Source of the DNA: Acutalibacteraceae bacterium
Lineage (GTDB): Bacteria > Bacillota > Clostridia > Oscillospirales > Acutalibacteraceae
Assembly (NCBI GenBank): GCA_045605085.1
Contig: JAZUPI010000004.1
Span: 44,114-108,113 of the forward strand
Reading direction: 5' to 3'
Length of the DNA stretch: 64,000 nucleotides
Within the stretch, counting starts at the first letter, position 1. The number at the start of each line of letters is the position of its first letter. This document shows positions 1 through 64,000 of this stretch, piece after piece. The notes under the pieces were generated by a model that saw nothing but the letters and a program-made list of their open reading frames with translations, did no database searches and had not been told where the DNA came from. The position numbers and the translations under genes are program-made.

Positions 1-473
1 TCAAGCAGTACCCTGAGCTCTGCAACTGCTCTTGCCGTTGCAAAATCGTACTGTTCGCGAAGCTCAGGCTTTTTACCTGCATCCTCTGCCCTCATATGAA
101 TAATTTCAACGTTGGTAACACCCATTTTTTCTGCCATATCTTCAACAGCCTTAAGCTTTTTGCCTGTTGAATCTAGCAACGTAACCTTAACCTGTGGATA
201 TGCTGCTGCAAGCACAAGTCCAGGGAAGCCGGCACCCGTACCCACGTCTATAACCTTTTGACCGGGTTTAAAATCGGCATATTTACCCACAAGCAGACAA
301 TCAAGAAAATGCTTCAGAGCAATTCCTTCATCATCTAAAATGGTTGTAAGATTGATTTTCTCATTCCACTCTCTCAAAAGAGTGCCATAAATACTAAGTT
401 TTTCACCGAGGGCATCGTCAATAACAATACCGTATTCTTCGCTATGTTTTTTTAATATCTCAATTATAGACAT
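1..473 (-). CDS. rsmG: 16S rRNA (guanine-N7)-methyltransferase RsmG/GidB, 3' end cut by window edge
   Basis: Own reverse translation from ATG at 473..471 gives MSIIEILKKHSEEYGIVIDDALGEKLSIYGTLLREWNEKINLTTILDDEGIALKHFLDCLLVGKYADFKPGQKVIDVGTGAGFPGLVLAAAYPQVKVT. The SAM-binding VIDVGTGAGFPG motif is typical of RsmG. The ORF is open to position 1. Confidence 0.85.
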   Translation of the reverse strand, partial: MSIIEILKKHSEEYGIVIDDALGEKLSIYGTLLREWNEKINLTTILDDEGIALKHFLDCLLVGKYADFKPGQKVIDVGTGAGFPGLVLAAAYPQVKVTLLDSTGKKLKAVEDMAEKMGVTNVEIIHMRAEDAGKKPELREQYDFATARAVAELRVLL

Positions 474-474
474 A

Positions 475-2880
475 TTAACCTCTGTAAAGCTTCATTATTT
501 CTCTTACAGGACCTGCAAAGCATTCTGCAAGAGGTGGCAATGGATTTTCGTTCTTAAGGAAATCTGTAAATACCATACCCTTGTAATCATTTGCCATCTG
601 GAATTTTGCAATGGTCTGAATAAGCTGTTGCTTTTTATCCATATTAGCAAGATAAGTACAATCTTCAAAGAACACTTCTACCTTGGACGTTGTTTTTGCA
701 CTTACTGTAACCTGAAGAGCCTTGCCACATTTTTCTACCTTTGCAGCTACCTCTTTACCGTTAACCTTAACCTTAACTTCACCTTCAACAATGTCCTTAA
801 ACTTAATAACATATGTTCTCTTTTCAGGTGCAACAGAGCTGTCGCCCTCTGCTTTTTCAATCTTGAAGGAAACCTTTGAGCCTTCTTCTGCAACAGTAAA
901 TGCAGTTTTTAGGTACTCACCGTTCTGATATGAAAGTGTTTCACCATCGTCCTCGTAAAGAGTAAAGGTGTTGTTTCCTCTGTAAACCCAAAGCTCAAGT
1001 GTTTCAGGGTTGGAGCAATCGTTAGTCCTGTCGTTTGCACTCATAGGAATAATTGCACCTGCCTTAGCAAGTACAGGCATAGCTTCAATATCACGATACA
1101 TCTTAATAAAGTGATTGCCGCTATAAATTCTGTCTGTGAAAATATCTGTATATCTTCCTTCAGGCACCCACACGTTTACACCTGCAAGGTTTGTGTCTGA
1201 TGAAGTATGCTCTGTAATTGGTGCAACAATAAGCTCTGTACCAAAGAAGAACTGATTTTTGCATTCGTATGAGCGCTTATCGTCAGGGTATGCGTAGTAC
1301 ATAGGCTCACAAATTGCTCTGCAATCCATATGTGTACGGTAGTTCATTGTGTAGATATATGGAAGAAGCTTGTGTCTGAAACGCAAAGCATCCTTAGCAA
1401 TTCTTTCAACAGGTCCACTGTAGTTCCAAGGCTCTTTGCCCATAAACTCATTGTTTGTTGAATGAAGTCGCATAACAGGACTGAACACGCCAAGCTGCAC
1501 CCAACGAAGGTAAAGCTCGTCGTCCTTCTTGCCCATACAGTGACCACCGATGTCGTGGCTCCACCAAGGGTACGCAATGTTCGATGCAGTAGCAGTAAAG
1601 CCCGGCTGGAAGTCAAGACTTGACCAGGTTTGTGTTGTGTCACCACTGAAACCTAACGGATAACGCTGACTACCTGCACCACAGAAACGTGAAAGTATAA
1701 GTGGTCTGTGGTTATTCCTTGCGTTATCAAGGAAATGATAGTGGTTAAGAGCCCACAATGGATCTAAGCCGGGAACTGCAGTTCTTGTACCCTGCTGCCA
1801 GTCAATCCACCAGAAATCAACGCCCATTTTTTCAAATGGATGGTGAAGAATATCGAAATAGTTCATTGTGAACTTCTTATCAGTAATGTCGAACTTAACA
1901 GGCTCTTTTTTCTCAGGGTCCTGACCCATTGCTTTACACATATCCTCGTACTGATCCTCGAACCAACGAACACCCATTGATGGATGAAGGTTAAAGGTTA
2001 CGCGATAGTTGTCATCCTTAAGCTTTTTAAGGAAGCCTGCAGGATCCGGGAACAAATCTGTATTAAAGCTGTAGCCGGTCCAACCTGTTGACCAGAAGTC
2101 GTACACAAATTCCATAAAGTTTTTGTGCGGATGAATCTTGTGGCTATCTTTACCGAACTTATCTTTAATATCAACCCAGTGCCAGTCCATATCTACAGTT
2201 GCAACTGTAATCGGAATTTCTTCCTCTTTGAATTTATCCATAAGGCTGAGGTATTCACTTTGTGAATATGCCTTATATCTGCTCCACCAGTTAGAGAGAG
2301 CATAACGTGGAATAAGTGGCACCTTGCCTGTTAATTTATATAAGTCTGTAGTGGCACCAATATAGTCGTTGCCATAAGCAAAGTAATACTCGTCTGTACC
2401 CTTATGCTCTCTTGGAAGAATTGAGCCATCCTCCTTAAGCACAAGAGTTTTACTGTCATCAAGGATTGCCACACCATTACGTGAGCAAACACCATCGTTA
2501 AGTGTAATAACGCCAGCAGTAATGTCAAGTGTACGGCAAGTACCCTTCAGGTTACCTGCTGTGTAGTTTGTTACAACCCTACCATCACGAAGCTTGATGC
2601 GAAGCATTTTCTGTGCTTTGAGCGAATAAAGGAAGTTTGCCTTTGTTGTTTTAATTTCTATAGTATCCCTTGACTCATTAACCTTAAATTCAGGCTCACA
2701 GAAATCACGGAACCACACACTTTGTGTAGGCTCGTCGCAGAATTCTCCTTTAGCTTGCACCTCTACACGCAAAAGACAAGGTGTAATAACCGTAAATCTT
2801 GTGTTTTTACGTACAATTACATGGCTTTTATGTGCCACAGGAGAGCATTCAATTTTAAATCTTTTCGCAAATTGTTCCAT
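475..2880 (-). CDS. glycoside hydrolase family 31 (alpha-glucosidase/alpha-xylosidase type)
   Basis: 801-aa ORF with GH31-like segments (TVDMDWHW, VDFWWIDWQQG, GFSGDTTQTWSSL, WWSHDIGGH). Specificity cannot be assigned by eye. Confidence 0.75.
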   Translation of the reverse strand: MEQFAKRFKIECSPVAHKSHVIVRKNTRFTVITPCLLRVEVQAKGEFCDEPTQSVWFRDFCEPEFKVNESRDTIEIKTTKANFLYSLKAQKMLRIKLRDGRVVTNYTAGNLKGTCRTLDITAGVITLNDGVCSRNGVAILDDSKTLVLKEDGSILPREHKGTDEYYFAYGNDYIGATTDLYKLTGKVPLIPRYALSNWWSRYKAYSQSEYLSLMDKFKEEEIPITVATVDMDWHWVDIKDKFGKDSHKIHPHKNFMEFVYDFWSTGWTGYSFNTDLFPDPAGFLKKLKDDNYRVTFNLHPSMGVRWFEDQYEDMCKAMGQDPEKKEPVKFDITDKKFTMNYFDILHHPFEKMGVDFWWIDWQQGTRTAVPGLDPLWALNHYHFLDNARNNHRPLILSRFCGAGSQRYPLGFSGDTTQTWSSLDFQPGFTATASNIAYPWWSHDIGGHCMGKKDDELYLRWVQLGVFSPVMRLHSTNNEFMGKEPWNYSGPVERIAKDALRFRHKLLPYIYTMNYRTHMDCRAICEPMYYAYPDDKRSYECKNQFFFGTELIVAPITEHTSSDTNLAGVNVWVPEGRYTDIFTDRIYSGNHFIKMYRDIEAMPVLAKAGAIIPMSANDRTNDCSNPETLELWVYRGNNTFTLYEDDGETLSYQNGEYLKTAFTVAEEGSKVSFKIEKAEGDSSVAPEKRTYVIKFKDIVEGEVKVKVNGKEVAAKVEKCGKALQVTVSAKTTSKVEVFFEDCTYLANMDKKQQLIQTIAKFQMANDYKGMVFTDFLKNENPLPPLAECFAGPVREIMKLYRG

Positions 2881-3057
2881 AGTATACTCCTTTTGTCGAA
2901 ATTATCCTGATATTATAATACATCATATTACTATTAAAGTCAACAAAGGCATTTCATTCCAATATAACCAAATAGTAGCCTCTTTTTTCTACACTTGCTA
3001 TCGTTGACAAAGTATGCGCTATTTGGTAAAATTATTGTTTGTGAAGGAGATGTTTCT

Positions 3058-4557
3058 ATGATTTTCCAAAGAAAAATCGGCTTTGATAACAATATGTATC
3101 TCGAAAAACAGTCCGAGCAGATTTTAAAGCGTGTTGACGATTTCGGTGGCAGACTTTACCTTGAATTAGGTGGTAAGCTTTTCGACGATTTCCATGCTTC
3201 ACGTGTTTTACCGGGCTTCAAGCCAGACAGTAAGCTTCAGATGCTTCTTAAACTCCGTGAGCACGCTGAGGTTGTTATTGTTATATCCGCAAGTGACATT
3301 GAAAACAACAAAATACGCCGTGACCTTGGCATCTCTTACGACAGTGACGTTTTAAGACTTATGGACGCTTTCACAAGTGCAGGTCTTTTTGTTGGCAGCG
3401 TTGTTATTACACAATTTGATGGTCAACCATCAGCCCTTAAGTTCAAAGAAAAGCTTACAGGTCTTGGCATAAAAGTCTTTATGCACTACCCTATTGAAGG
3501 TTACCCATATAACGTAAAGAAAATTGTAAGTGAAGAGGGCTTCGGCAAAAACGAATATATAGAGACATCACGCCCTGTAGTTATTATGACTGCTCCGGGT
3601 CCCGGTAGTGGTAAAATGGCAACGTGTCTTTCACAGCTTTACCACGATAATTTAAGAGGCATAAAGGCAGGATACGCAAAGTTTGAAACCTTCCCTGTAT
3701 GGAACCTTCCTCTTAAGCACCCTGTTAACCTTGCCTACGAGGCTGCAACTGCAGACCTCAACGACGTTAATATGATTGACCCGTATCACCTTGAAGCATA
3801 CGGCATTTCTACAGTTAACTATAACCGTGACGTTGAGGTTTTCCCTGTACTTAACGCTATGTTTGAAAAAATTGAAGGCGAAAGCCCATATAAGTCACCT
3901 ACAGATATGGGTGTTAATATGGTTGGCTACTGCATTACAGACGACGCACTTTGTTGCAAGGCTTCTCACGAAGAAATAGTAAGACGATATTTCACAACAC
4001 TTTGCGACAAAAAAATGGGTCAGCAAAATGACAAAACAATCGCAAAAATTGAAAGCTTAATGAACCAGGCAGGTATTTCTGCAGAAAGTGTTCGTCCCGC
4101 AGTAAAAGCAGCCATTTCCAAAAGTCAGGAAACAGGCAACCGTCCTGCTGTTGCAATAGAGCTTCCTAATGGTGAAATTGTTACAGGTAAAACAAGTGAC
4201 TTGTTAGGAGCTGCATCTGCTGCAATACTTAACTCTCTTAAGGTTGTTTCCGGTATTGATGACAAGGAACTTCTTATTCAGCGTGAGATTATTGAACCTA
4301 TTCAGGCTTTAAAAACAGGCATATTAGGTAACCATAACCCTAGACTTCATACCGACGAAACACTTATTGCCCTTACAATGAGTGCAGTTACTAATGAGAA
4401 AGCAAAAAAAGCCGTCGACGTTCTCAAGGAGCTTAAAGGCAGCGAAGCACACGCAACGGTAATTCTTTCACAGATTGACCGTGACACCTTCAGAAAATTA
4501 GGTATCAACCTCACCTGTGAGCCTCACCACGAAAGCAAAAAGCTTTACCATAAATAA
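3058..4557 (+). CDS. UPF0371/DUF1846 family protein
   Basis: Matches the remembered UPF0371 pattern throughout (GGRLYLELGGKLFDDFHASRVLPGF, TAPGPGSGKMATC, GYAKFETFPVWNLPLKHPVNLAYEAATADLNDVNMIDP, SPTDMGVNMVG). Start moved to ATG 3058, which follows GAAGGAGA. Confidence 0.85.
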   Translation: MIFQRKIGFDNNMYLEKQSEQILKRVDDFGGRLYLELGGKLFDDFHASRVLPGFKPDSKLQMLLKLREHAEVVIVISASDIENNKIRRDLGISYDSDVLRLMDAFTSAGLFVGSVVITQFDGQPSALKFKEKLTGLGIKVFMHYPIEGYPYNVKKIVSEEGFGKNEYIETSRPVVIMTAPGPGSGKMATCLSQLYHDNLRGIKAGYAKFETFPVWNLPLKHPVNLAYEAATADLNDVNMIDPYHLEAYGISTVNYNRDVEVFPVLNAMFEKIEGESPYKSPTDMGVNMVGYCITDDALCCKASHEEIVRRYFTTLCDKKMGQQNDKTIAKIESLMNQAGISAESVRPAVKAAISKSQETGNRPAVAIELPNGEIVTGKTSDLLGAASAAILNSLKVVSGIDDKELLIQREIIEPIQALKTGILGNHNPRLHTDETLIALTMSAVTNEKAKKAVDVLKELKGSEAHATVILSQIDRDTFRKLGINLTCEPHHESKKLYHK

Positions 4558-4564
4558 TATTCCG

Positions 4565-4600
4565 CAAGGCATAGCATATTGCTATGCCTTGTATTTTTTT
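4565..4600 (+). terminator. rho-independent terminator after DUF1846 gene
   Basis: Hairpin CAAGGCATAGCA-TAT-TGCTATGCCTTG at 4565-4591, followed by a T-run to 4600. Confidence 0.8.
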
Positions 4601-4619
4601 GCGTTTTGTGTTAAAATTT

Positions 4620-4830
4620 TTTCATCGGTTTATGGAATCAGGTGCAAATCCTGAACGAGCCCGTCGCCGTAATATGCAAACAGTTCTTTTCTATCAGCAG
4701 ACCGCAAAGCTGAGAAAAGCCATTGGCTAGCGCCGAGAAGGCGAAAAGAATGCATAAAGTCGAAATACTTAACCGATAATTACCTTTTCTGAATGCGAGC
4801 GCCTGAATGAAAAGGGACAAAAAACATTTC
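4620..4830 (+). promoter_or_regulatory. cobalamin (B12) riboswitch
   Basis: Conserved cores are GGTGCAAATCC (4641-4651), GCCCGTCGCCGTAA (4659-4672), B12-box-like AGCCATTGG (4718-4726) and GAGAAGGCG (4735-4743). The closing stem is ATCGGTT 4624-4630 with AACCGAT 4771-4777. A downstream CCTTTTC...GAAAAGG hairpin (about 4784-4815) precedes the RBS of the next gene. Confidence 0.8.
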
Positions 4831-4849
4831 TGATAAAGGAGAAAAAACT

Positions 4850-5317
4850 ATGAAAAAAACAAACAACAAATCCTTGTTGTCTGTTATCCTTTCATTTGTG
4901 CTTATTGCGGTTATAGCATTTACAATGTTCGGATGTACCGGCAACAAAAACACAGACGAAACTACTACAGAGGCTACTGTACAAACAACAGAAGCGAACG
5001 TACCCGTTGTTATAGGTGAAGGCGAGGTTCAAATAACCTTCACCGTCACACACAAAGATGGTACAACAAAGGTCTTTACTGTCAACACAACAAAAGAAAC
5101 TGCCACAGTTGGTGAAGCTTTGCAAAAAGCAGGGTTAATATCAGGTGATATTGGAGACTATGGGTTATACGTTAAAACTGTTGACGGAGAAACTCTCGAC
5201 TACAACACCGACGGCATGTATTGGGCTTTTTACGAAAACGGCGCATATGGTGCAAAAGGTGTAGACCAGACAACCATTGACACAGCAGTAAAATATGAAT
5301 TCAAAGCAGAAAAGTAA
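4850..5317 (+). CDS. DUF4430-like secreted lipoprotein (candidate cobalamin-binding protein)
   Basis: Signal peptide with lipobox FTMFGC (Cys29). C-terminal pattern GLYVKTVDGE...MYWAFYENGAYGAKGVD resembles DUF4430. Sits immediately downstream of the B12 riboswitch, with RBS AAGGAG. Confidence 0.6.
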   Translation: MKKTNNKSLLSVILSFVLIAVIAFTMFGCTGNKNTDETTTEATVQTTEANVPVVIGEGEVQITFTVTHKDGTTKVFTVNTTKETATVGEALQKAGLISGDIGDYGLYVKTVDGETLDYNTDGMYWAFYENGAYGAKGVDQTTIDTAVKYEFKAEK

Positions 5318-5831
5318 AGTACACATTAAAGAAATCGCCATTTTTGGTATGCTTGGTGCTTTGATGTATGCTTCCAAGGTCATCATGGAGGCTTTACCAA
5401 ATATTCATCTTATAGGTGTGTTTGTTGTTGCAACAACAGTTGTTTACAGAAAAAAAGCATTGTATCCCATATATATTTTTATCTTTCTAACGGGACTGCT
5501 TAACGGATTTGGTACCTGGTGGATACCCTACCTTTATCTGTGGGCTGTGTTATGGGGGGCGGTTATGCTGTTACCCAAGAATATTGAGGGGAAAAAAACA
5601 GCACCTTTGATATTTGCTGTTGTTTGCTCGTTGCATGGCTTTTTGTACGGAGTTTTGTATGCACCCTTTCAGGCTATTGTGTACAACCTCAATTTTGAAG
5701 GTACACTCGCGTGGATTGCAACAGGCCTACCATTTGACATAACCCACGGCATAAGTAATTTCATATGCACATTGATACTTTCGGTGCCTATTATAACTGT
5801 ACTTCGTAAAGCAGAAAAAATGGTTAAATAA
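5295..5831 (+). CDS. ECF transporter S component (substrate-capture subunit; B12-regulated, CbrT-like candidate)
   Basis: 178-aa polytopic membrane protein of ECF S-component size and architecture. Overlaps the upstream lipoprotein gene by 23 nt, indicating co-transcription behind the riboswitch. Confidence 0.55.
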   Translation: MNSKQKSKVHIKEIAIFGMLGALMYASKVIMEALPNIHLIGVFVVATTVVYRKKALYPIYIFIFLTGLLNGFGTWWIPYLYLWAVLWGAVMLLPKNIEGKKTAPLIFAVVCSLHGFLYGVLYAPFQAIVYNLNFEGTLAWIATGLPFDITHGISNFICTLILSVPIITVLRKAEKMVK

Positions 5832-5838
5832 TCCAAAT

Positions 5839-5876
5839 GAGCTGTGAAAACCACAAGTTTTCACAGCTCGTTTTTT
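5839..5876. terminator. bidirectional rho-independent terminator
   Basis: 13-bp stem GAGCTGTGAAAAC / GTTTTCACAGCTC with a T-run at 5871-5876. Lies between convergent genes. Confidence 0.8.
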
Positions 5877-5877
5877 A

Positions 5878-6258
5878 TTATATAAACTTAATAATAATCA
5901 GCACAAGCACATTACATAAAAAAATCATGTCCTTTGTGAGCTTTTGCTTAAGCAACACCTGTGTAAGCAAATCCCCGTTCACTTTAGCAGTACGATATAT
6001 TTTTCGCATAAGGCTTATGTAAAATTCTTTGGATTCCTTACAAACACTCTCATATTCTTTTCTCACAAACTTATACTCCCATATACTTTCCGTAACTATA
6101 CCATAAACCAGGTATAAAACAGAGTGCACAAGCAACACAATGAAAAATTGTATTTCTCCTTTTCTGAAGAACATATATAATTCGATAGCGCTTAAAAGCA
6201 CTTGCAAAGCAATAAACACTTTGTTTGCACATATAATTCCTTTAATATGCTTTTTCAT
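5878..6258 (-). CDS. small integral membrane protein, unknown function
   Basis: Hydrophobic ORF. Start moved to ATG 6258 (MKKHIKG...), which follows GGGGGA and lies directly after the upstream gene's TAG stop. Confidence 0.5.
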   Translation of the reverse strand: MKKHIKGIICANKVFIALQVLLSAIELYMFFRKGEIQFFIVLLVHSVLYLVYGIVTESIWEYKFVRKEYESVCKESKEFYISLMRKIYRTAKVNGDLLTQVLLKQKLTKDMIFLCNVLVLIIIKFI

Positions 6259-6259
6259 A

Positions 6260-6979
6260 CTAAAACAATCCCCCATTATACTTGTACTGAATTTTAAATA
6301 TAAAAGCGCACCCTATAATCAAGCCCGCAGAAAGAATAACAGTTCCTGCTGATTCTATAATCTTTATTGATGGAAAAAGAGTCGTAATTGCACTTACCAC
6401 AACGGGAATACCCATAAGCATAGTAGCTTTTCCCATCGCCTTGCAATACCCTTCTCTATCTACAACATTTGTGTAATGATAGGAATGTATAAGAGAAATG
6501 TGACCTTTACTTATTGCAAAGCCTGTTGCGGAAAGAAGAACACCCACAGTAAGCAAACCAATAAACTCGGTAGTATTTTCAAATGACACTGTTGTTACGG
6601 CGCTATCTATAAAATAAATGAATGTAGGTATTGCGGCAGGAAGCAAAAGAACACAAAAAATCACAGAAACAACTATCATCTGCATCTTTTTCTTCTTCAC
6701 AACCTCTTCCTGTGATTTCATAGCACCAATCACATTTTTCTCTGCAATTTCGGATAAATCCTCATTTTCTATGGGTTCCCCTGCAAGCAGTTCATTTACA
6801 CTCACTCCGAAAAATTCACTTAAGGCAACAAGCGAGCTGACATCGGGATAGCCTTTGCCGGTTTCCCAACGGGATATTGCTTTGTCAGAAACATGAAGTT
6901 TATCTGCCAATTGTTTTTGTGTCAAATTCTTTTCCCTTCGCAAAAGGGAAATAAATTCACCGCATTTCTTTGATGTCAT
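6260..6979 (-). CDS. XRE-family HTH transcriptional regulator with C-terminal transmembrane domain
   Basis: N-terminus LRREKNLTQKQLADKLHVSDKAISRWETGKGYPDVSSLVALSEFFGVSVNELL is a classic HTH_3/XRE fold, followed by about 4 hydrophobic helices. Confidence 0.8.
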   Translation of the reverse strand: MTSKKCGEFISLLRREKNLTQKQLADKLHVSDKAISRWETGKGYPDVSSLVALSEFFGVSVNELLAGEPIENEDLSEIAEKNVIGAMKSQEEVVKKKKMQMIVVSVIFCVLLLPAAIPTFIYFIDSAVTTVSFENTTEFIGLLTVGVLLSATGFAISKGHISLIHSYHYTNVVDREGYCKAMGKATMLMGIPVVVSAITTLFPSIKIIESAGTVILSAGLIIGCAFIFKIQYKYNGGLF

Positions 6980-7136
6980 AAATTCACCTGCTTTCTGATT
7001 TTATTTTATCAAAAAGCAAAATGCCGGTCAATCTATGAATCGTAGAATCAGCAATTATCGGAGAGCAAGCACAATCCAAGGGATGATAAGCTATCGCATC
7101 ACAACAGCTTCTTTTATAATCAACACGTAGCGTTCC

Positions 7137-7254
7137 AAAATTTTGAATTTTGTATTTTGAATTTTCAATTTCCCGCGAAGCTCTGGCAACTGGCATCTGG
7201 CATCTTTACAATCGCAACGCAGTTACGAAATTTTGAATTTTAAATTTTCAATTT
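7137..7254. repeat. mosaic intergenic repeat, locus A (reverse orientation relative to locus C)
   Basis: From left to right: AT-rich heptads 7137-7171, GCGAAGCTCTGGC 7175-7187, heptads CTCTGGC/AACTGGC/ATCTGGC 7181-7201, box TTTACAATCGCAACGCAGTTAC 7205-7226, and a second AT-heptad block GAAATTTTGAATTTTAAATTTTCAATTT 7227-7254. The same modules are seen at about 30.8 and 61.7 kb. Confidence 0.85.
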
Positions 7255-7255
7255 C

Positions 7256-8068
7256 TCACATATTCCTTCTCCAATGAAACAAATACTGTTGTGCAATCCC
7301 CTGTGTTTGTTTATATTCTTGCGGAAAGCCACCAGGATACAATTCCGCTAAAATACGCTTAACCCATACGTCAACAGGGAATGCATCCACTCTTCCGAAG
7401 CCGTAAAGAAGTGCGCACTGTGCAACCTTTTCGCCTACACCGTTAATTTTAAGAAGCTCTGCTTTTGCTTCGTCAAAAGGTAAAGTTTTTACTTTTTCAA
7501 TATCAACCTCTTTTGATGCTATCTTTCGAGAAGCATCAATAATGTACTTTGCCCTGAAGCCTGCACGAAGAGGGGCAAGGTCGTCTACAGAAAGCCTTGC
7601 AACAACCTCTGCCGACGGAAAAGAATAGCTATCCCCTACTTTTTCACCAAAGGCTTCACAGAATCGTTCAATTATTCCCTTTATGCGAGGAATGTTGTTG
7701 TTTGCAGAAATAATAAAGGAGCAAATCGCCTCCCATTCATCTTGCTTTAAAATTCTTATGCCGGGATACGTCTTACATGCAGCAACAAGACTTTCATCCG
7801 TATAAGATGCAAGAATTCTATTGTAATCTCTATCAAGATCGAAATAGCTTTTCCACAAGTTTTCAAAATCTTCAATGGACGTATCGTAAAGGGTAACGGT
7901 TGTTCCTTCTTGCCCTATTTTTAAAAGCTTCCCCTTAACAACACCACACCACAAGCCATTCTCATCCTTTTTCCAACGGAATGCTTGTCCGCAATCTAAC
8001 GAAAGTGCAATATCAAGGTTATCTGTGTTTTCTAAAACTACGTTTTTTCCACATGCTTTAACGTTCAT
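7256..8068 (-). CDS. ogg: 8-oxoguanine DNA glycosylase / N-glycosylase-DNA lyase (OGG1-type, HhH-GPD)
   Basis: An OGG_N-like N-terminus (LDCGQAFRW) is followed by HhH-GPD motifs INGVGEKVAQCALLYG and DAFPVDVWV. The start could be 8068 (MNVKAC) or 8089. Confidence 0.75.
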   Translation of the reverse strand: MNVKACGKNVVLENTDNLDIALSLDCGQAFRWKKDENGLWCGVVKGKLLKIGQEGTTVTLYDTSIEDFENLWKSYFDLDRDYNRILASYTDESLVAACKTYPGIRILKQDEWEAICSFIISANNNIPRIKGIIERFCEAFGEKVGDSYSFPSAEVVARLSVDDLAPLRAGFRAKYIIDASRKIASKEVDIEKVKTLPFDEAKAELLKINGVGEKVAQCALLYGFGRVDAFPVDVWVKRILAELYPGGFPQEYKQTQGIAQQYLFHWRRNM

Positions 8069-8633
8069 TTTTATCACCAATATTATCATATATCATAGGG
8101 TGAATTTAGTAAAGTTTTTTTCTCAACCTATTTCGGGAAAAATTGGCTTTTTCTCCTTTTTAAACAGTATTTTGCTACATTTTTTGTATTGTTTTTCTTT
8201 GTTGATTTTCAACAACGAATATTGATCTTTTTACCTTTTTTTGCCTTTCCATTTTGTATAATTCAAAAACTTTTCAACAAATCGTATATTCTGACCTATG
8301 GTAAATTTTTGTCAAATAAATTATAGAAAACGTCGAAAATCCACCTGTATAGCCTGTTTGGTGGGTTAGTTGTAGACATTTTGAACACTGTTTTGAACAA
8401 TTTCAGACGAAAAGTCTATTATACTTTTTGTATATTTTTCGGCTAGTCATTTTCACAAACACCTCTTCGGATTATTTTTAAAAAGGAATTTCGTTTAATT
8501 TCAAACAAGAAAAAACCATTATAGATTGACGCTTTTTTAACAAAATTTACTCAATAATCTTTTCCACCACTTTTTGTATAAAACAACGAAAATTTATCAT
8601 TATATATATAAAAAATTCAAGGAGTGGTTTTCA

Positions 8634-8900
8634 ATGATAAAAGGTGTAAATAAACAGGTGCTTGAAATAGTAGAAACGCAGAACGGTTTTTTTGAAAAAG
8701 CAATCTTTTTTGTTAAGCCCGAATATAGTGGCGTTTCCGAAAACAAACTTCGAGAAAGTGCAAAAAAAGAAATGGAAAGCGCCGGCTCTCCACCAAAACA
8801 AAGGAAACATACTAACAGAAGCATAAAATCTGCTCTTATTCTTGGTGGGTGCTTTCTGTTAGGGTTAATTATTGGAATTATTTCTGCAGGTACGTTTTAA
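8634..8900 (+). CDS. small hypothetical protein with C-terminal membrane anchor
   Basis: Start at ATG 8634 after AAGGAG. Sequence MIKGVNKQVLEIVET... with a C-terminal hydrophobic helix. No family recognised. Confidence 0.5.
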   Translation: MIKGVNKQVLEIVETQNGFFEKAIFFVKPEYSGVSENKLRESAKKEMESAGSPPKQRKHTNRSIKSALILGGCFLLGLIIGIISAGTF

Positions 8901-8959
8901 CATTGTATTTTTAGCGAAATTATGTTAGTATAAATTCACTTTAAATGTAGGAGACCTAT

Positions 8960-10444
8960 ATGAGATACAAACATATTTTCTGGGACTTTAATGGAACAAT
9001 AATTGACGATGTAGGCAATGCCTTAGGTTGTGTTAACGACTTACTTGACAGAAAAAGCAGACCTCACATCACCCTTGAGGATTATTATAACTATGTAGAA
9101 ACACCAATAATTGGTTTCTACAGACATATTCTTCCACCCGAGGAATTGAACTTTGAGGAAATTTCAAGGGATTACCACAAGGATTATGCAAAAAGAATAG
9201 ACGAAACCCATCTTGCAAAGGGTGCATATGAGCTTATGCACTCTTTAAAAGAGAAGGGCGCCCACCAATACATAATTACAGCCAACATTTCAAGCGAGGC
9301 TCAGGAATTGGTTGAGAAATTCGGAATTAACGATTGCATTGATGTTATTCTTGGTGCAGACAACACCCTTGCAGAAAGCAAAACACAGAGAGCGAAAAAT
9401 TTTTTTGATTCCTTAAACATAGACAGAAATTCCGCCATCTTCATCGGCGATACTCTCCACGACCTTGAAACAGCAAATGCTTTGGGAATAGATTGCATAC
9501 TTGTTTCCTATGGTCACCAGGGGCGCAGACTTTTAGAAAAGCATTGCGCCTACGTAGTTGATTCCATGGCAGAAATTGAAGAAATAATCTACGATAAGCG
9601 TTTTGTGGACTTTCATACACATTCCACCTGTTCCGACGGTACGCTTACACCAACAGAACTTGTAAAGCACGCAAAGAAAAACAATCTTTCTGCCTTTGCC
9701 CTTACAGACCACGATAGCGTTGATGGCATAAAGGAAGCTCTTGACGCCGCAAAGGAATATGACATAGAATTTATTCCCGGCATAGAGTTTTCTGCCGCAG
9801 ATGATACAGAAACACACATAATAGGTCTTTTTATTGACCCTGAAAACGAAACACTTTTAAAAACAATTCAAAAGCTCAAAGATAGCAGAAAGCGCAGAAT
9901 GGAGGATGTTTGCGCAAAGCTTCGAAAACTGGGTTTTGACATCACCCACGAAGAAGCGCTACAGGTTGCAGGTGGTAAATTTGTAGGCAGGGCACATATT
10001 GCAAAGCTTATGGTAGACAAGGGCTATTGTCAGACCGTACGCGAATGCTTTGACAAATACATCGGCTTAGGTAAACCTGCTTATTCTGAGAAAAACGAGC
10101 TTACTGCAGAAGAAGCAGTCCGTTCAATTAAGGCAGCCGGTGGTTTAGCATTTTTAGCCCACCTTAATCAGACAGGCTTTGACCTTGAAAAACTAGAAAA
10201 ACTACTTACTCAACTGAAAGATGCAGGGCTTACGGGTATAGAGGGCTACTACCCCGAGTACACAACTGAGCATATTACCCAATACCGAGATTTAGCCCTG
10301 AAATTAAAGATTGCACTTTCAGGTGGCTCAGATTTCCACGCAGATATGAAGCCACACATTAAAATTGGCGTAGGCGCGGGAAATCTTTCAATTCCCTACT
10401 ACGTACTCGAAAACCTTAAGACAATAAAAAGAAATTCTGATTAA
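8960..10444 (+). CDS. fusion protein: N-terminal HAD-superfamily hydrolase + C-terminal PHP-domain phosphoesterase
   Basis: The N-terminus has HAD motif I as FWDFNGTIIDD, plus later IGDTLHDLETA. From about residue 215 it carries the PHP signature VDFHTHSTCSDG, then LTDHDSVDG and GGSDFH. Confidence 0.75.
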   Translation: MRYKHIFWDFNGTIIDDVGNALGCVNDLLDRKSRPHITLEDYYNYVETPIIGFYRHILPPEELNFEEISRDYHKDYAKRIDETHLAKGAYELMHSLKEKGAHQYIITANISSEAQELVEKFGINDCIDVILGADNTLAESKTQRAKNFFDSLNIDRNSAIFIGDTLHDLETANALGIDCILVSYGHQGRRLLEKHCAYVVDSMAEIEEIIYDKRFVDFHTHSTCSDGTLTPTELVKHAKKNNLSAFALTDHDSVDGIKEALDAAKEYDIEFIPGIEFSAADDTETHIIGLFIDPENETLLKTIQKLKDSRKRRMEDVCAKLRKLGFDITHEEALQVAGGKFVGRAHIAKLMVDKGYCQTVRECFDKYIGLGKPAYSEKNELTAEEAVRSIKAAGGLAFLAHLNQTGFDLEKLEKLLTQLKDAGLTGIEGYYPEYTTEHITQYRDLALKLKIALSGGSDFHADMKPHIKIGVGAGNLSIPYYVLENLKTIKRNSD

Positions 10445-10466
10445 AATTTTAATATATGACAAAAAT

Positions 10467-10508
10467 AAATCCGGACAGAGTATTTCTCCCTGTTCGGATT
10501 TTTATTTT
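10467..10508 (+). terminator. rho-independent terminator
   Basis: Stem AAATCCGGACAG / CTGTTCGGATTT (one G-U pair), followed by TTTATTTT. Confidence 0.7.
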
Positions 10509-10519
10509 GGAGATATTTT

Positions 10520-11362
10520 ATGAACAGTAACATCCGTCTTGAAGCCAAAAGATTGCTTTCCCACAACACGTTGAGGCTATTTTTTATTTCCTTTTTTAGT
10601 TTTGTGTTTCGATACTTATCCATTTTATGTTGTGGGTATGGAGTATTTTTAATATATAACAGCTCATTGCTATCCTTTATATCAAAGGAATACGGCTATA
10701 CGTTAGCATATTTTCTTGCCTCTCTCATATCGGTCACCTTAAGCTTTCTGACATTGTCCTTTGTCTCGTCAGTGAAAATGGGTGAAGCCTTTGCATATTT
10801 CACCCTTGCAAATGGTGGAAACGGAAGATTTTTTCATCTTTATAAATTTCTTACTCCACAAAAGAGCATAAAAGCCCTCTTGTTTTATATAACAGTCACA
10901 ACAAAGAAGCTTTTATGGTGGATTTTCTTTCTCTTCCCTGCCCTGATTTGTGTCGTATGTGGCTACTATTTGTACCAAGGCAGAATCTACGTTAACGAAA
11001 TCAATTTAATAATTTCCACAGGCTTTTCAATTATACTTGCAATAGCTTTAGTAATGGTAAGAATATGTTCACTCAGATATTCTGCAGCACCCTATTACCT
11101 TTGTCTTAACCCGAATTTGAAAATAACTGATTCAATAAAAAAGAGCATCAAATTCACCGACGGTTTTTTAAGTGAGGGTGTTTTATTGGAATATTCTTTG
11201 TTAGGTTGGCTTCTGAGCTGTATTTTTGTCTTGCCCTTATTCTACGTCGTCCCATACGCAAAGCTCGTAAGAAGCGTTTACGTAACAGACGTTGTTTTCT
11301 CAAAAGCATCATCAAAAACAAAATACCCTATAATTATGTCAGCATATAAATCAACGCCATAA
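10520..11362 (+). CDS. polytopic membrane protein (DUF975-like)
   Basis: 280-aa ORF with multiple hydrophobic helices. Its overall layout resembles DUF975 proteins. The family call is tentative. Confidence 0.45.
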   Translation: MNSNIRLEAKRLLSHNTLRLFFISFFSFVFRYLSILCCGYGVFLIYNSSLLSFISKEYGYTLAYFLASLISVTLSFLTLSFVSSVKMGEAFAYFTLANGGNGRFFHLYKFLTPQKSIKALLFYITVTTKKLLWWIFFLFPALICVVCGYYLYQGRIYVNEINLIISTGFSIILAIALVMVRICSLRYSAAPYYLCLNPNLKITDSIKKSIKFTDGFLSEGVLLEYSLLGWLLSCIFVLPLFYVVPYAKLVRSVYVTDVVFSKASSKTKYPIIMSAYKSTP

Positions 11363-11702
11363 TCAAAAGCTCATCCGCATTTTCTTCCGAAAGAAGCATA
11401 ATCAAAGATAACAACAGCGCTTTATCACTATCCATATTAATATCCGTCATAGCACTATTGAAATCCTTAATTGGCTTTTGGGTTGTTTGCTTGTCTTCTT
11501 TTTCAACCTCACTCTGCCGTTGACCAAGGTACCCCTTAGGCATAGGAATGTGCTTGGGCTCCTGTGGTGCAGACGGAGGCTCAGGCTTTTCGTTTTCTTG
11601 ATCTAGTCCTGCAGATTGACGCGCCCTTTTTTGCATTTCCTCTGCGCGACGTATGGCATCATTCTGCATTTTCATAATTTCATTGTACGTGTAATCTGCC
11701 AC
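11334..11702 (-). CDS. hypothetical acidic protein (third of three coupled small genes)
   Basis: MADYTYNEIMKMQNDAIRRAEEMQ..., then a Pro/Glu-rich linker and the C-terminal motif ALLLSLIMLLSEENADELLIMALIYML. Its start touches the stop of the upstream gene. Confidence 0.55.
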   Translation of the reverse strand: MADYTYNEIMKMQNDAIRRAEEMQKRARQSAGLDQENEKPEPPSAPQEPKHIPMPKGYLGQRQSEVEKEDKQTTQKPIKDFNSAMTDINMDSDKALLLSLIMLLSEENADELLIMALIYMLT

Positions 11703-12076
11703 TACATTATCCCCCTTTCCCTTAAAAGAGGAAGCACACTGACAAGTCTTACCAGCTTCATTGCCTCGTCTGCCTTTTGTCTTTTTTCTTCGGAAAGCAA
11801 CGGCTTAAGCGCATTTATAAAGGCAAGTCTTTCATCAGGCATATTGAATGCCTGTAAAATTGGTGCAAGGGCAGAAAGCTGAGATAAATCAGGCATACCC
11901 AAACCCGACAAATCGGGTATATTGGGTATGCTTTTTTGTTTTGGTAGTGGCTCGTTTTTGGGTTGACCGGTATCCTGTGTGGAATTTCCCAAAAAGCTTG
12001 AAGCAACGTTTTTTATATTTTCCATATCCTCAGGCGTAAGGGAGTTGAGTATTGCGTTCAAATCAAAATCAGCCAT
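11702..12076 (-). CDS. hypothetical protein (second of three coupled small genes)
   Basis: Start moved to ATG 12076 (MADFDLNAILNSL...), preceded by GGAGGAAAGGGCA. The C-terminus LVSVLPLLRERG is similar in style to the next protein. Confidence 0.55.
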   Translation of the reverse strand: MADFDLNAILNSLTPEDMENIKNVASSFLGNSTQDTGQPKNEPLPKQKSIPNIPDLSGLGMPDLSQLSALAPILQAFNMPDERLAFINALKPLLSEEKRQKADEAMKLVRLVSVLPLLRERGIM

Positions 12077-12311
12077 TGCCCTTTCCTCCGAAAAACTTTT
12101 GGAAAAGTGCTTTTGCTGCATCACTGTTTAAAATTGCTTTTGTCTTTTCCTCGTCTGCTAAAAGCTCTTTTATTGATCTCGCCTGACTTTCGGACAAGTT
12201 TTCATCAATAAATTTATTTACTTCCCCTTGAGATGCAGGTGCACCATCACTTGTTTTTATTTTTTTATAAAGCTCATTAACGTCGATTTTATCTTTTTTA
12301 CCCTCACTCAT
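12069..12311 (-). CDS. hypothetical small protein (first of three coupled small genes)
   Basis: Start at ATG 12311 (MSEGKKDKIDVNELYKK...) after AGGTGA. Overlaps the next gene by 8 nt. Confidence 0.5.
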   Translation of the reverse strand: MSEGKKDKIDVNELYKKIKTSDGAPASQGEVNKFIDENLSESQARSIKELLADEEKTKAILNSDAAKALFQKFFGGKGNG

Positions 12312-12375
12312 TGAAATCACCTACTCAAAAATATATAATGTAATAAATTATATTTTCAGATTGGGTTGATTATTC

Positions 12376-12846
12376 TTGAGGATATTAGTCTTTTCCGATT
12401 CTCACGGCAACAAGTGGAATATTTACGACGCTTTAGAAAAAGAGCCTTCTGCAGAGGTTGTATATTTTTTAGGCGATGGGTACAGAGATTTTGAAGATGC
12501 AGAATTTGCCTTTGGCTACCAAAAAGCATTTATTTCCGTATGTGGAAACTGCGACTTCGCCTGTAACGCACCGGTAAGAGATATACGTTCAATAAGCGAC
12601 ACCAAAATTTACGCCACCCACGGTTTTGCAGAAAAGGTGAAATTCGGTCTTTACGAGTTAGAAGCACAGGCACGTAGAGAAAACTGCAAAATTGTACTTT
12701 TCGGTCACACCCACGAGCCTCTTTCTTCTTACAAAGATGGTTTATATATCTTCAATCCCGGCAGTATAAAGGACGGGTTTTACGGTGTTATAGATATTAC
12801 CGAAAATGGCATTATATGTTTTAATAAAAACCTGCTTTCTTATTGA
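12376..12846 (+). CDS. YfcE/MJ0936-family metallophosphoesterase
   Basis: ILVFSDSHGN, GDG, GNCD and GHTH motifs occur in the canonical order of calcineurin-like phosphodiesterases. TTG start. Confidence 0.8.
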   Translation: MRILVFSDSHGNKWNIYDALEKEPSAEVVYFLGDGYRDFEDAEFAFGYQKAFISVCGNCDFACNAPVRDIRSISDTKIYATHGFAEKVKFGLYELEAQARRENCKIVLFGHTHEPLSSYKDGLYIFNPGSIKDGFYGVIDITENGIICFNKNLLSY

Positions 12847-12901
12847 CACGTAAGGTTTTTTTCCTTATAATTTTAGTATTATAAAAAAAGGTAGTGATAC
12901 T

Positions 12902-13741
12902 ATGGATTTTAAAACTTCCACTGCGCTATACCTTATAGCCGGTGCAGTTATCCTCTTTGTTTTATGTCAATCTCTTTTCTTCCTTGTTAAAGCATTCAAG
13001 CACGGTAAAGAGTTAGGCTTAGACAAATCAAAGCTTCGTAACGCAATAACTTCAAGTGCACTTTTCACCATTCCATCATCACTTTCGATTCTGGCAACAA
13101 TTATCGCACTTGCTCCTGCTCTTGGTCTTGTTATTCCTTGGGTACGTCTTTCCGTTATTGGTAACCTTATGTATGAAACAACTGCAGCAGAAGCAGCTAT
13201 GGAAGCATTCGGTCACCAGGGTGGTATGGCTGTGCCTGTTACAGACCCTGAAACATATGCCGGCATTGCCTGGGTTATGACCTTAGGTATTTGCTTCTCA
13301 CTTGTAATTCTTCCTTTTGTTGCAAAGCCTCTTCACAAAAAGCTTATTTCTGCAAGCACAAAATCCGAAGAACCTAAAGAAGAAGTAGTTGAAGATGCAC
13401 CTGCAGATGGCAAAAAGAAAAAAAGAGGTCTTGGTGGTTTCATTAATGACTTCGCGACTCCTGCTATCTTCATCGGTCTTATCGGTGCATTTATTGCACG
13501 TGCAATAATCGGTGGTGGTAAGCCTGAAACCTTTGGTGATGGTGCCGGTGTACTTTCAATAATCACACTTGTTGTTGCTATTGTGAGCTCAATTATTCTT
13601 GAAATTATCGCAAAGAAGCATAAGCTTACATGGTTAGAGCCGTTTGTTATGCCTATTGGTATGATAATTGCTATGATTGCTGCAATTGTATTCTTCAATG
13701 TTCTTCCTGAAGAAATTGCAATGCTTGAATGGAGGGGTTAA
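12902..13741 (+). CDS. integral membrane protein, unknown function (pair member 1)
   Basis: 279-aa polytopic ORF with a central charged linker (KSEEPKEEVVEDAPADGKKKKRG). No family recognised with confidence. Confidence 0.5.
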   Translation: MDFKTSTALYLIAGAVILFVLCQSLFFLVKAFKHGKELGLDKSKLRNAITSSALFTIPSSLSILATIIALAPALGLVIPWVRLSVIGNLMYETTAAEAAMEAFGHQGGMAVPVTDPETYAGIAWVMTLGICFSLVILPFVAKPLHKKLISASTKSEEPKEEVVEDAPADGKKKKRGLGGFINDFATPAIFIGLIGAFIARAIIGGGKPETFGDGAGVLSIITLVVAIVSSIILEIIAKKHKLTWLEPFVMPIGMIIAMIAAIVFFNVLPEEIAMLEWRG

Positions 13742-13743
13742 TT

Positions 13744-14427
13744 ATGTCAAAGAAAACTAAAGCTCCTAAAACATACTACGACAGAGTTCACAGCTGGGGC
13801 AGAATTTCAACAGTATCAGCCCTTTGCGTTCTCTTAATGTTCCCTGTTGCAATCTGCCTTTACCTTAACGTTTTCCCACCAATAAGTGGTATTCTTCAAG
13901 GTCTTCTTAAGCTTATTCCTACATACTGGACAGTCGCTGTTGTTGAAGTTCTTGTATATACCCCTATGCTTGGCGCAGGTGGTACTTACCTTTCATTCGT
14001 TACAGGTAACATTGCAAACCTTAAGCTTCCTTGTGCTATCAGTGCAATGGAAGGTGCAAACGTAAAAGCCAACTCCGAGGAAGGTGAAGTCGTTTCAACA
14101 ATTGCCATTGCAACATCATCTATTGTAACAACCATTATTCTTGCTGTAGGTATTCTTGCTTTTGCTCCTTTCCTTGAAGACTTTACAAACAGCCCACTTC
14201 TTAAGCCTGCATTTGCACAGGTGCTTCCTGCACTTTTCGGTGCATTGGGTGCCGGTTACTTCATTAAGCATTGGAGAATTTCTTTCTTCCCAATTATTAT
14301 GATGATAATCGTGCTTATCTTCTCACCCGGTATGGGTGCAAGCACACTCCTCTTTGTAGGTATTGTTGCTTCCGTTGCTGGCGCATTATTTATGTACAAC
14401 AAGGGTATGCTTGATAAAGTAAAATAA
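13744..14427 (+). CDS. integral membrane protein, unknown function (pair member 2)
   Basis: Start moved to ATG 13744 after GGAGGGG, 2 nt after the previous stop. Polytopic. Confidence 0.5.
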   Translation: MSKKTKAPKTYYDRVHSWGRISTVSALCVLLMFPVAICLYLNVFPPISGILQGLLKLIPTYWTVAVVEVLVYTPMLGAGGTYLSFVTGNIANLKLPCAISAMEGANVKANSEEGEVVSTIAIATSSIVTTIILAVGILAFAPFLEDFTNSPLLKPAFAQVLPALFGALGAGYFIKHWRISFFPIIMMIIVLIFSPGMGASTLLFVGIVASVAGALFMYNKGMLDKVK

Positions 14428-14437
14428 AGCAAACAAA

Positions 14438-14468
14438 AAGACCATCCGTCAGGATGGTCTTAATTTTT
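14438..14468. terminator. bidirectional rho-independent terminator
   Basis: Stem AAGACCATCC-GTCA-GGATGGTCTT, flanked by A-rich sequence on one side and T-rich on the other. Lies between convergent genes. Confidence 0.8.
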
Positions 14469-14472
14469 CCAA

Positions 14473-15009
14473 TTATTTATTAAAATATTTATCTGCCTTA
14501 AGAATCATTACCTGTGTTTTGGAGTCACGGATCTCTCCGTTCATTACCATTTCTACTGCTTTATCAAGTGGAATTTTCAAAGCATTTACAAACTCATCCT
14601 CATCAAGGTGCTGTTCCCCTTGTGTAAGGTCTGTGGCGATATACATATATATTATTTCATCCATAAGTGCAGGTGTTGTATACAAAGCACCCATAGGGAT
14701 AATTTTCTTCGCTTCAATGCCGGTTTCCTCTGAAAGCTCACGAAGGGCAGCTTCCGTAGGATCTTCACCCTTTTCAAGCTTACCTGCAGGCACTTCAAGG
14801 GTAACCTTGTTAAGCGCATACCTGAACTGGTTCACAAATATAACCTCACCATTTTCAGTTAAAGGCAAAACGCATACAGCACCAGGATGACGAACAACCT
14901 CACGTACACCTTTATTGCCGTTAGGCAGAAGAATTTCATCCCTGAACAAGTGAATTGCTACTCCGTTAAATATTTCTTCTGACGCAAGTCTTGTTTCTTC
15001 AAGTTCCAT
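14473..15009 (-). CDS. NUDIX hydrolase (ADP-ribose pyrophosphatase-like)
   Basis: Nudix box GKLEKGEDPTEAALRELSEETG. Start at ATG 15009 after GAGGT. Confidence 0.8.
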   Translation of the reverse strand: MELEETRLASEEIFNGVAIHLFRDEILLPNGNKGVREVVRHPGAVCVLPLTENGEVIFVNQFRYALNKVTLEVPAGKLEKGEDPTEAALRELSEETGIEAKKIIPMGALYTTPALMDEIIYMYIATDLTQGEQHLDEDEFVNALKIPLDKAVEMVMNGEIRDSKTQVMILKADKYFNK

Positions 15010-15129
15010 AATAATACCTCGCATTAATTTAATACGATTCTATATTACACCAAAAATCTTTTTTTATCAACCCAATTGAAAGTTTGTGAGTTTATGTATA
15101 TAATTGATTCGAAAACGAGGTGTTAAAAT

Positions 15130-15729
15130 ATGTTTATTTATATTGTAAGGCACGGTGAAACATACGGAAATTTAAATGGTGACGGCTTTGCAGAAACAGA
15201 CCTTACCCCAAATGGCAGAAAGCAAATAGCCTTTTTAGGTAAACGCTTCAAGGACATACCAATAGATAAAATATACGTGAGTCCACTAATACGAGCAGTA
15301 AAAACCGCGAATGCAATAAGAAGCTTTCATTTGGAAACGCCTATTGAAATAAACACACTTCTTTTAGAAAAAGGTACGGCACCTGACTACACAGGTCTTT
15401 CCGACACAGAGCTTCACGCCCTTTGTCCTGATGCAGAAATTTCACCACGTGGTTCTTTAGGCGAAGAGGATGACACCGTTGCCTATAAGCGTGCTCAAAG
15501 AGTTATTGAAAAAATAAAAGCTGAAAACGATTTTGATGATACAATTGTTGTAGTTGCACACGGCACATTCAACTCATACCTTGTTCTTGCTGCTTTAGAT
15601 TTTCCATTCAAGGAAAACTTCAACTTTTCCCACCTTAACACAGGTGTAACACTTGTGCAATATCTTGAAGAAGACGGCATTATGAAAACTAAGTTGAAGT
15701 ATCTGAATGATACAAGTCACCTTGTGTGA
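15130..15729 (+). CDS. histidine phosphatase family protein (phosphoglycerate-mutase-like)
   Basis: N-terminal IVRHGETYGN catalytic RHG motif, and a later VVAHG. Confidence 0.75.
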   Translation: MFIYIVRHGETYGNLNGDGFAETDLTPNGRKQIAFLGKRFKDIPIDKIYVSPLIRAVKTANAIRSFHLETPIEINTLLLEKGTAPDYTGLSDTELHALCPDAEISPRGSLGEEDDTVAYKRAQRVIEKIKAENDFDDTIVVVAHGTFNSYLVLAALDFPFKENFNFSHLNTGVTLVQYLEEDGIMKTKLKYLNDTSHLV

Positions 15730-15785
15730 TAATCTGTTGGGAGTTTTATTGTAAGCGCATTTTGAATTTTACATTTTTTACGCTA

Positions 15786-15814
15786 TTGACTAAACACGAA
15801 TAATAATGTAAAAT
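15786..15814 (+). promoter_or_regulatory. sigma-A-type promoter of rnpB
   Basis: TTGACT (15786-15791), a 17-nt spacer, then TAAAAT (15809-15814). This is about 7 nt upstream of the RNase P RNA 5' stem. Confidence 0.6.
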
Positions 15815-15820
15815 ACCCTT

Positions 15821-16160
15821 TGGTAAAATGGGCAGTTGCGGATACGGTTTACCGTAGACGAGGAAAGTCCGGGCATCACACGGCAGGGTAACTGCTAACG
15901 GCAGCCGAGGGTAACCTTAGGGAAAGTGCAACAGAGATATACCGCCGATTTTTTCGGTAAGGGTGGAAAGGCGAGGTAAGAGCTCACCGGCGTGGTGGAG
16001 ACATCACGGCCATGTAAACCCTACCCGATGCAACACCGACCGGGGAGTTTGCCGGACAGCGATTTTTCGCATCCCCAAAGGGTGGCTAGAGTGTTATGGC
16101 AACGTAACACGTAGATAGATGATTGCCTTAAACGACAGAACCCGGCTTACATTTTTACCT
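15821..16160 (+). ncRNA. rnpB: RNase P RNA (bacterial type A-like)
   Basis: Universal P4 strands GAGGAAAGTCCGGGC (5') and ACAGAACCCGGCTTAC (3'). GGTAAGGGTGGAAAGGCGAGGTAAGAGCTCACC is typical of type A. P1 is formed by GGTAAAATG at the 5' end and CATTTTTACC at the 3' end. Confidence 0.9.
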
Positions 16161-16161
16161 G

Positions 16162-16196
16162 AAAGAGGAGAGCTTCTCTCCTCTTTTATTTTTTGT
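16162..16196 (+). terminator. rho-independent terminator of rnpB
   Basis: Stem AAAGAGGAGAG-CTT-CTCTCCTCTTT, followed by TATTTTTT. Confidence 0.85.
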
Positions 16197-16259
16197 GAAT
16201 TGACATATTTTGTATTTTTTTGTATAATTCTGTCATTATTTTGTGGAGTGAATAAATAT

Positions 16260-17663
16260 ATGTTCGAGGAAATCATCAACAGCATAAGCAATGCCTTATA
16301 TAGCTATATTTTAATAATTATGCTTGTTTTGGGTGGCTTGATTTTCTGCTTTAAAACAAGGTTTGTACAATTCAGACTTTTCAAAGAACAAATAAAAGCT
16401 GTTACAGAAAAGCCTGCAGATGGCAAAGGCGTTTCATCCTTTCAGGCGCTTATGGTTTCAACTGCATCGCGAGTTGGTACAGGTAACATAATAGGTGTTT
16501 CTACCGCCCTTTGTCTTGGTGGCTTCGGCTCTGTTTTCTGGATGTGGGTTATCGCCATTATCGGCAGTGCCTCTGCTTTTGTGGAAAGCACCCTCGCACA
16601 GATTTATAAAAAGAAAACCGCTGACGGCTCCTTTTCAGGTGGTCCTGCATACTACATAAGCACAGCCCTCAAAAGCAAGCCTCTTGCCGTTATTTTTACA
16701 CTTCTTCTTATTTTCACCTACGGCGTTGGCTTCAATATGCTTGCAAGCTATAATCTTCAGTCAACCTTTTCAACCTACAGCTTCTACAACCCTGAAACAA
16801 CACCTTGGGTAATAGGTATTATTCTCGCTGTTGTTTGTGGCTATTGCCTTATTGGTGGTGGCAAGCGTATTATAAACGTTACAACGTTTTTAGTTCCTCT
16901 TATGGGCTGCGCGTATATTCTTGTTGCCTTTATAATTGTTGCAATAAATTTCAAAATGCTACCTGATATTTTCAAAATCATATTCACAGAGGCATTTGAT
17001 TTTGGGGCAATATTCGGTGGTTTTTCGGGTTCCTGTGTAATGTTTGGTATTAAGCGTGGTCTTTTCAGCAACGAAGCCGGTGTAGGCTCTGCACCGAATG
17101 CATCTGCCTCAGCAGACGTTAACCACCCTGTTAAACAAGGCCTTGTACAGGTTCTTTCCGTATTTATTGACACTCTGCTTGTTTGCTCTGCATCTGCATT
17201 TATGTGTATGTGTTCAGGCGTTGAGCCTTCTGCAGAGCTTTCGGGTGCCCCATACGTACAGGCTGCTCTTAATGAAAGCTTAGGTAATTTCGGACCAATA
17301 TTTATTACCGTTGCAATGATTCTTTTCGCCTTCACTACCCTTTTAGGCAACATCTATTACGTAGATATGGCAATTATTTACCTTTGTAAAAAAACACCTA
17401 AAAAGTGGGTTATGAACGTTTACCACGTTATTGCTGCAGTATTAATTTTTATTGGCGCAGGTCTGAGTGCAGATTTGCTTTGGAACATTGCCGACATAGC
17501 AATGGGTGGTATGACAATCATAAACATTCCTGTTATATTTATTTTAAGTAAATACGCAATTGCAGCATTAAACGATTACAACAAACAAAGAAAACAAGGC
17601 GTTGACCCTGTTTTTAAAGCCAAAAACATAAATCTTCCACACGATGTAGATTGTTGGAAGTAA
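16260..17663 (+). CDS. sodium:alanine (alanine/glycine:cation) symporter, AGCS family
   Basis: Typical AGCS segments (GVSSFQALMVSTASRVGTGNIIGV, GLFSNEAGVGSAPNA). Start moved to ATG 16260, because the track's N-terminal extension overlaps rnpB and its terminator. Confidence 0.85.
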   Translation: MFEEIINSISNALYSYILIIMLVLGGLIFCFKTRFVQFRLFKEQIKAVTEKPADGKGVSSFQALMVSTASRVGTGNIIGVSTALCLGGFGSVFWMWVIAIIGSASAFVESTLAQIYKKKTADGSFSGGPAYYISTALKSKPLAVIFTLLLIFTYGVGFNMLASYNLQSTFSTYSFYNPETTPWVIGIILAVVCGYCLIGGGKRIINVTTFLVPLMGCAYILVAFIIVAINFKMLPDIFKIIFTEAFDFGAIFGGFSGSCVMFGIKRGLFSNEAGVGSAPNASASADVNHPVKQGLVQVLSVFIDTLLVCSASAFMCMCSGVEPSAELSGAPYVQAALNESLGNFGPIFITVAMILFAFTTLLGNIYYVDMAIIYLCKKTPKKWVMNVYHVIAAVLIFIGAGLSADLLWNIADIAMGGMTIINIPVIFILSKYAIAALNDYNKQRKQGVDPVFKAKNINLPHDVDCWK

Positions 17664-17725
17664 ACAAGATGCTACGCAGCTTGCAGTTAAGCTTTCCTAA
17701 CGGTAAGCGAAATTCACTTAATTTA

Positions 17726-17760
17726 AAAACCGTCTTGAGTTCATTTCTCAAGACGGTTTT
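17726..17760. terminator. bidirectional rho-independent terminator
   Basis: Stem AAAACCGTCTTGAG / CTCAAGACGGTTTT, between convergent genes. Confidence 0.8.
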
Positions 17761-17769
17761 GTTATGCAA

Positions 17770-19284
17770 TTATTCGTCAACCTCTACGCCACGCTCTTTT
17801 CTGAGCTGTGCAAGCTCTGCAAACACTTTGTTTTTCTTTTCACCTGTAAGGTCGTAGAAGAACAATGGTATTGCACAAAGAAGGAGGCTGATACCTGGTA
17901 CAATTGTAACAAGGCTGAACATACCGAACTGCTTTGTTACATCAAGGTTCATAGCAATGTTTACTACGCTTTCTGCTTTGCTGTTAAGAGTAGCAACATC
18001 AAGGTCAATCAATATGTACATACCGATAATCATAACTGTTGCAAATGCATTACCAATTTTATTTACGAATGATTGACAAGCAGAACCAAGACCTGTATCT
18101 CTGAAGCCTGTTTTCCATTCCATAAAGTCAAGGCAATCACAAACCATTGCAAATGATACGTTGTTAATAACACCAAGAGGAATAGCTGAAACAAGCATAA
18201 ATGGTATGCAAAGAAGAAGGTTCTTTGTTGTCCAACCGATTACAACTGTAAGGCAAGATGCAGCAAAGCCTGCAACACAGGAAACTATCATAATATGCTT
18301 ATACTCAAATTTCTTGTAAAGCTTAGGAAGGAAAAGCATTGCACCAAACATACCAACTGCTGCACAAATCTGAATAACAAGAGCAACCGTCGAAATGTTT
18401 GACTGATATGCCTCTGCTGTTTCAGGCTTTGAACCGATATAAAGACCTGAATAACGAGCAACGTGAGGTGCAGCTGCCTGAAGCATATATCTACCGAAGG
18501 AAAGAACACCTGAAATTACAACAAGCATAAGAGGCTTACAGGTAAAAATTCTTTTAAGTGTTCCTGCTTCTCCCGGTTTCTTTTTAGTTGCATTAGGAAT
18601 CTGAACTCTTTCCTTAATCTTAACAGATTTGAATACAAACAAAAGCATACCGATAACAGCCATTGAAATAGCCATAACAGCAAATTTAAAAGGCTCGAAC
18701 TCTTTTTCTGTCATATGCTTTGAGAAAACAGAAGTATACATAAAGCCCATAATTATAGGAAGAGCGACTGTAACTGCAGAACCTATACCACCAACTGTTT
18801 TACCATAAGAAATGATATTACCACGCTCTTTAGGGTTAGGCGTCATAACGTTTGGCATACTCCAGAAAGGAACGTCACTGGCAGTATAAATCATACCCCA
18901 AAGCACATAAACAACAGTAACAAAAACATAAAGACCTATTGTTTTGTTCTGTGTATCAAATCCCGGATTTACAAACATCAATATTGTTAAAACAGCAATC
19001 GGGATTGCTGTAAAAACAGGATATGGTCTCATTCTACCCATTTTCGTTGTATGTCTGTCAACAATCATACCCATCATAGGATCATTGATAGCATCCCACA
19101 CACGAGCAAAAAGCATAAGCAAAATAACAAACATTGCATTGAGTGTAAGAACATTCATATAGTAGTCTGTTATATAGCTTGACATACAGCTATACACAAG
19201 ACCCTGACCCAAGGCTGCTATAGCATACGCCTGAGATTCCTTTTTAGGAACGTAATTTTTAAGTTCTTGTTTTATTTTTTCCAT
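17770..19284 (-). CDS. glycoside-pentoside-hexuronide (GPH):cation symporter (glucuronide-type transporter)
   Basis: 504-aa 12-TM protein with the GPH N-terminal pattern (YAIAALGQGLVY...DAINDPMMGMIVDRT). Lies directly downstream of uxaC. Confidence 0.75.
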   Translation of the reverse strand: MEKIKQELKNYVPKKESQAYAIAALGQGLVYSCMSSYITDYYMNVLTLNAMFVILLMLFARVWDAINDPMMGMIVDRHTTKMGRMRPYPVFTAIPIAVLTILMFVNPGFDTQNKTIGLYVFVTVVYVLWGMIYTASDVPFWSMPNVMTPNPKERGNIISYGKTVGGIGSAVTVALPIIMGFMYTSVFSKHMTEKEFEPFKFAVMAISMAVIGMLLFVFKSVKIKERVQIPNATKKKPGEAGTLKRIFTCKPLMLVVISGVLSFGRYMLQAAAPHVARYSGLYIGSKPETAEAYQSNISTVALVIQICAAVGMFGAMLFLPKLYKKFEYKHIMIVSCVAGFAASCLTVVIGWTTKNLLLCIPFMLVSAIPLGVINNVSFAMVCDCLDFMEWKTGFRDTGLGSACQSFVNKIGNAFATVMIIGMYILIDLDVATLNSKAESVVNIAMNLDVTKQFGMFSLVTIVPGISLLLCAIPLFFYDLTGEKKNKVFAELAQLRKERGVEVDE

Positions 19285-19301
19285 AGTACCTCACCTTATC
19301 C

Positions 19302-20699
19302 TTATACACCAAAATATTTAACGGCATTGTTGTATGAAATATCCTGTACAACCTTTGAAAGGAATTCAACGTCGTCAGGGTACTTGCCTTCTTCCACAAG
19401 GTCGCCTAAAAGCTCACAAAGAATTCTACGGAAATACTCGTGACGTGGGTAAGAAAGGAAGCTTCTTGAGTCTGTAATCATACCAACAAACTTTGAAATA
19501 ACACCTAAATTCATAAGCGTCTGCATCTGCGTACGCATTCCGTCGTAGTTGTCGTTAAACCACCAGGCAGAGCCAAACTGAATTTTAGATTCTGCTTCGT
19601 CGGACTGGAAGTTACCAAGCATTGTGCCAAGCACGTAGTTGTCTTTCGGATTAAGTGTGAAAAGAACGGTTTTGGGAAGACCTGCGCCACAAAGCATTGC
19701 ATCTAAAAGTCTTGAAAGACTTACTGCAATTTCATAGTCTGCAACAGAGTCGTAGCCTGTATCAGGACCGAGCTTTTTAAACATAATGCCGTTATTGTTT
19801 CGCATTGCGCCAATGTGAATTTCCATACCCCAGCCAAGACGGTTATACTCACCTGCAAGGAAAAGCATAAGCTCTGTTTTATATTTATCTACATCTTCTT
19901 TTGAAAGAACTTCACCATTGAGCTGACGGCTGAAGATTACGTTAAGCTCATCCTCGGTCGCTCTGTTGTAAGGCACGTAGGTAAATGCGTGGTCGGAAGC
20001 ACGGCAACCCATTTCTGCAAAGAACTCTATTCTTTCAAGAAGACCTTTTTTAAGCTCTGTAAATGATGTAACCTTTCTGCCTAAAACGTTTTCCAGGGCA
20101 ACTACCCACTCGTTATAGCCGGGAAGCTCAATGCCAAGAGCCTTGTCAGGACGAAAAGCAGGAAGCACCTTGCACTTGAAAGTTTTATCTTCTGCTAAAA
20201 GCTTGTGATATTCAAGTGTATCTGCAGCATCATCTGTTGTGCAAACAAAATTAACGTTACTTTTTTCAATAAGCTCTCTTGGTGTAAAGCCACCTGCTTT
20301 AATTTTAGCGTTTGCTTTTTCCCATATATCGTCACAGGTTTCAGGTGAAAGAGGCTCGTAAATGTCAAAATATCTCTGCAACTCAAGGTGTGTCCAATGG
20401 TAAAGTGGATTGCCGATTAAATTAGGCATTGCACTTGCCCACGCCTTGAATTTTTCGTATGGTGATTTGTCACCTGTAATGTACTCTTCACTTATACCAC
20501 AGGAGCGCATACCTCTCCATTTATAGTGGTCGCCACCCAGCCACAATGCAGCAATATCGGAAGGCTGTTTGTTTTCGTAAATCTCTTTTGGTTGAAGGTG
20601 ACAATGCCAGTCAAAAATTGGTGTATCTTCGCACGCGGCATACAATTTTTTTGCTGTTTCTGTTTTAAGCAAAAAATCTTTATCCATAAATTTTTTCAT
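19302..20699 (-). CDS. uxaC: glucuronate isomerase
   Basis: MKKFMDKDFLL...PIFDWHCHL, and a length of 465 aa, are characteristic of UxaC. Confidence 0.9.
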   Translation of the reverse strand: MKKFMDKDFLLKTETAKKLYAACEDTPIFDWHCHLQPKEIYENKQPSDIAALWLGGDHYKWRGMRSCGISEEYITGDKSPYEKFKAWASAMPNLIGNPLYHWTHLELQRYFDIYEPLSPETCDDIWEKANAKIKAGGFTPRELIEKSNVNFVCTTDDAADTLEYHKLLAEDKTFKCKVLPAFRPDKALGIELPGYNEWVVALENVLGRKVTSFTELKKGLLERIEFFAEMGCRASDHAFTYVPYNRATEDELNVIFSRQLNGEVLSKEDVDKYKTELMLFLAGEYNRLGWGMEIHIGAMRNNNGIMFKKLGPDTGYDSVADYEIAVSLSRLLDAMLCGAGLPKTVLFTLNPKDNYVLGTMLGNFQSDEAESKIQFGSAWWFNDNYDGMRTQMQTLMNLGVISKFVGMITDSRSFLSYPRHEYFRRILCELLGDLVEEGKYPDDVEFLSKVVQDISYNNAVKYFGV

Positions 20700-20800
20700 T
20701 ACAAATCCTCCGAAAGATTTTTAATAAATACTGTAAATATATTATCACACACAAAAACACATTTCAACTATCATAATGTAATAACATTTTCTGCACTTAC

Positions 20801-20836
20801 TGCACAAAAATTACAAATTCAGGTGCAAAAATTACA
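20801..20836 (+). promoter_or_regulatory. direct repeats, candidate LytTR response-regulator binding site
   Basis: TGCACAAAAATTACA (20801-20815) and GTGCAAAAATTACA (20823-20836). The AAAAATTACA cores are 21 bp apart. The site is about 30 bp upstream of a TATTAT -10-like hexamer (20865-20870) and 60 bp upstream of the first gene of the LytTR module. Confidence 0.4.
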
Positions 20837-20894
20837 TTTTCATCATCTTTTCGGTACTGTTTGCTATTATGAATACAGAAAAGGAGATGGTTTT

Positions 20895-21233
20895 ATGAAA
20901 ACTAAATCTGAAAATTTTGATGATTTAAAATTTTTTTGTATAGCAACATTATCTATTTATTGTTTAGTCTTTGCTCTTTTTGCACTCGGCGCTATTACGC
21001 AATGCTTTGGTGATGGTCTTTTAATGCAGCTTTCGGGAATTTTGGAAGGTATTGCAGTACCGTTGTTAATTTTTAGTGGCACACTTTCTCCCATATGGCT
21101 TTTAATTACAGTAATATGGTGTGCAGTCGTTTGCAAACAAGACCACACAATCAAGTATTTTTTCAAACCTATAATTATCATAAACATATTGCTTTCACTC
21201 ATTTTTCCGCAAATTATGATGTCAGGCTTTTAA
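20895..21233 (+). CDS. small polytopic membrane protein, unknown function
   Basis: Start moved to ATG 20895 after AAGGAG, because the track's extension overlaps uxaC. 112 aa, about 4 TM helices. Confidence 0.55.
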   Translation: MKTKSENFDDLKFFCIATLSIYCLVFALFALGAITQCFGDGLLMQLSGILEGIAVPLLIFSGTLSPIWLLITVIWCAVVCKQDHTIKYFFKPIIIINILLSLIFPQIMMSGF

Positions 21234-21254
21234 TCAGTTCAAGGAGATGGTTTT

Positions 21255-22136
21255 ATGACAACACTCAAAAACAGCAAATTACTACAAATAATCATTGGCG
21301 TGTTATCTGCAGGTATTCTTCTTTTTGCAGGATATGCATTAGGTGAAATGGTTACATTCCCTGAAACTGATTTTTGGAATAAAGCAGAACCCATTATATT
21401 CGTGGGATATATGCTGATATATATGGCATCCTTATCAGTTCTTGCAATCATTTCAAAATCTCACAATTTGAAATATATGTATTACCCTGCCTTTGCAATT
21501 TGTCTTACAAGTGTGGTATCTGCGCTTGTTCAATGGCGCATTGAAGACTCACTATGGCTTATAGCTATGCCTCTTGCAGAATATTTTGGTTTGCCCGTCC
21601 GCACCTTTACAAAGGCTATGGAAAAATTGACTACTTACACCGTCTACGTTGACGATGGTGAGTATTCATATGATTATGAAGAAACACTTCTCCGGGAGTG
21701 TGATGCATTGTTAATTTTCATTGTAATTACACTTATTTCTGTAATTGCATACCAGCTTTACACCGAAACAGCAGAGCAAGATATAATAAAAAGACGTTGG
21801 CGCATAGAAGGTCCTGCACGCACAGCTTCTATAGCAACAATTGCTTCATATGGTACGTTTATTTTCCTGGTTTTCTTGTGTTATCTTTTACCCCATAGTT
21901 TATTTACTGATATATTAGGTGTCTTGCTTGCACCTCTGTGTATAATTGCTACCTTCCTTACCGTACCTGTTACGCTTCCTGTCATACTCATCAGCTATGT
22001 GCTTATGGAGGCTATTTCCGAAGGGCGTGAACGCTCAAACCCACGATTATACTTTAATCCACTGGTCATTTCTGCAATAACCATCTGTATTCTCGGTTCG
22101 GTTATAATGGTAAAAACTATGTTGTCTTGCTTTTAA
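21255..22136 (+). CDS. polytopic membrane protein, unknown function
   Basis: 293 aa, about 8 TM helices, with an acidic loop VYVDDGEYSYDYEE. Shares an 18-nt identical RBS and start context with the preceding gene. Confidence 0.55.
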   Translation: MTTLKNSKLLQIIIGVLSAGILLFAGYALGEMVTFPETDFWNKAEPIIFVGYMLIYMASLSVLAIISKSHNLKYMYYPAFAICLTSVVSALVQWRIEDSLWLIAMPLAEYFGLPVRTFTKAMEKLTTYTVYVDDGEYSYDYEETLLRECDALLIFIVITLISVIAYQLYTETAEQDIIKRRWRIEGPARTASIATIASYGTFIFLVFLCYLLPHSLFTDILGVLLAPLCIIATFLTVPVTLPVILISYVLMEAISEGRERSNPRLYFNPLVISAITICILGSVIMVKTMLSCF

Positions 22137-22184
22137 CAGAACTTTGTAGTAATATAAAATAAAATCAGGCAAGGAGGAACGAAA

Positions 22185-22895
22185 ATGCTCAGTATTGCAA
22201 TCTGCGACGACGAAAAGCATATATGCGATTATATTGAAAATCGAACACGTAAGCACCTTGCCGTTAACGATATTAATGCAACCGTTTCAACCTTTTATGA
22301 CGGCACGGATTTACTTTCTGTTTGCAAAGAAAATCCTGCAGAATTTGATATTATCTTTCTCGATATAAAAATGAAAAACACCAATGGCGTTGAGTGTGCA
22401 AAAGCTCTTCGTAATGAAGGCGTAAACTCATTAATAGTTTTTGTTACGTCATCTGCCGAGTACGTTTTTTCAGGCTATGAGGCAAAAGCATTCAGATATA
22501 TTCTTAAAACCGACCTTGAAAACGCCTTTGACCGTGTGCTTTCCGAATGCTTTGCAGAGCTGAAAAAACAGGCAACAGATTTTTACACACTCAAAACCTC
22601 ATCAGTTGTAAAAAACATTCCTCTTGATGAAATTTACTATTTCGAAAGTAAATTGCGCGTAATAATTGTTCACACAAAAAACGAAGAATTTTCATTTTAC
22701 GGAAAGCTTGACAACATTGAAAAGGAGCTTGTGGAAAAAGATTTCATCCGTATCCACCAGAGCTTTCTCGTTAATGCAATAAAAATTAAGTCCCTTAACA
22801 AAGAGGTTGCGGAGCTCAGCTGCAATGTAAGTCTTCCCATAAGCAAAAGTAAATCTTCTGCAGTAAAGCAGGCGTACCTGTGGTCTAAAAGGTGA
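22185..22895 (+). CDS. LytR/AlgR (LytTR)-family response regulator
   Basis: Receiver domain (ICDDE...FLDIKM) plus a C-terminal LytTR DNA-binding domain (IYYFES...RIHQSFLVN). Confidence 0.85.
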   Translation: MLSIAICDDEKHICDYIENRTRKHLAVNDINATVSTFYDGTDLLSVCKENPAEFDIIFLDIKMKNTNGVECAKALRNEGVNSLIVFVTSSAEYVFSGYEAKAFRYILKTDLENAFDRVLSECFAELKKQATDFYTLKTSSVVKNIPLDEIYYFESKLRVIIVHTKNEEFSFYGKLDNIEKELVEKDFIRIHQSFLVNAIKIKSLNKEVAELSCNVSLPISKSKSSAVKQAYLWSKR

Positions 22896-24232
22896 TTAGT
22901 ATGATAGATTTTATTGAAACTACACTCTTCTATCTCATAAGATTCTTTTCATCAACTATTGAAATGCTTTTTGCATTTCTTATGATGAATGTATTCTTTG
23001 AGAAAAAGTACACTTCCAAGTTACCAATTAAAATTGCTTTTATTTTAAGCTCAGGCATACTACTTGCTTTACAGGAAACAGGTCAAAGTGGTACACTTAA
23101 AGCCTTTGTTCAGATGTTGCTGATTTTGTGTGTAGTTTTTGCATTGTATGACGGTCAGAAGCGTTTAAAGCTTTTCTTTTTTGTTGCCTATTCTTTGATT
23201 GTCGCACTTTCAAAGCTACTTTCCTACTTTGCCTTTTCTTTTGTAATAGATAAAGCAATCGGCACTATCCCCTACCTTACGCAGGAAAGCTTTTTCTACA
23301 GAATTTTGTCCATTGAGCTTCCCAATATTTTTATGCTTGTCATAATTGTTCTTATGGGAATTTTTACAAAATCAAAAAACAAAAGCGTACCACTCAGGTA
23401 TTGGCTTCTTTTGTTTATAGTGCCTCTTACCACCTTAGGTACACTTACGGTTTACCAGTATTATATTGACCGTCTTGCCCCGGGTGAAGAAATAAATGCC
23501 TACATAATCATTTCAACTCTGGGTCTTGTATTTATAAATATTCTCATATTCTTTCTTTTTTCAAGGCTTCAGGATCAATTGGAGCTGCAAAGAAACCAAA
23601 TTCTTATCAGCACACAAATGCGACTTGAAAAACAATCCTTTGAAAAAATGGAGGAAAGCTACAATAGAACAAGAGAAATTCGTCACGATATGAAAAATCA
23701 TATATTATCCCTTAAAGGCATTGCAGAAAATGGTAACAAGGACCAGCTTCTGGATTACCTGGAAAGAATGACGGACGCTCTTGAGGAAGCAACTTATATA
23801 TCTGTAAGCAAGAATTCTGCTGTAGATGCTATAATAAATGAAAAAATCCTTTTGGCACAAAGAAACAACATAGCGACTCATTTTGACGTTGTACCTTTAA
23901 ATGACAAAAACGTACCCAGCATGGATATATGCACAATTCTCAGCAATGCTCTCGATAACGCTGTTGAAGCCTGTGTAAAAATTGAAAAGCCTGCCGACAG
24001 ATACATTAATGTAAAAATAACTACAGATAACGGGTTATTTATTTCTGTTGTAAACCCATCAAATGAAGAGCCTAAAAAACGTTCAGGTATTATTGTAAGC
24101 AGTAAAAAAGACAAGGAAAACCATGGTTTAGGTCTTAAAAGCATTAAGCGTACCGTTGACAAGCATAATGGCGATATGCTTGTCAAATACGAAAATGGTG
24201 TATTTACACTTGTTGCAGAGCTACCTATATAA
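22892..24232 (+). CDS. AgrC/ComD-like (HPK10) membrane sensor histidine kinase, GHKL ATPase
   Basis: About 6 N-terminal TM helices, H-box IRHDMKNHILSL, N-box LSNALDNAVEA and G-box HGLGLKSIKRTV. Overlaps the regulator gene by 4 nt. Confidence 0.8.
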   Translation: MISMIDFIETTLFYLIRFFSSTIEMLFAFLMMNVFFEKKYTSKLPIKIAFILSSGILLALQETGQSGTLKAFVQMLLILCVVFALYDGQKRLKLFFFVAYSLIVALSKLLSYFAFSFVIDKAIGTIPYLTQESFFYRILSIELPNIFMLVIIVLMGIFTKSKNKSVPLRYWLLLFIVPLTTLGTLTVYQYYIDRLAPGEEINAYIIISTLGLVFINILIFFLFSRLQDQLELQRNQILISTQMRLEKQSFEKMEESYNRTREIRHDMKNHILSLKGIAENGNKDQLLDYLERMTDALEEATYISVSKNSAVDAIINEKILLAQRNNIATHFDVVPLNDKNVPSMDICTILSNALDNAVEACVKIEKPADRYINVKITTDNGLFISVVNPSNEEPKKRSGIIVSSKKDKENHGLGLKSIKRTVDKHNGDMLVKYENGVFTLVAELPI

Positions 24233-24236
24233 AAAT

Positions 24237-24272
24237 AAACATCAAGGCGGTTTGCCTTGATGTTTATTTTTT
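24237..24272. terminator. bidirectional rho-independent terminator
   Basis: Stem AAACATCAAGGC / GCCTTGATGTTT, followed by ATTTTTT. Confidence 0.8.
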
Positions 24273-24723
24273 ATAGTTTAACTTTAAAAACCAATTTATG
24301 TGCAAAATCTGCATTTTCACTTTTTCTGCATGGTGCATGGGCATCATCAGGGAAGAACACCATAAAGTAGCCTTTTCTTAACGCAAGCATCTGGCCGTTT
24401 GGCGCATTCATAAAAGCAATGTCGCAGCCTTCCTTAAAATCCTCTGTAATTGTGCAATCACTGAAGGTTGCCCAACCAACGTTTTCCTCGCCATCAACCA
24501 TAATCTGTACGTCGGCATATTCCTTGTGTGACTCATACTTTATAGGTGAATTATCTTCAACGTTGTACTTTGCTACGTTACACCACATATTGTCGCCGTC
24601 GATTTCAATTTTGCCACTGTCAAATGGTGCTTTTAAGAAATCCTTAAGCACAGGCTCAACCTTTGCAAATTTTGAGTTTTCATCAAAATAAAGACTTAAA
24701 TTTTCAATCTTATCGTAAATCAT
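24271..24723 (-). CDS. YhcH/YjgK/YiaL (DUF386) family protein
   Basis: 150-aa cupin-like protein with the pattern MIYDKIENL...HKEYADVQIMVDGEE...FFPDDAHAP, typical of this family. Confidence 0.7.
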   Translation of the reverse strand: MIYDKIENLSLYFDENSKFAKVEPVLKDFLKAPFDSGKIEIDGDNMWCNVAKYNVEDNSPIKYESHKEYADVQIMVDGEENVGWATFSDCTITEDFKEGCDIAFMNAPNGQMLALRKGYFMVFFPDDAHAPCRKSENADFAHKLVFKVKL

Positions 24724-25412
24724 TCTGCTTCACCAATCATTTCTAATCTTTTTTTCTTTTCATCTGCAGGAAGTGTGTAGTTATAAAGCACTGTCCACAA
24801 AATGATTGCTGCAAAAATAATCGGTACTGCCCAGAAGGTTGAAGAAAATTCCATTGTATCGATATCACCAATTAATGAAATCCAAGAGCTTCCTGCAATA
24901 GACGCAAGCGTAATATCGTGGCTTATGAATGGTGCTGCAATTGCTTCAAAGCTTTCTGTTACCATAAGAGAAAGCCCCACACCTACAACAGACGCACCTA
25001 TTACCTTACGGTTGTCTTTTGCAGAAAAAGCAAGCACTGCAACAACAATTGCACAAATTACAACAAGTAAAAGTGCTATTGCAAACACAATTGCAGGTGC
25101 AATTAACGGTTCAAGCTTTTCTAACGCATTTTTATCTTTTTCGGCCGAAAGTGCTCTTGCAAGCTCGGCTGTTGCAGATGCGTCGTCGCCGAAAACATCT
25201 GCTATAGACAGGTCTATTTTAATTCGCTGAGGAAGCTTTCCATCCTCACCTACAAGACCTTCTGCATAATCGTTACCCATTGCCTGACCGAAGTAAACAA
25301 GCACCTGTGTTGCCAAAGAGTCAATACCAATATGAACAAGTGGAACGAAAACAATTATTGCTATAGTGATAATTGCAAGCGCTGCTGCAACAATCTTATA
25401 GGTTAATTTCAT
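24720..25412 (-). CDS. membrane protein, unknown function
   Basis: Start moved to ATG 25412 (MKLTYKIVAAALAI...), downstream of the glnS stop. The longer track ORF overlaps glnS. Confidence 0.5.
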   Translation of the reverse strand: MKLTYKIVAAALAIITIAIIVFVPLVHIGIDSLATQVLVYFGQAMGNDYAEGLVGEDGKLPQRIKIDLSIADVFGDDASATAELARALSAEKDKNALEKLEPLIAPAIVFAIALLLVVICAIVVAVLAFSAKDNRKVIGASVVGVGLSLMVTESFEAIAAPFISHDITLASIAGSSWISLIGDIDTMEFSSTFWAVPIIFAAIILWTVLYNYTLPADEKKKRLEMIGEAE

Positions 25413-25443
25413 TGTAAACATCCTTTCGAAGTTTTTTACGTGA

Positions 25444-27099
25444 TTATTTCCAGGAAGAGTTAAGCTGTACTGTTCTGTTGAAAACAGGAGCTTCAGGTGT
25501 TGAATCCTTATCAACACAGAAGTAGCCGTTTCTCATAAACTGGAATGAGTCCAAAGGCTTTGCATCGCTAAGACCTTCTTCAATAAGGCAATCCTTAACA
25601 ACTACAAGTGATTCAGGATTAATTGCGTTAACGAACTCATCGTCAGGAACGCCTGCAGGATCTTCAACATTAAAGAGTCTGTCGTAAAGACGAACCTCTG
25701 CCTTAAATGCCTTAGGACCTGCCCAGTGAATTGTACCCTTAACCTTTCTGCCATCAGGAGCGTTACCCCCCTTTGTTTCAGGGTCGTAGGTACAGTGAAG
25801 AACTGTTACGTTTCCGTCTTCGTCTGTTTCGTAAGAGTTACAGGTAATGAAGTATGCACCCTTAAGACGCACCTCGTTACCAGGGAAAAGACGGAAATAC
25901 TTTTTAACAGGCTCTGCCATAAAGTCGTTTCTTTCAACGTAAATTTCTCTGCCAAAGGTTACTGTCTTTGTACCTAATTCAGGTCTTTCCGGATGAACCT
26001 CAACTGTAATTTCCTCTGTCTGTCCTTCAGGATAGTTGTCAATAACAACCTTTATTGGATCAAGTACAGCCATTGCTCTTGGAGCCTCTGCGTTAAGCTC
26101 ATCTCTTACGCAAGCCTCTAAAAGACCGTAGTCAACAACACTGTATGCCTTTGAGACGCCAACCTTTTCAATGAAGTTTCTTATGGCCTTTGCAGGGTAG
26201 CCACGACGTCTCATACCACAAATTGTTGCCATACGAGGATCATCCCAGCCTGAAACGAGGTTGTCTGTAACAAGACGGATATTTCTTCTTTTTGAGGTTA
26301 TGCAGTAGTTAAGGTTAAGACGAGCAAACTCAATCTGTCTTGGTGGCTCTTCAAAACCAATCTGCTCAATAAACCAGTTATAAAGTGGTCTGTGGTTTTC
26401 GAACTCAAGAGAGCAAAGTGAGTAGGTTACGCCCTCTCGTGCGTCTGAAAGTGGGTGAGCAAAGTCGTATATTGGATATACGCACCATTTGTCACCTGTC
26501 TGGTGGTGGTCAACGTGCATAATTCTGTAAATCGCAGGATCTCTCATATTCATATTTGGAGATGCCATATCAATTTTTGCACGAAGCACCTTTGAACCGT
26601 CAGGGAATTCACCGTCGGTCATTCTCTTGAAAAGGTCAAGGTTCTCCTCAACGCTTCTATCACGGTAAGGGCTGTTTTTACCTGGTTCTGTAAGTGTACC
26701 TCTGTACTCACGCATCTGCTCTGCAGTAAGGTCGTCGACGTATGCCTTACCGTCTTTAATAAGCTTTATTGCACACTCGTAAAGGAAATCGAAGTAGCTT
26801 GATGCGTAAAGGCACTTTTCCCACTTAAAGCCAAGCCACTCAATGTCTTCCTTAATAGACTCAACGTACTCGATATCTTCCTTTGCAGGGTTTGTATCGT
26901 CAAGACGAAGGTTACAAACACCACCGTATTTCATAGCAGTTGTAAAGTCGATGCAAATAGCCTTTGCGTGACCAATGTGAAGGTAGCCGTTTGGCTCAGG
27001 TGGGAAACGAGTCTGCACTTTTGTGTTGACACCTTCTCTTAAATCCTCGTCAATAATATCGTGGATAAAATTGCCGGCAGTTTCAAAAATTTCTTCCAT
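25444..27099 (-). CDS. glnS: glutamine--tRNA ligase
   Basis: Class I HIGH ([13 protein letters not shown]) and VTSKRR-type KMSKS regions. 551 aa with the typical GlnRS C-terminal anticodon-binding beta-barrels. Confidence 0.9.
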
Positions 27100-27111
27100 A
27101 ATGTATTCTCC

Positions 27112-28776
27112 TTAGAGTGATTCAATCACTGCGTTTATTCTTTCGTTAACCCTTTCCTTACCCAAAAGATTCATAATTGAGCAAAGGTCAGGTGTATTTT
27201 TTCTTGAGGTAACTGCAAGACGAATAACTGTTGAAACGTCACCTACATGGCCCTTGAAGGCATCAGGATTTTTCTTGTATTCCTTAACGTTAGGGGTAAA
27301 GCCTAAAGGCTCGCACATATCCTTGATTTTTGAGAACCATATTTCTTTATCGTCTGCACTGTCATAAACTGTAATATATTTTTGGAGGATTGCTTTTGCA
27401 TCTTCCTTTGCAATATTTTCAGGAAGCTGGAAGCAAGGGATGTAATACTCGTCAAACATATATTGGAAGTACTCTTTAACCTCACACCACTTTGCAATAT
27501 CCTTTCTTGGCTTAGGACTTTCTCTGTCAATGTTAACAAGGGCTGTTGAAAAAGCCTTGTCCTGAGTAAACACCTTAAAGAAATCTTCATCGTACTTTTC
27601 TGCCCAGGCTGAAATGTAACTGTAAACTGTGTCTGCCTTCATAACAGAAATTACGTTTTTGCTGACGTCGTTAAGCTTTACAAGATCAAAAAGACATCCG
27701 CTAGGACTCATCTTTTTAAGGTTAAATGGAAAGCTGAAAGCGTCTACTGTGGGGTTTGCTCTGCGCCAATCCTCAAAGTTTGAGTTAAGAAGAGTAAGAA
27801 GGTACTCTATAAGACTCTCTTTTGGGAAACCCTGTTCAACAAAATAGCTTACTGCTGCCTCAGGGTCTTTACGTTTTGAAAGCTTACGCTTTGTGCCGTC
27901 CTCTTCGTCAATCTTCATAACCTGTGGTGTGTGTGCGTATTTTGGAACACGGAAGCCACAAGCCTTGAAAAGTGCAATGTGCTTTGGCACAGATGAAATC
28001 CATTCCTCTCCACGAATAACGTGGGTTGTTCTCATAAAGTGGTCATCGCAAGCGTGTGCAAAGTGGTATGTAGGAATACCATCTGACTTAAGTAAAACCT
28101 CGTCGATAATATTTTCCGGCATTTCGATTTTACCACGGATAATATCGTCGAAGAATATTCTCTTATCCTCACTACCGTCTGAACGGAAGCGCAACACGTA
28201 AGGCTTCCCTGCTTTTATATTTTCCTCAATCTCTTCAAAAGAAAGATCTCTGCATTTTGCCCATTTACCGAAGTAACCCCAAATAAGAGCATCGCCCTTT
28301 TCCTGCTCCTCACGGATTTGGGAAAGCTCCTCTGCAGTACAGAAGCAAGGGTATGCAAGTCCTTTTTGTACTAATTCCTTTGCAACCGTCTGATAAATCT
28401 CTGCACGCTGGCTTTGGGTGTATGGACCATACTCGCCCTTTTCCTGATTAAAACCTGTTACACCCTCGTCAAAGTCAATACCGAAGGATGCAAAGCCATT
28501 AATAATGGCAGAAACACCATCGTCTATTTCGCGCTTTTTGTCTGTATCTTCAATACGAAGGTAAGAAACGCCCTTTGTTGCCTTTGCAGTAAGCACGTCT
28601 ACAAGAGCACCGAAAAGACCACCTATGTGAAGATAGCCTGTTGGCGACGGAGCAAAACGTGTAACCCTTGCGCCTTCAGGAAGACCTCTTTCAGGATATT
28701 TTGCCTCCAGCTCCTCTACTGTACCACTGATGTGCGGAAACAACAATTCTGCTAACTTGTTGCAATCGTAATTCAT
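27112..28776 (-). CDS. gltX: glutamate--tRNA ligase (long form)
   Basis: RFAPSPTGYLHIGG HIGH motif and KLSKRK. Start at ATG 28776, 9 nt after GGAG. Confidence 0.85.
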   Translation of the reverse strand: MNYDCNKLAELLFPHISGTVEELEAKYPERGLPEGARVTRFAPSPTGYLHIGGLFGALVDVLTAKATKGVSYLRIEDTDKKREIDDGVSAIINGFASFGIDFDEGVTGFNQEKGEYGPYTQSQRAEIYQTVAKELVQKGLAYPCFCTAEELSQIREEQEKGDALIWGYFGKWAKCRDLSFEEIEENIKAGKPYVLRFRSDGSEDKRIFFDDIIRGKIEMPENIIDEVLLKSDGIPTYHFAHACDDHFMRTTHVIRGEEWISSVPKHIALFKACGFRVPKYAHTPQVMKIDEEDGTKRKLSKRKDPEAAVSYFVEQGFPKESLIEYLLTLLNSNFEDWRRANPTVDAFSFPFNLKKMSPSGCLFDLVKLNDVSKNVISVMKADTVYSYISAWAEKYDEDFFKVFTQDKAFSTALVNIDRESPKPRKDIAKWCEVKEYFQYMFDEYYIPCFQLPENIAKEDAKAILQKYITVYDSADDKEIWFSKIKDMCEPLGFTPNVKEYKKNPDAFKGHVGDVSTVIRLAVTSRKNTPDLCSIMNLLGKERVNERINAVIESL

Positions 28777-28964
28777 AACATATATCTCCATTATAATATA
28801 TTATAATTAATCATCTTATTATTGCAGAAAAACAAAAAAGTATCAATAGTTTTTAAGAAAAATATTTCCTTTATCCGTAAGAAAATTATTGAATTTTTCT
28901 TTATATTAGAATATCATTATAATTGAAGTATAATTTTTAATTGACGTTATTTCAAGGAGACGCT

Positions 28965-30731
28965 ATGGCTGAAAATTCAAAGAAAAAGCAAACACCGAAT
29001 ATTAAGCTTATTAAACGCTTTTTACCTTATTACAAGCAGCATTGGAAAACAATGGTTTTTGACTTGTTTTGTGCAGCGCTCACTACAATTTGTGAGCTTG
29101 TTTTACCTCTGTTTGTACGCTTTATTACAGATGCAGCAATCGATGACATTTCCCTTTTAACAACCAAAACAATACTCACCCTTGGTGGTACCTATATCTT
29201 ACTCAGGGTAATTGATTCCCTTGCAAACTACTATATGGCATCTATTGGCCATATTATGGGTACAAAAATGGAAACTAACATGAGAAAGGACCTTTTCGAG
29301 CATTTGCAGAAGCTTTCCTACTCATACTACGACAACACAAAGGTCGGCACAATAATGTCAAGAATTACAAGTGACCTTTTTGACGTTACCGAATTTGCCC
29401 ACCATTGTCCTGAAGAGTTTTTCATCGCTGGTATAAAGATTATTGTTTCCTTCATTATTCTCTGCTTCATAAACGTTCCACTTACACTTCTTTTATTTGC
29501 AGTCCTTCCTGTTATGATGATTTTCCTGCAATACTTCAAAAGACGTATGCGCGAGGGCTTTCGTGAATCAAGAAAGGTTGTTGGTGAATTAAACAGCCAG
29601 ATCGAAGATTCTCTTTTGGGCATTCGTGTTGTAAAGTCATTTGCTAATGAAAATATTGAAGAAAACAAGTTCAAAAAAGGCAACGAAAAATTCCTTCAAA
29701 TAAAATCAAGAGTTTACAAATATATGGGCTCACACAGCTCCATAAACAGAGCATCCGAGGGTATAATGTATATTGTTGTGGTAGTTGCCGGTGCTTTTGC
29801 GCTTGTAAAAGGTAAAATTCAGGCACCTGACTACATTGCATACCTTCTGTACATCTCAACGCTTCTTACGTCTATCAGAAGAATAATTGACTTTGCCGAG
29901 CAATTCCAGAGAGGTATGACGGGTATTGAACGTTTCGCAGAAATTATGGATACCCCACCAGATATCTTTGACAAAGAAAACGCACAGACGCTTACAGTTA
30001 AAAACGGTGAAATCGAATTTGAAAACGTTTCTTTCAAATATTCCGAGGAAACAGACGAAGTGCTTAACAACGTAAATATTCATATCGGCAGTGGTGAAAG
30101 TCTTGCACTCGTGGGTCCGTCAGGTGGTGGCAAAACTACAATCTGCAACCTTATCCCTCGTTTTTATGAAACAACGTCAGGTACAATAAAAATTGACGGC
30201 ACCGATATTCGCAACGTTACGCTTAAAAGTTTGCGCGAAAACATTGGTATTGTTCAACAGGATGTGTACCTTTTCTCCGGCACTGTAAGAGAAAATATCG
30301 AGTATGGTAAGCCGGGTGCAACAGAGGAAGAAATTCGCCAGGCAGCACGTCTTGCAGGTGCGGAAGAATTTATTGATAAGCTTCCACAAGGCTTTGACAC
30401 CTACGTTGGTGAGCGTGGCGTAAAGCTTTCCGGTGGTCAGAAGCAAAGAATAAGCATTGCACGTGTTTTTCTTAAAAACCCTAAGATTCTTATTCTTGAC
30501 GAGGCAACAAGTGCCCTTGACAACGAAAGTGAACACCTTGTTAAACAGTCCTTGGAAAGACTTGCAAAAGGCAGAACAACTATCACAGTTGCCCACAGAC
30601 TTACAACAATTAAAAACGCAGACAACATACTTGTCATTACAAAAGACGGCATTACAGAAAGCGGTAATCACCATCAGCTTATGGAAAAAGCCGGACTGTA
30701 TGCATCTATGTATGATATGTATGTTGTATAA
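28965..30731 (+). CDS. ABC exporter, fused permease/ATPase (homodimer type)
   Basis: 6-TM domain plus a canonical NBD with GPSGGGKTT, LSGGQKQRI, ILILDEATSALD and VAHRL. Start at ATG 28965 after AAGGAG. Confidence 0.85.
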   Translation: MAENSKKKQTPNIKLIKRFLPYYKQHWKTMVFDLFCAALTTICELVLPLFVRFITDAAIDDISLLTTKTILTLGGTYILLRVIDSLANYYMASIGHIMGTKMETNMRKDLFEHLQKLSYSYYDNTKVGTIMSRITSDLFDVTEFAHHCPEEFFIAGIKIIVSFIILCFINVPLTLLLFAVLPVMMIFLQYFKRRMREGFRESRKVVGELNSQIEDSLLGIRVVKSFANENIEENKFKKGNEKFLQIKSRVYKYMGSHSSINRASEGIMYIVVVVAGAFALVKGKIQAPDYIAYLLYISTLLTSIRRIIDFAEQFQRGMTGIERFAEIMDTPPDIFDKENAQTLTVKNGEIEFENVSFKYSEETDEVLNNVNIHIGSGESLALVGPSGGGKTTICNLIPRFYETTSGTIKIDGTDIRNVTLKSLRENIGIVQQDVYLFSGTVRENIEYGKPGATEEEIRQAARLAGAEEFIDKLPQGFDTYVGERGVKLSGGQKQRISIARVFLKNPKILILDEATSALDNESEHLVKQSLERLAKGRTTITVAHRLTTIKNADNILVITKDGITESGNHHQLMEKAGLYASMYDMYVV

Positions 30732-30770
30732 TTCCATCAGGAATTAAGGGGCTACGCTGTTTTTATAAAA

Positions 30771-30920
30771 GATGCCAGTCGCCAGCCACCAGAGCTTCGC
30801 ATAACTTTGTTTATTGAACAAATAAAATTGTGTGATAGCTTTAAATTTTCAATAATTTTAACTTATGAGCAACTTACAATTGCAATGCAGTTCCGAAATT
30901 TTCAATTTTGAATTTTTAAT
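30771..30920. repeat. mosaic intergenic repeat, locus B
   Basis: GATGCCAGTCGCCAGCCACCAGAGCTTCGC at 30771-30800. GTGTGATAGCTTT core at 30830-30842. Inverted box TTACAATTGCAATGCAGTTCC at 30874-30894. AT heptads GAAATTTTCAATTTTGAATTTTT at 30895-30917, abutting the deoD RBS. Confidence 0.8.
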
Positions 30921-30933
30921 AAGGAGAATGTAT

Positions 30934-31668
30934 ATGTCATACCCTACCCCTCACATAAACGCTACCCCTGAGGATTTTGCAAAAACCGTGCTTATGCCCG
31001 GCGACCCTTTGAGAGCAAAATTCATTGCAGAAAACTTCCTTGATAACGCAAGGCTTGTAAATAACGTAAGAGGTATACACGGCTACACAGGTGTATATAA
31101 AGGTGTGCCTGTTTCCGTTATGGCATCAGGTATGGGTATGCCTTCAATAGGCATTTACAGCTACGAGCTTTTCAATTTCTTTGAAGTAGAAAATATTATT
31201 CGTGTTGGCTCTGCAGGTGGTATGAGTAAAAACGTTAAGGTGCGCGATATTATTCTTGCACAGGGTGCTTGCACGAATTCAAATTATGCTCACAACTTTA
31301 ATTTACCCGGCACGTTCGCCCCTATTGCTGACTTTGACCTTTTAAGAAAAGCTGTAGAAAATGCAGAGGAATTAAAACTCGACTACAAGGTAGGTAACGT
31401 ACTTTCCTCCGATACCTTCTACAATGATGAAGTCGGCCTTTCTGATGAAATGAAATCAACTGCGCTTTGGGGCAAAATGGGTGTTTTAGGTGTAGAAATG
31501 GAAGCAGCAGCACTTTATATGAATGCTGCAAGAAGTGGAAAATCTGCCTTGGCTATCCTCACAATTTCCGACCATTTGCTTACAGGTAAAAGCCTTTCAG
31601 CTGACGACAGACAAAACACCTTTACCGACATGATGAAGCTTTCTCTTGAAACGGCGGTTAGTTTATAA
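30934..31668 (+). CDS. deoD: purine nucleoside phosphorylase, DeoD type
   Basis: MSYPTPHINA...VLMPGDPLRAKFIAE...GMGMPS...VEMEAAALY is typical of DeoD. Start at ATG 30934, 7 nt after AAGGAG. Confidence 0.9.
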   Translation: MSYPTPHINATPEDFAKTVLMPGDPLRAKFIAENFLDNARLVNNVRGIHGYTGVYKGVPVSVMASGMGMPSIGIYSYELFNFFEVENIIRVGSAGGMSKNVKVRDIILAQGACTNSNYAHNFNLPGTFAPIADFDLLRKAVENAEELKLDYKVGNVLSSDTFYNDEVGLSDEMKSTALWGKMGVLGVEMEAAALYMNAARSGKSALAILTISDHLLTGKSLSADDRQNTFTDMMKLSLETAVSL

Positions 31669-32789
31669 TGAATAAAATTCAACGAGTTTTTCTTATTGTG
31701 CTCGACAGCTGCGGCATAGGTGATGCACCTGATGCAGAGCAATTCGGTGACCTTGGGGCAAACACAATAAGGTCAATATCAAAATCACCGAGCTTTAATA
31801 TAGACACGCTTAAAAGCATTGGCTTCACCAACATAGACGGTCTTTCATATTTAGGTGATGGGACTTTGCTTTCAAGGGTGTCAAGGCTACGTGAGTTATC
31901 AAAGGGCAAGGACACTACTATAGGTCATTGGGAAATTGCAGGTATTGTTTCCCACAAGCCGTTGCCAACCTTCCCCCAAGGCTTTCCCCAAAGCTTTATT
32001 AAAGAATTTGAAAAAGCAATAGGAACACAGGTGCTTTGCAACAAGGCTTATTCAGGCACGGAGGTTTTAAAGGCCTTCGGTGAAGAGCACATAAAAACTG
32101 GCAAGCCTATTGTTTATACGTCTGCTGACAGCGTTTTTCAGATTGCTGCCCACGAGGACGTAATTCCACCTGAAAGGCTTTACGAAATTTGTAAAATTGC
32201 AAGAAATTTACTTCGTGATGATTTAGGAATTGGCAGAGTTATTGCAAGACCTTTCGAGGGTGAGTTTCCTTTTAAACGCACCCCTCGACGCCACGATTTT
32301 TCGTTAGCTCCACCAAATGACACCGTGCTTGACGAGCTTAAGGCTGAAGGCTTTGACGTTATAGGCGTGGGAAAAATACACGATATTTTTGCTGGTAAAG
32401 GGCTTACTGATTTTGTGTTTACTGAAAACAACACGGATGGTATGAAGAGAACGTCGGAATACCAAAACAAGGATTTTACAGGTCTTTGCTTTGTTAACCT
32501 TGTAGATTTCGATATGGTTTACGGTCACAGACGAGATGTGGACGGCTATGCACAGGCAATTAGTGAGTTTGATTGTTGGCTTAAAGACTTCATCAATAAT
32601 ATGAACGATGAAGATGCTCTTATAATAACTGCAGACCATGGATGCGACCCGTCTTTTTCGGGCACAGACCACACAAGAGAGTGTGTACCATTTATTCTTT
32701 ACAGCAAAAAAATATCCCCCGAAAATCTTGGCACAACAGACGGCTTTACTTTTGTTGCACACACAGTAAAAGCCCTTTTGAAAGGTTGA
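31668..32789 (+). CDS. deoB: phosphopentomutase
   Basis: VFLIVLDSCGIG...TADHGCDP metal-site motifs of DeoB. Confidence 0.85.
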   Translation: MNKIQRVFLIVLDSCGIGDAPDAEQFGDLGANTIRSISKSPSFNIDTLKSIGFTNIDGLSYLGDGTLLSRVSRLRELSKGKDTTIGHWEIAGIVSHKPLPTFPQGFPQSFIKEFEKAIGTQVLCNKAYSGTEVLKAFGEEHIKTGKPIVYTSADSVFQIAAHEDVIPPERLYEICKIARNLLRDDLGIGRVIARPFEGEFPFKRTPRRHDFSLAPPNDTVLDELKAEGFDVIGVGKIHDIFAGKGLTDFVFTENNTDGMKRTSEYQNKDFTGLCFVNLVDFDMVYGHRRDVDGYAQAISEFDCWLKDFINNMNDEDALIITADHGCDPSFSGTDHTRECVPFILYSKKISPENLGTTDGFTFVAHTVKALLKG

Positions 32790-32793
32790 TTTT

Positions 32794-33201
32794 ATGGAAA
32801 ACTTTGAACTTTTACAATTGGCTATTAAAGCAATGGAAAGCTCCTATTCCCCGTATTCACAGTGCAAGGTAGGTGCAGCTCTCCTTTGTGAAAACGGTAA
32901 GGTTTTTACAGGGACAAACATTGAGAACGCTGCCTTTTCCCCTACTGTTTGTGCCGAAAGAGTTGCTTTTTTCAAGGCAATATCTGAGGGTGAAAAAAGC
33001 TTTTCTAAAATAGCCGTCGTTGGTGGTAAAAACGGTATTATTAAAGGCATTTTTGCCCCTTGTGGCGTCTGCCGACAGGTTATGAGAGAATTTTGCAATG
33101 ATAATTTTCAGATTCTTTTAGGCAAAAGCGTCACAGAATTTGATCTTATAACCTTAAACGAGCTTTTACCCTTTTCATTTTCACCCAAGGACGTGAAGTA
33201 A
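32794..33201 (+). CDS. cdd: cytidine deaminase
   Basis: Zinc motifs CAERVA and PCGVCRQ. 135 aa. Confidence 0.9.
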   Translation: MENFELLQLAIKAMESSYSPYSQCKVGAALLCENGKVFTGTNIENAAFSPTVCAERVAFFKAISEGEKSFSKIAVVGGKNGIIKGIFAPCGVCRQVMREFCNDNFQILLGKSVTEFDLITLNELLPFSFSPKDVK

Positions 33202-33202
33202 T

Positions 33203-34501
33203 ATGAGAATGTACGATATTATAAAGAAAAAACGTGATGGTGCTGCCCTTTCAACAGAAGAAATCAATTTCTTTATAAAAGGCTACGTTGACGGCACTAT
33301 ACCGGACTATCAGGCATCTGCCTTGTGTATGGCAATTTTCTATTCAGGTATGACGGAAAAGGAAACTGCTGACCTTACCCTGAGTATGGCACACAGTGGA
33401 GATACCATTGACCTTTCGCAATTTGGTATGCTTACAGTTGACAAACACAGCACAGGTGGTGTTGGTGACAAAACTACGCTTATTGTAGCACCTATTGTTG
33501 CATCACTTGGTTGCATTATGGCAAAAATGAGTGGCAGAGGCTTAGGACACACAGGTGGTACAATAGACAAATTGGAATCTATTGAAGGCTTTAATACTCA
33601 GCTTTCTGCAAAAGAGTTTTTTGATACCGTAAACAAAACAGGCCTTGCTGTTGTAGGTCAGACAGGAAACCTTACACCTGCCGACAAAAAGCTTTACGCC
33701 CTTCGTGACGTTACTGCAACTGTAGACAGCTTACCACTTATTGCATCAAGCATTATGTCAAAAAAATTGGCAGCAGGAGCACATACAATAGTTTTAGACG
33801 TAAAATATGGCTCAGGTGCTTTTATGAAAACACCTGTAGATGCACAAGCGCTTGCAACCGAAATGGTTAAAATCGGCAACAACTGTGGCAGAAACACATC
33901 TGCAGTTATTACTAATATGGACGTTCCTTTAGGCAACAACGTAGGAAACGCCCTTGAGGTAAAAGAGGCAATAGATGTGCTTCGCGGCAACGGACCTGAC
34001 GACTTGAAAACAGTTTGTCTTGCCCTTGCTACACAAATTGTTTCCCTCTCAAAGGGGATTGATAAAAACCAGGCACAAGCTCTTACTGCAAACGCCCTTG
34101 AAAGTGGCGACGCCTTCCAAAAATTCAAGGAATGGATAGGTGCACAGGGTGGCAATACAGAATGGATTGAAAACACTGCGCTTTTCCCGACAGCTACACA
34201 TAAATATGAAATTAAGTCAACCTCAAACGGCTTTATTTCCCACATGGATGCAGAAAAAATCGGCATATGCGCCGTAATGCTTGGAGCAGGCAGAGAAACA
34301 AAAGCCGACGAAATTGATATGAGTGCAGGTATTGTTATGCAGAAGAAAACAGGTGATAAGGTTTGCGTTGGCGATACTATAGCAACCCTTTATACCTGCA
34401 AGGAAAGCGCAATTAAAAACGCAGAAGGAAAATTTCTTGAGGCAATAAGCATTTCAAATAAGAGGCTTGAAAACCAAGATTTAATTTACAGAATAATATA
34501 A
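33203..34501 (+). CDS. pdp: pyrimidine-nucleoside (thymidine) phosphorylase
   Basis: MRMYDIIKKKRDG...VDKHSTGGVGDKTTL...SGRGLGHTGGTIDKLE signature. Confidence 0.9.
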   Translation: MRMYDIIKKKRDGAALSTEEINFFIKGYVDGTIPDYQASALCMAIFYSGMTEKETADLTLSMAHSGDTIDLSQFGMLTVDKHSTGGVGDKTTLIVAPIVASLGCIMAKMSGRGLGHTGGTIDKLESIEGFNTQLSAKEFFDTVNKTGLAVVGQTGNLTPADKKLYALRDVTATVDSLPLIASSIMSKKLAAGAHTIVLDVKYGSGAFMKTPVDAQALATEMVKIGNNCGRNTSAVITNMDVPLGNNVGNALEVKEAIDVLRGNGPDDLKTVCLALATQIVSLSKGIDKNQAQALTANALESGDAFQKFKEWIGAQGGNTEWIENTALFPTATHKYEIKSTSNGFISHMDAEKIGICAVMLGAGRETKADEIDMSAGIVMQKKTGDKVCVGDTIATLYTCKESAIKNAEGKFLEAISISNKRLENQDLIYRII

Positions 34502-34566
34502 AAAATGCGCAGCCGAAGCCACGCACAAAAACACATAGCTCAACACTTTATAATTTCAACAAAAAT

Positions 34567-34598
34567 AAAAAGCTTCTTCATATACGAAGAAGCTTTTC
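34567..34598. terminator. bidirectional terminator hairpin
   Basis: Stem AAAAGCTTCTTC / GAAGAAGCTTTT, overlapping the stop of the minus-strand amidohydrolase gene. Confidence 0.65.
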
Positions 34599-35366
34599 TG
34601 CGTTTTTGTAATATATTTTTTCTTTTTCGCTTTCTGAAAGGTCAAGGGTTTCTATCATACCTATATCCCATGAGGGTGCGTGCCAAGGACAGTCGGATCC
34701 AAAAAGAAACCAATCCACACCTTTTTTATCAAGTATTTTCTGCGCACGAGGCTTAGGCATTGACGCGTAGCCGAATGCAGTATCAAAATAAACAGGAACG
34801 TCACAAAGGTATTTTATTACATCTTCTCCCATGTTAGCCGATCCCCAATGAGCGCACACCATTGGCGAATCTATCCACTTAGCTGCCTTTCTCAAGCGTT
34901 CGGGTGTTGCATGGTATGGTGGTGGGTAACCAATATCCTCTCCTGCATGAAAAAGAACAATAAGACCTAATTCCGATGCCTTTTTGTACAAGGGCTTCAT
35001 TTTTTCATCATCAACAAAAAATTGCTGATATTCAGGGTGGAATTTTATCCCCTTTACACCTGCAGCCTTAATTCTTTCAAGCTCTTCAAGGGCATTTTCT
35101 GCCCAAGGGTAAACAGAGCCAAAGGGTATAAGGCTTTCGCTTTCTAAAGAAATTATATAATCGTTTACTGCCTTTTGTTGTTTTTCATTTGTTGCAATGG
35201 CAAGGACAACACTTTTGTCTACACCATCCTTTTCCATAAGCTTTACAAGCCCCTCTGCAGTACCATCTGTTTGTGGAATAAGCCCCCCACCAAAAAAGCT
35301 TAGTTTTTCCATAGTTGCGTTTGCAATCTTAGGAGGGAATGCGTGAGTATGAAAATCTATTATCAT
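34578..35366 (-). CDS. amidohydrolase-2-type TIM-barrel metal-dependent hydrolase
   Basis: MIIDFHTHAFP N-terminal HxH, then later HPEYQ, FHAG and GSDCPW motifs. Confidence 0.7.
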   Translation of the reverse strand: MIIDFHTHAFPPKIANATMEKLSFFGGGLIPQTDGTAEGLVKLMEKDGVDKSVVLAIATNEKQQKAVNDYIISLESESLIPFGSVYPWAENALEELERIKAAGVKGIKFHPEYQQFFVDDEKMKPLYKKASELGLIVLFHAGEDIGYPPPYHATPERLRKAAKWIDSPMVCAHWGSANMGEDVIKYLCDVPVYFDTAFGYASMPKPRAQKILDKKGVDWFLFGSDCPWHAPSWDIGMIETLDLSESEKEKIYYKNAEKLLRI

Positions 35367-35605
35367 TTTTTCGCCTTCTTTTAAATTATAAGAAATATAA
35401 TAATACTGTTAGCAAAAAAATTCAATATATTAAATATCTCAAAAATTATTACGGAATGGTGGTGGGTAGTTCTTTTACCTCTTTTCTTCAGTTGGTGAGA
35501 AGAAAGTTTTAATAGATTAGATAACAGATAAATATGCTAAAAACTCTCCACTTCGTTTAATAATGATTTGTTGATTTTATCAACTTTATGTGATATACTT
35601 ATAGA

Positions 35606-35770
35606 TGCGACACAACTTAATTTTGGGACAGACTATAAGAGAAGTGTTTTTTATTTCGGTAAAAACACATTCTCTGTTTTGGCGTTCTCTTGTAGTTTGT
35701 CAAAAGTTGTGTCGCAGCAAGTGGAGTTATGTGTTTTTCGTGCGTAGCTTCGGCTGCGCATTTTTTGTTT
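35606..35770 (+). ncRNA. candidate structured leader or small RNA (unclassified)
   Basis: Promoter TTGATT (35571-35576), 17-nt spacer, TATACT (35594-35599). Extended hairpin with P1 35607-35618 paired to 35704-35715, P2 35627-35643 paired to 35685-35701, and apical stem 35644-35651 paired to 35661-35668. Terminator TGCGTAGC-TTCG-GCTGCGCA (35741-35760) plus T-run. Confidence 0.4.
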
Positions 35771-35785
35771 TTAGGGGGAATATTC

Positions 35786-35950
35786 GTGACAGAACAGGAG
35801 TTTAAAAGAGAGTTGGAGTTATACAAGAAAATGTATCATCTTATATTTAATACAGTAACTGATGTTATTGAGAAATCAGACGATGATATAATAAAAAAAA
35901 CTTTAATACAGGCACAACAAAAAGCAGAAGAATTGTATATACAAGGATAA
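35786..35950 (+). CDS. hypothetical 54-aa helical protein
   Basis: GTG start 6 nt after AGGGGGA. Sequence VTEQEFKRELELYKKMYHLIFNTVTDVIEKSDDDIIKKTLIQAQQKAEELYIQG. Followed by a strong terminator. Confidence 0.4.
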   Translation: MTEQEFKRELELYKKMYHLIFNTVTDVIEKSDDDIIKKTLIQAQQKAEELYIQG

Positions 35951-35966
35951 TCAATTAAAATAAATA

Positions 35967-36010
35967 GCTACAAGCTTACTTATAAATGTAAGCTTGTAGC
36001 CTTTAATTTC
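35967..36010 (+). terminator. rho-independent terminator
   Basis: 13-bp stem GCTACAAGCTTAC / GTAAGCTTGTAGC, then CTTTAATTT. Confidence 0.65.
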
Positions 36011-36012
36011 CT

Positions 36013-36112
36013 GTGAAGTTTTTGCTTTGTAAAAGTGAAGTTAAGTTTGCCAATATCACTTGCGTAGCAAACTTCACTACGAAGTAACTTCACTCACTTT
36101 AGTGAACTTCAC
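36013..36112. repeat. cluster of five GTGAAGTT / AACTTCAC octamers
   Basis: GTGAAGTT at 36013 and 36035 on the plus strand. AACTTCAC at 36070, 36086 and 36105 (reverse orientation). All lie within 100 bp of non-coding DNA. Confidence 0.7.
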
Positions 36113-36154
36113 TTGCCGTCAGGCAAACTTAGTTTTGTAACAAATATGCATTTG

Positions 36155-36982
36155 TTACAACCCCAATTCCCTTTTAAGGTTTCCACCAAGTATTGCTGCC
36201 TTTGCCTCTTCGGTTATAGGAAGATTTTTAATTCTTTCTATTGCCTTTAACGTATAGTCCGCATCCTTGTATGGAAAATCAAGACCAAAAATACTTCTTT
36301 CGTAGCCTGTCTGATGAATGAGTGTGCAAAGGTCGTCATCCGTTAAAGACCAGGCACCCTGACGAATATTTCCCATATCGTCTGTTTCCATACCAATGCT
36401 TGTCCAGCCTGCAAAGGTGTTATGTATTTCTCCACGGGAATTGTTGTTCATTATAAGAAGTGCTTCCCTGAAAAAGCTGTAGCCTCCCATATGCTCCATA
36501 CTGAAACGGAGCTTAGGGAAATTAAATGCAACCTCATCAAAAAGAAGCATGCTGTAATCTGCGATTCTGTGCCAATGCAGGCCCGTGTGGAATGAAAGAA
36601 AAAGATTTTCTTCCTCTGCCACTCTGTAAACTCTGAAAAGCTCTTCCGAGTCCACCTTTACTTCCTGGTAGGCAGGGTGAATTTTTATACCCAAAAGACC
36701 AAGCTCTGCAATTTCGCGCACCTGATCTTCAAGATTATTTTTCGTGAAATCTACTGAACCGAAGGCAACAAGCTGATTTTCATTTTTTACTTCCTTCGCA
36801 ATCCAATGGTTAGCATTTTGCCCTTTGCTGACATCATACATATCCATTTGGTTCTGAAAAGGCGCAAAGCAAACAGCCTTCTCAATATGGCAATCATCAA
36901 GAAGTTTTTTTAAGCAATCTTTATCAGCATTAGGTTTTGTATTTTTAGGAAACAGATGTGCATGATTGGCATAAATTTTCAT
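36155..36982 (-). CDS. amidohydrolase-2-type TIM-barrel metal-dependent hydrolase (second, divergent copy)
   Basis: MKIYANHAHLFP N-terminal HxH, IKIHPAYQ, FHTG and GLDFPY. Confidence 0.65.
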   Translation of the reverse strand: MKIYANHAHLFPKNTKPNADKDCLKKLLDDCHIEKAVCFAPFQNQMDMYDVSKGQNANHWIAKEVKNENQLVAFGSVDFTKNNLEDQVREIAELGLLGIKIHPAYQEVKVDSEELFRVYRVAEEENLFLSFHTGLHWHRIADYSMLLFDEVAFNFPKLRFSMEHMGGYSFFREALLIMNNNSRGEIHNTFAGWTSIGMETDDMGNIRQGAWSLTDDDLCTLIHQTGYERSIFGLDFPYKDADYTLKAIERIKNLPITEEAKAAILGGNLKRELGL

Positions 36983-37045
36983 ATGTACCTCCGGAAATAG
37001 TTAGGATTTTTGGAGCTATGCTGTTATTATAAGATTCGCATACAT

Positions 37046-37126
37046 TTAGTTTACTGATTAACTGAAGTGATGCGAAGCCTATCCCTTTAATTAATCAGTA
37101 AATTAAGCGTATACGAAGACGAAAGC
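37046..37126. repeat. 26-nt imperfect inverted repeat enclosing a repeat-family core (locus D)
   Basis: Arms are TCGCATACATTTAGTTTACTGATTAA (37046-37071) and TTAATCAGTAAATTAAGCGTATACGA (37101-37126). The enclosed ACTGAAGTGATGCGAAGCCTATCCCTTTAA resembles the reverse complement of 7078-7110. Confidence 0.65.
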
Positions 37127-37129
37127 TAT

Positions 37130-37831
37130 TTATTCATCAAAATCATCAAAACTCATATCTTCTTCTGAAAGCTCCGGATAGTAGTCCCAAAGCATCTCTT
37201 CCTGTGCAGCTGTTAAGGGTTCAGCAGGAATTTCGTTTATTACCTCTGCCTTTCTCAACTTGCTCCAGAGAGATGGTGTTATACGTATTGTATAACCACA
37301 AGCAGATGGACAAAGCCACTCCGTCATCGGAAGCTCGGGGATACCGAAGGCAGCAAGAATAGACATTATAACGCCACCGTGGGTAATTATTGCTGCAGAG
37401 CGTGTGCCTGTTTTAATAAGTCCGTCAATGGTCTTATTGAAGCAATTACATACTCTTGTAGCAAATTCCTGATTGCTTTCACCGTGAAGAGGACGTGCAT
37501 CCTCACCACCTGCAAGCCATTGAGAAAATTCCTCGTATTTCTCAAGCTCTTCGGCTGTATGTCCTTCAAATTCACCAAAATCACACTCTTCAAAGCCACG
37601 CATTTCGATTGGTGTTTTGTCAGGGTAAAGTATTTTTGCAGTTTCTATGCATCGCTTCAAGGTACTTGTAAACACAACGTCAGGGTATGGGTAACCATAA
37701 TCGTTTTTCATAGCCTCAAGCTGTTCAACACCCTCTCTGCAAAGGGGTTCGTCAGTCTGACCTATATACCTACCCTCCAGGTTTCCCTGTGTTAAAGCAT
37801 GACGAATTAAATAAACTGTATAAGTTTTCAT
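37130..37831 (-). CDS. histidine phosphatase family protein
   Basis: LIRHALTQGN...GQTDEPL and ITHGGV motifs (phosphoglycerate-mutase-like or CobC-like). Confidence 0.7.
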   Translation of the reverse strand: MKTYTVYLIRHALTQGNLEGRYIGQTDEPLCREGVEQLEAMKNDYGYPYPDVVFTSTLKRCIETAKILYPDKTPIEMRGFEECDFGEFEGHTAEELEKYEEFSQWLAGGEDARPLHGESNQEFATRVCNCFNKTIDGLIKTGTRSAAIITHGGVIMSILAAFGIPELPMTEWLCPSACGYTIRITPSLWSKLRKAEVINEIPAEPLTAAQEEMLWDYYPELSEEDMSFDDFDE

Positions 37832-37887
37832 TGCATTCTCCTGAAAAATAATGTAATATATTATACACTCTGTATATTTTAATTTTA

Positions 37888-38508
37888 TTGGAAGTGATTA
37901 TTTTGTCAGCATACCCTGAAAGAATGGTTGAACTGAGAACTGAAAAAGGCATAAGCCAGAAGGCTGCTGCCGTTGACCTTGGTGTTTCTCAGGCACTTTT
38001 ATCCCACTACGAAAAAGGTATCCGTGAATTTAATCTTGATTTTCTCTGCCGTGTAGCCGAATACTATAACGTTACAACAGATTACATTTTAGGCAGAAGC
38101 GACAGCCGTACCGGACTTAATTCCACCATTCTTGAGGACAAGCCCGAGGACATAAACTTCAACACTCGCTCTGTTTACAAGGCTGCAATTATGACCCACG
38201 AAAGAATAAATGCAGGTTCATCTCAGGGTGGCGAGGTTGCCGATATGCTTTACGCTATCACCATTTACCGTACTCTTTTTACTGCTGCGCAGAAGGGCTA
38301 CATCCCTAAAAGATGGTTTTCACTGCCTACACAATATGCACAGGCATTTACCCTTTCTGCTACGGAAACGCTTCTTAATGATTTCCCCGACAAGACAGTA
38401 ACTGCAAGACGATACGGCGGTCCCGAACCAAAAAGTATCGAGACCGTCATAAAAAGCGTCGAAAGCATTATACGAAAAACTGCTGATAAAATCAAGCCTG
38501 CTGATTAA
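37888..38508 (+). CDS. XRE-family HTH transcriptional regulator
   Basis: LRTEKGISQKAAAVDLGVSQALLSHYEKGIRE HTH. The start is ambiguous: TTG 37888, TTG 37903 or ATG 37924. Confidence 0.75.
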   Translation: MEVIILSAYPERMVELRTEKGISQKAAAVDLGVSQALLSHYEKGIREFNLDFLCRVAEYYNVTTDYILGRSDSRTGLNSTILEDKPEDINFNTRSVYKAAIMTHERINAGSSQGGEVADMLYAITIYRTLFTAAQKGYIPKRWFSLPTQYAQAFTLSATETLLNDFPDKTVTARRYGGPEPKSIETVIKSVESIIRKTADKIKPAD

Positions 38509-39933
38509 TCAGCCCTTTAATACTTCCTTATACATTTTAATATATTCGTTGGCAGATTTACCCCAACTATTATCGCTATCCATTGCGCGTTTAACAAGAA
38601 TGGACCAACCCTTTTTGTCCTGATAGCCTTCAACTGCACGACGAATTGTGTGAAGCATATCGTGTGCATTGTATGAAGAGAAGACAAAGCCGTTACCTTC
38701 GTTGTCACCACTGTCTGTAACAGAGTCGCGAAGACCACCTGTTTCACGTACAATAGGAATTGTACCATAACGAAGGGCAACCATCTGTGAAAGACCACAA
38801 GGCTCACTCTTTGACGGCATAAGGAACAAGTCTGCACCTGCATAAATTTTTCTTGCAAGGTCAGGCACAAAGCCAAGGCAAAGTCCAACCTGCTCTGGAT
38901 AGCGTGCTGCAAGTCCACGGAAAAATTCCTCGTACTGATAGTCGCCTGAGCCTAAAACTACAAGCTGAATATCCGTTGTTGCAAGAAGCTCGTCAAGAAC
39001 TGCCTTACAAAGGTCAAGACCCTTGTGAGAAACAAGTCTTGTAACCATACCCATAACGGGAGTGTCACTTTTCTCCGGAAGCCCAAGAAGCTTCTGGAGT
39101 TCTCTTTTATTTACGTACTTACCACGAACGTTGTCTGCAGTATAGTTTTTGAAAATGTCTTTATCTGTTTCAGGATCGTAGTTAATAACGTCAATGCCGT
39201 TAAGAATGCCACGAAGCTTGTATGAACGCTCCTTAAGAATAGGATCAAGACCATGAGAATACCATGGATCAAGAATTTCTTTAGCGTAAGATGGGCTAAC
39301 GGTAGTAACTGCGTTAGCACACTCGATGCCCCCCTTCATAAGGTTAACGGCACCGTCGTATTCAAGCAAGCTCTTGTGAGCGTGGTCAACACCAACAACA
39401 TTGTCAAGAAGCTCTTCACCATAAACGCCCTGATACTGAATATTATGAATTGTGAAAACCGTTTTAATATTTTCATAACCCGGCTTGTCAGCATAAATTG
39501 TGCTGTAGTAAACAGGTGTTAACGCTGTCTGCCAGTCATTACAATGAATAATGTCAGGCTTGAAGTCAATGTATGGAATCATTTCAAGAATTGCTCTTGA
39601 GAAAAATGCAAAACGTTCTGCATCATCATAAAAGCCGTAAAGAGTATCTCTCTTGAAATAGTACTGGTTATCAAGAAGGTAGTAAATGACACCACCACTT
39701 CTTGCCTCAAAAATGCCACAGTACTGTCTGCGCCAAGCAACAGGCACGCAGATGTTTGTAACAAACTTCATTGTATCCTTAAGCTCTTGCTTAATGCCAT
39801 CGTAAAGAGGCATAACTACTCTGCAACCCACAAGGCGTTTTCTTAAAGCCTGTGGCAGAGAGCCTGCAACGTCACCTAATCCACCACTTGCAATGAATGG
39901 TAACGCTTCACTTGCTGCATATAAAACCTTCAT
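38509..39933 (-). CDS. glgA: glycogen synthase (ADP-glucose type)
   Basis: MKVLYAASEALPFIASGGLGDV N-terminal signature. 474 aa. Confidence 0.9.
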   Translation of the reverse strand: MKVLYAASEALPFIASGGLGDVAGSLPQALRKRLVGCRVVMPLYDGIKQELKDTMKFVTNICVPVAWRRQYCGIFEARSGGVIYYLLDNQYYFKRDTLYGFYDDAERFAFFSRAILEMIPYIDFKPDIIHCNDWQTALTPVYYSTIYADKPGYENIKTVFTIHNIQYQGVYGEELLDNVVGVDHAHKSLLEYDGAVNLMKGGIECANAVTTVSPSYAKEILDPWYSHGLDPILKERSYKLRGILNGIDVINYDPETDKDIFKNYTADNVRGKYVNKRELQKLLGLPEKSDTPVMGMVTRLVSHKGLDLCKAVLDELLATTDIQLVVLGSGDYQYEEFFRGLAARYPEQVGLCLGFVPDLARKIYAGADLFLMPSKSEPCGLSQMVALRYGTIPIVRETGGLRDSVTDSGDNEGNGFVFSSYNAHDMLHTIRRAVEGYQDKKGWSILVKRAMDSDNSWGKSANEYIKMYKEVLKG

Positions 39934-39953
39934 GTTTATTCTCCTTTATCTAA

Positions 39954-40481
39954 TTATCCGAAGCTACCGTATAAATCTGAAAGTGTTCTGTAGAAGCCTG
40001 ACGAGAAGAAAACTATCATTACAATAATACCAAGAATAACAGGTATTGCAATTTCGCATATTGTTTTAATAAGCTGACGCCTTTTCATATCGATTACAGT
40101 TTTCTCAAGGCTGTCAACACGCGCCGAAAGCTCTGCAATAAGCAACTCCTTCTCGTTATTTACAACAACAGTCTTTTTTGGCGTCGCATTATATGCCTTT
40201 TGCTCAGGCACCTCGTCAACTACAGAAACATCTTCTATAATGCTACCGGTTTTTTCATAAATGCTCTTTAAGGCATCACTAACGGTATCATCTCTTTCAG
40301 GTACATCCTTGGTAATGACTGCCTTTAACCATTTAAGTTGGGCATCACTTACCTCGTCACTATCAAAGGCTTTTAACTGTCTGTCACAAAATGAACAAAC
40401 AGACTTCTGAAGCCCACCTATAGAGCCGTTAACAAAATCGAGTGCGTCTGTTTTACAACCACAAACGGGACAAACAGCCAT
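39954..40481 (-). CDS. zinc-ribbon / coiled-coil / C-terminal TM-anchor protein, unknown function
   Basis: CPVCG...CSFCD double CxxC, a predicted helical middle region, and a hydrophobic C-terminus IAIPVILGIIVMIVFF. Strong RBS GGAGGTGAAGG. Confidence 0.6.
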   Translation of the reverse strand: MAVCPVCGCKTDALDFVNGSIGGLQKSVCSFCDRQLKAFDSDEVSDAQLKWLKAVITKDVPERDDTVSDALKSIYEKTGSIIEDVSVVDEVPEQKAYNATPKKTVVVNNEKELLIAELSARVDSLEKTVIDMKRRQLIKTICEIAIPVILGIIVMIVFFSSGFYRTLSDLYGSFG

Positions 40482-40504
40482 ACCTTCACCTCCTGAAAAT
40501 TTTA

Positions 40505-41617
40505 TCAGATAACAATTTCCTTACCAACAAACAATGGATAGCTCTTATCACCTGAAAGTACCTTTTTAGGTGTAATAACGGTGTTTTTGTCCATAATTAC
40601 GCAATTAAGCTTTGCGTCCTCACCAACAAAAGCATCCTGCATAAGAATTGAGTTTTCAACAACCGCACCCTTTGCAACTCTTGCGCCACGGAAAACAATA
40701 CTGTTTTTAACAGTACCTTCAATCTGACAACCATCTGCAATAAGGGAATTTTTACAATTTGATGCGATGCCATAAACAACAGGCATATCGTCACGAACCT
40801 TTGTGTAAACAGGTGTATCACTATTGAAAAGCTCTTTTCTTGATTCCTTATCAAGAATAGCCATATTAGCTGCGAAATAGGAATTCATACTGTCGATAGT
40901 AACGTTCCACTCGTTGATTTTGTAGCCGTAAATGTTAAGTGTTCCAACGTTTTTCTGTATGATATCCTTTTCAAAGCTTGTGTAAGCGTAGCTCTGAGCG
41001 TCACCAATAAGTCTTTCAAGAAGTGCCTTTCTTATAAGAATAACGTTTGCAATGTAATTAACCTCAGATGCTGTTTTAACATCAATACCTACGTTTGTGA
41101 TTTTTGAGTTTGCGTCAACGTCAATTACTGCCTGATTCTGAAGCTTTGGAAGCTGACCATGGCAATAACCAATTGTAATGTCTGCATTTTTCTCTGTATG
41201 GAAATCAAAAATCTTTGACAAATCCAAATTACAAACAAAGTTGGAATCCATAAGAAGAACGTACTCCTGCTTTGAGTGAGAAATGAAATCCATAATTCTG
41301 TCAAGAGTATCTATTCTGTTTGTAGATTCTGCAGCAGTTGGTGTGAAAGGTGGAAGCAAAGTAAGTCCGTCAACCTTTCTTGACAAATCCCAAGGTCTGC
41401 CGCTGCCGATGTGGTCCATAAGTGAACGGAAATTGCTGTTTGCAATAACGCCAACCTTTGTAATGCCACAGTTAACCATATTAGAAAGTGGGAAATCTAT
41501 AAGACGGTACCTGCCACCAAAAGGAACAGAACCCATTGTACGCCTTGCAGTAAGTGCTTCAAGGCAAGTGTCGTATGAATTAGAATAAACTATTCCAAGA
41601 ACGTTCTTTGGTCTCAT
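40505..41617 (-). CDS. glgD: glucose-1-phosphate adenylyltransferase, GlgD (regulatory) subunit
   Basis: Nucleotidyl-transferase fold without the GGxGxRL motif, plus a left-handed beta-helix C-terminus. Overlaps the glgC stop by 4 nt. Confidence 0.85.
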
Positions 41618-42834
41618 ACTGTTTCACCCTCCTTAACATCTTCCGAAATCATTGATTGTGCTTTAACCTTTGCGTTTTTACCAACTACAACATTAGGACC
41701 AACAACGCTTACGCCCCAATTGTCAAGATTATCGCATTTTTCAGGATTTTCACCAACAACTGCACCCTCTTCAATTACAGCGTTTTCGGCAACCATAGCG
41801 TACTGAACTACTGCGCCTTTTTTAACAACTGCACCAGGCATAATAATTGAGTAATCTACAAATGCGCCTTCTTCAACTGTAACGTCGTTAAAGAGCACGG
41901 AATAGTCGATTTTACCTTCAATTTCGCTACCTGCTGTAACAATTGAGTTTTCAACAACTGCTGAATCTGCAATATACTGAGGTGCACTGTTTGTGCCTCT
42001 GCCGTAAATTTTCCAGGTATTGTCACTTAAATCAATGTTAACCTTTGGATTAAGAAGGTCAAGGTTTGCTTCCCAGAGGGAATCTATTGTACCAACGTCC
42101 TTCCAGTATCCGTCAAAGCCGTATGCAAAAAGTCTTTCCCCTGCTTCGTGCATTGCAGGAATAACGTTTTTACCGAAGTCGTTTGAAGAATCAGGATCGT
42201 TTTCATCGTCAATAAGATACTGACGAAGCTTCTCCCATGTAAACATATAAACACCCATAGATGCCTTGTTGCTCTTTGGATTCTTTGGCTTTTCTTCAAA
42301 GGCTGTAATTCTTCCGTCATCGTCTGTGAACATAAGACCAAAACGTGAAGCCTCTTCCCACGGCACTTCAAGCATAGCTATTGTACAAGCTGCTTCCTTC
42401 TGCTTATGGAACTGAAGCATTTTTGCGTAGTCCATTTTATAGATATGGTCACCTGAAAGGATTGCCACATACTTTGGATTATATCTGTCAATAAACTGAA
42501 TGTTCTGATAAATAGCGTTTGCAGTACCCTTGTACCACTCTGTACCCTGAATCTGCTGATATGGTGAAAGAATGTGAACACCACCATTTGCACGGTCAAG
42601 GTCCCAAGGTCCACCATTACCAATGTAGTCGTTCAACTCAAGTGGTTGGTACTGTGTAAGAACACCTACTGTATAGATACCGGAGTTCACGCAGTTTGAA
42701 AGTGGGAAATCAATAATTCTGTACTTACCACCGTAAGGTACGGCAGGTTTTGCAATGCTCTTTGTGAGAACGCCAAGACGGGAGCCCTGACCACCGGCAA
42801 GAAGCATTGCTATACATTCTGTCTTTTTTGCCAT
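41614..42834 (-). CDS. glgC: glucose-1-phosphate adenylyltransferase
   Basis: [13 protein letters not shown]...[19 protein letters not shown] signature. Start at ATG 42834. Confidence 0.9.
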
Positions 42835-42876
42835 TGTTATCACTTTCCTTTTCTATATAAATTTGAATTTTAAGAC

Positions 42877-44814
42877 TTATTTTTTAGTTTTCATCTGTTT
42901 ACCTGATGAAAGCTTTGTTTTTTCATCTTTTTTTGGTTTTAAATATAATGTTGACATAGGTGGAAGCTTCATTTCAATGTACTGCTCGTAGCCGTGCATC
43001 GGTCCTTTTTTCACCACGTACGTCTTCTTTATTTTTTCACCATCGCCACCGAATTTCTTTGCATCGGTATTAAAAACAACCTCATAAGCATCTGCTTCAG
43101 GAACACCAATTTTGTACTTATCTCTCATAACCGGTGTAAAATTACAAACAGCAACAATTTTTTCGTTTTGCTCGTTGTTTCTTACAAAAGCAATAACGGA
43201 ATTATCTTTATCATCACTCACTATCCAGTTAAAGCCTTCCCAGCTGTAGTCTACCTGCCACAATGGTGAGTTTGTTTTATAGAATTTATTGAGCTCTCGA
43301 ACGTAATCCTGAAGAAGAACGTGCATTTCGTAATCAAGAAGAATCCAGTCAAGACCTTTTTTGTAGTCCCACTCAATAAACTGGCCAAACTCTGTACCCA
43401 TAAACAGAAGCTTTTTGCCCGGATGTGCGTACATATAACCAAGAAACGCCCTTACACCTGCAAACTTTGCATTATAGTTTCCGGGAATTTTATTTATAAG
43501 GGAGCATTTACCATGCACAACCTCATCATGTGAAATCGGAAGCACAAAATTCTCCGAAAACGCGTAGAAAAATGAGAAGGTAATTAAATCGTGGTTATAC
43601 TTTTTGTGGATACCATCAAGAGAGAAGTAACGAAGAATATCGTTCATCCAGCCCATATTCCATTTAAAGTTATAACCAAGGCCCCCCATAAACACAGGCT
43701 TGGAAACCATAGGCCATGCTGTGCTTTCCTCGGCAATCATCATTATATCGCCATGCTCCTTGAAAACTGCCTCGTTAAGAGATTTCATAAAGGCAATTGC
43801 TTCAAGATTTTCGTTGCCACCCTTTTCGTTTGCTACCCATTGACCATCTTCCCTGCCATAGTCAAGGTAAAGCATAGACGCAACCGCATCAACTCTTAAG
43901 CCGTCAATATGGTACTCATCAAACCAGAAAAGCGCGTTTGAAATAAGGAAGGATTGCACTTCATTCTTTCCGTAGTCAAACACCTTTGTGCCCCACTGAA
44001 GATGCTCGCCCTTTCGCACATCTGCATATTCGTAACAAGCGTCACCATCAAAGCATGCAAGACCATGTGCGTCCTTAGGGAAGTGAGCAGGCACCCAGTC
44101 AACAATAACACCAATACCTGCTTTGTGACATTCATCTACAAAGTATTTAAAATCATCCGGTGTGCCATAACGAGAAGTTACTGCGAAGTAACCTGTTACC
44201 TGATACCCCCAGGATCCGTCAAAAGGATGCTCTGCAACGGGAAGCACTTCAATATGTGTATAGCCCATCTGCTTAACGTAGCCCACAAGCTCCTTTGCCA
44301 TATCTCTGTAGCTTAAGGTGTTACCGTCCTCATATATTCTCCATGATCCAAGATGTACCTCGTAAATATTAACAGGTGACTTGTAAACAGAATTTTCTTT
44401 TCGCTTTTTTAACCATGCACCGTCGCGCCATTTGTATTTACCTTCAAATATTTTTGAGGCTGTACCCGGACGTGTTTCTGCGTGAATTGCATATGGATCT
44501 GCCTTGTAATGTCTGAAGCCGTCTGCCCCATGGATAAGAAACTTGTAGGAGTTGTAGTTTTCAACGCCTTCTGCATAGCACTCCCACACACCACCATCGC
44601 TTATGCGATACATAGGGCATGCATTTTCGTCCCAGCCATTAAAATCACCCACAACAAAAACTGCATTTGCATGTGGTGCCCAAACTCGAAAAACATACTT
44701 GCCTTTGGACACCTTGTGAGCACCTAAAAATTCCTGAGCCTTGAAATTTCTGCCCTGATGAAATACGTATAACGGAAAATCGTTATATGTATTTTGTCCT
44801 TTTTTCTTTTCCAC
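42877..44814 (-). CDS. glgB: 1,4-alpha-glucan branching enzyme
   Basis: GH13 branching-enzyme motifs (DWVPAHF, GLRVDAVASM, IAEEST, FVLPISHDEV). GTG start. Confidence 0.9.
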   Translation of the reverse strand: MEKKKGQNTYNDFPLYVFHQGRNFKAQEFLGAHKVSKGKYVFRVWAPHANAVFVVGDFNGWDENACPMYRISDGGVWECYAEGVENYNSYKFLIHGADGFRHYKADPYAIHAETRPGTASKIFEGKYKWRDGAWLKKRKENSVYKSPVNIYEVHLGSWRIYEDGNTLSYRDMAKELVGYVKQMGYTHIEVLPVAEHPFDGSWGYQVTGYFAVTSRYGTPDDFKYFVDECHKAGIGVIVDWVPAHFPKDAHGLACFDGDACYEYADVRKGEHLQWGTKVFDYGKNEVQSFLISNALFWFDEYHIDGLRVDAVASMLYLDYGREDGQWVANEKGGNENLEAIAFMKSLNEAVFKEHGDIMMIAEESTAWPMVSKPVFMGGLGYNFKWNMGWMNDILRYFSLDGIHKKYNHDLITFSFFYAFSENFVLPISHDEVVHGKCSLINKIPGNYNAKFAGVRAFLGYMYAHPGKKLLFMGTEFGQFIEWDYKKGLDWILLDYEMHVLLQDYVRELNKFYKTNSPLWQVDYSWEGFNWIVSDDKDNSVIAFVRNNEQNEKIVAVCNFTPVMRDKYKIGVPEADAYEVVFNTDAKKFGGDGEKIKKTYVVKKGPMHGYEQYIEMKLPPMSTLYLKPKKDEKTKLSSGKQMKTKK

Positions 44815-45191
44815 TTCCTATCACCCCAAAAATCTTATAAAAACTTATGAAACACCATATTAAAAAGCATATGTTATATCATTCTAATAATAGCAAAACC
44901 GAATTTTATTTTCAAGTGTTTTTAATATATTTTGTTCAAACAACTATTAAAATTTACTATTTATATTTGGTACTTTTGCACAACAAAAACGACTCAAATC
45001 TTTTCTAATCAAAATCGCTTCGCCCTGCACCATCAATTAATTTTTTGTAAATTTTACCGATTTCTTCCTCCTTTTTTCTTTTTTATAAAAATAACTTGAT
45101 TGTTTGTGGTAATATATCGTATAATATAATAATTATGTAATATATGGTTATTCTTTATTAAGTCTGTAATTTACCGAAAGGATAAGAAAAA

Positions 45192-46991
45192 ATGATAAGA
45201 AAGCTTCTCGTTTATGCAAAAAAATATAAGCTTCCTGCAATAATGTCACCTCTTTGTATAATTTTCGAGGTACTTATTGAGGTTACCATTCCCCTTTTAA
45301 TGTCAGTTATTGTAGACTGTGGCATTTCGGGACAGTCGTTGGAGGAAAAGGGTGGCCTTGCCGCAAACATACTTATCTCCCTGGGCTTCAGTGGTAAAAC
45401 AGGCACAGATCTTATACTTTCCGTTGGTGTGCTTATGCTTGGACTTGCTTGCATATCTCTTCTGTGTGGAGCAAGTGCTGCATTTTTTGCTGCAAAAGCA
45501 GGTATGGGCTTTGGTGCCGAGCTTCGTCAGGGTATTTTTGAAAAAATTCAGGATTTTTCTTTCTCAAACGTTGACAAATTCTCAACAGGCTCCATCATTA
45601 CACGAATGACAACAGATATAAACATGGTGCAGATGGCGTTTATGATGGCGTTACGTATGCTCATACGCTCACCACTTATGTTTGTTATGGCAATATCCAT
45701 GGCATTCACAATAAACAAAAAGCTTTCCCTTGTTTTTATGTGTATTGCCCCTATTATGTTTGCCTTGATTCTTTTAATCGGCTCTGCTGCACATAAGCGT
45801 TTCACAAAAATGTTCAAAAAATATGACCAATTCAACAACGCAATACAGGAAAACCTTATTGCTGCAAGAGTTGTTAAAGCATTTGTAAGAGCAAAGCACG
45901 AAAAAGAAAAATTTGAAATTTCAAACAATGAGTTAAGGGATGCTTCAATATTTGCAGAAAAGCTTATTATCCTTAACGGACCTATAATGACAATATCTAT
46001 TTACAGCTGTATTATCCTCGTTTTATGGATAGGCACAAAGCTTATTTTAGGTGGAGATATGTTATTAGGTGACCTTATGAGCTTTATCACCTATATTCAG
46101 CAGATATTTATGTCGCTTATGATAGTCTCTATGATTTTCGTTATGGCTGTTATGGCAAAGGCTGCAATGGTGCGTATCAATGAAATTCTTGAAGAAAAGC
46201 CACACATTACAGATGATGACTGCGACAAAGCTGCCCTTGTAAAGGATGGTAGCATTGAGTTTAAGGGCGTGTCCTTCAAATACAGTAAGGGTGCAGAAAA
46301 CAATGTACTCAAGGACGTGAACCTTTCCATTGCATCAGGTGAAACAGTAGGTATTCTTGGTGGTACCGGCTCTGCGAAAACCTCACTTGTTCAACTTATC
46401 CCACGTCTTTACGACGTTACTGAGGGTGAAGTTTTTGTCGGTGGCAGAAACGTAAAAGATTACTCTCTTGAACATCTTCGCAACAGCGTTTCAATGGTTT
46501 TACAGACCAACCTTCTTTTCTCAGGCACAATAGAAGAAAATCTTCGTTGGGGCGACAACAATGCAACAATGGAAGAGCTTCGTGCAGCTGCTAAAATTGC
46601 GCAGGCAGATGATTTTGTTATGAGCTTCCCCGACGGCTACCAGACAGATTTAGGTCAGGGTGGTGTTAATGTTTCAGGTGGTCAGAAGCAAAGACTTTGT
46701 ATTGCAAGAGCAATACTCAAAAATCCTAAGGTGCTTATCCTTGACGACTCCACAAGTGCTGTTGATACAGCAACCGATGGTAAAATCCGTGAAGGAATGA
46801 AAAACCTTCTTCCTGAAACCACAAAAATCATAATTGCCCAACGAATAAACTCTATTCAGCACGCAGACAAAATAGTAGTGCTTGATGACGGTAAAATTAA
46901 CGATATAGGTACACACGACGAATTGCTTTCACGAAACGAGATATACAAAGAAGTGTACATTTCTCAGCAAGAAAGCAAAATGGAACAATAA
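45192..46991 (+). CDS. heterodimeric ABC exporter subunit with degenerate ATP site
   Basis: NBD motifs are GGTGSAKTS, VSGGQKQRL, VLILDDSTSAVD (Asp in place of the catalytic Glu) and IIAQR (Gln in place of the H-loop His). Confidence 0.85.
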   Translation: MIRKLLVYAKKYKLPAIMSPLCIIFEVLIEVTIPLLMSVIVDCGISGQSLEEKGGLAANILISLGFSGKTGTDLILSVGVLMLGLACISLLCGASAAFFAAKAGMGFGAELRQGIFEKIQDFSFSNVDKFSTGSIITRMTTDINMVQMAFMMALRMLIRSPLMFVMAISMAFTINKKLSLVFMCIAPIMFALILLIGSAAHKRFTKMFKKYDQFNNAIQENLIAARVVKAFVRAKHEKEKFEISNNELRDASIFAEKLIILNGPIMTISIYSCIILVLWIGTKLILGGDMLLGDLMSFITYIQQIFMSLMIVSMIFVMAVMAKAAMVRINEILEEKPHITDDDCDKAALVKDGSIEFKGVSFKYSKGAENNVLKDVNLSIASGETVGILGGTGSAKTSLVQLIPRLYDVTEGEVFVGGRNVKDYSLEHLRNSVSMVLQTNLLFSGTIEENLRWGDNNATMEELRAAAKIAQADDFVMSFPDGYQTDLGQGGVNVSGGQKQRLCIARAILKNPKVLILDDSTSAVDTATDGKIREGMKNLLPETTKIIIAQRINSIQHADKIVVLDDGKINDIGTHDELLSRNEIYKEVYISQQESKMEQ

Positions 46992-47006
46992 GAAAGGAGA
47001 GTTGTT

Positions 47007-48974
47007 ATGGCTGAAAAAATAAAATCCCGTAAGCCAGAGGGTGGACCGGGAAACAAAATGAAATTCGGCAAGCCAAAAAACGCAGGCAAGACAATTAAAA
47101 AGCTGCTCTCCTACGTTGCCAAAAGCAAAGGGCTTCTTGCATTGGTTGTTTTAATGGTGCTTGTTTCTGCAGGTGCAAACGTTGTGGGAACTTACCTTCT
47201 TTCTCCAATAGTTGACGAAATCGGTAACCTTGTTTCCACAGGCTCCGACGATATGAGTAAGCTTATACGCTACATTTGTGTGCTTGGTCTTATTTATCTT
47301 TCAGGCTTATGTGCACAGTATGCTCAATCACGAATTATGCTCAGTGTTTCCCAAAACACACTTAACGTATTAAGAAAAGATCTTTTTGATCATTTACAGG
47401 ATTTACCAATAAAATACTTTGACACACATACCCACGGTGAGCTTATGAGCCGTTTCACAAACGACGTTGATACAGTTCGTGAAGCCATAAGTCAGGGACT
47501 TATACAGACACTTTCTTCATTTATTACTGCTGTGGGCATTTTCGTTATGATGCTTTCAATAAGTCCAGCCCTCACCTGCCTTATTGTTCTTATGCTTGTT
47601 ATTATGCTTACCATTATCAAGTTCATTGGTAAGCGTAGCTCAAACTATTTCCGTAAGCAACAAAGTGAGGTAGGACACCTTAATGGCTATATTGAAGAGC
47701 TTATTGAGGGCTTAAAGGTTGTAAAGGTATTCTGTCGCGAGGATATTACAAAGAAGGAGTTTTCCGAAATCAACGAAAGTTTCAGAAAAGCAGGTACAAA
47801 GGCTCACACCTTCGCAAGTATTCTTATGCCTATAATGGGTAACATTTCTTACTTCAATTTCACTTTAACTGCTGCTGTAGGTGCTTTTATAATCCTCAAC
47901 ATCAGCCCTGAGGTTTCGGGCCTTATGGGATTCTTTACAGGTGGCTTTAAGGGTATTCTTACAATAGGCTCGCTTGCTTCATTCCTTCAGTACACTCGTC
48001 AATTCTCAAACCCTATTACCCAGGTTTCTCAGCAGATGAACAACATTTTCGCAGCCCTTGCAGGTGCTGAAAGAATATTTGAAATTATTGACGCTGAGCC
48101 TGAAGAGGACGAAGGCTACGTTACACTTGTAAATGCAAGATTTGACGAAAACGGCAATATCGAAGAGGCAGCAGAAAGAACAGGCATATGGGCCTGGAAG
48201 CACCCGCACTCTGCAGACGGTAGTGTTACCTATACACAACTTAAGGGCGATGTGCGTTTCCATGATGTTACCTTCTCTTACGACGGCAAAAAGACAGTTC
48301 TTAAAAATGTTTCTCTTTATGCAAAGCCTGGTCAGAAGATTGCTTTCGTTGGCTCAACAGGTGCAGGTAAAACTACAATTACAAACCTCATAAACAGATT
48401 TTATGACGTCCAGGAAGGTAAAATCACCTACGACGGCATAAACATAAAAAAGATAAAGAAGGACGACCTTCGTCGCTCACTTGCAATGGTGTTACAGGAT
48501 ACTCATCTGTTTACAGGTACCGTTGAAGATAACATCCGTTACGGCAAGCTTGATGCAACCCACGAGGAAATTGTTGAGGCTGCAAAGGTTGCCAATGCGC
48601 ACAGCTTCATTTCACGTCTTCCTGAGGGCTACAACACAATGCTTACAGGCGACGGTGCAAACCTTTCTCAAGGTCAAAGACAGCTTTTGTCTATTGCACG
48701 TGCAGCTGTTGCAAACCCACCTGTGCTTATTCTTGACGAGGCAACAAGCTCTATCGACACACGTACAGAGCGTCTTATTGAAAAAGGTACGGATAAGCTT
48801 ATGGAGGGCAGAACTGTTTTTGTTATTGCCCACAGGCTTTCAACTGTACGAAATTCCAATGCTATAATGGTTCTTGAAAATGGCGAAATCATAGAAAAAG
48901 GTGACCACGACACGCTTCTTGAACAGCAAGGAAAATACTACAAGCTTTACACAGGTCAATTTGAACTTTCATAA
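47007..48974 (+). CDS. heterodimeric ABC exporter subunit with consensus ATP site
   Basis: NBD motifs are GSTGAGKTT, a non-canonical signature LSQGQRQLL, VLILDEATSSID and VIAHRL. Confidence 0.85.
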   Translation: MAEKIKSRKPEGGPGNKMKFGKPKNAGKTIKKLLSYVAKSKGLLALVVLMVLVSAGANVVGTYLLSPIVDEIGNLVSTGSDDMSKLIRYICVLGLIYLSGLCAQYAQSRIMLSVSQNTLNVLRKDLFDHLQDLPIKYFDTHTHGELMSRFTNDVDTVREAISQGLIQTLSSFITAVGIFVMMLSISPALTCLIVLMLVIMLTIIKFIGKRSSNYFRKQQSEVGHLNGYIEELIEGLKVVKVFCREDITKKEFSEINESFRKAGTKAHTFASILMPIMGNISYFNFTLTAAVGAFIILNISPEVSGLMGFFTGGFKGILTIGSLASFLQYTRQFSNPITQVSQQMNNIFAALAGAERIFEIIDAEPEEDEGYVTLVNARFDENGNIEEAAERTGIWAWKHPHSADGSVTYTQLKGDVRFHDVTFSYDGKKTVLKNVSLYAKPGQKIAFVGSTGAGKTTITNLINRFYDVQEGKITYDGINIKKIKKDDLRRSLAMVLQDTHLFTGTVEDNIRYGKLDATHEEIVEAAKVANAHSFISRLPEGYNTMLTGDGANLSQGQRQLLSIARAAVANPPVLILDEATSSIDTRTERLIEKGTDKLMEGRTVFVIAHRLSTVRNSNAIMVLENGEIIEKGDHDTLLEQQGKYYKLYTGQFELS

Positions 48975-48983
48975 AAACAATTA

Positions 48984-49030
48984 GCGGATAGCCTACAGCA
49001 ATTAGCTGTTAAGTTATCCGCCTCTTTATT
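48984..49030 (+). terminator. probable rho-independent terminator
   Basis: Pairings GCGGATA...TATCCGC and ACAGC...GCTGT, followed by CTCTTTATT. Confidence 0.55.
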
Positions 49031-49131
49031 ACAATTATTTAAGATTTTGTAATATTTATTGAAAATTCTACGAAAATGTATATAATTAAGACGTTATATA
49101 AAAATATGCAAACTATTGTGTGGTAAATGAT

Positions 49132-50601
49132 ATGGAACATATTTTAAAATCTGAAAAATCTCTGGCACAGCTTGAGAAGCTACGTAAATTTTTACTCAGC
49201 GACAAATGGATGGGAATCCTTTTTGCAATCACACTGGTATTTGCTTGCCTGCACTCCTTCTACCCAAAAGAGCAATATCAAATTTGGGGAACAGTTGTTT
49301 TAGCATATATTACCGGCTTTGTTTTTCTTGTATCAGGTGACATTTTTACAATGTTGATTCCCTCGTTGTTCACCTACTGCATTGCAATAAGGTGCTACAA
49401 CTCCCTGGAAGCGTTCACAAGCATTATATGGGTCGGCATCCCCTTGGTGGCAATAGTTCTTTTTAATGTTATAGCCTATTACAAAAAACCAACTACGAAG
49501 GGGTCCCAATTCCTACCCATGCTCCTTGTTTCTTTTGCAGTTATACTAGGTGGTATAGGCGTAATATCTGCAAAGGATTATTTTTCAGGTGCATCAATTT
49601 ACAATATGCTGGGCATCGGCTTTGCTATGGTGCTTGTTTATTGCTTCTGCTTTTCAAAAATTGACGTAAACAAAAGCTATTCTTTGATTGAAAAGATCAC
49701 AGATATTATGATTGTTATTGGTCTGTTTATATCTGTTATGACATTCTTGCATTACGTCATAAACGTAAACACCGTTATAGATAAGGGTGGCATTTTCTAC
49801 ATCAGGTGGCGTAACAACGCTTCCACTATACTTATGATGGCTATGCCTTTCGCCTTTTTCAAGGGCAACAAAAAGCCTTACGTTGCGGTGCTCGCATTTA
49901 TTTTCTACATAGCAATGCTTCTTACAGGCTCCCGTGGTGGTATGCTTTTCGGTTCCATCGAAATAGTAATGTGCCTTGTAATGTTCATTCTTTATGACAA
50001 CCGTCGCAGATTGGCATACATTCTCATATGCCTTTGCTTCGTCTTTGTTGCACTTGTTTTCTTACCTGAAATTACATCTTTCCTGAACTTTACAATTCAA
50101 AGGCTTTTCAAGGTGCTTAATCAATTCCTTTTAGGTGGTCCCGACACAGAAACACGAGTGCGTCACTATGCACGAGGTGTTGAGGATTTCTTCAACCACC
50201 CAATACTCGGCACAGGCTTAGGCAACCTTACAAACAGAGATATTTTCAAGAGTAAGCCGGGCTCCCTTTGTTGGTACCACTGTGCACCAATACAGGTTAT
50301 TGGTAGCTTCGGTATTGTTGGTGTTATTACCTTCTCATACCAGTTTGTAAAAAGACTTCTCTTAATATGGAAAAAAGCCACTCTTTTTAATATGACTATT
50401 TTCCTTTCGTACATCAGCCTTGAGTTGATGTCACTTGTAAACCCGGGTGTCTTTTGTCCAATGCCATACCTTTTCCTTGTAATTCTCTTCCTGATTATTG
50501 TTGAAAAATGCAACAACAACGACTCTGAGCCACAGGTTAAAGTACCTATTCTTAAAAAGTTCAGAGAAAAAAGAAGAGCAAAAAAATTGGCTGCTAAATA
50601 A
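49132..50601 (+). CDS. O-antigen ligase/polymerase-like (Wzy_C-type) membrane protein
   Basis: About 10-12 TM helices with a central LLTGSRGGML motif and a periplasmic-type loop, as in the Wzy_C/O-antigen-ligase family. Start could be ATG 49132 or GTG 49120. Confidence 0.55.
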   Translation: MEHILKSEKSLAQLEKLRKFLLSDKWMGILFAITLVFACLHSFYPKEQYQIWGTVVLAYITGFVFLVSGDIFTMLIPSLFTYCIAIRCYNSLEAFTSIIWVGIPLVAIVLFNVIAYYKKPTTKGSQFLPMLLVSFAVILGGIGVISAKDYFSGASIYNMLGIGFAMVLVYCFCFSKIDVNKSYSLIEKITDIMIVIGLFISVMTFLHYVINVNTVIDKGGIFYIRWRNNASTILMMAMPFAFFKGNKKPYVAVLAFIFYIAMLLTGSRGGMLFGSIEIVMCLVMFILYDNRRRLAYILICLCFVFVALVFLPEITSFLNFTIQRLFKVLNQFLLGGPDTETRVRHYARGVEDFFNHPILGTGLGNLTNRDIFKSKPGSLCWYHCAPIQVIGSFGIVGVITFSYQFVKRLLLIWKKATLFNMTIFLSYISLELMSLVNPGVFCPMPYLFLVILFLIIVEKCNNNDSEPQVKVPILKKFREKRRAKKLAAK

Positions 50602-50618
50602 AAATCAAGCAAAAAATT

Positions 50619-50654
50619 ATCCGAGATTCGCGTTAAACGAATCTCGGATTTTTA
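50619..50654. terminator. bidirectional rho-independent terminator
   Basis: 12-bp stem ATCCGAGATTCG / CGAATCTCGGAT with flanking A-run and T-run. Confidence 0.8.
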
Positions 50655-50668
50655 GTTATAAGCTAAAC

Positions 50669-52477
50669 TTATTTATACATTGGGCCGTAAGCTTCGCAAG
50701 CACGGAAGTCAGCACTTTCAAGCTCCTGAGTACCAAATGCATTCCAACATGCAGGACGGAAGATCTTATCTTCGTCAACGTTGTGCATTGAAACAGGGAT
50801 ACGAAGCATAGATGCAAGAGTAATGATATCTGCACCGATGTGACCATAAGAAATTGCACCATGGTTAGCACCCCAGTGGTTCATTACTTCGTATGCAGAA
50901 GTGAATGGACCCTTACCTGTAAGCTTTGGAGCAAACCATGTACATGGCCATGTGTAGTCTGTTCTCTTCCAGATAATGTCTGAAACCTCATCAGGAAGTG
51001 CCACTGTGTAACCTTCACAAATCTGGAGTGTTGGTCCAAGGCCCTTAACAAGGTTAAGACGGATCATTGTCGCAGGCATTTCTGCTCTTGTAAGGAAACG
51101 GCTAGAATATCCACCGCCACGGAAGTAACCGTTATCTGCTGCGCACCATTCTGTAGCATCGTTAATCTTCTTGATATCTTCGTCAGTAACGTCGTACCAC
51201 TCTTTGATGATGCCGTTACCGTCTGCATCCTTAACCTCACCACAAGCGTCAAGACAGCAAGCACCTGAGTTGATAAGGTGAATAAAGCCCTTTGACTCTG
51301 CAGCCTTACCTTCAAGGTCGTAGCCTGTAACTCTCTTTGTAGCCTCCGGACTCCAGTATGTACGAACGTCAGCGAACATCTGTGGACGGTTTGTAAGAAG
51401 CTTCATGAGAAGCATGCTTACACCGTTAAGTGTATCGTTCTCTGTTGCAAGAATGTATGGCTCACGAGCACCGTTCCAGTCAAAGCTTGTGTTAAGCATT
51501 GCTTCTGCAAAGTCAGCGTTTGGATAGAAGTCAGTCCACTGTCTCTGCCCCTGGAAGCCTGCTGCAATTGCATTGTGACCAACCATTTCTTCTTCGCGAC
51601 CTTCAGGAAGGTTGTTGTTACCATTCATAAGGTCTTTGATGATACACATCATCTTAACTGTGAACTCCCAATCCTTTTCCTTCTGCTCGTCGCTCTTCTT
51701 AACGAAGTCAGGGTTCTTATCGAAGCCTTCTTTACAATTCTCCTTAACCCATTTGTAAGCTCTCTGGTATTCTTCTTCATCATAGATGCCTTCACTCATT
51801 CGACGGATAATTTCTACCTCGTCAACTGATTCAACACGCATACCAAGATATTCCTCGAAGAAGTCTGTATCAATTGAAGAACCTGCAATACCCATACAGA
51901 TTGAACCAATCTGAAGGTATGATTTACCCTTCATTGTTGCTGCTGCAACTGCTGCTCTTGCAAAACGAAGAAGCTTTTCTTCAACGTCTGCAGGAATTGT
52001 TGTGTCGTCTGCATCCTGAACGTCTTTACCGTAGATGCCGAAAGCAGGAAGACCCTTTTGTGCATGCGCTGCAAGAACTGCTGCAAGGTAAACTGCACCA
52101 GGACGCTCTGTTGCGTTAAAGCCCCATACACCTTTAATTGTTAATGGATCCATATCCATTGTTTCGGAGCCGTAGCACCAGCAAGGTGTAACAGAAAGAG
52201 TAATCTGTACGCCTTCCTTCTGGAACTTGTTTGCACAAGCTGCTGCTTCTGCAACTCTACCGATTGTAGAATCTGCAATAACAACCTTTACAGGCTCACC
52301 ATTTGAATATTTAAGATTTTCTGTAAAAAGCTTAGCAGCTGATTTAGCCATGTTCATTGTCTGCTCTTCAAGAGACTCACGAACCTTAAGCGGACCACGT
52401 CTGCCGTCAATAATCGGACGGATACCGATTACAGGATATTCACCGAGAAATCTGTTTTCTGCCATGATATTGTTCAT
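50669..52477 (-). CDS. fucI: L-fucose isomerase
   Basis: 602 aa. N-terminus [12 protein letters not shown]...VIADSTIG and overall length are typical of FucI. Confidence 0.85.
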
Positions 52478-52484
52478 CCTTTCG

Positions 52485-52501
52485 TTTGTACAAAGTACAA
52501 A
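52485..52501. promoter_or_regulatory. palindrome TTTGTAC-AAA-GTACAAA, candidate operator upstream of fucI
   Basis: Perfect 7-bp arms, 8-24 nt upstream of the fucI start codon, next to the RBS. Confidence 0.3.
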
Positions 52502-52592
52502 ATATTACATCTAATAGTATAGCACAAAATATATTCTTTTCAATTATTATAAAGTAAAATTTTCGGGCTCGTTTATGTTAAAAATGCCAAAA

Positions 52593-53291
52593 TCAAGGGT
52601 TTTTTTTGCCTTCGCTCTGCATTTTTTTCATTCTACACCAATTAATAAAACCATACAAGTCGTTAACCAGGAATACACAAAAGCATACTATTACGGAAAT
52701 ATACGAGTTATCCTCTTTTGCAGCCATAATCCACATAACAATAAGAACAACGTCGTTAAATGCGTAAGCAAGTGGGAAGTATGGTGTGCGCATAAATGTA
52801 AGGTATGCAGCAAAAAACGAGGTAAAAATTGAAAGTGTGCTTGGCACAAGGTTTGCAGTTTCCAAAGCTGACAAAATGAAATAAAACACTATTGTCACTA
52901 TTATGGTAAGCACCATACCACATGCAAATATTTTAGAGTTTAACTCCCTCACCTTCACCTGTGACCTGCTTTTTCCGTAAGGATTTTTCAACCACGAAAT
53001 CAACGAAAACAACGCCATTGGTGCAGTCATTCCCATGTATGTTATCATTTCACCATAATAGGAAAAGCTGTATGAAATTATGGTATAAAGCAGACTGAAA
53101 ATAATCATCAACACATTGCCGAAGGGGTTGCCCTTAGCAAGAAAAATCAACGACGTAACACCTACAAGCGATGCCACAAAATTCATATAACTTCCATTGT
53201 CAAACAACACGTAAAATATGCTTATTACCGCAACTGAACAAACCCATAGAGTTATTTCCCACTTTGTAAAATAGGACAAATATTTTTTCAT
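52593..53291 (-). CDS. pnuC: nicotinamide riboside transporter PnuC family
   Basis: About 7-TM protein with PnuC-like repeated halves (LAKGNPFGNVLMI..., FMRTPYFPLAYAFNDVVLIVMWI). Start at ATG 53291 after AGGAG. Confidence 0.7.
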   Translation of the reverse strand: MKKYLSYFTKWEITLWVCSVAVISIFYVLFDNGSYMNFVASLVGVTSLIFLAKGNPFGNVLMIIFSLLYTIISYSFSYYGEMITYMGMTAPMALFSLISWLKNPYGKSRSQVKVRELNSKIFACGMVLTIIVTIVFYFILSALETANLVPSTLSIFTSFFAAYLTFMRTPYFPLAYAFNDVVLIVMWIMAAKEDNSYISVIVCFCVFLVNDLYGFINWCRMKKMQSEGKKNP

Positions 53292-53301
53292 AAAATCTCC
53301 T

Positions 53302-53369
53302 AAAAAAGAAGCATTCGTCACACATCTTCTAAGACCTAACGATGTGAAACGAATGCTTAATTTGCATTC
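53302..53369 (-). terminator. glyA terminator / possible regulated attenuator in front of pnuC
   Basis: On the minus strand, the stem AAGCATTCG...CGAATGCTT (53358-53350 with 53317-53309) has an inner stem CACATC/GATGTG and a T-run (53308-53302) ending at the pnuC RBS. An alternative hairpin GAATGC-AAATTAA-GCATTC (53369-53351) competes for the 5' arm. Confidence 0.55.
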
Positions 53370-53397
53370 ACTACCCGGTGGCAGTTAAATATTTTTA

Positions 53398-54654
53398 TTA
53401 ATCAGCGTAAAGAGGATACTTGTCACAGATTCTTGTAACGTTTTCTCTGATGTAATCTGCGCTGTTTTCAAAATCGGTTGCAGCAAGTTTGATATATTCT
53501 GCTATGTCTACCATATCCTGTGCTTCAAAGCCTCTTGTGGTAACTGCAGCAGTACCGATACGGATACCACTTGTAACAAAAGGCTTTTCAGGCTCTCTTG
53601 GGATAGAGTTTTTGTTAACTGTAATATAAACCTCGTCAAGGCGACGCTCAAGCTCTTTGCCTGTAATCCCAAGGCTTCTTAAATCCAAAAGAAGAAGATG
53701 GTTATCGGAGCCACCTGAAACCATATCTACACCCTGTGCAGCAAGCGCATTTTCAAGTGCCTTGCAGTTAGCAATAACCCTCTTCGCATACTCTTTGAAC
53801 TCAGGCTTGAGTGCTTCACCAAAGCAAATTGCTTTTGCTGCAATAATGTGCATAAGAGGACCACCCTGTATACCGGGGAAAATAGCCTTGTTAACCTTCT
53901 TTGCAATTTCCTCGTCGTTAGTGAGAATTATACCACCACGAGGACCACGTAAGGTTTTGTGTGTTGTTGAAGTAACAACGTGTGCATATGGTACAGGTGA
54001 TGGGTGCACACCTGCAGCAACAAGACCCGCAATGTGAGCCATATCTACCATAAACACAGCGTTTACTTTATCTGCAATTTCACGGATTTTTTTGAAATCT
54101 ATTGTTCTTGGGTATGCTGAAGCACCTGCTACAATCATCTTTGGCTTACATTCAACTGCCTTTTTCTCAAGTGCATCGTAGTCAAGGAAGCCGTTGTCGT
54201 CAACACCGTAGCTTTCAAAGTTGAAGTATGAACCACTTACGTTAACAGGTGAGCCGTGTGTAAGGTGACCACCATCTGCAAGGCTCATACCAAGAACTGT
54301 GTCACCCGGCTGAAGAAGTGCAAAATACACACCGAAGTTTGCCTGTGAGCCTGAGTGTGGCTGAACGTTTGCATATTCGCAACCAAAAAGCTTTTTAAGT
54401 CTTTCAATTGCAAGTGACTCTGCAATATCAACGAACTCGCAACCACCGTAATATCTCTTTGAAGGATAACCCTCTGCATATTTGTTCGTGAAGATGCTAC
54501 CACTTGCAGCCATAACTGCTGCAGATGTATAGTTTTCACTTGCTATAAGCTCAATGTTTCTGCTCTGACGAACTTGCTCCTGACGGAACGCTTCAAAAAG
54601 CTCACTATCAGCACTTTCGAGATAAGCGAAGTCTTTTTCAAGATAAGAATTCAT
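53398..54654 (-). CDS. glyA: serine hydroxymethyltransferase
   Basis: [10 protein letters not shown], the PLP-site motif [14 protein letters not shown], and length. Start at ATG 54654 after GGGAGGA. Confidence 0.9.
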
Positions 54655-54930
54655 TTTTCTTCCTCCCATTTACTCGTAACTGTATTATATCTCAACAGAG
54701 TTACTCAATAGAAAACCAATTGAAATAATAATACAACAAAAATCACGTCATTTCAACCGATATGAAGTATTTTATACAATTATCCTCCATTATTTTTATT
54801 ATACTACTAAAACCACTGCTTCAAGCTATATTTTTTGAATTTTTTATATTGCCAATTCACAAAATAATGATATAATTATTATGAGTATTAATATGAAAAA
54901 GTATGCTCTTTTGCGAAAAGGTGATTTCAA

Positions 54931-55848
54931 ATGAATTCAAACGAACTCAAAAAACAAATTGAACAATTAAAAAAGGAAACAGGTACGGTTATTCTTGCCC
55001 ACACGTACCAGGACCCCGACATTATTGATATTGCAGACGTTACAGGCGACAGCTTCTTTTTAAGCAAAAAGGCTGCAGAGCTTAAGGCAAAAAGGGTTGT
55101 TATGTGTGGCGTTCGTTTTATGGCTGAAAGCGTAAAAATTCTTTCACCAGAAACAGAAACAATTTTGCCTGTACCTTCAGCTACCTGCCCTATGGCAGAA
55201 CAAATCGCTCCTGAAAGAGTCAGAAAATACAAGGAAGAAAACCCTGAGGCACAGGTTGTTGCATACATTAACACAACTGCTGCGCTTAAGGCAGAATGTG
55301 ACGTTTGTGTAACAAGCTCTTCCGCTATAAAGATTGTGAGCAAATTAGATGCTAAGGAAATACTTTTTATTCCTGACCAGCATTTAGGCTCCTTTGTAAA
55401 AAAACAGCTTCCTGATAAGAATATTACTCTTTGGGACGGCTACTGTCCTGTTCACGCTCAGCTTACTAAGGAAGATGTTCTTGCTTGTAAAAAGGCACAT
55501 CCTACTGCAAAGTTTGCCGTACATCCCGAATCTCCTGCTGAGGTTGTTGAGCTTGCAGATATGGTTGGTGCAACAAGTGAAATTATCTCTTACGCAAAAG
55601 CTACTCCGGGCGAGGTTATAATAGGCACCGAAAAAGGCGTTGTTGACTATCTTGCTCTTCACGAAGAAAACGGAGAACGCTTTATTCAGCTTTCTCCTGA
55701 AAAGCTTTGCTGTGAGGATATGAAAAAAATCTCCCTTGAGGACATTTTAAAGGCTCTTAAGGGTGAGGGTGGCGAAGAAATTATTCTTCCGGAAGATTTA
55801 AGAAAGAAAGCATTAATTGCTATAAACCGAATGTTGGAATTGGGGTAA
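54931..55848 (+). CDS. nadA: quinolinate synthase
   Basis: ILAHTYQ...CGVRFMAES...CPMA...YINTTA...CPVH pattern of NadA. Confidence 0.9.
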   Translation: MNSNELKKQIEQLKKETGTVILAHTYQDPDIIDIADVTGDSFFLSKKAAELKAKRVVMCGVRFMAESVKILSPETETILPVPSATCPMAEQIAPERVRKYKEENPEAQVVAYINTTAALKAECDVCVTSSSAIKIVSKLDAKEILFIPDQHLGSFVKKQLPDKNITLWDGYCPVHAQLTKEDVLACKKAHPTAKFAVHPESPAEVVELADMVGATSEIISYAKATPGEVIIGTEKGVVDYLALHEENGERFIQLSPEKLCCEDMKKISLEDILKALKGEGGEEIILPEDLRKKALIAINRMLELG

Positions 55849-55852
55849 TAAA

Positions 55853-57325
55853 ATGAACCTTTCCGAATTAAATAAAAAATACACCGTAGTCATTGTTGGC
55901 AGTGGCATTGCAGGTCTGTATGCAGCGCTTAATTTCCCACAAGACACAGACATTCTTTTACTATCTAAAAAAGAACGTCATCAGTCAAACAGCTCTTTGG
56001 CGCAGGGTGGCGTAGCTTGTGTTCTTGACCTTGAGAATGACAGCTACGACCTGCATATTGAAGACACACTCATTGCAGGTAAAAGAGAAAATGACCTTGA
56101 TGCAGTAACAGAGCTTTGCACAGAGGGTCCTGCCGACGTTTTAAAAACCATTGAATACGGCGTGGAATATGACCGTGACGAAAAGGGTGAGCTTATAAAA
56201 ACCCTTGAGGGTGGTCATTGCAGACGCAGAATTGTTCACCATAAGGACACCTCCGGTAAGGAAATGGTGGACAAGCTTATGCTTCAGGTTGAAAAGCTCC
56301 CTAACGTAACTATTGCAGACGAAACAATGGTCACATCTATGGACCGTATCAAAAACGGGTTCCGAATTGAAATAATGAGCAATAACCAGCACAAGACGGT
56401 CTATGCTGACTTTTGTCTTCTTGCTTCAGGTGGCATAGGCAGAGTTTATAAATACACAACAAACCCATCCGTTGCTACAGGTGACGGCATACGCTTTGCG
56501 TATGAAATGGGTGCTTCAATCAAAAATTTAAGCTACGTCCAATTCCACCCTACTGCCTTTAATGGTGCAAATCGTGAACAGTTTCTTATAAGCGAGGCAG
56601 TTCGCGGCGAGGGTGCGTATCTTCTTAACTGCAATAAAGAAAGATTTATGGACAGGTACGACGAACGTCTTGAATTAGCACCAAGGGACGTTGTTTCACG
56701 TTCCATTATTATGGAATCAAGGCGTCTTGGTAGCAATAACTTTTACCTTGACATACGTTACAAAGGCGAAGAATATCTCAAAAATCGTTTTCCAGGAATA
56801 TATGCCGGTTGTCTTAAGCAGGGCGTAGATATTTCAAAGGATTTAATTCCTGTTTTCCCTTGTCAGCATTACCTTATGGGTGGCATAGAGGTTGACCTAA
56901 ACGCAAGAACAACACTCCCCCGTCTTTATGCTGCAGGTGAATGCTCCTGTACAGGTGTGCATGGTAAAAACCGACTTGCAAGCAACTCTCTTCTTGAAGC
57001 ACTTGTTTTCGGAAGAAAGGCTGCCGAGGACATTACAAGGTGCATAAAGGCAGGCTTTTACAGTGTTAATGTGCCTGAAAATGAGCCTGTTACTGTAAAA
57101 ACAGGTGCACCGTTACCAAAGGGCACACGCACGGAAATTCGTGACACTCTTCAAAGGGCATATTTCGTTATTCCTGACGAGGGTGCAATTCACGAAAGTA
57201 AAAACAGAATTGAAAATATATTAAACAGACTTAAAAATGGTAAATTTGCCGTTACTGCAGACTATTGCGAGGCTCTTTCCCTTGCAACTATTGCGTATAT
57301 AATTCTCAAGGAGGTAGACAGATGA
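55853..57325 (+). CDS. nadB: L-aspartate oxidase
   Basis: FAD-binding VVIVGSGIAGLYAAL, SSLAQGG, and RLYAAGECSCTGVHGKNRLASNSLLE. Confidence 0.9.
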   Translation: MNLSELNKKYTVVIVGSGIAGLYAALNFPQDTDILLLSKKERHQSNSSLAQGGVACVLDLENDSYDLHIEDTLIAGKRENDLDAVTELCTEGPADVLKTIEYGVEYDRDEKGELIKTLEGGHCRRRIVHHKDTSGKEMVDKLMLQVEKLPNVTIADETMVTSMDRIKNGFRIEIMSNNQHKTVYADFCLLASGGIGRVYKYTTNPSVATGDGIRFAYEMGASIKNLSYVQFHPTAFNGANREQFLISEAVRGEGAYLLNCNKERFMDRYDERLELAPRDVVSRSIIMESRRLGSNNFYLDIRYKGEEYLKNRFPGIYAGCLKQGVDISKDLIPVFPCQHYLMGGIEVDLNARTTLPRLYAAGECSCTGVHGKNRLASNSLLEALVFGRKAAEDITRCIKAGFYSVNVPENEPVTVKTGAPLPKGTRTEIRDTLQRAYFVIPDEGAIHESKNRIENILNRLKNGKFAVTADYCEALSLATIAYIILKEVDR

Positions 57326-58161
57326 TTTTACCACAGTTTTACGTTGATGACCTTATAAAAAACGCTATTAAAGAGGATATCAACTACATAGACGTTGCAA
57401 CGGATTATCTTCTGGATGAAAACGAGGAAAGCGAAGCATACTTTGTTGCTAAGGCAGATGGTGTTCTTTGTGGACTTGACGTTGCGATGCGAGTTTTCCA
57501 GCTTCTTGACGACAGCTTTTCTTGTACTGTATACAAGAAAGACGGTGACGAAATCAAGAAGGGTGACTTGATTGTTGAATTCAAAGGTAAAACAGTAAGA
57601 CTTCTTAAGGGTGAGAGAACTGCCCTTAACCTTATTCAGCATATGAGTGGTATTGCTACCATTACAAATGTGTGTGTCAAAGAAACAATTGGTACAAAGG
57701 CTACCATTGCTGACACAAGAAAAACACTTCCGGGTCTTCGCTCTTTACAGAAATATGCAGTAACCTGTGGTGGTGGAAGAAACCATCGTTACAACCTTTC
57801 CGACTGCGCAATGCTTAAGGACAACCATATAGATGCAAAGGGTGGCATTACACCTGCAGTTAAAGCACTTCGCGAAAAAATCGGACATACTGTGAAAATT
57901 GAGGTTGAAACAAGAACTCTTGACGAGGTAAAGGAAGCACTTTCAGCCGGTGCAGATATTATAATGCTCGATAATATGGACAACGACACAATGGCAAAGG
58001 CTGTCCAGATGGTTGACGGCAAAGCTCTTTTAGAGGCTTCCGGTAACCTTACAAAAGAAAGACTTCGCAGTGTCGCAGAGCTAGGTGTAGACATTCTTTC
58101 TATTGGCGCGCTCACACACTCTGTTGAAGCATTTGATATATCAATGAAAATGAAAAAATAA
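57322..58161 (+). CDS. nadC: nicotinate-nucleotide diphosphorylase (carboxylating)
   Basis: Start ATG 57322 overlaps the nadB stop (ATGA). Motifs GERTALNL, DTRKTLPGLR, IMLDNM. Confidence 0.9.
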   Translation: MILPQFYVDDLIKNAIKEDINYIDVATDYLLDENEESEAYFVAKADGVLCGLDVAMRVFQLLDDSFSCTVYKKDGDEIKKGDLIVEFKGKTVRLLKGERTALNLIQHMSGIATITNVCVKETIGTKATIADTRKTLPGLRSLQKYAVTCGGGRNHRYNLSDCAMLKDNHIDAKGGITPAVKALREKIGHTVKIEVETRTLDEVKEALSAGADIIMLDNMDNDTMAKAVQMVDGKALLEASGNLTKERLRSVAELGVDILSIGALTHSVEAFDISMKMKK

Positions 58162-58185
58162 TTTTCTCGGCTATTGGAGGATATT

Positions 58186-60612
58186 ATGTTAAAAAACTTA
58201 AAAAAGGCTTTGAAGAAAACTGCTTTTTACACCTGGTTTACTTATACGTTGCCCAAGCTTCGTTACGTAAAATGGTACAGAAAGCTCAAAATCGACGATC
58301 ACGCCATTTTGCTAGAATCACAGCATGGTACAGAAATAAGTGGTAACGTTTTCTACCTTGTTAAAGAGCTTGCGACTAACCCTGATTACAAAGATTACAA
58401 GATATATCTCAGCTGTCGTGCAGGCAACAAGAAAAGGTTTATGGCAACCTTGGAAAAGTATAAGATTAAAAACGTTGTACCTGTTATTCTTTCAACAAAA
58501 AGATATATGATGGTTATGGCTTCTGCCAAATATCTTTTTAACGATAATACGTTTTTACCATTTTATCTCAAAAAAGAAGGTCAGGTTTATTTCAACACCT
58601 GGCACGGCACGCCCTTAAAGACCTTAGGTAAGGGCATTCGCAATGCAATGCACGGCATAGGTAACGCACAGAAAAACTTCGTTTGTGCAGACTATCTCCT
58701 CTACCCTAACAGATACACAATGGAGCATATGGTGGAAGATTATATGCTGGACAATATTGCTTTGGGTAAATGTGTACTTGCAGGCTACCCAAGAAATACA
58801 GCCTTCTTCAACAAAAAGCGTGGGGAAGAGATCATTAAGGAATTAGAGCTTGAGGGCAAAAAAATATATGCTTATATGCCAACGTGGCGTGGCTCTGTAG
58901 GTGACATTGACCCTAAAGCAAATGCATATTTCCAGTATTACTTGTATGAATTAGACAAACAGCTTAAGGATGACGAAATTGTTTTCCTTAACCTTCACCC
59001 AATTGCTAAAAAGAACGTAGACTTCAAAACACTTAAGCATATTAAAAACTTCCCACCAAAGTTTGAAACCTACGATTTCCTTAACTGTGCAGAATGTCTT
59101 ATTACCGACTATTCAAGTGTTTTCTATGATTTTGCAAACACAGGTAAGAAAATAATTCTTTTCACCTTTGACGAGGAGGACTATTTTGCAGACCGTGGCG
59201 TGTACAAGCCACTTTCAGACCTTCCCTTCCCTAACGTAAAAACAATAGAAGAGCTTCTTAAGGAAATACGCTCTGGCAAGGAGTATGACGACAAGGCATT
59301 CTTAGAGGAATATTGCTCATACGATTGTCCTGAAGCAACTAAAGCTATTCTTGACTTTACTATATTGGGTAAAAAGTCAGAAAAGGTTGAAGAGGTTCAG
59401 TTCAACCGTAACCACAAAAAGAACATTCTTTTATATATCGGTAACCTTGACCAGAACGGCATTACAACAGCAGGCCTCAACCTACTTAAGCACCTTGACA
59501 CAACAAAATACAATTACTTTGTTTCATTCCCTGCTGAAAAAGGTAAAAATCATCAGGATACAATTGCTTCCCTTCCTGAAGGTGTAAGCTATTTCCCAAT
59601 ACAGGGTGTATTCAATTTAGGCTACTTCAAAAAGAAAATCTGGCTCAGCTTCAATAAAAAGCATTTCCCCACACAGCCTATGATGTCTTTACTTAAAGAT
59701 GAATGGCAGTTGGAAATCCAACGTACCTTCGGTGGCGCACCATTTGACAGTGCATTACAATTCAACGGCTACGAAACAAAAATGATTCTTCTTTTCTCAC
59801 AGTTCAAGTGCAACAACGCTATATTTGTTCATAGCGATATGGTTAAAGAAATTGAGCTTAAGAGCAATCAAAGAAATTCAGTGCTTAAATATGCATACAA
59901 AACCTACGATAAGGTTGCCCTTGTTACAGAAGACATTGAAAAAGCTACCGCAAGCTTTGTTTCAAAGACACATAATTTCGCACTTGCCCATAACATAATT
60001 GCATATGATGAAATTCTTGAAAAAGGCAACGCTGAAATTCAGTTTGACGAAGGCGTCACACAGAGCAACAAGGAATTAGATGAAATTAAAAAGATTCTTG
60101 CAAGTGACTCAAAGGTTATTATCAGCGTTGGCAGATTTTCACCTGAAAAAGACCACAAGAGAATGATTGATGCCTTCAATAACGTATGGCAGAAGAATAA
60201 GGATACTTATTTCGTTATTATCGGTGGTATTCAGCGTGATGGTATTTACGATAATCTTTGTGAATATGTAAAAACCTTACCTTGCGGCAATAACGTTATA
60301 CTTATTCTTTCAATGACAAATCCATTGCCGCTTGTTAAGGCTTGCGACGGCTTTATTCTTGCTTCTCACTACGAGGGCTTTGGTCTTGTGCTTGTTGAGG
60401 CAGATATTTTAGGTCTTCCTGCAGTTTCTACAGACATTACAGGTCCACGTACCTTTATGCAGAAAAATAACGGTACACTTGTAGAAAACACTCAGAAGGG
60501 TGTTGAAGAAGGCTTCCGGATGCTTATTGACGGTAAGGTGCCACTTATGACAAGCGATTACCACAAGTACAACGAGGATGCACTTAAAGAATTCAACAAT
60601 ATAATCGAATAA
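58186..60612 (+). CDS. fusion: CDP-glycerol glycerophosphotransferase (TagB/TagF-like) + GT4 glycosyltransferase
   Basis: The N-terminal half has the TagF-like pattern (FNTWHGTPLKTLG, YMPTWRG, ITDYSSVFYDF). The C-terminal half is GT4-like (VGRFSPEKDH, SHYEGFGLVLVEA). Confidence 0.75.
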   Translation: MLKNLKKALKKTAFYTWFTYTLPKLRYVKWYRKLKIDDHAILLESQHGTEISGNVFYLVKELATNPDYKDYKIYLSCRAGNKKRFMATLEKYKIKNVVPVILSTKRYMMVMASAKYLFNDNTFLPFYLKKEGQVYFNTWHGTPLKTLGKGIRNAMHGIGNAQKNFVCADYLLYPNRYTMEHMVEDYMLDNIALGKCVLAGYPRNTAFFNKKRGEEIIKELELEGKKIYAYMPTWRGSVGDIDPKANAYFQYYLYELDKQLKDDEIVFLNLHPIAKKNVDFKTLKHIKNFPPKFETYDFLNCAECLITDYSSVFYDFANTGKKIILFTFDEEDYFADRGVYKPLSDLPFPNVKTIEELLKEIRSGKEYDDKAFLEEYCSYDCPEATKAILDFTILGKKSEKVEEVQFNRNHKKNILLYIGNLDQNGITTAGLNLLKHLDTTKYNYFVSFPAEKGKNHQDTIASLPEGVSYFPIQGVFNLGYFKKKIWLSFNKKHFPTQPMMSLLKDEWQLEIQRTFGGAPFDSALQFNGYETKMILLFSQFKCNNAIFVHSDMVKEIELKSNQRNSVLKYAYKTYDKVALVTEDIEKATASFVSKTHNFALAHNIIAYDEILEKGNAEIQFDEGVTQSNKELDEIKKILASDSKVIISVGRFSPEKDHKRMIDAFNNVWQKNKDTYFVIIGGIQRDGIYDNLCEYVKTLPCGNNVILILSMTNPLPLVKACDGFILASHYEGFGLVLVEADILGLPAVSTDITGPRTFMQKNNGTLVENTQKGVEEGFRMLIDGKVPLMTSDYHKYNEDALKEFNNIIE

Positions 60613-60624
60613 GCTTATATAGTA

Positions 60625-60661
60625 AAAGACATCGTATGACGCAAGCCATACGATGTTTTTT
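60625..60661. terminator. bidirectional rho-independent terminator
   Basis: Stem ACATCGTATG / CATACGATGT with an A-run upstream and a T-run downstream. Confidence 0.8.
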
Positions 60662-61664
60662 AATTATATTTATTTTCCAATATTTCTTTTATAACAGGCT
60701 CAATAACCTGCGCCATTCTGTAAAAGCCTAAATCGTTAGGATGACAGCAGTCACAGGTACAAGCGTGACGGTCGGTTTCTCCGAAAAAGCCTTGTCCGTC
60801 AATGAAATAAACATTTTCGTCACCTGAATTTTTCGCATTAAGGTAAGTGTTGTAAATGACCTCACGCCTCCTGTCACCTTGTGGGTCATAGTCAAAATCA
60901 GGCTTTGTCATAATTACAACAGGCAAATCAGGATTTTTCTCTCTTATCCTTTTAAAAAATTTTTCGTGTGTCTTTTCGAGATGCTCTGCATCGGGTGCGT
61001 TATGGTCATAGTCATAAACAAAAATACTCATAGGAATTGTGTTTATGTAATCGGCAATTTCCAGCTCTCCCTTTGCCCCACCTGAAAAACCGAGATTGTA
61101 GTAATCTACATCAAGGTGCTGACTTATAAGAGCGTTGTAAACGTTAGTCACCCTACAACAACATCCACCCTCTGTAATTGATGAGCCGTAGTAAAGCATA
61201 GGTGGATATTTGTATGGTGTTGGTGGAAGAATTTCTGCATCATCCTCGATGGAAATGATGAAATCTTCAATAACCTCATTGCGAGGAAGCCATATTGTTA
61301 CGTCTTCCATTTCGTTATCTTTAAAGAATTCTGCCTCGCACTCCATAGTTTCGTAGTCCTGTGGGTGCAGAAGTCCCGCAAACCTTGCAGTCTGTCGGTT
61401 ACCTATCATTACATTTGCAGATTGACAATCAAAAATAGACATACCAATATCCCAATTAAGTGTAGAAAAAACCATTTTTAAGGTTATTTTAGATGAATTT
61501 GTACGCAAACAAATTCTTGCTCCGGGACAACGTCTGCCAAGGCCTGCAAGTGACGGCACTGCATCACGTACAGATTGAGGAAGTCTTTCAAGTCTGCCTG
61601 TTTTTTCAAAAAACGGCACACCGTGTACTTCTATGGGCTTGTCTTTGTAACTGTATGTTTTCAT
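60660..61664 (-). CDS. SGNH/GDSL-family hydrolase with N-terminal beta-sandwich domain
   Basis: Block I YGSSITEG, block III GGAKGE region, and block V CHPNDLG. Confidence 0.7.
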   Translation of the reverse strand: MKTYSYKDKPIEVHGVPFFEKTGRLERLPQSVRDAVPSLAGLGRRCPGARICLRTNSSKITLKMVFSTLNWDIGMSIFDCQSANVMIGNRQTARFAGLLHPQDYETMECEAEFFKDNEMEDVTIWLPRNEVIEDFIISIEDDAEILPPTPYKYPPMLYYGSSITEGGCCCRVTNVYNALISQHLDVDYYNLGFSGGAKGELEIADYINTIPMSIFVYDYDHNAPDAEHLEKTHEKFFKRIREKNPDLPVVIMTKPDFDYDPQGDRRREVIYNTYLNAKNSGDENVYFIDGQGFFGETDRHACTCDCCHPNDLGFYRMAQVIEPVIKEILENKYN

Positions 61665-61698
61665 ATTATCACCAATGAAGTCAGAAGTGAGGAGTTAA

Positions 61699-61822
61699 GT
61701 AACTGCGTTGCAATTGTAAAAGCCGCCAGTCGCCAGATGCCAGATGCCAGTCGCCAGATGCCAGTCGCCAGATGCCAGATGCCAGATGCCAGATGCCGGA
61801 TACCAGATGCCAGAGCTTCACA
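61699..61822. repeat. mosaic intergenic repeat, locus C: 22-nt box + 13-unit heptad microsatellite + GCCAGAGCTTCAC box
   Basis: GTAACTGCGTTGCAATTGTAAA at 61699-61720. Thirteen contiguous 7-nt units at 61725-61815, comprising GCCAGAT x7, GCCAGTC x3, GCCGGAT, ACCAGAT and GCCAGAG. Then CTTCAC. Confidence 0.9.
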
Positions 61823-62135
61823 AAGCTGTTGAAAAGTAATAATTTTCAAGATTTTGATGAAGAACGCAGTTTTAACACCCGAAGCTGTATTAAGATACTG
61901 CAAGTAGGCTAAAACCAAGTTGTTCACAAAACTGTTGAGAAGTAATAATTTTCAAGATTTTATGAAGAACGCAGTTTTAACACCCAAAGCTGTCTTGACA
62001 TACTGCAAGGGTAGAAAACAAGTTATTCACAAAACTGTTAAGAAGTAATAATTTTCAAGATTTTGATGAAGAACGCAGTTTTAACACCCGAAGCTGTATT
62101 AAGATACTGCGAGGGGGGCAAAAACAAGTTATTCG
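61817..62135. repeat. three tandem copies of an approximately 103-106-bp non-coding unit
   Basis: Unit starts (TTCACAAARCTGTT) are at 61817, 61923 and 62026, with a truncated fourth start at about 62132. Each unit carries AATAATTTTCAAGATTTT and the hairpin GCAGTTTTAACACCCRAAGCTGT...ATACTGC. Confidence 0.9.
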
Positions 62136-62149
62136 CAAAATATTGAAAA

Positions 62150-62953
62150 TTATTTCCCGAGTTCGAGAGTGCGCTGATATGCCCTTTTAACTGCATTCAT
62201 TGCACTGGCACGGAATGCACCTTCTTCAAGGGCTTTAACACCCTCAATGGTGCTACCGGCAGGAGAGCAGACTGCATCTTTAAGCTTACCCGGGTGCTCA
62301 CCTGTTTCGTTTAACATGGTAGCAGAGCCGATAAGTGTTTGTGCTGCGTAAAGAAGTGCTTTGTCCCGTGGAAGACCACATTCAACGGCACCGTCTGCAA
62401 GTGCCTCACAGAACATAAAAACGAATGCAGGGCCACAGCCTGAAACACAAGATGCAGCATCAATTTTATCCTCATCAATTCTGTCAAGGACGCCTGCATA
62501 CTTCATCGCACTTAAAAAGCCGTCAAGGTCTTCCTTTGAAACAAAGTCGTTTACTGTATAAAGTATCATACCCTGACCAACTGCAACAGGCATATTGGGC
62601 ATAATTCTGATTACAGGACAATCCACCTGTGCCATAGCACTTATGGAAGCAAGACTGACCCCTGCTGCCATTGAAACAAGTGTAAAGTCGGTAGTTCTAT
62701 CCTCAAGAACAGGTGCAATTTTCTCAAAAAGAGTTTTAAGCATCTGTGGTTTAACGCCCAGAAAGATATAGTCGCAGTTCAGAACAATATACTCTGCATC
62801 AGCAATATTAACGTCCGTTTCGTCTGCGAAAGCTTTAACTTTCTTTGTGTCGGTATCAAAAACAAAAATATTTTCTGCACCAACTGACTTTATTGCTGCT
62901 TTAGCAAGGGCTCCACCCATATTGCCACAGCCTAAGAAACCAATTTTTTCCAT
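62150..62953 (-). CDS. proC: pyrroline-5-carboxylate reductase
   Basis: IGFLGCGNMGGALA Rossmann motif and the C-terminal PAGSTIEG signature. Confidence 0.9.
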   Translation of the reverse strand: MEKIGFLGCGNMGGALAKAAIKSVGAENIFVFDTDTKKVKAFADETDVNIADAEYIVLNCDYIFLGVKPQMLKTLFEKIAPVLEDRTTDFTLVSMAAGVSLASISAMAQVDCPVIRIMPNMPVAVGQGMILYTVNDFVSKEDLDGFLSAMKYAGVLDRIDEDKIDAASCVSGCGPAFVFMFCEALADGAVECGLPRDKALLYAAQTLIGSATMLNETGEHPGKLKDAVCSPAGSTIEGVKALEEGAFRASAMNAVKRAYQRTLELGK

Positions 62954-62962
62954 AATATCACC

Positions 62963-64000
62963 TCATCGGATTTGTCCGTCACCCTTGATAATGAATTTAT
63001 AAGTTGTAAGCTCCTTAAGTCCCATTGGACCTCTTGCGTGAAGCTTTTGTGTAGATATACCCATTTCACAGCCTAAACCAAATTCGCCACCGTCTGTGAA
63101 ACGTGTTGAAGCATTTACGTAAACTGCTGCACTGTCAACCGTCATTGTGAAAAGCTTTGCATTATTTCTGTTTTCTGTTATGATAGCCTCACTATGACCT
63201 GTTGAGTGAAGAGAAATGTGCTCTATTGCCTCTTCAACAGAAGAAACCACTTTAATTGCAAGTATGTAATCAAGAAATTCTGTATCAAAATCCTTTTCTC
63301 CTGCAGGTGTGCCGTCAATGATCTGTATTGCTTTTTCATCAAGACGAAGCTCAACAGGCTTCTCTCCTTTAGCAGCACGAAGATCGCAAAGTCTTTCTTT
63401 AAGAAGTGGCAACAACTGATCTGCAAGGCTTTCATGAAGAAGCACAACCTCGCAAGCGTTACAAACAGATGGTCTGCTTGTTTTTGCGTTTTCTATAATG
63501 TTAAGAGCCTTTTCGTAATCAGCCTTTTTATCAACGTAAATGTGGCAGATTCCTGTGCCTGTCTGTATACAAGGCACCTTTGCATTTTCTGTACATGCCT
63601 TTATAAGTCCTGCACCACCGCGTGGAATAAGGAGGTCCACGTAGCCTACAGCATTCATAAGCTCATTTGCGCTTTGTCTTGTAGTGTCCTGCACAAGATT
63701 TATAAGTGTTTCAGGAAGCTCTGCCTTAGCAAGGCCCTTGCGCATTGCCTTAACTATTGCATCTGCTGAAAGGAATGCTTCCTTACCACCACGAAGGACG
63801 CACACATTACCACTTTTAAGTGCAAGTGCTGCAGCATCAGAGGTTACGTTTGGTCTGCTTTCATAAATTATTGCAACAACGCCCATTGGTACAGCTGTTT
63901 TTTCAACAACAATTCCACTTGGTCTTACGACTGTTTCAAGAACCTCTCCAACAGGGTCAGGAAGGGCTGCAACCTGACGGATACCCTCTGCCATGCCCTG
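62963..64000 (-). CDS. proA: gamma-glutamyl phosphate reductase, 5' end beyond window
   Basis: [13 protein letters not shown] and [32 protein letters not shown] are ProA signatures. The reading frame is open to the window end, so the track's Met at 63994 is internal. Confidence 0.9.

Follow-up and report, generated by a model that had tools for sequence, protein, structure and literature searches.

Much work has gone into the intergenic mosaic repeats of Proteobacteria (REP/BIME, NIME and ERIC elements) and of cyanobacteria (STRR/SDR); from the uncultured Clostridia that predominate in the guts of animals, to our knowledge, hardly any have been described. In the pneumococcal BOX element, a boxA of 59 nt, n repeats of a 45-nt boxB and a 50-nt boxC follow each other in fixed order and form a stable stem-loop. 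REP and REPIN elements are associated with RAYT transposases (PMC3116915), the RS arrays of Neisseria with their dRS3 repeats are dynamic and hypothesised to be recombinase sites (PMC1797815), and intergenic heptamer arrays elsewhere have been attributed to slippage (PMC4679880, PMC4692102). The elements analysed here, noticed in a 64,000-nt stretch of an Acutalibacteraceae genome (the window), constitute a non-coding, non-autonomous mosaic repeat family specific to Oscillospirales gut bacteria (Acutalibacteraceae, Ca. Fimenecus), which, judged by Rfam, by phage, plasmid and viral collections and by the literature searched, has apparently not been described before.

The basic unit of the family is a tandem array of 7-nt repeats followed by GG, a mini-hairpin whose 3-6 bp stem closes a triloop, and ATTRTAA, the last three elements together forming the “22-nt box”; this corrects the first-pass annotation, which had listed the box and the heptads as separate modules. 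A second unit type consists of (GCCAGNN)n and then AGCTTCGC. Such units follow one another in tandem or in inverted orientation, interspersed with a 106-nt hairpin, a “core”, and CTGTAAGGG...CCCTTACAG modules, some modules, like the last, having terminal inverted repeats. Box, GCCAG heptads and terminal box GCCAGAGCTTCRC occur together at three intergenic loci of the window, at 61.7 kb (locus A), 7.2 kb (locus B) and 30.8 kb (locus C), where chance would predict none, and a fourth locus at 37.0 kb combines the core module with a degenerate box, which bears out the recurrence at four loci claimed initially (Table 1).

Table 1. Modules of the repeat family in the window (positions count from its first letter)
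Position	Strand	Feature	Remarks
7078..7110	-	“Downstream core” module GATGCGATAGCTTATCATCCCTT...	
7114..7136	-	Degenerate box GGAACGCTACGTGTTGATTATAA	Stem AACGC/GTGTT, loop TAC
7139..7171	-	Second AT-rich heptad array	Part of second unit in tandem pair
7175..7204	-	Three GC heptads and terminal box GCCAGAGCTTCGC	
7205..7226	-	22-nt box, 1 mismatch	
7228..7254	-	AT-rich heptad array, AAATTCA/AAATTTA type	Precedes box; starts beside stop codon of OGG-type glycosylase
15742..15778	+	Small remnant TTTTATTGTAA, then AT heptads	About 40 nt upstream of RNase P RNA gene; tentatively assigned to the family
30748..30770	+	Degenerate box GGGGCTACGCTGTTTTTATAAAA	AGGAATT heptad remnant ahead (30739-30747); 73% identity to 61690-61744
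30771..30800	+	Three GC heptads and terminal box ACCAGAGCTTCGC	
30873..30894	-	22-nt box, 3 mismatches	Inverted relative to unit at 30748
30897..30920	-	AT-rich heptad array on inverted box	Ends at ribosome-binding site of PNP_UDP_1 gene
37012..37033	+	Degenerate box GGAGCTATGCTGTTATTATAAG	Stem AGC/GCT, loop TAT; read directly; compare GGAGCTACGCCGTAATTATAA in L061, L106
37035..37117	+	Hairpin, 37-nt arms	16-mer core ATGCGAAGCCTATCCC (37070-37085) in loop
61683..61698	+	Degenerate purine-rich heptad remnant agaagtgaggagttaa, GAGGAGT type	Directly 5' of box; read directly
61699..61720	+	Canonical 22-nt box GTAACTGCGTTGCAATTGTAAA	Mini-hairpin AAC-TGC-GTT, then ATTGTAA
61724..61814	+	13 tandem GC-rich heptads GCCAGAT/GCCAGTC	21-nt higher-order period
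61809..61821	+	Terminal box GCCAGAGCTTCAC	Overlaps end of last 106-nt unit
61817..62149	-	106-nt module, 3.1 tandem copies	Directly after heptads; repeat detection gives 61817-62140

The three sites of the 22-nt box reported earlier are borne out, with no match to it in any of 100 shuffles, and a profile built from 34 distinct foreign copies retrieves exactly these three sites in the window (E 7e-8 to 9e-7). The heptad arrays likewise stand, the 13 GCCAGNN units of locus A being joined by about three each at 7182-7205 (-) and 30774-30794 (+), and heptad dimers match 14 times in the window against 0.54 expected. The terminal box, placed at locus A and at 7175-7187 (-) and 30788-30800 (1 mismatch), is found four times against 0.04 expected, the fourth match lying at 57-69. 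The “downstream core” said to recur at three places is upheld at two of them: its 33-mer occurs only at locus B when up to 3 mismatches are allowed in the window, and the 16-mer at 37 kb is found exactly beside box units in L003 (twice), L019 and L102 (L-numbers denote loci fetched around copies in related gut metagenome-assembled genomes, MAGs), but the copy claimed at 30830-30842 shares about 8 bases, a chance-level likeness, and is rejected. At 30.8 kb the box is indeed inverted relative to the heptads, and module order and orientation do vary from copy to copy, in the window as in the related loci.

The arrays themselves are diverse. Several heptad types (AAATTCA, GCAAAGT, GAGGAGT, GGCAAGT, AATGAAT, GCCAGAT) occur, even within one genome, always in a strict 7-bp register and in both direct and inverted orientation. 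The AT-rich arrays (AATTTTG type) adjoining boxes at loci B and C, and the degenerate boxes at 7114, 30748 and 37012, are additions to the first-pass annotation. The tandem-unit layout of locus B is also present in L056, the nearest relatives of its degenerate box are GGAACGCTAYGCGTTGATTATAA in L003 and L071, and modules related to its core form the outer ends of long inverted repeats in other genomes. The purine-rich remnant ahead of the locus A box has, on its opposite strand, the leader of an SGNH-hydrolase gene (ATG at 61664); GAGGAGT/GAGGAAT heptads also precede the box in L019 and L031, and purine-rich remnants occupy the syntenic position in L113 and L117. Six complementary stems, each with a 3-nt loop, are seen among box variants (AAC/GTT, AACGC/GCGTT, GACC/GGTC, GTC/GAC, GGCAC/GTGCC and GGAAGC/GCTTCC) in cores that were chosen solely by the upstream heptad array and ATTRTAA; shuffled cores yield stems of at least 4 bp in 5% and of at least 5 bp in 1% of cases, and the stems thus appear to covary between variants. 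The canonical stem is just 3 bp long and is broken (AAC/ATT) in locus C, L056 and L094. An integron attC or dif site was considered for the box and dropped, as the consensus does not fit by eye and the stems vary.

The copy search, an exact-pattern scan of species-representative genomes, yielded no fewer than 104 genuine copies of the box, spread over 28 Oscillospirales gut MAGs and set among unrelated genes, which confirms a dispersed family. Matches in unrelated phyla (12 among the matches listed) all lie inside long ORFs and without heptads. Genomes may hold many copies, with 13 each in JAZNTU, JAZSGB and JAFTUP among the matches listed, and near-identical flanks occur on different contigs in JAFTUP and JAGAMK. 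That the likeness is due to chance in low-complexity DNA or to assembly artefact has a practically negligible probability: tandem 7-mers are simple sequence and one claimed core copy fell to chance level, but the 22-mer is absent from all shuffles and the architecture recurs across independent assemblies of the RGIG, MAGScoT, ENA and Logan projects, so that shuffles, MAG scan and profile search effectively refute it. The mosaics are intergenic, lie mostly just beyond gene ends and terminators, and contain no gene of their own. Among the matches listed, 19 copies lie between convergent genes (an enrichment) and 6 between divergent ones (a depletion), 56 face the 3' end of a gene and 37 do not, the two strands are used without bias in tandem gene contexts (18 versus 17), and about 22, roughly one in five, sit at true contig ends. 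Arrays begin right after intrinsic terminators in L022, L044, L023, L071 and L002; inverted minimal pairs are seen in L030, L087, L098 and L107 and are not the rule.

The enrichment downstream of genes would suit elements acting at the RNA level, transcribed in untranslated regions as structured RNAs such as 3'-end stabilisers, a role suggested for REP, or small RNAs. Such a role would also draw on the 106-nt module, predicted to fold into a long imperfect hairpin of 27 pairs, of which 6 stay complementary through double changes (some being G-U pairs, gene-sense strand), and on the 37-kb element, which folds better than shuffles (z = -3.2). We nevertheless judge it very unlikely, given the lack of orientation bias relative to transcription, the origin of all compensatory changes of the 106-nt module in one divergent copy, the z = -1.6 of the whole 485-nt spacer at locus A, the lack of an Rfam match, and the folding of loci A to C, which as whole elements do not exceed shuffles in structure (z = +4.0, +0.3 and -0.4, respectively), locus A being strikingly less so, with a heptad unit that avoids self-pairing (z = +4.0). 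Since no whole-element hairpin exists at these three loci, a REPIN-style hairpin does not apply to them, and this and the structured-RNA reading of loci A to C were rejected for want of excess structure.

The strict register and the coexistence of direct and inverted arrays could instead point to cooperative binding of a chromosomal DNA-binding or nucleoid-associated protein to heptads and box, sites that would persist for their part in chromosome organisation or in regulation. One example would be a ribbon-helix-helix protein reading 7-bp repeats in the manner of the omega repressor of pSM19035. In at least 28 MAGs the box core has one and the same sequence, an apparent invariance that is partly built in because the copies were sought with an exact pattern, and the reversed box carries TACAAT/TATAAT, which in one case contributes to a promoter-like site. 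Such binding is nonetheless quite unlikely: heptads that vary so widely even within one genome are hard to fit to a single sequence-specific binder, positions are not conserved in close relatives, and the neighbouring genes lack functional coherence. The promoter-like site in question, CTGGCA-18-TACAAT at 7183-7212, is the only one of its kind, matching at 9 of 12 positions with the box as -10 and lying antisense to the neighbouring gene. A general promoter role runs against the predominance of copies facing gene 3' ends, and the box as a family-wide promoter was considered and set aside.

Comparison of relatives reveals how labile the mosaics are. Even where the flanking genes of two genomes are 96-98% identical, whole units have been gained or lost. 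Of the syntenic sites compared, L024 has 1 unit and L055 about 4 between flanks that are 98% identical, L040 is empty where L007 carries an insert of 720 nt and L023 a 106-nt module, and between L104 and L108 orientation as well as content is different. A 116-nt block in L065, missing from L044, has an AGCT direct repeat on both sides, the only indel with a clean direct repeat, and could equally be a deletion through microhomology. The family changes much faster than the surrounding genes.

The same lability is seen at locus A, between proC and the SGNH-hydrolase gene. The 106-nt tandem repeat, missing from the first-pass annotation, fills the remaining intergenic DNA and abuts the proC stop codon; it belongs to the same mosaic, correcting that annotation, and is a further dispersed module, being found also at the non-orthologous 3' end of mnmE (L023:612-733). 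Two relatives, L113 and L117, carry the syntenic locus with an SGNH hydrolase 89-90% identical (the best SGNH homologue is 90% identical, the best JGI-only homologues about 60-69%), and across the window and these two there are 13, 1 and 0 GC heptads and 3, about 3 and 2 copies of the 106-nt module. An exact look-up of the window's ProC protein, made to reach conspecific contigs, had no match on record. The gene-proximal box is kept but diverged in both relatives; in all three species its spacing to the ATG is similar and TAYAAT is part of its sequence, and its retention could reflect promoter selection rather than selfish persistence. A promoter scan of locus A gave no candidate in the correct orientation, terminator scans gave nothing convincing, and within the proC-SGNH spacer no terminator is predicted, the lone candidate overlapping the proC stop codon.

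At 13 units the heptad tract of locus A is the largest array of its type in a comparison with 30 other copies from related loci and the window, which have 1-5. Situated between 70 and 160 nt ahead of the start codon of the SGNH hydrolase, on the transcribed side and with no predicted terminator in the spacer, it could be a contingency locus at which slippage alters tract length and thereby tunes transcription or leader function of the hydrolase gene. Repeats of 7 bp tune expression in this way upstream of Haemophilus hmw1A. Phase variation dependent on heptanucleotide repeats is also documented (PMC8262952, PMC12721329), and the length outlier and the 13, 1 and 0 units of the syntenic locus would accord with it. 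Such tuning is doubtful even so, with no promoter candidate rightly placed and a predicted SGNH esterase being untypical as a phase-variable surface antigen; moreover, elsewhere the identical unit type stands at the 3' ends of genes or separates housekeeping genes of unrelated kinds, because of which the family as a whole does not consist of contingency loci.

The statement that no transposase accompanies any copy was borne out, housekeeping genes flanking the window copies and no transposase-like ORF recurring in about 0.9 Mb of related loci. All-versus-all clustering of 777 ORFs from these loci returned only common paralogues (ABC transporters, surface proteins); tblastn with approximate sequences of IS608 TnpA and E. 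coli RayT had no match in the same 0.9 Mb, and neither approach linked a RAYT or recombinase to the repeats there. Pfam assigned the genes between two boxes in L070 to housekeeping enzymes only. Read as MITEs, the elements would have terminal inverted repeats, which some modules do show, a target-site duplication, for which the AGCT repeat of L065 is a candidate, and a parent insertion sequence, of which none was found among ORFs near copies or in phage, plasmid or viral collections; a box scan of viral contigs yielded 0 matches, and neither locus A, compared with plasmids by BLAST, nor locus B, compared with phages, had any. Rfam detected only RNase P and a cobalamin riboswitch in the whole window at gathering thresholds, only noise in permissive E-value searches of loci A and B, and nothing on the modules of 18 related loci. 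Literature searches brought up unrelated primers for the module sequences and nothing for Acutalibacteraceae repeats. The family thus has no known name in Rfam or the searched literature, as first reported, and neither a confinement of the modules to the window loci nor a match to a described family, both of which were looked for, was found.

We know of no phage or recombinase that targets the box. The reading we favour, as moderately probable, is that of selfish, non-autonomous mosaic repeats akin to REP/BIME/NIME, with heptad arms that expand by slippage, a mechanism we infer from their architecture and turnover. A DNA enzyme encoded at another place in the genome, either a recombinase or an HUH/Y1-type protein, would act in trans on the box as its recognition site; alternatively, the box would at least be a substrate for recombination between copies. 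Either process would add, remove and invert units, in the way suggested for REP/BIME and for the dRS3/NIME arrays of Neisseria. The heptamer arms would lengthen and shorten through replication slippage, which would explain the 13-unit tract of locus A against the 1-5 units elsewhere. On this inferred mechanism, the window elements are probably passengers, and any effect on the SGNH hydrolase would be a side effect of insertion in the gene leader. It is unlikely, though conceivable, that the heptamer-box unit is itself a tiny mobile element, copied unit by unit beside existing units by a putative chromosomally encoded enzyme. The candidates would be an HUH/Y1 nuclease, an IS110-like recombinase or an RNA-templated route recognising GG-hairpin-ATTRTAA, and the heptamer tail would be a product of the copying reaction rather than of simple slippage. 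If true, this would be a new class of repeat that propagates unit by unit in gut Firmicutes, a Gram-positive counterpart of REP/RAYT or dRS3.

Whatever its means of spread, the family has practical consequences. It breaks metagenome assemblies, roughly a fifth of its copies lying at contig ends, and is a source of mis-binning and mis-annotation; a turnover far faster than that of flanking genes means that it could serve as a strain-typing marker. A conserved hairpin box on freely diverging heptamer arrays also offers a defined bait for the responsible enzyme or binding protein, and the 13-unit tract upstream of the hydrolase gene a test case for expression modulation by such arrays.

The analogy to BOX or REP/BIME drawn in the first-pass annotation holds for the kind of element, modular, dispersed and intergenic, but not for membership in either family proper. 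Like pneumococcal BOX, the family is a modular, non-coding, intergenic Firmicute repeat with one module in variable number; compared by description, it differs from BOX in that its modules, arrays of 7-nt units and 22-nt boxes, change order and orientation from copy to copy, and in that no significant fold is seen at loci A to C. Dispersed intergenic 7-nt arrays of several unit families link it to cyanobacterial STRRs and to the GGGAATC and TAACTGA arrays of Xanthomonas and Beggiatoaceae. Elhai et al. in 2008 reportedly described 21-27-nt SDR elements inside heptamer arrays and nested in each other, an arrangement that would be the closest architectural parallel. Phylum and units (here AAATTCA, GCAAAGT, GCCAGAT and others) are unlike the cyanobacterial ones. 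Heptamer arrays also vary in copy number among relatives, as here, and slippage has been proposed (PMC2670836, PMC4692102, PMC4679880), but the regular capping of each array by a specific conserved box is not found in the heptamer-array literature cited here. With REP, BIME and REPIN elements the family shares short, extragenic, highly repeated, non-coding units with what appears to be a small palindrome, occurring singly, in inverted pairs or in mosaic clusters and concentrated at gene 3' ends (PMC3116915). It departs from REP in a palindrome of just 3-6 bp with a triloop and in long heptamer tails, and from REPIN hairpin doublets in that loci A to C fold no better than shuffles and locus B is a tandem pair; a RAYT gene, as in the REP system, was not found in about 0.9 Mb searched with approximate query sequences. 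The NIME arrays of Neisseria have blocks of 50-150 bp RS elements instead of mostly tandem heptamers, the host here is a Gram-positive anaerobe, and the box sequences are unrelated (the dRS3 pattern ATTCCC-N8-GGGAAT gives a single one-mismatch match in the window, inside a gene and at chance level), so that the likeness is one of architecture only. In that architecture, a conserved box of about 20 bp with a small inverted repeat delimits diverse variable blocks, units are chained in intergenic arrays with no encoded gene, syntenic arrays vary in unit number and length among close relatives, and a trans-acting recombinase has been put forward as the driver (PMC1797815), as we propose here.

The intergenic recurrence reported in the first-pass annotation holds up: with no more than 3 mismatches allowed, the window has the 22-nt box at 61699 (plus strand), 7205 (minus) and 30873 (minus), with no match in any of 100 shuffles, while the terminal box that ends the GC heptads matches 4 times against 0.04 expected, and dimers of those heptads 14 times against 0.54 expected. 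All four loci (A at 61.7 kb, B at 7.2 kb, C at 30.8 kb, and a fourth at 37 kb) are indeed non-coding and have housekeeping neighbours (OGG glycosylase, HTH protein, ABC transporter, nucleoside phosphorylase, amidohydrolase, histidine phosphatase), and the absence of an accompanying transposase extends to the related loci from other genomes (L-numbers), where none recurs near the copies. AT-rich heptad arrays can now be added at loci B and C, where they abut each of the boxes. Only part of the proposed "downstream core" family survives: its 33-nt sequence at 7078-7110 has no second match in the window when 3 mismatches are tolerated and the copy placed at 30830 is unsupported, but that at 37 kb is genuine, since an exact 16-mer there (37070-37085) recurs adjacent to box units of L003, L019 and L102.

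Locus A occupies a 485-bp spacer (61665-62149) separating two minus-strand genes. Its 13-heptad tract, which has a 21-nt higher-order period, looks like a local expansion beside the 1-5 heptads in each of 30 other GC-heptad units. The box proximal to the SGNH gene, whose protein has a best homologue 90% identical in the protein collection, is kept but diverged in three species (TTTACAATTGCAACGCAGTTAC, TTATAATTTCGACCGCAGTTCC and TTTTATAATCGTGTAGCCCC), accompanied by 13, 0 and 1 GC heptads, respectively. The exact ProC sequence is absent from that collection, which thus lacks the source species. That the 13-heptad tract is a phase-variable leader of the SGNH gene appears unlikely, and this could be true of locus A alone without altering the nature of the family.

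Features of locus A and other annotated elements of the window
Feature	Position	Strand	Remark
Cobalamin riboswitch	4609-4791		RF00174, 44 bits; upstream of ORFs 4850-5831
Degenerate box	7114-7136		beyond first-pass annotation
RNase P RNA gene	15820-16165		Rfam RF00010, 258 bits
Degenerate box	30748-30770		beyond first-pass annotation
Degenerate box	37012-37033		beyond first-pass annotation
GDSL/SGNH hydrolase gene	60660-61664	minus	
Purine-rich heptad remnant	61683-61698	read on plus	short
22-nt box	61699-61720	plus	GTAACTGCGTTGCAATTGTAAA
GCCAGAT/GCCAGTC heptads	61724-61814	plus	13 in tandem
Terminal box	61809-61821	plus	GCCAGAGCTTCAC
106-nt tandem repeat	61817-62140		3.1 copies, reaching proC stop codon; absent from first-pass annotation
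proC	62150-62953	minus	

Beyond the window, a scan with AACTGCRTTGCRATTGTAA of 185,579 species, each represented by a single genome, returned at least 112 loci, of which at least 104 are true copies from at least 28 MAGs that carry the labels Acutalibacteraceae, Ca. Fimenecus or "Clostridia bacterium", in line with the dispersed family that had been suspected. Among the matches listed, the MAGs with a named host come from deer, goat and yak gut, up to 13 copies occur per MAG, and about 22 copies are no farther than roughly 100 nt from a true contig end, a position that fits a multicopy repeat breaking assemblies; 12 matches in unrelated phyla or conserved coding sequence are put down to chance, since each of the 12 falls within a long ORF and has no heptads. 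Spacers between convergent genes are over-represented (19) and those between divergent genes under-represented (6), with no bias in orientation relative to neighbouring genes (18 versus 17), again among the matches listed; in the related loci many arrays start directly after an intrinsic terminator. The box had no match in viral contigs, nor did locus A match plasmids or locus B phages.

A (C)GG and a strict 7-nt tandem array precede the box in every true copy among the matches listed. The heptad varies by copy (AAATTCA/AAATGCA, GCAAAGT/GCAAAAC, GAAAGTT/GAAAACG, CAGAATG, GAGGAGT, GGCAAGT, AATGAAT), with several types held together in single genomes, and because most are, by eye, rotations or one-step variants of an AAARTKC-like pattern, their sequences suggest common descent followed by homogenisation inside each array. 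The 3' side of the box is variable, carrying a GC-heptad unit ending AGCTTCGC (the window type), other modules, or an inverted second box that, with its own heptads, forms a compact palindromic pair (L030, L087, L098, L107); units are also chained in tandem (L056, L034, L055, window locus B). When every ATTRTA(A/G) with a heptad array shortly upstream was collected, pairing being ignored in the selection, the 22 nt 5' of the motif held a triloop hairpin with differing stems (AAC/GTT, AACGC/GCGTT, GACC/GGTC, GTC/GAC, GGCAC/GTGCC, GGAAGC/GCTTCC), whereas stems of at least 4 bp arose in 5% of shuffles and of at least 5 bp in 1%. As the variant stems differ but stay complementary, the box is, from this pattern, best described as GG, then a mini-hairpin, then ATTRTAA, to which the degenerate boxes of the window conform. 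We give little credence to the notion that heptads and box are arrays of protein-binding sites.

Single-strand folding of loci B and C is no better than that of shuffles and is much poorer for the locus-A unit (z = +4.0), so the heptad arrays are predicted to avoid self-pairing; this level of folding at loci A-C rules out a REPIN-like hairpin for the window copies. Rfam has no match to the repeat modules (window, loci A and B, 18 related loci), in keeping with a family that the first-pass annotation did not recognise, and promoter and terminator scans of the repeat loci gave nothing convincing; that the units act as RNA-level elements seems very improbable.

Whole units are gained or lost between relatives whose flanks are 90-98% identical. 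In L065 a 116-nt block, made up of GC heptads and a CTGTAAGGG...CCCTTACAG module, lies between two AGCT tetranucleotides where L044 has a single AGCT, although one clean direct repeat is no proof of transposition. The mnmE 3' end is empty in L040 and carries a 720-nt insert in L007 and the 106-nt module in L023; at a site shared by L104 and L108 the units differ and point in opposite directions, and L024 has one unit versus about four, of three heptad types, in L055.

Companion modules add to this mosaic. The 106-nt module, present in 2-3 copies in two relatives at the proC-SGNH spacer syntenic with locus A, also occurs outside that site, one copy lying directly 3' of the mnmE stop codon in L023 and adjoining box and heptad units. 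An alignment of eight copies folds into a 27-pair imperfect hairpin, in which 6 pairs survive double changes, all six from one divergent copy. The box core opens with nine bases, AACTGCGTT, that recur in every 106-nt unit (61863-61871, 61968-61976, 62072-62080, minus strand), which hints that module and box may share ancestry (weak profile score, E about 2). At the 37-kb locus a significant hairpin (z = -3.2) has the core in its loop, and elsewhere the core forms the outer end of ~120 bp inverted repeats. In one of the two relatives with the syntenic spacer, that spacer (L117:2630-3340, JAZMQL010000054) bears a ~700 bp inserted element, with a 132-aa DUF559 (Vsr-like endonuclease) ORF between inverted repeats (~120-134 bp, 88% identical) whose outer ends resemble the core; this may be a small mobile element that carries an endonuclease, and ORF-less copies of its repeat in L023 and L034 may be miniature derivatives. 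A sequence starting GTGCGGGTGTCCGGTGGACACCTCTGCGAAGCAGAAGCACCGACCGA interrupts hairpin modules 3' of the box, contigs often ending there (L008, L032, L064, L081, L095 and L096 of RGIG8575; also L001, L045, L084); its GTGCG start and insertion into stem-loops suggest the putative 5' end of a multicopy group II (class C-like) intron.

Other window features deserve mention. A small remnant, TTATTGTAA followed by AATTTTG-type heptads (15742-15778), precedes the RNase P RNA gene by ~40 nt. That gene is 94% identical to its counterparts in JAZSGB and JAZNTU, related MAGs with many box copies, which marks the source as an Acutalibacteraceae-type gut bacterium. STRR heptamers occur in cyanobacterial RNase P genes, a parallel that is probably coincidental. 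ggaatggtggtgggtagttcttttacctcttttcttca (35440-35510, in a 788-bp spacer) resembles the ggtggtgggtggtat / ataccacccacc and cgtggtggtgggcagttctcttacc modules found near box units in L019, L031, L034, L071 and L097; without an Rfam match at the gathering threshold, it may be a further dispersed module or an unannotated RNA. A 37-nt inverted repeat (34495-34531 and 35735-35771, 89% complementary), each arm terminator-like (GCGCAGCCGAAGC...), encloses 1.2 kb with an amidohydrolase gene (34578-35366), a paralogue of which (36155-36982) adjoins the 37-kb locus.

The observations point to selfish, non-autonomous mosaic repeats, because many near-identical copies sit in unrelated intergenic contexts, prefer gene 3' ends, are present or absent unit-wise between close relatives, nest with other small elements and have no coding capacity. 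The hairpin box would most likely be a handle for a putative trans-acting enzyme or for recombination between copies, as argued for REP with RAYT (PMC3116915) and for the dRS3 of NIME arrays in Neisseria (PMC1797815); the heptamer arms would most likely lengthen and shorten by slippage, as proposed for over-represented heptamer SSRs of cyanobacteria, Xanthomonas and Beggiatoaceae (PMC2670836, PMC4692102, PMC4679880). About 0.9 Mb of related-locus DNA showed no similarity to Y1 transposases, a weak test. By itself the family would open no long-standing question unless a propagating enzyme came to light. Judged by their defining features, the family falls outside REP/REPIN, BOX and NIME. In architecture it comes closest to NIMEs, where a box delimits variable blocks and arrays are dynamic, and to cyanobacterial heptamer arrays with small dispersed repeats; the present family differs from both in its sequence, its host and the way in which heptamer arrays are regularly coupled to a hairpin box.
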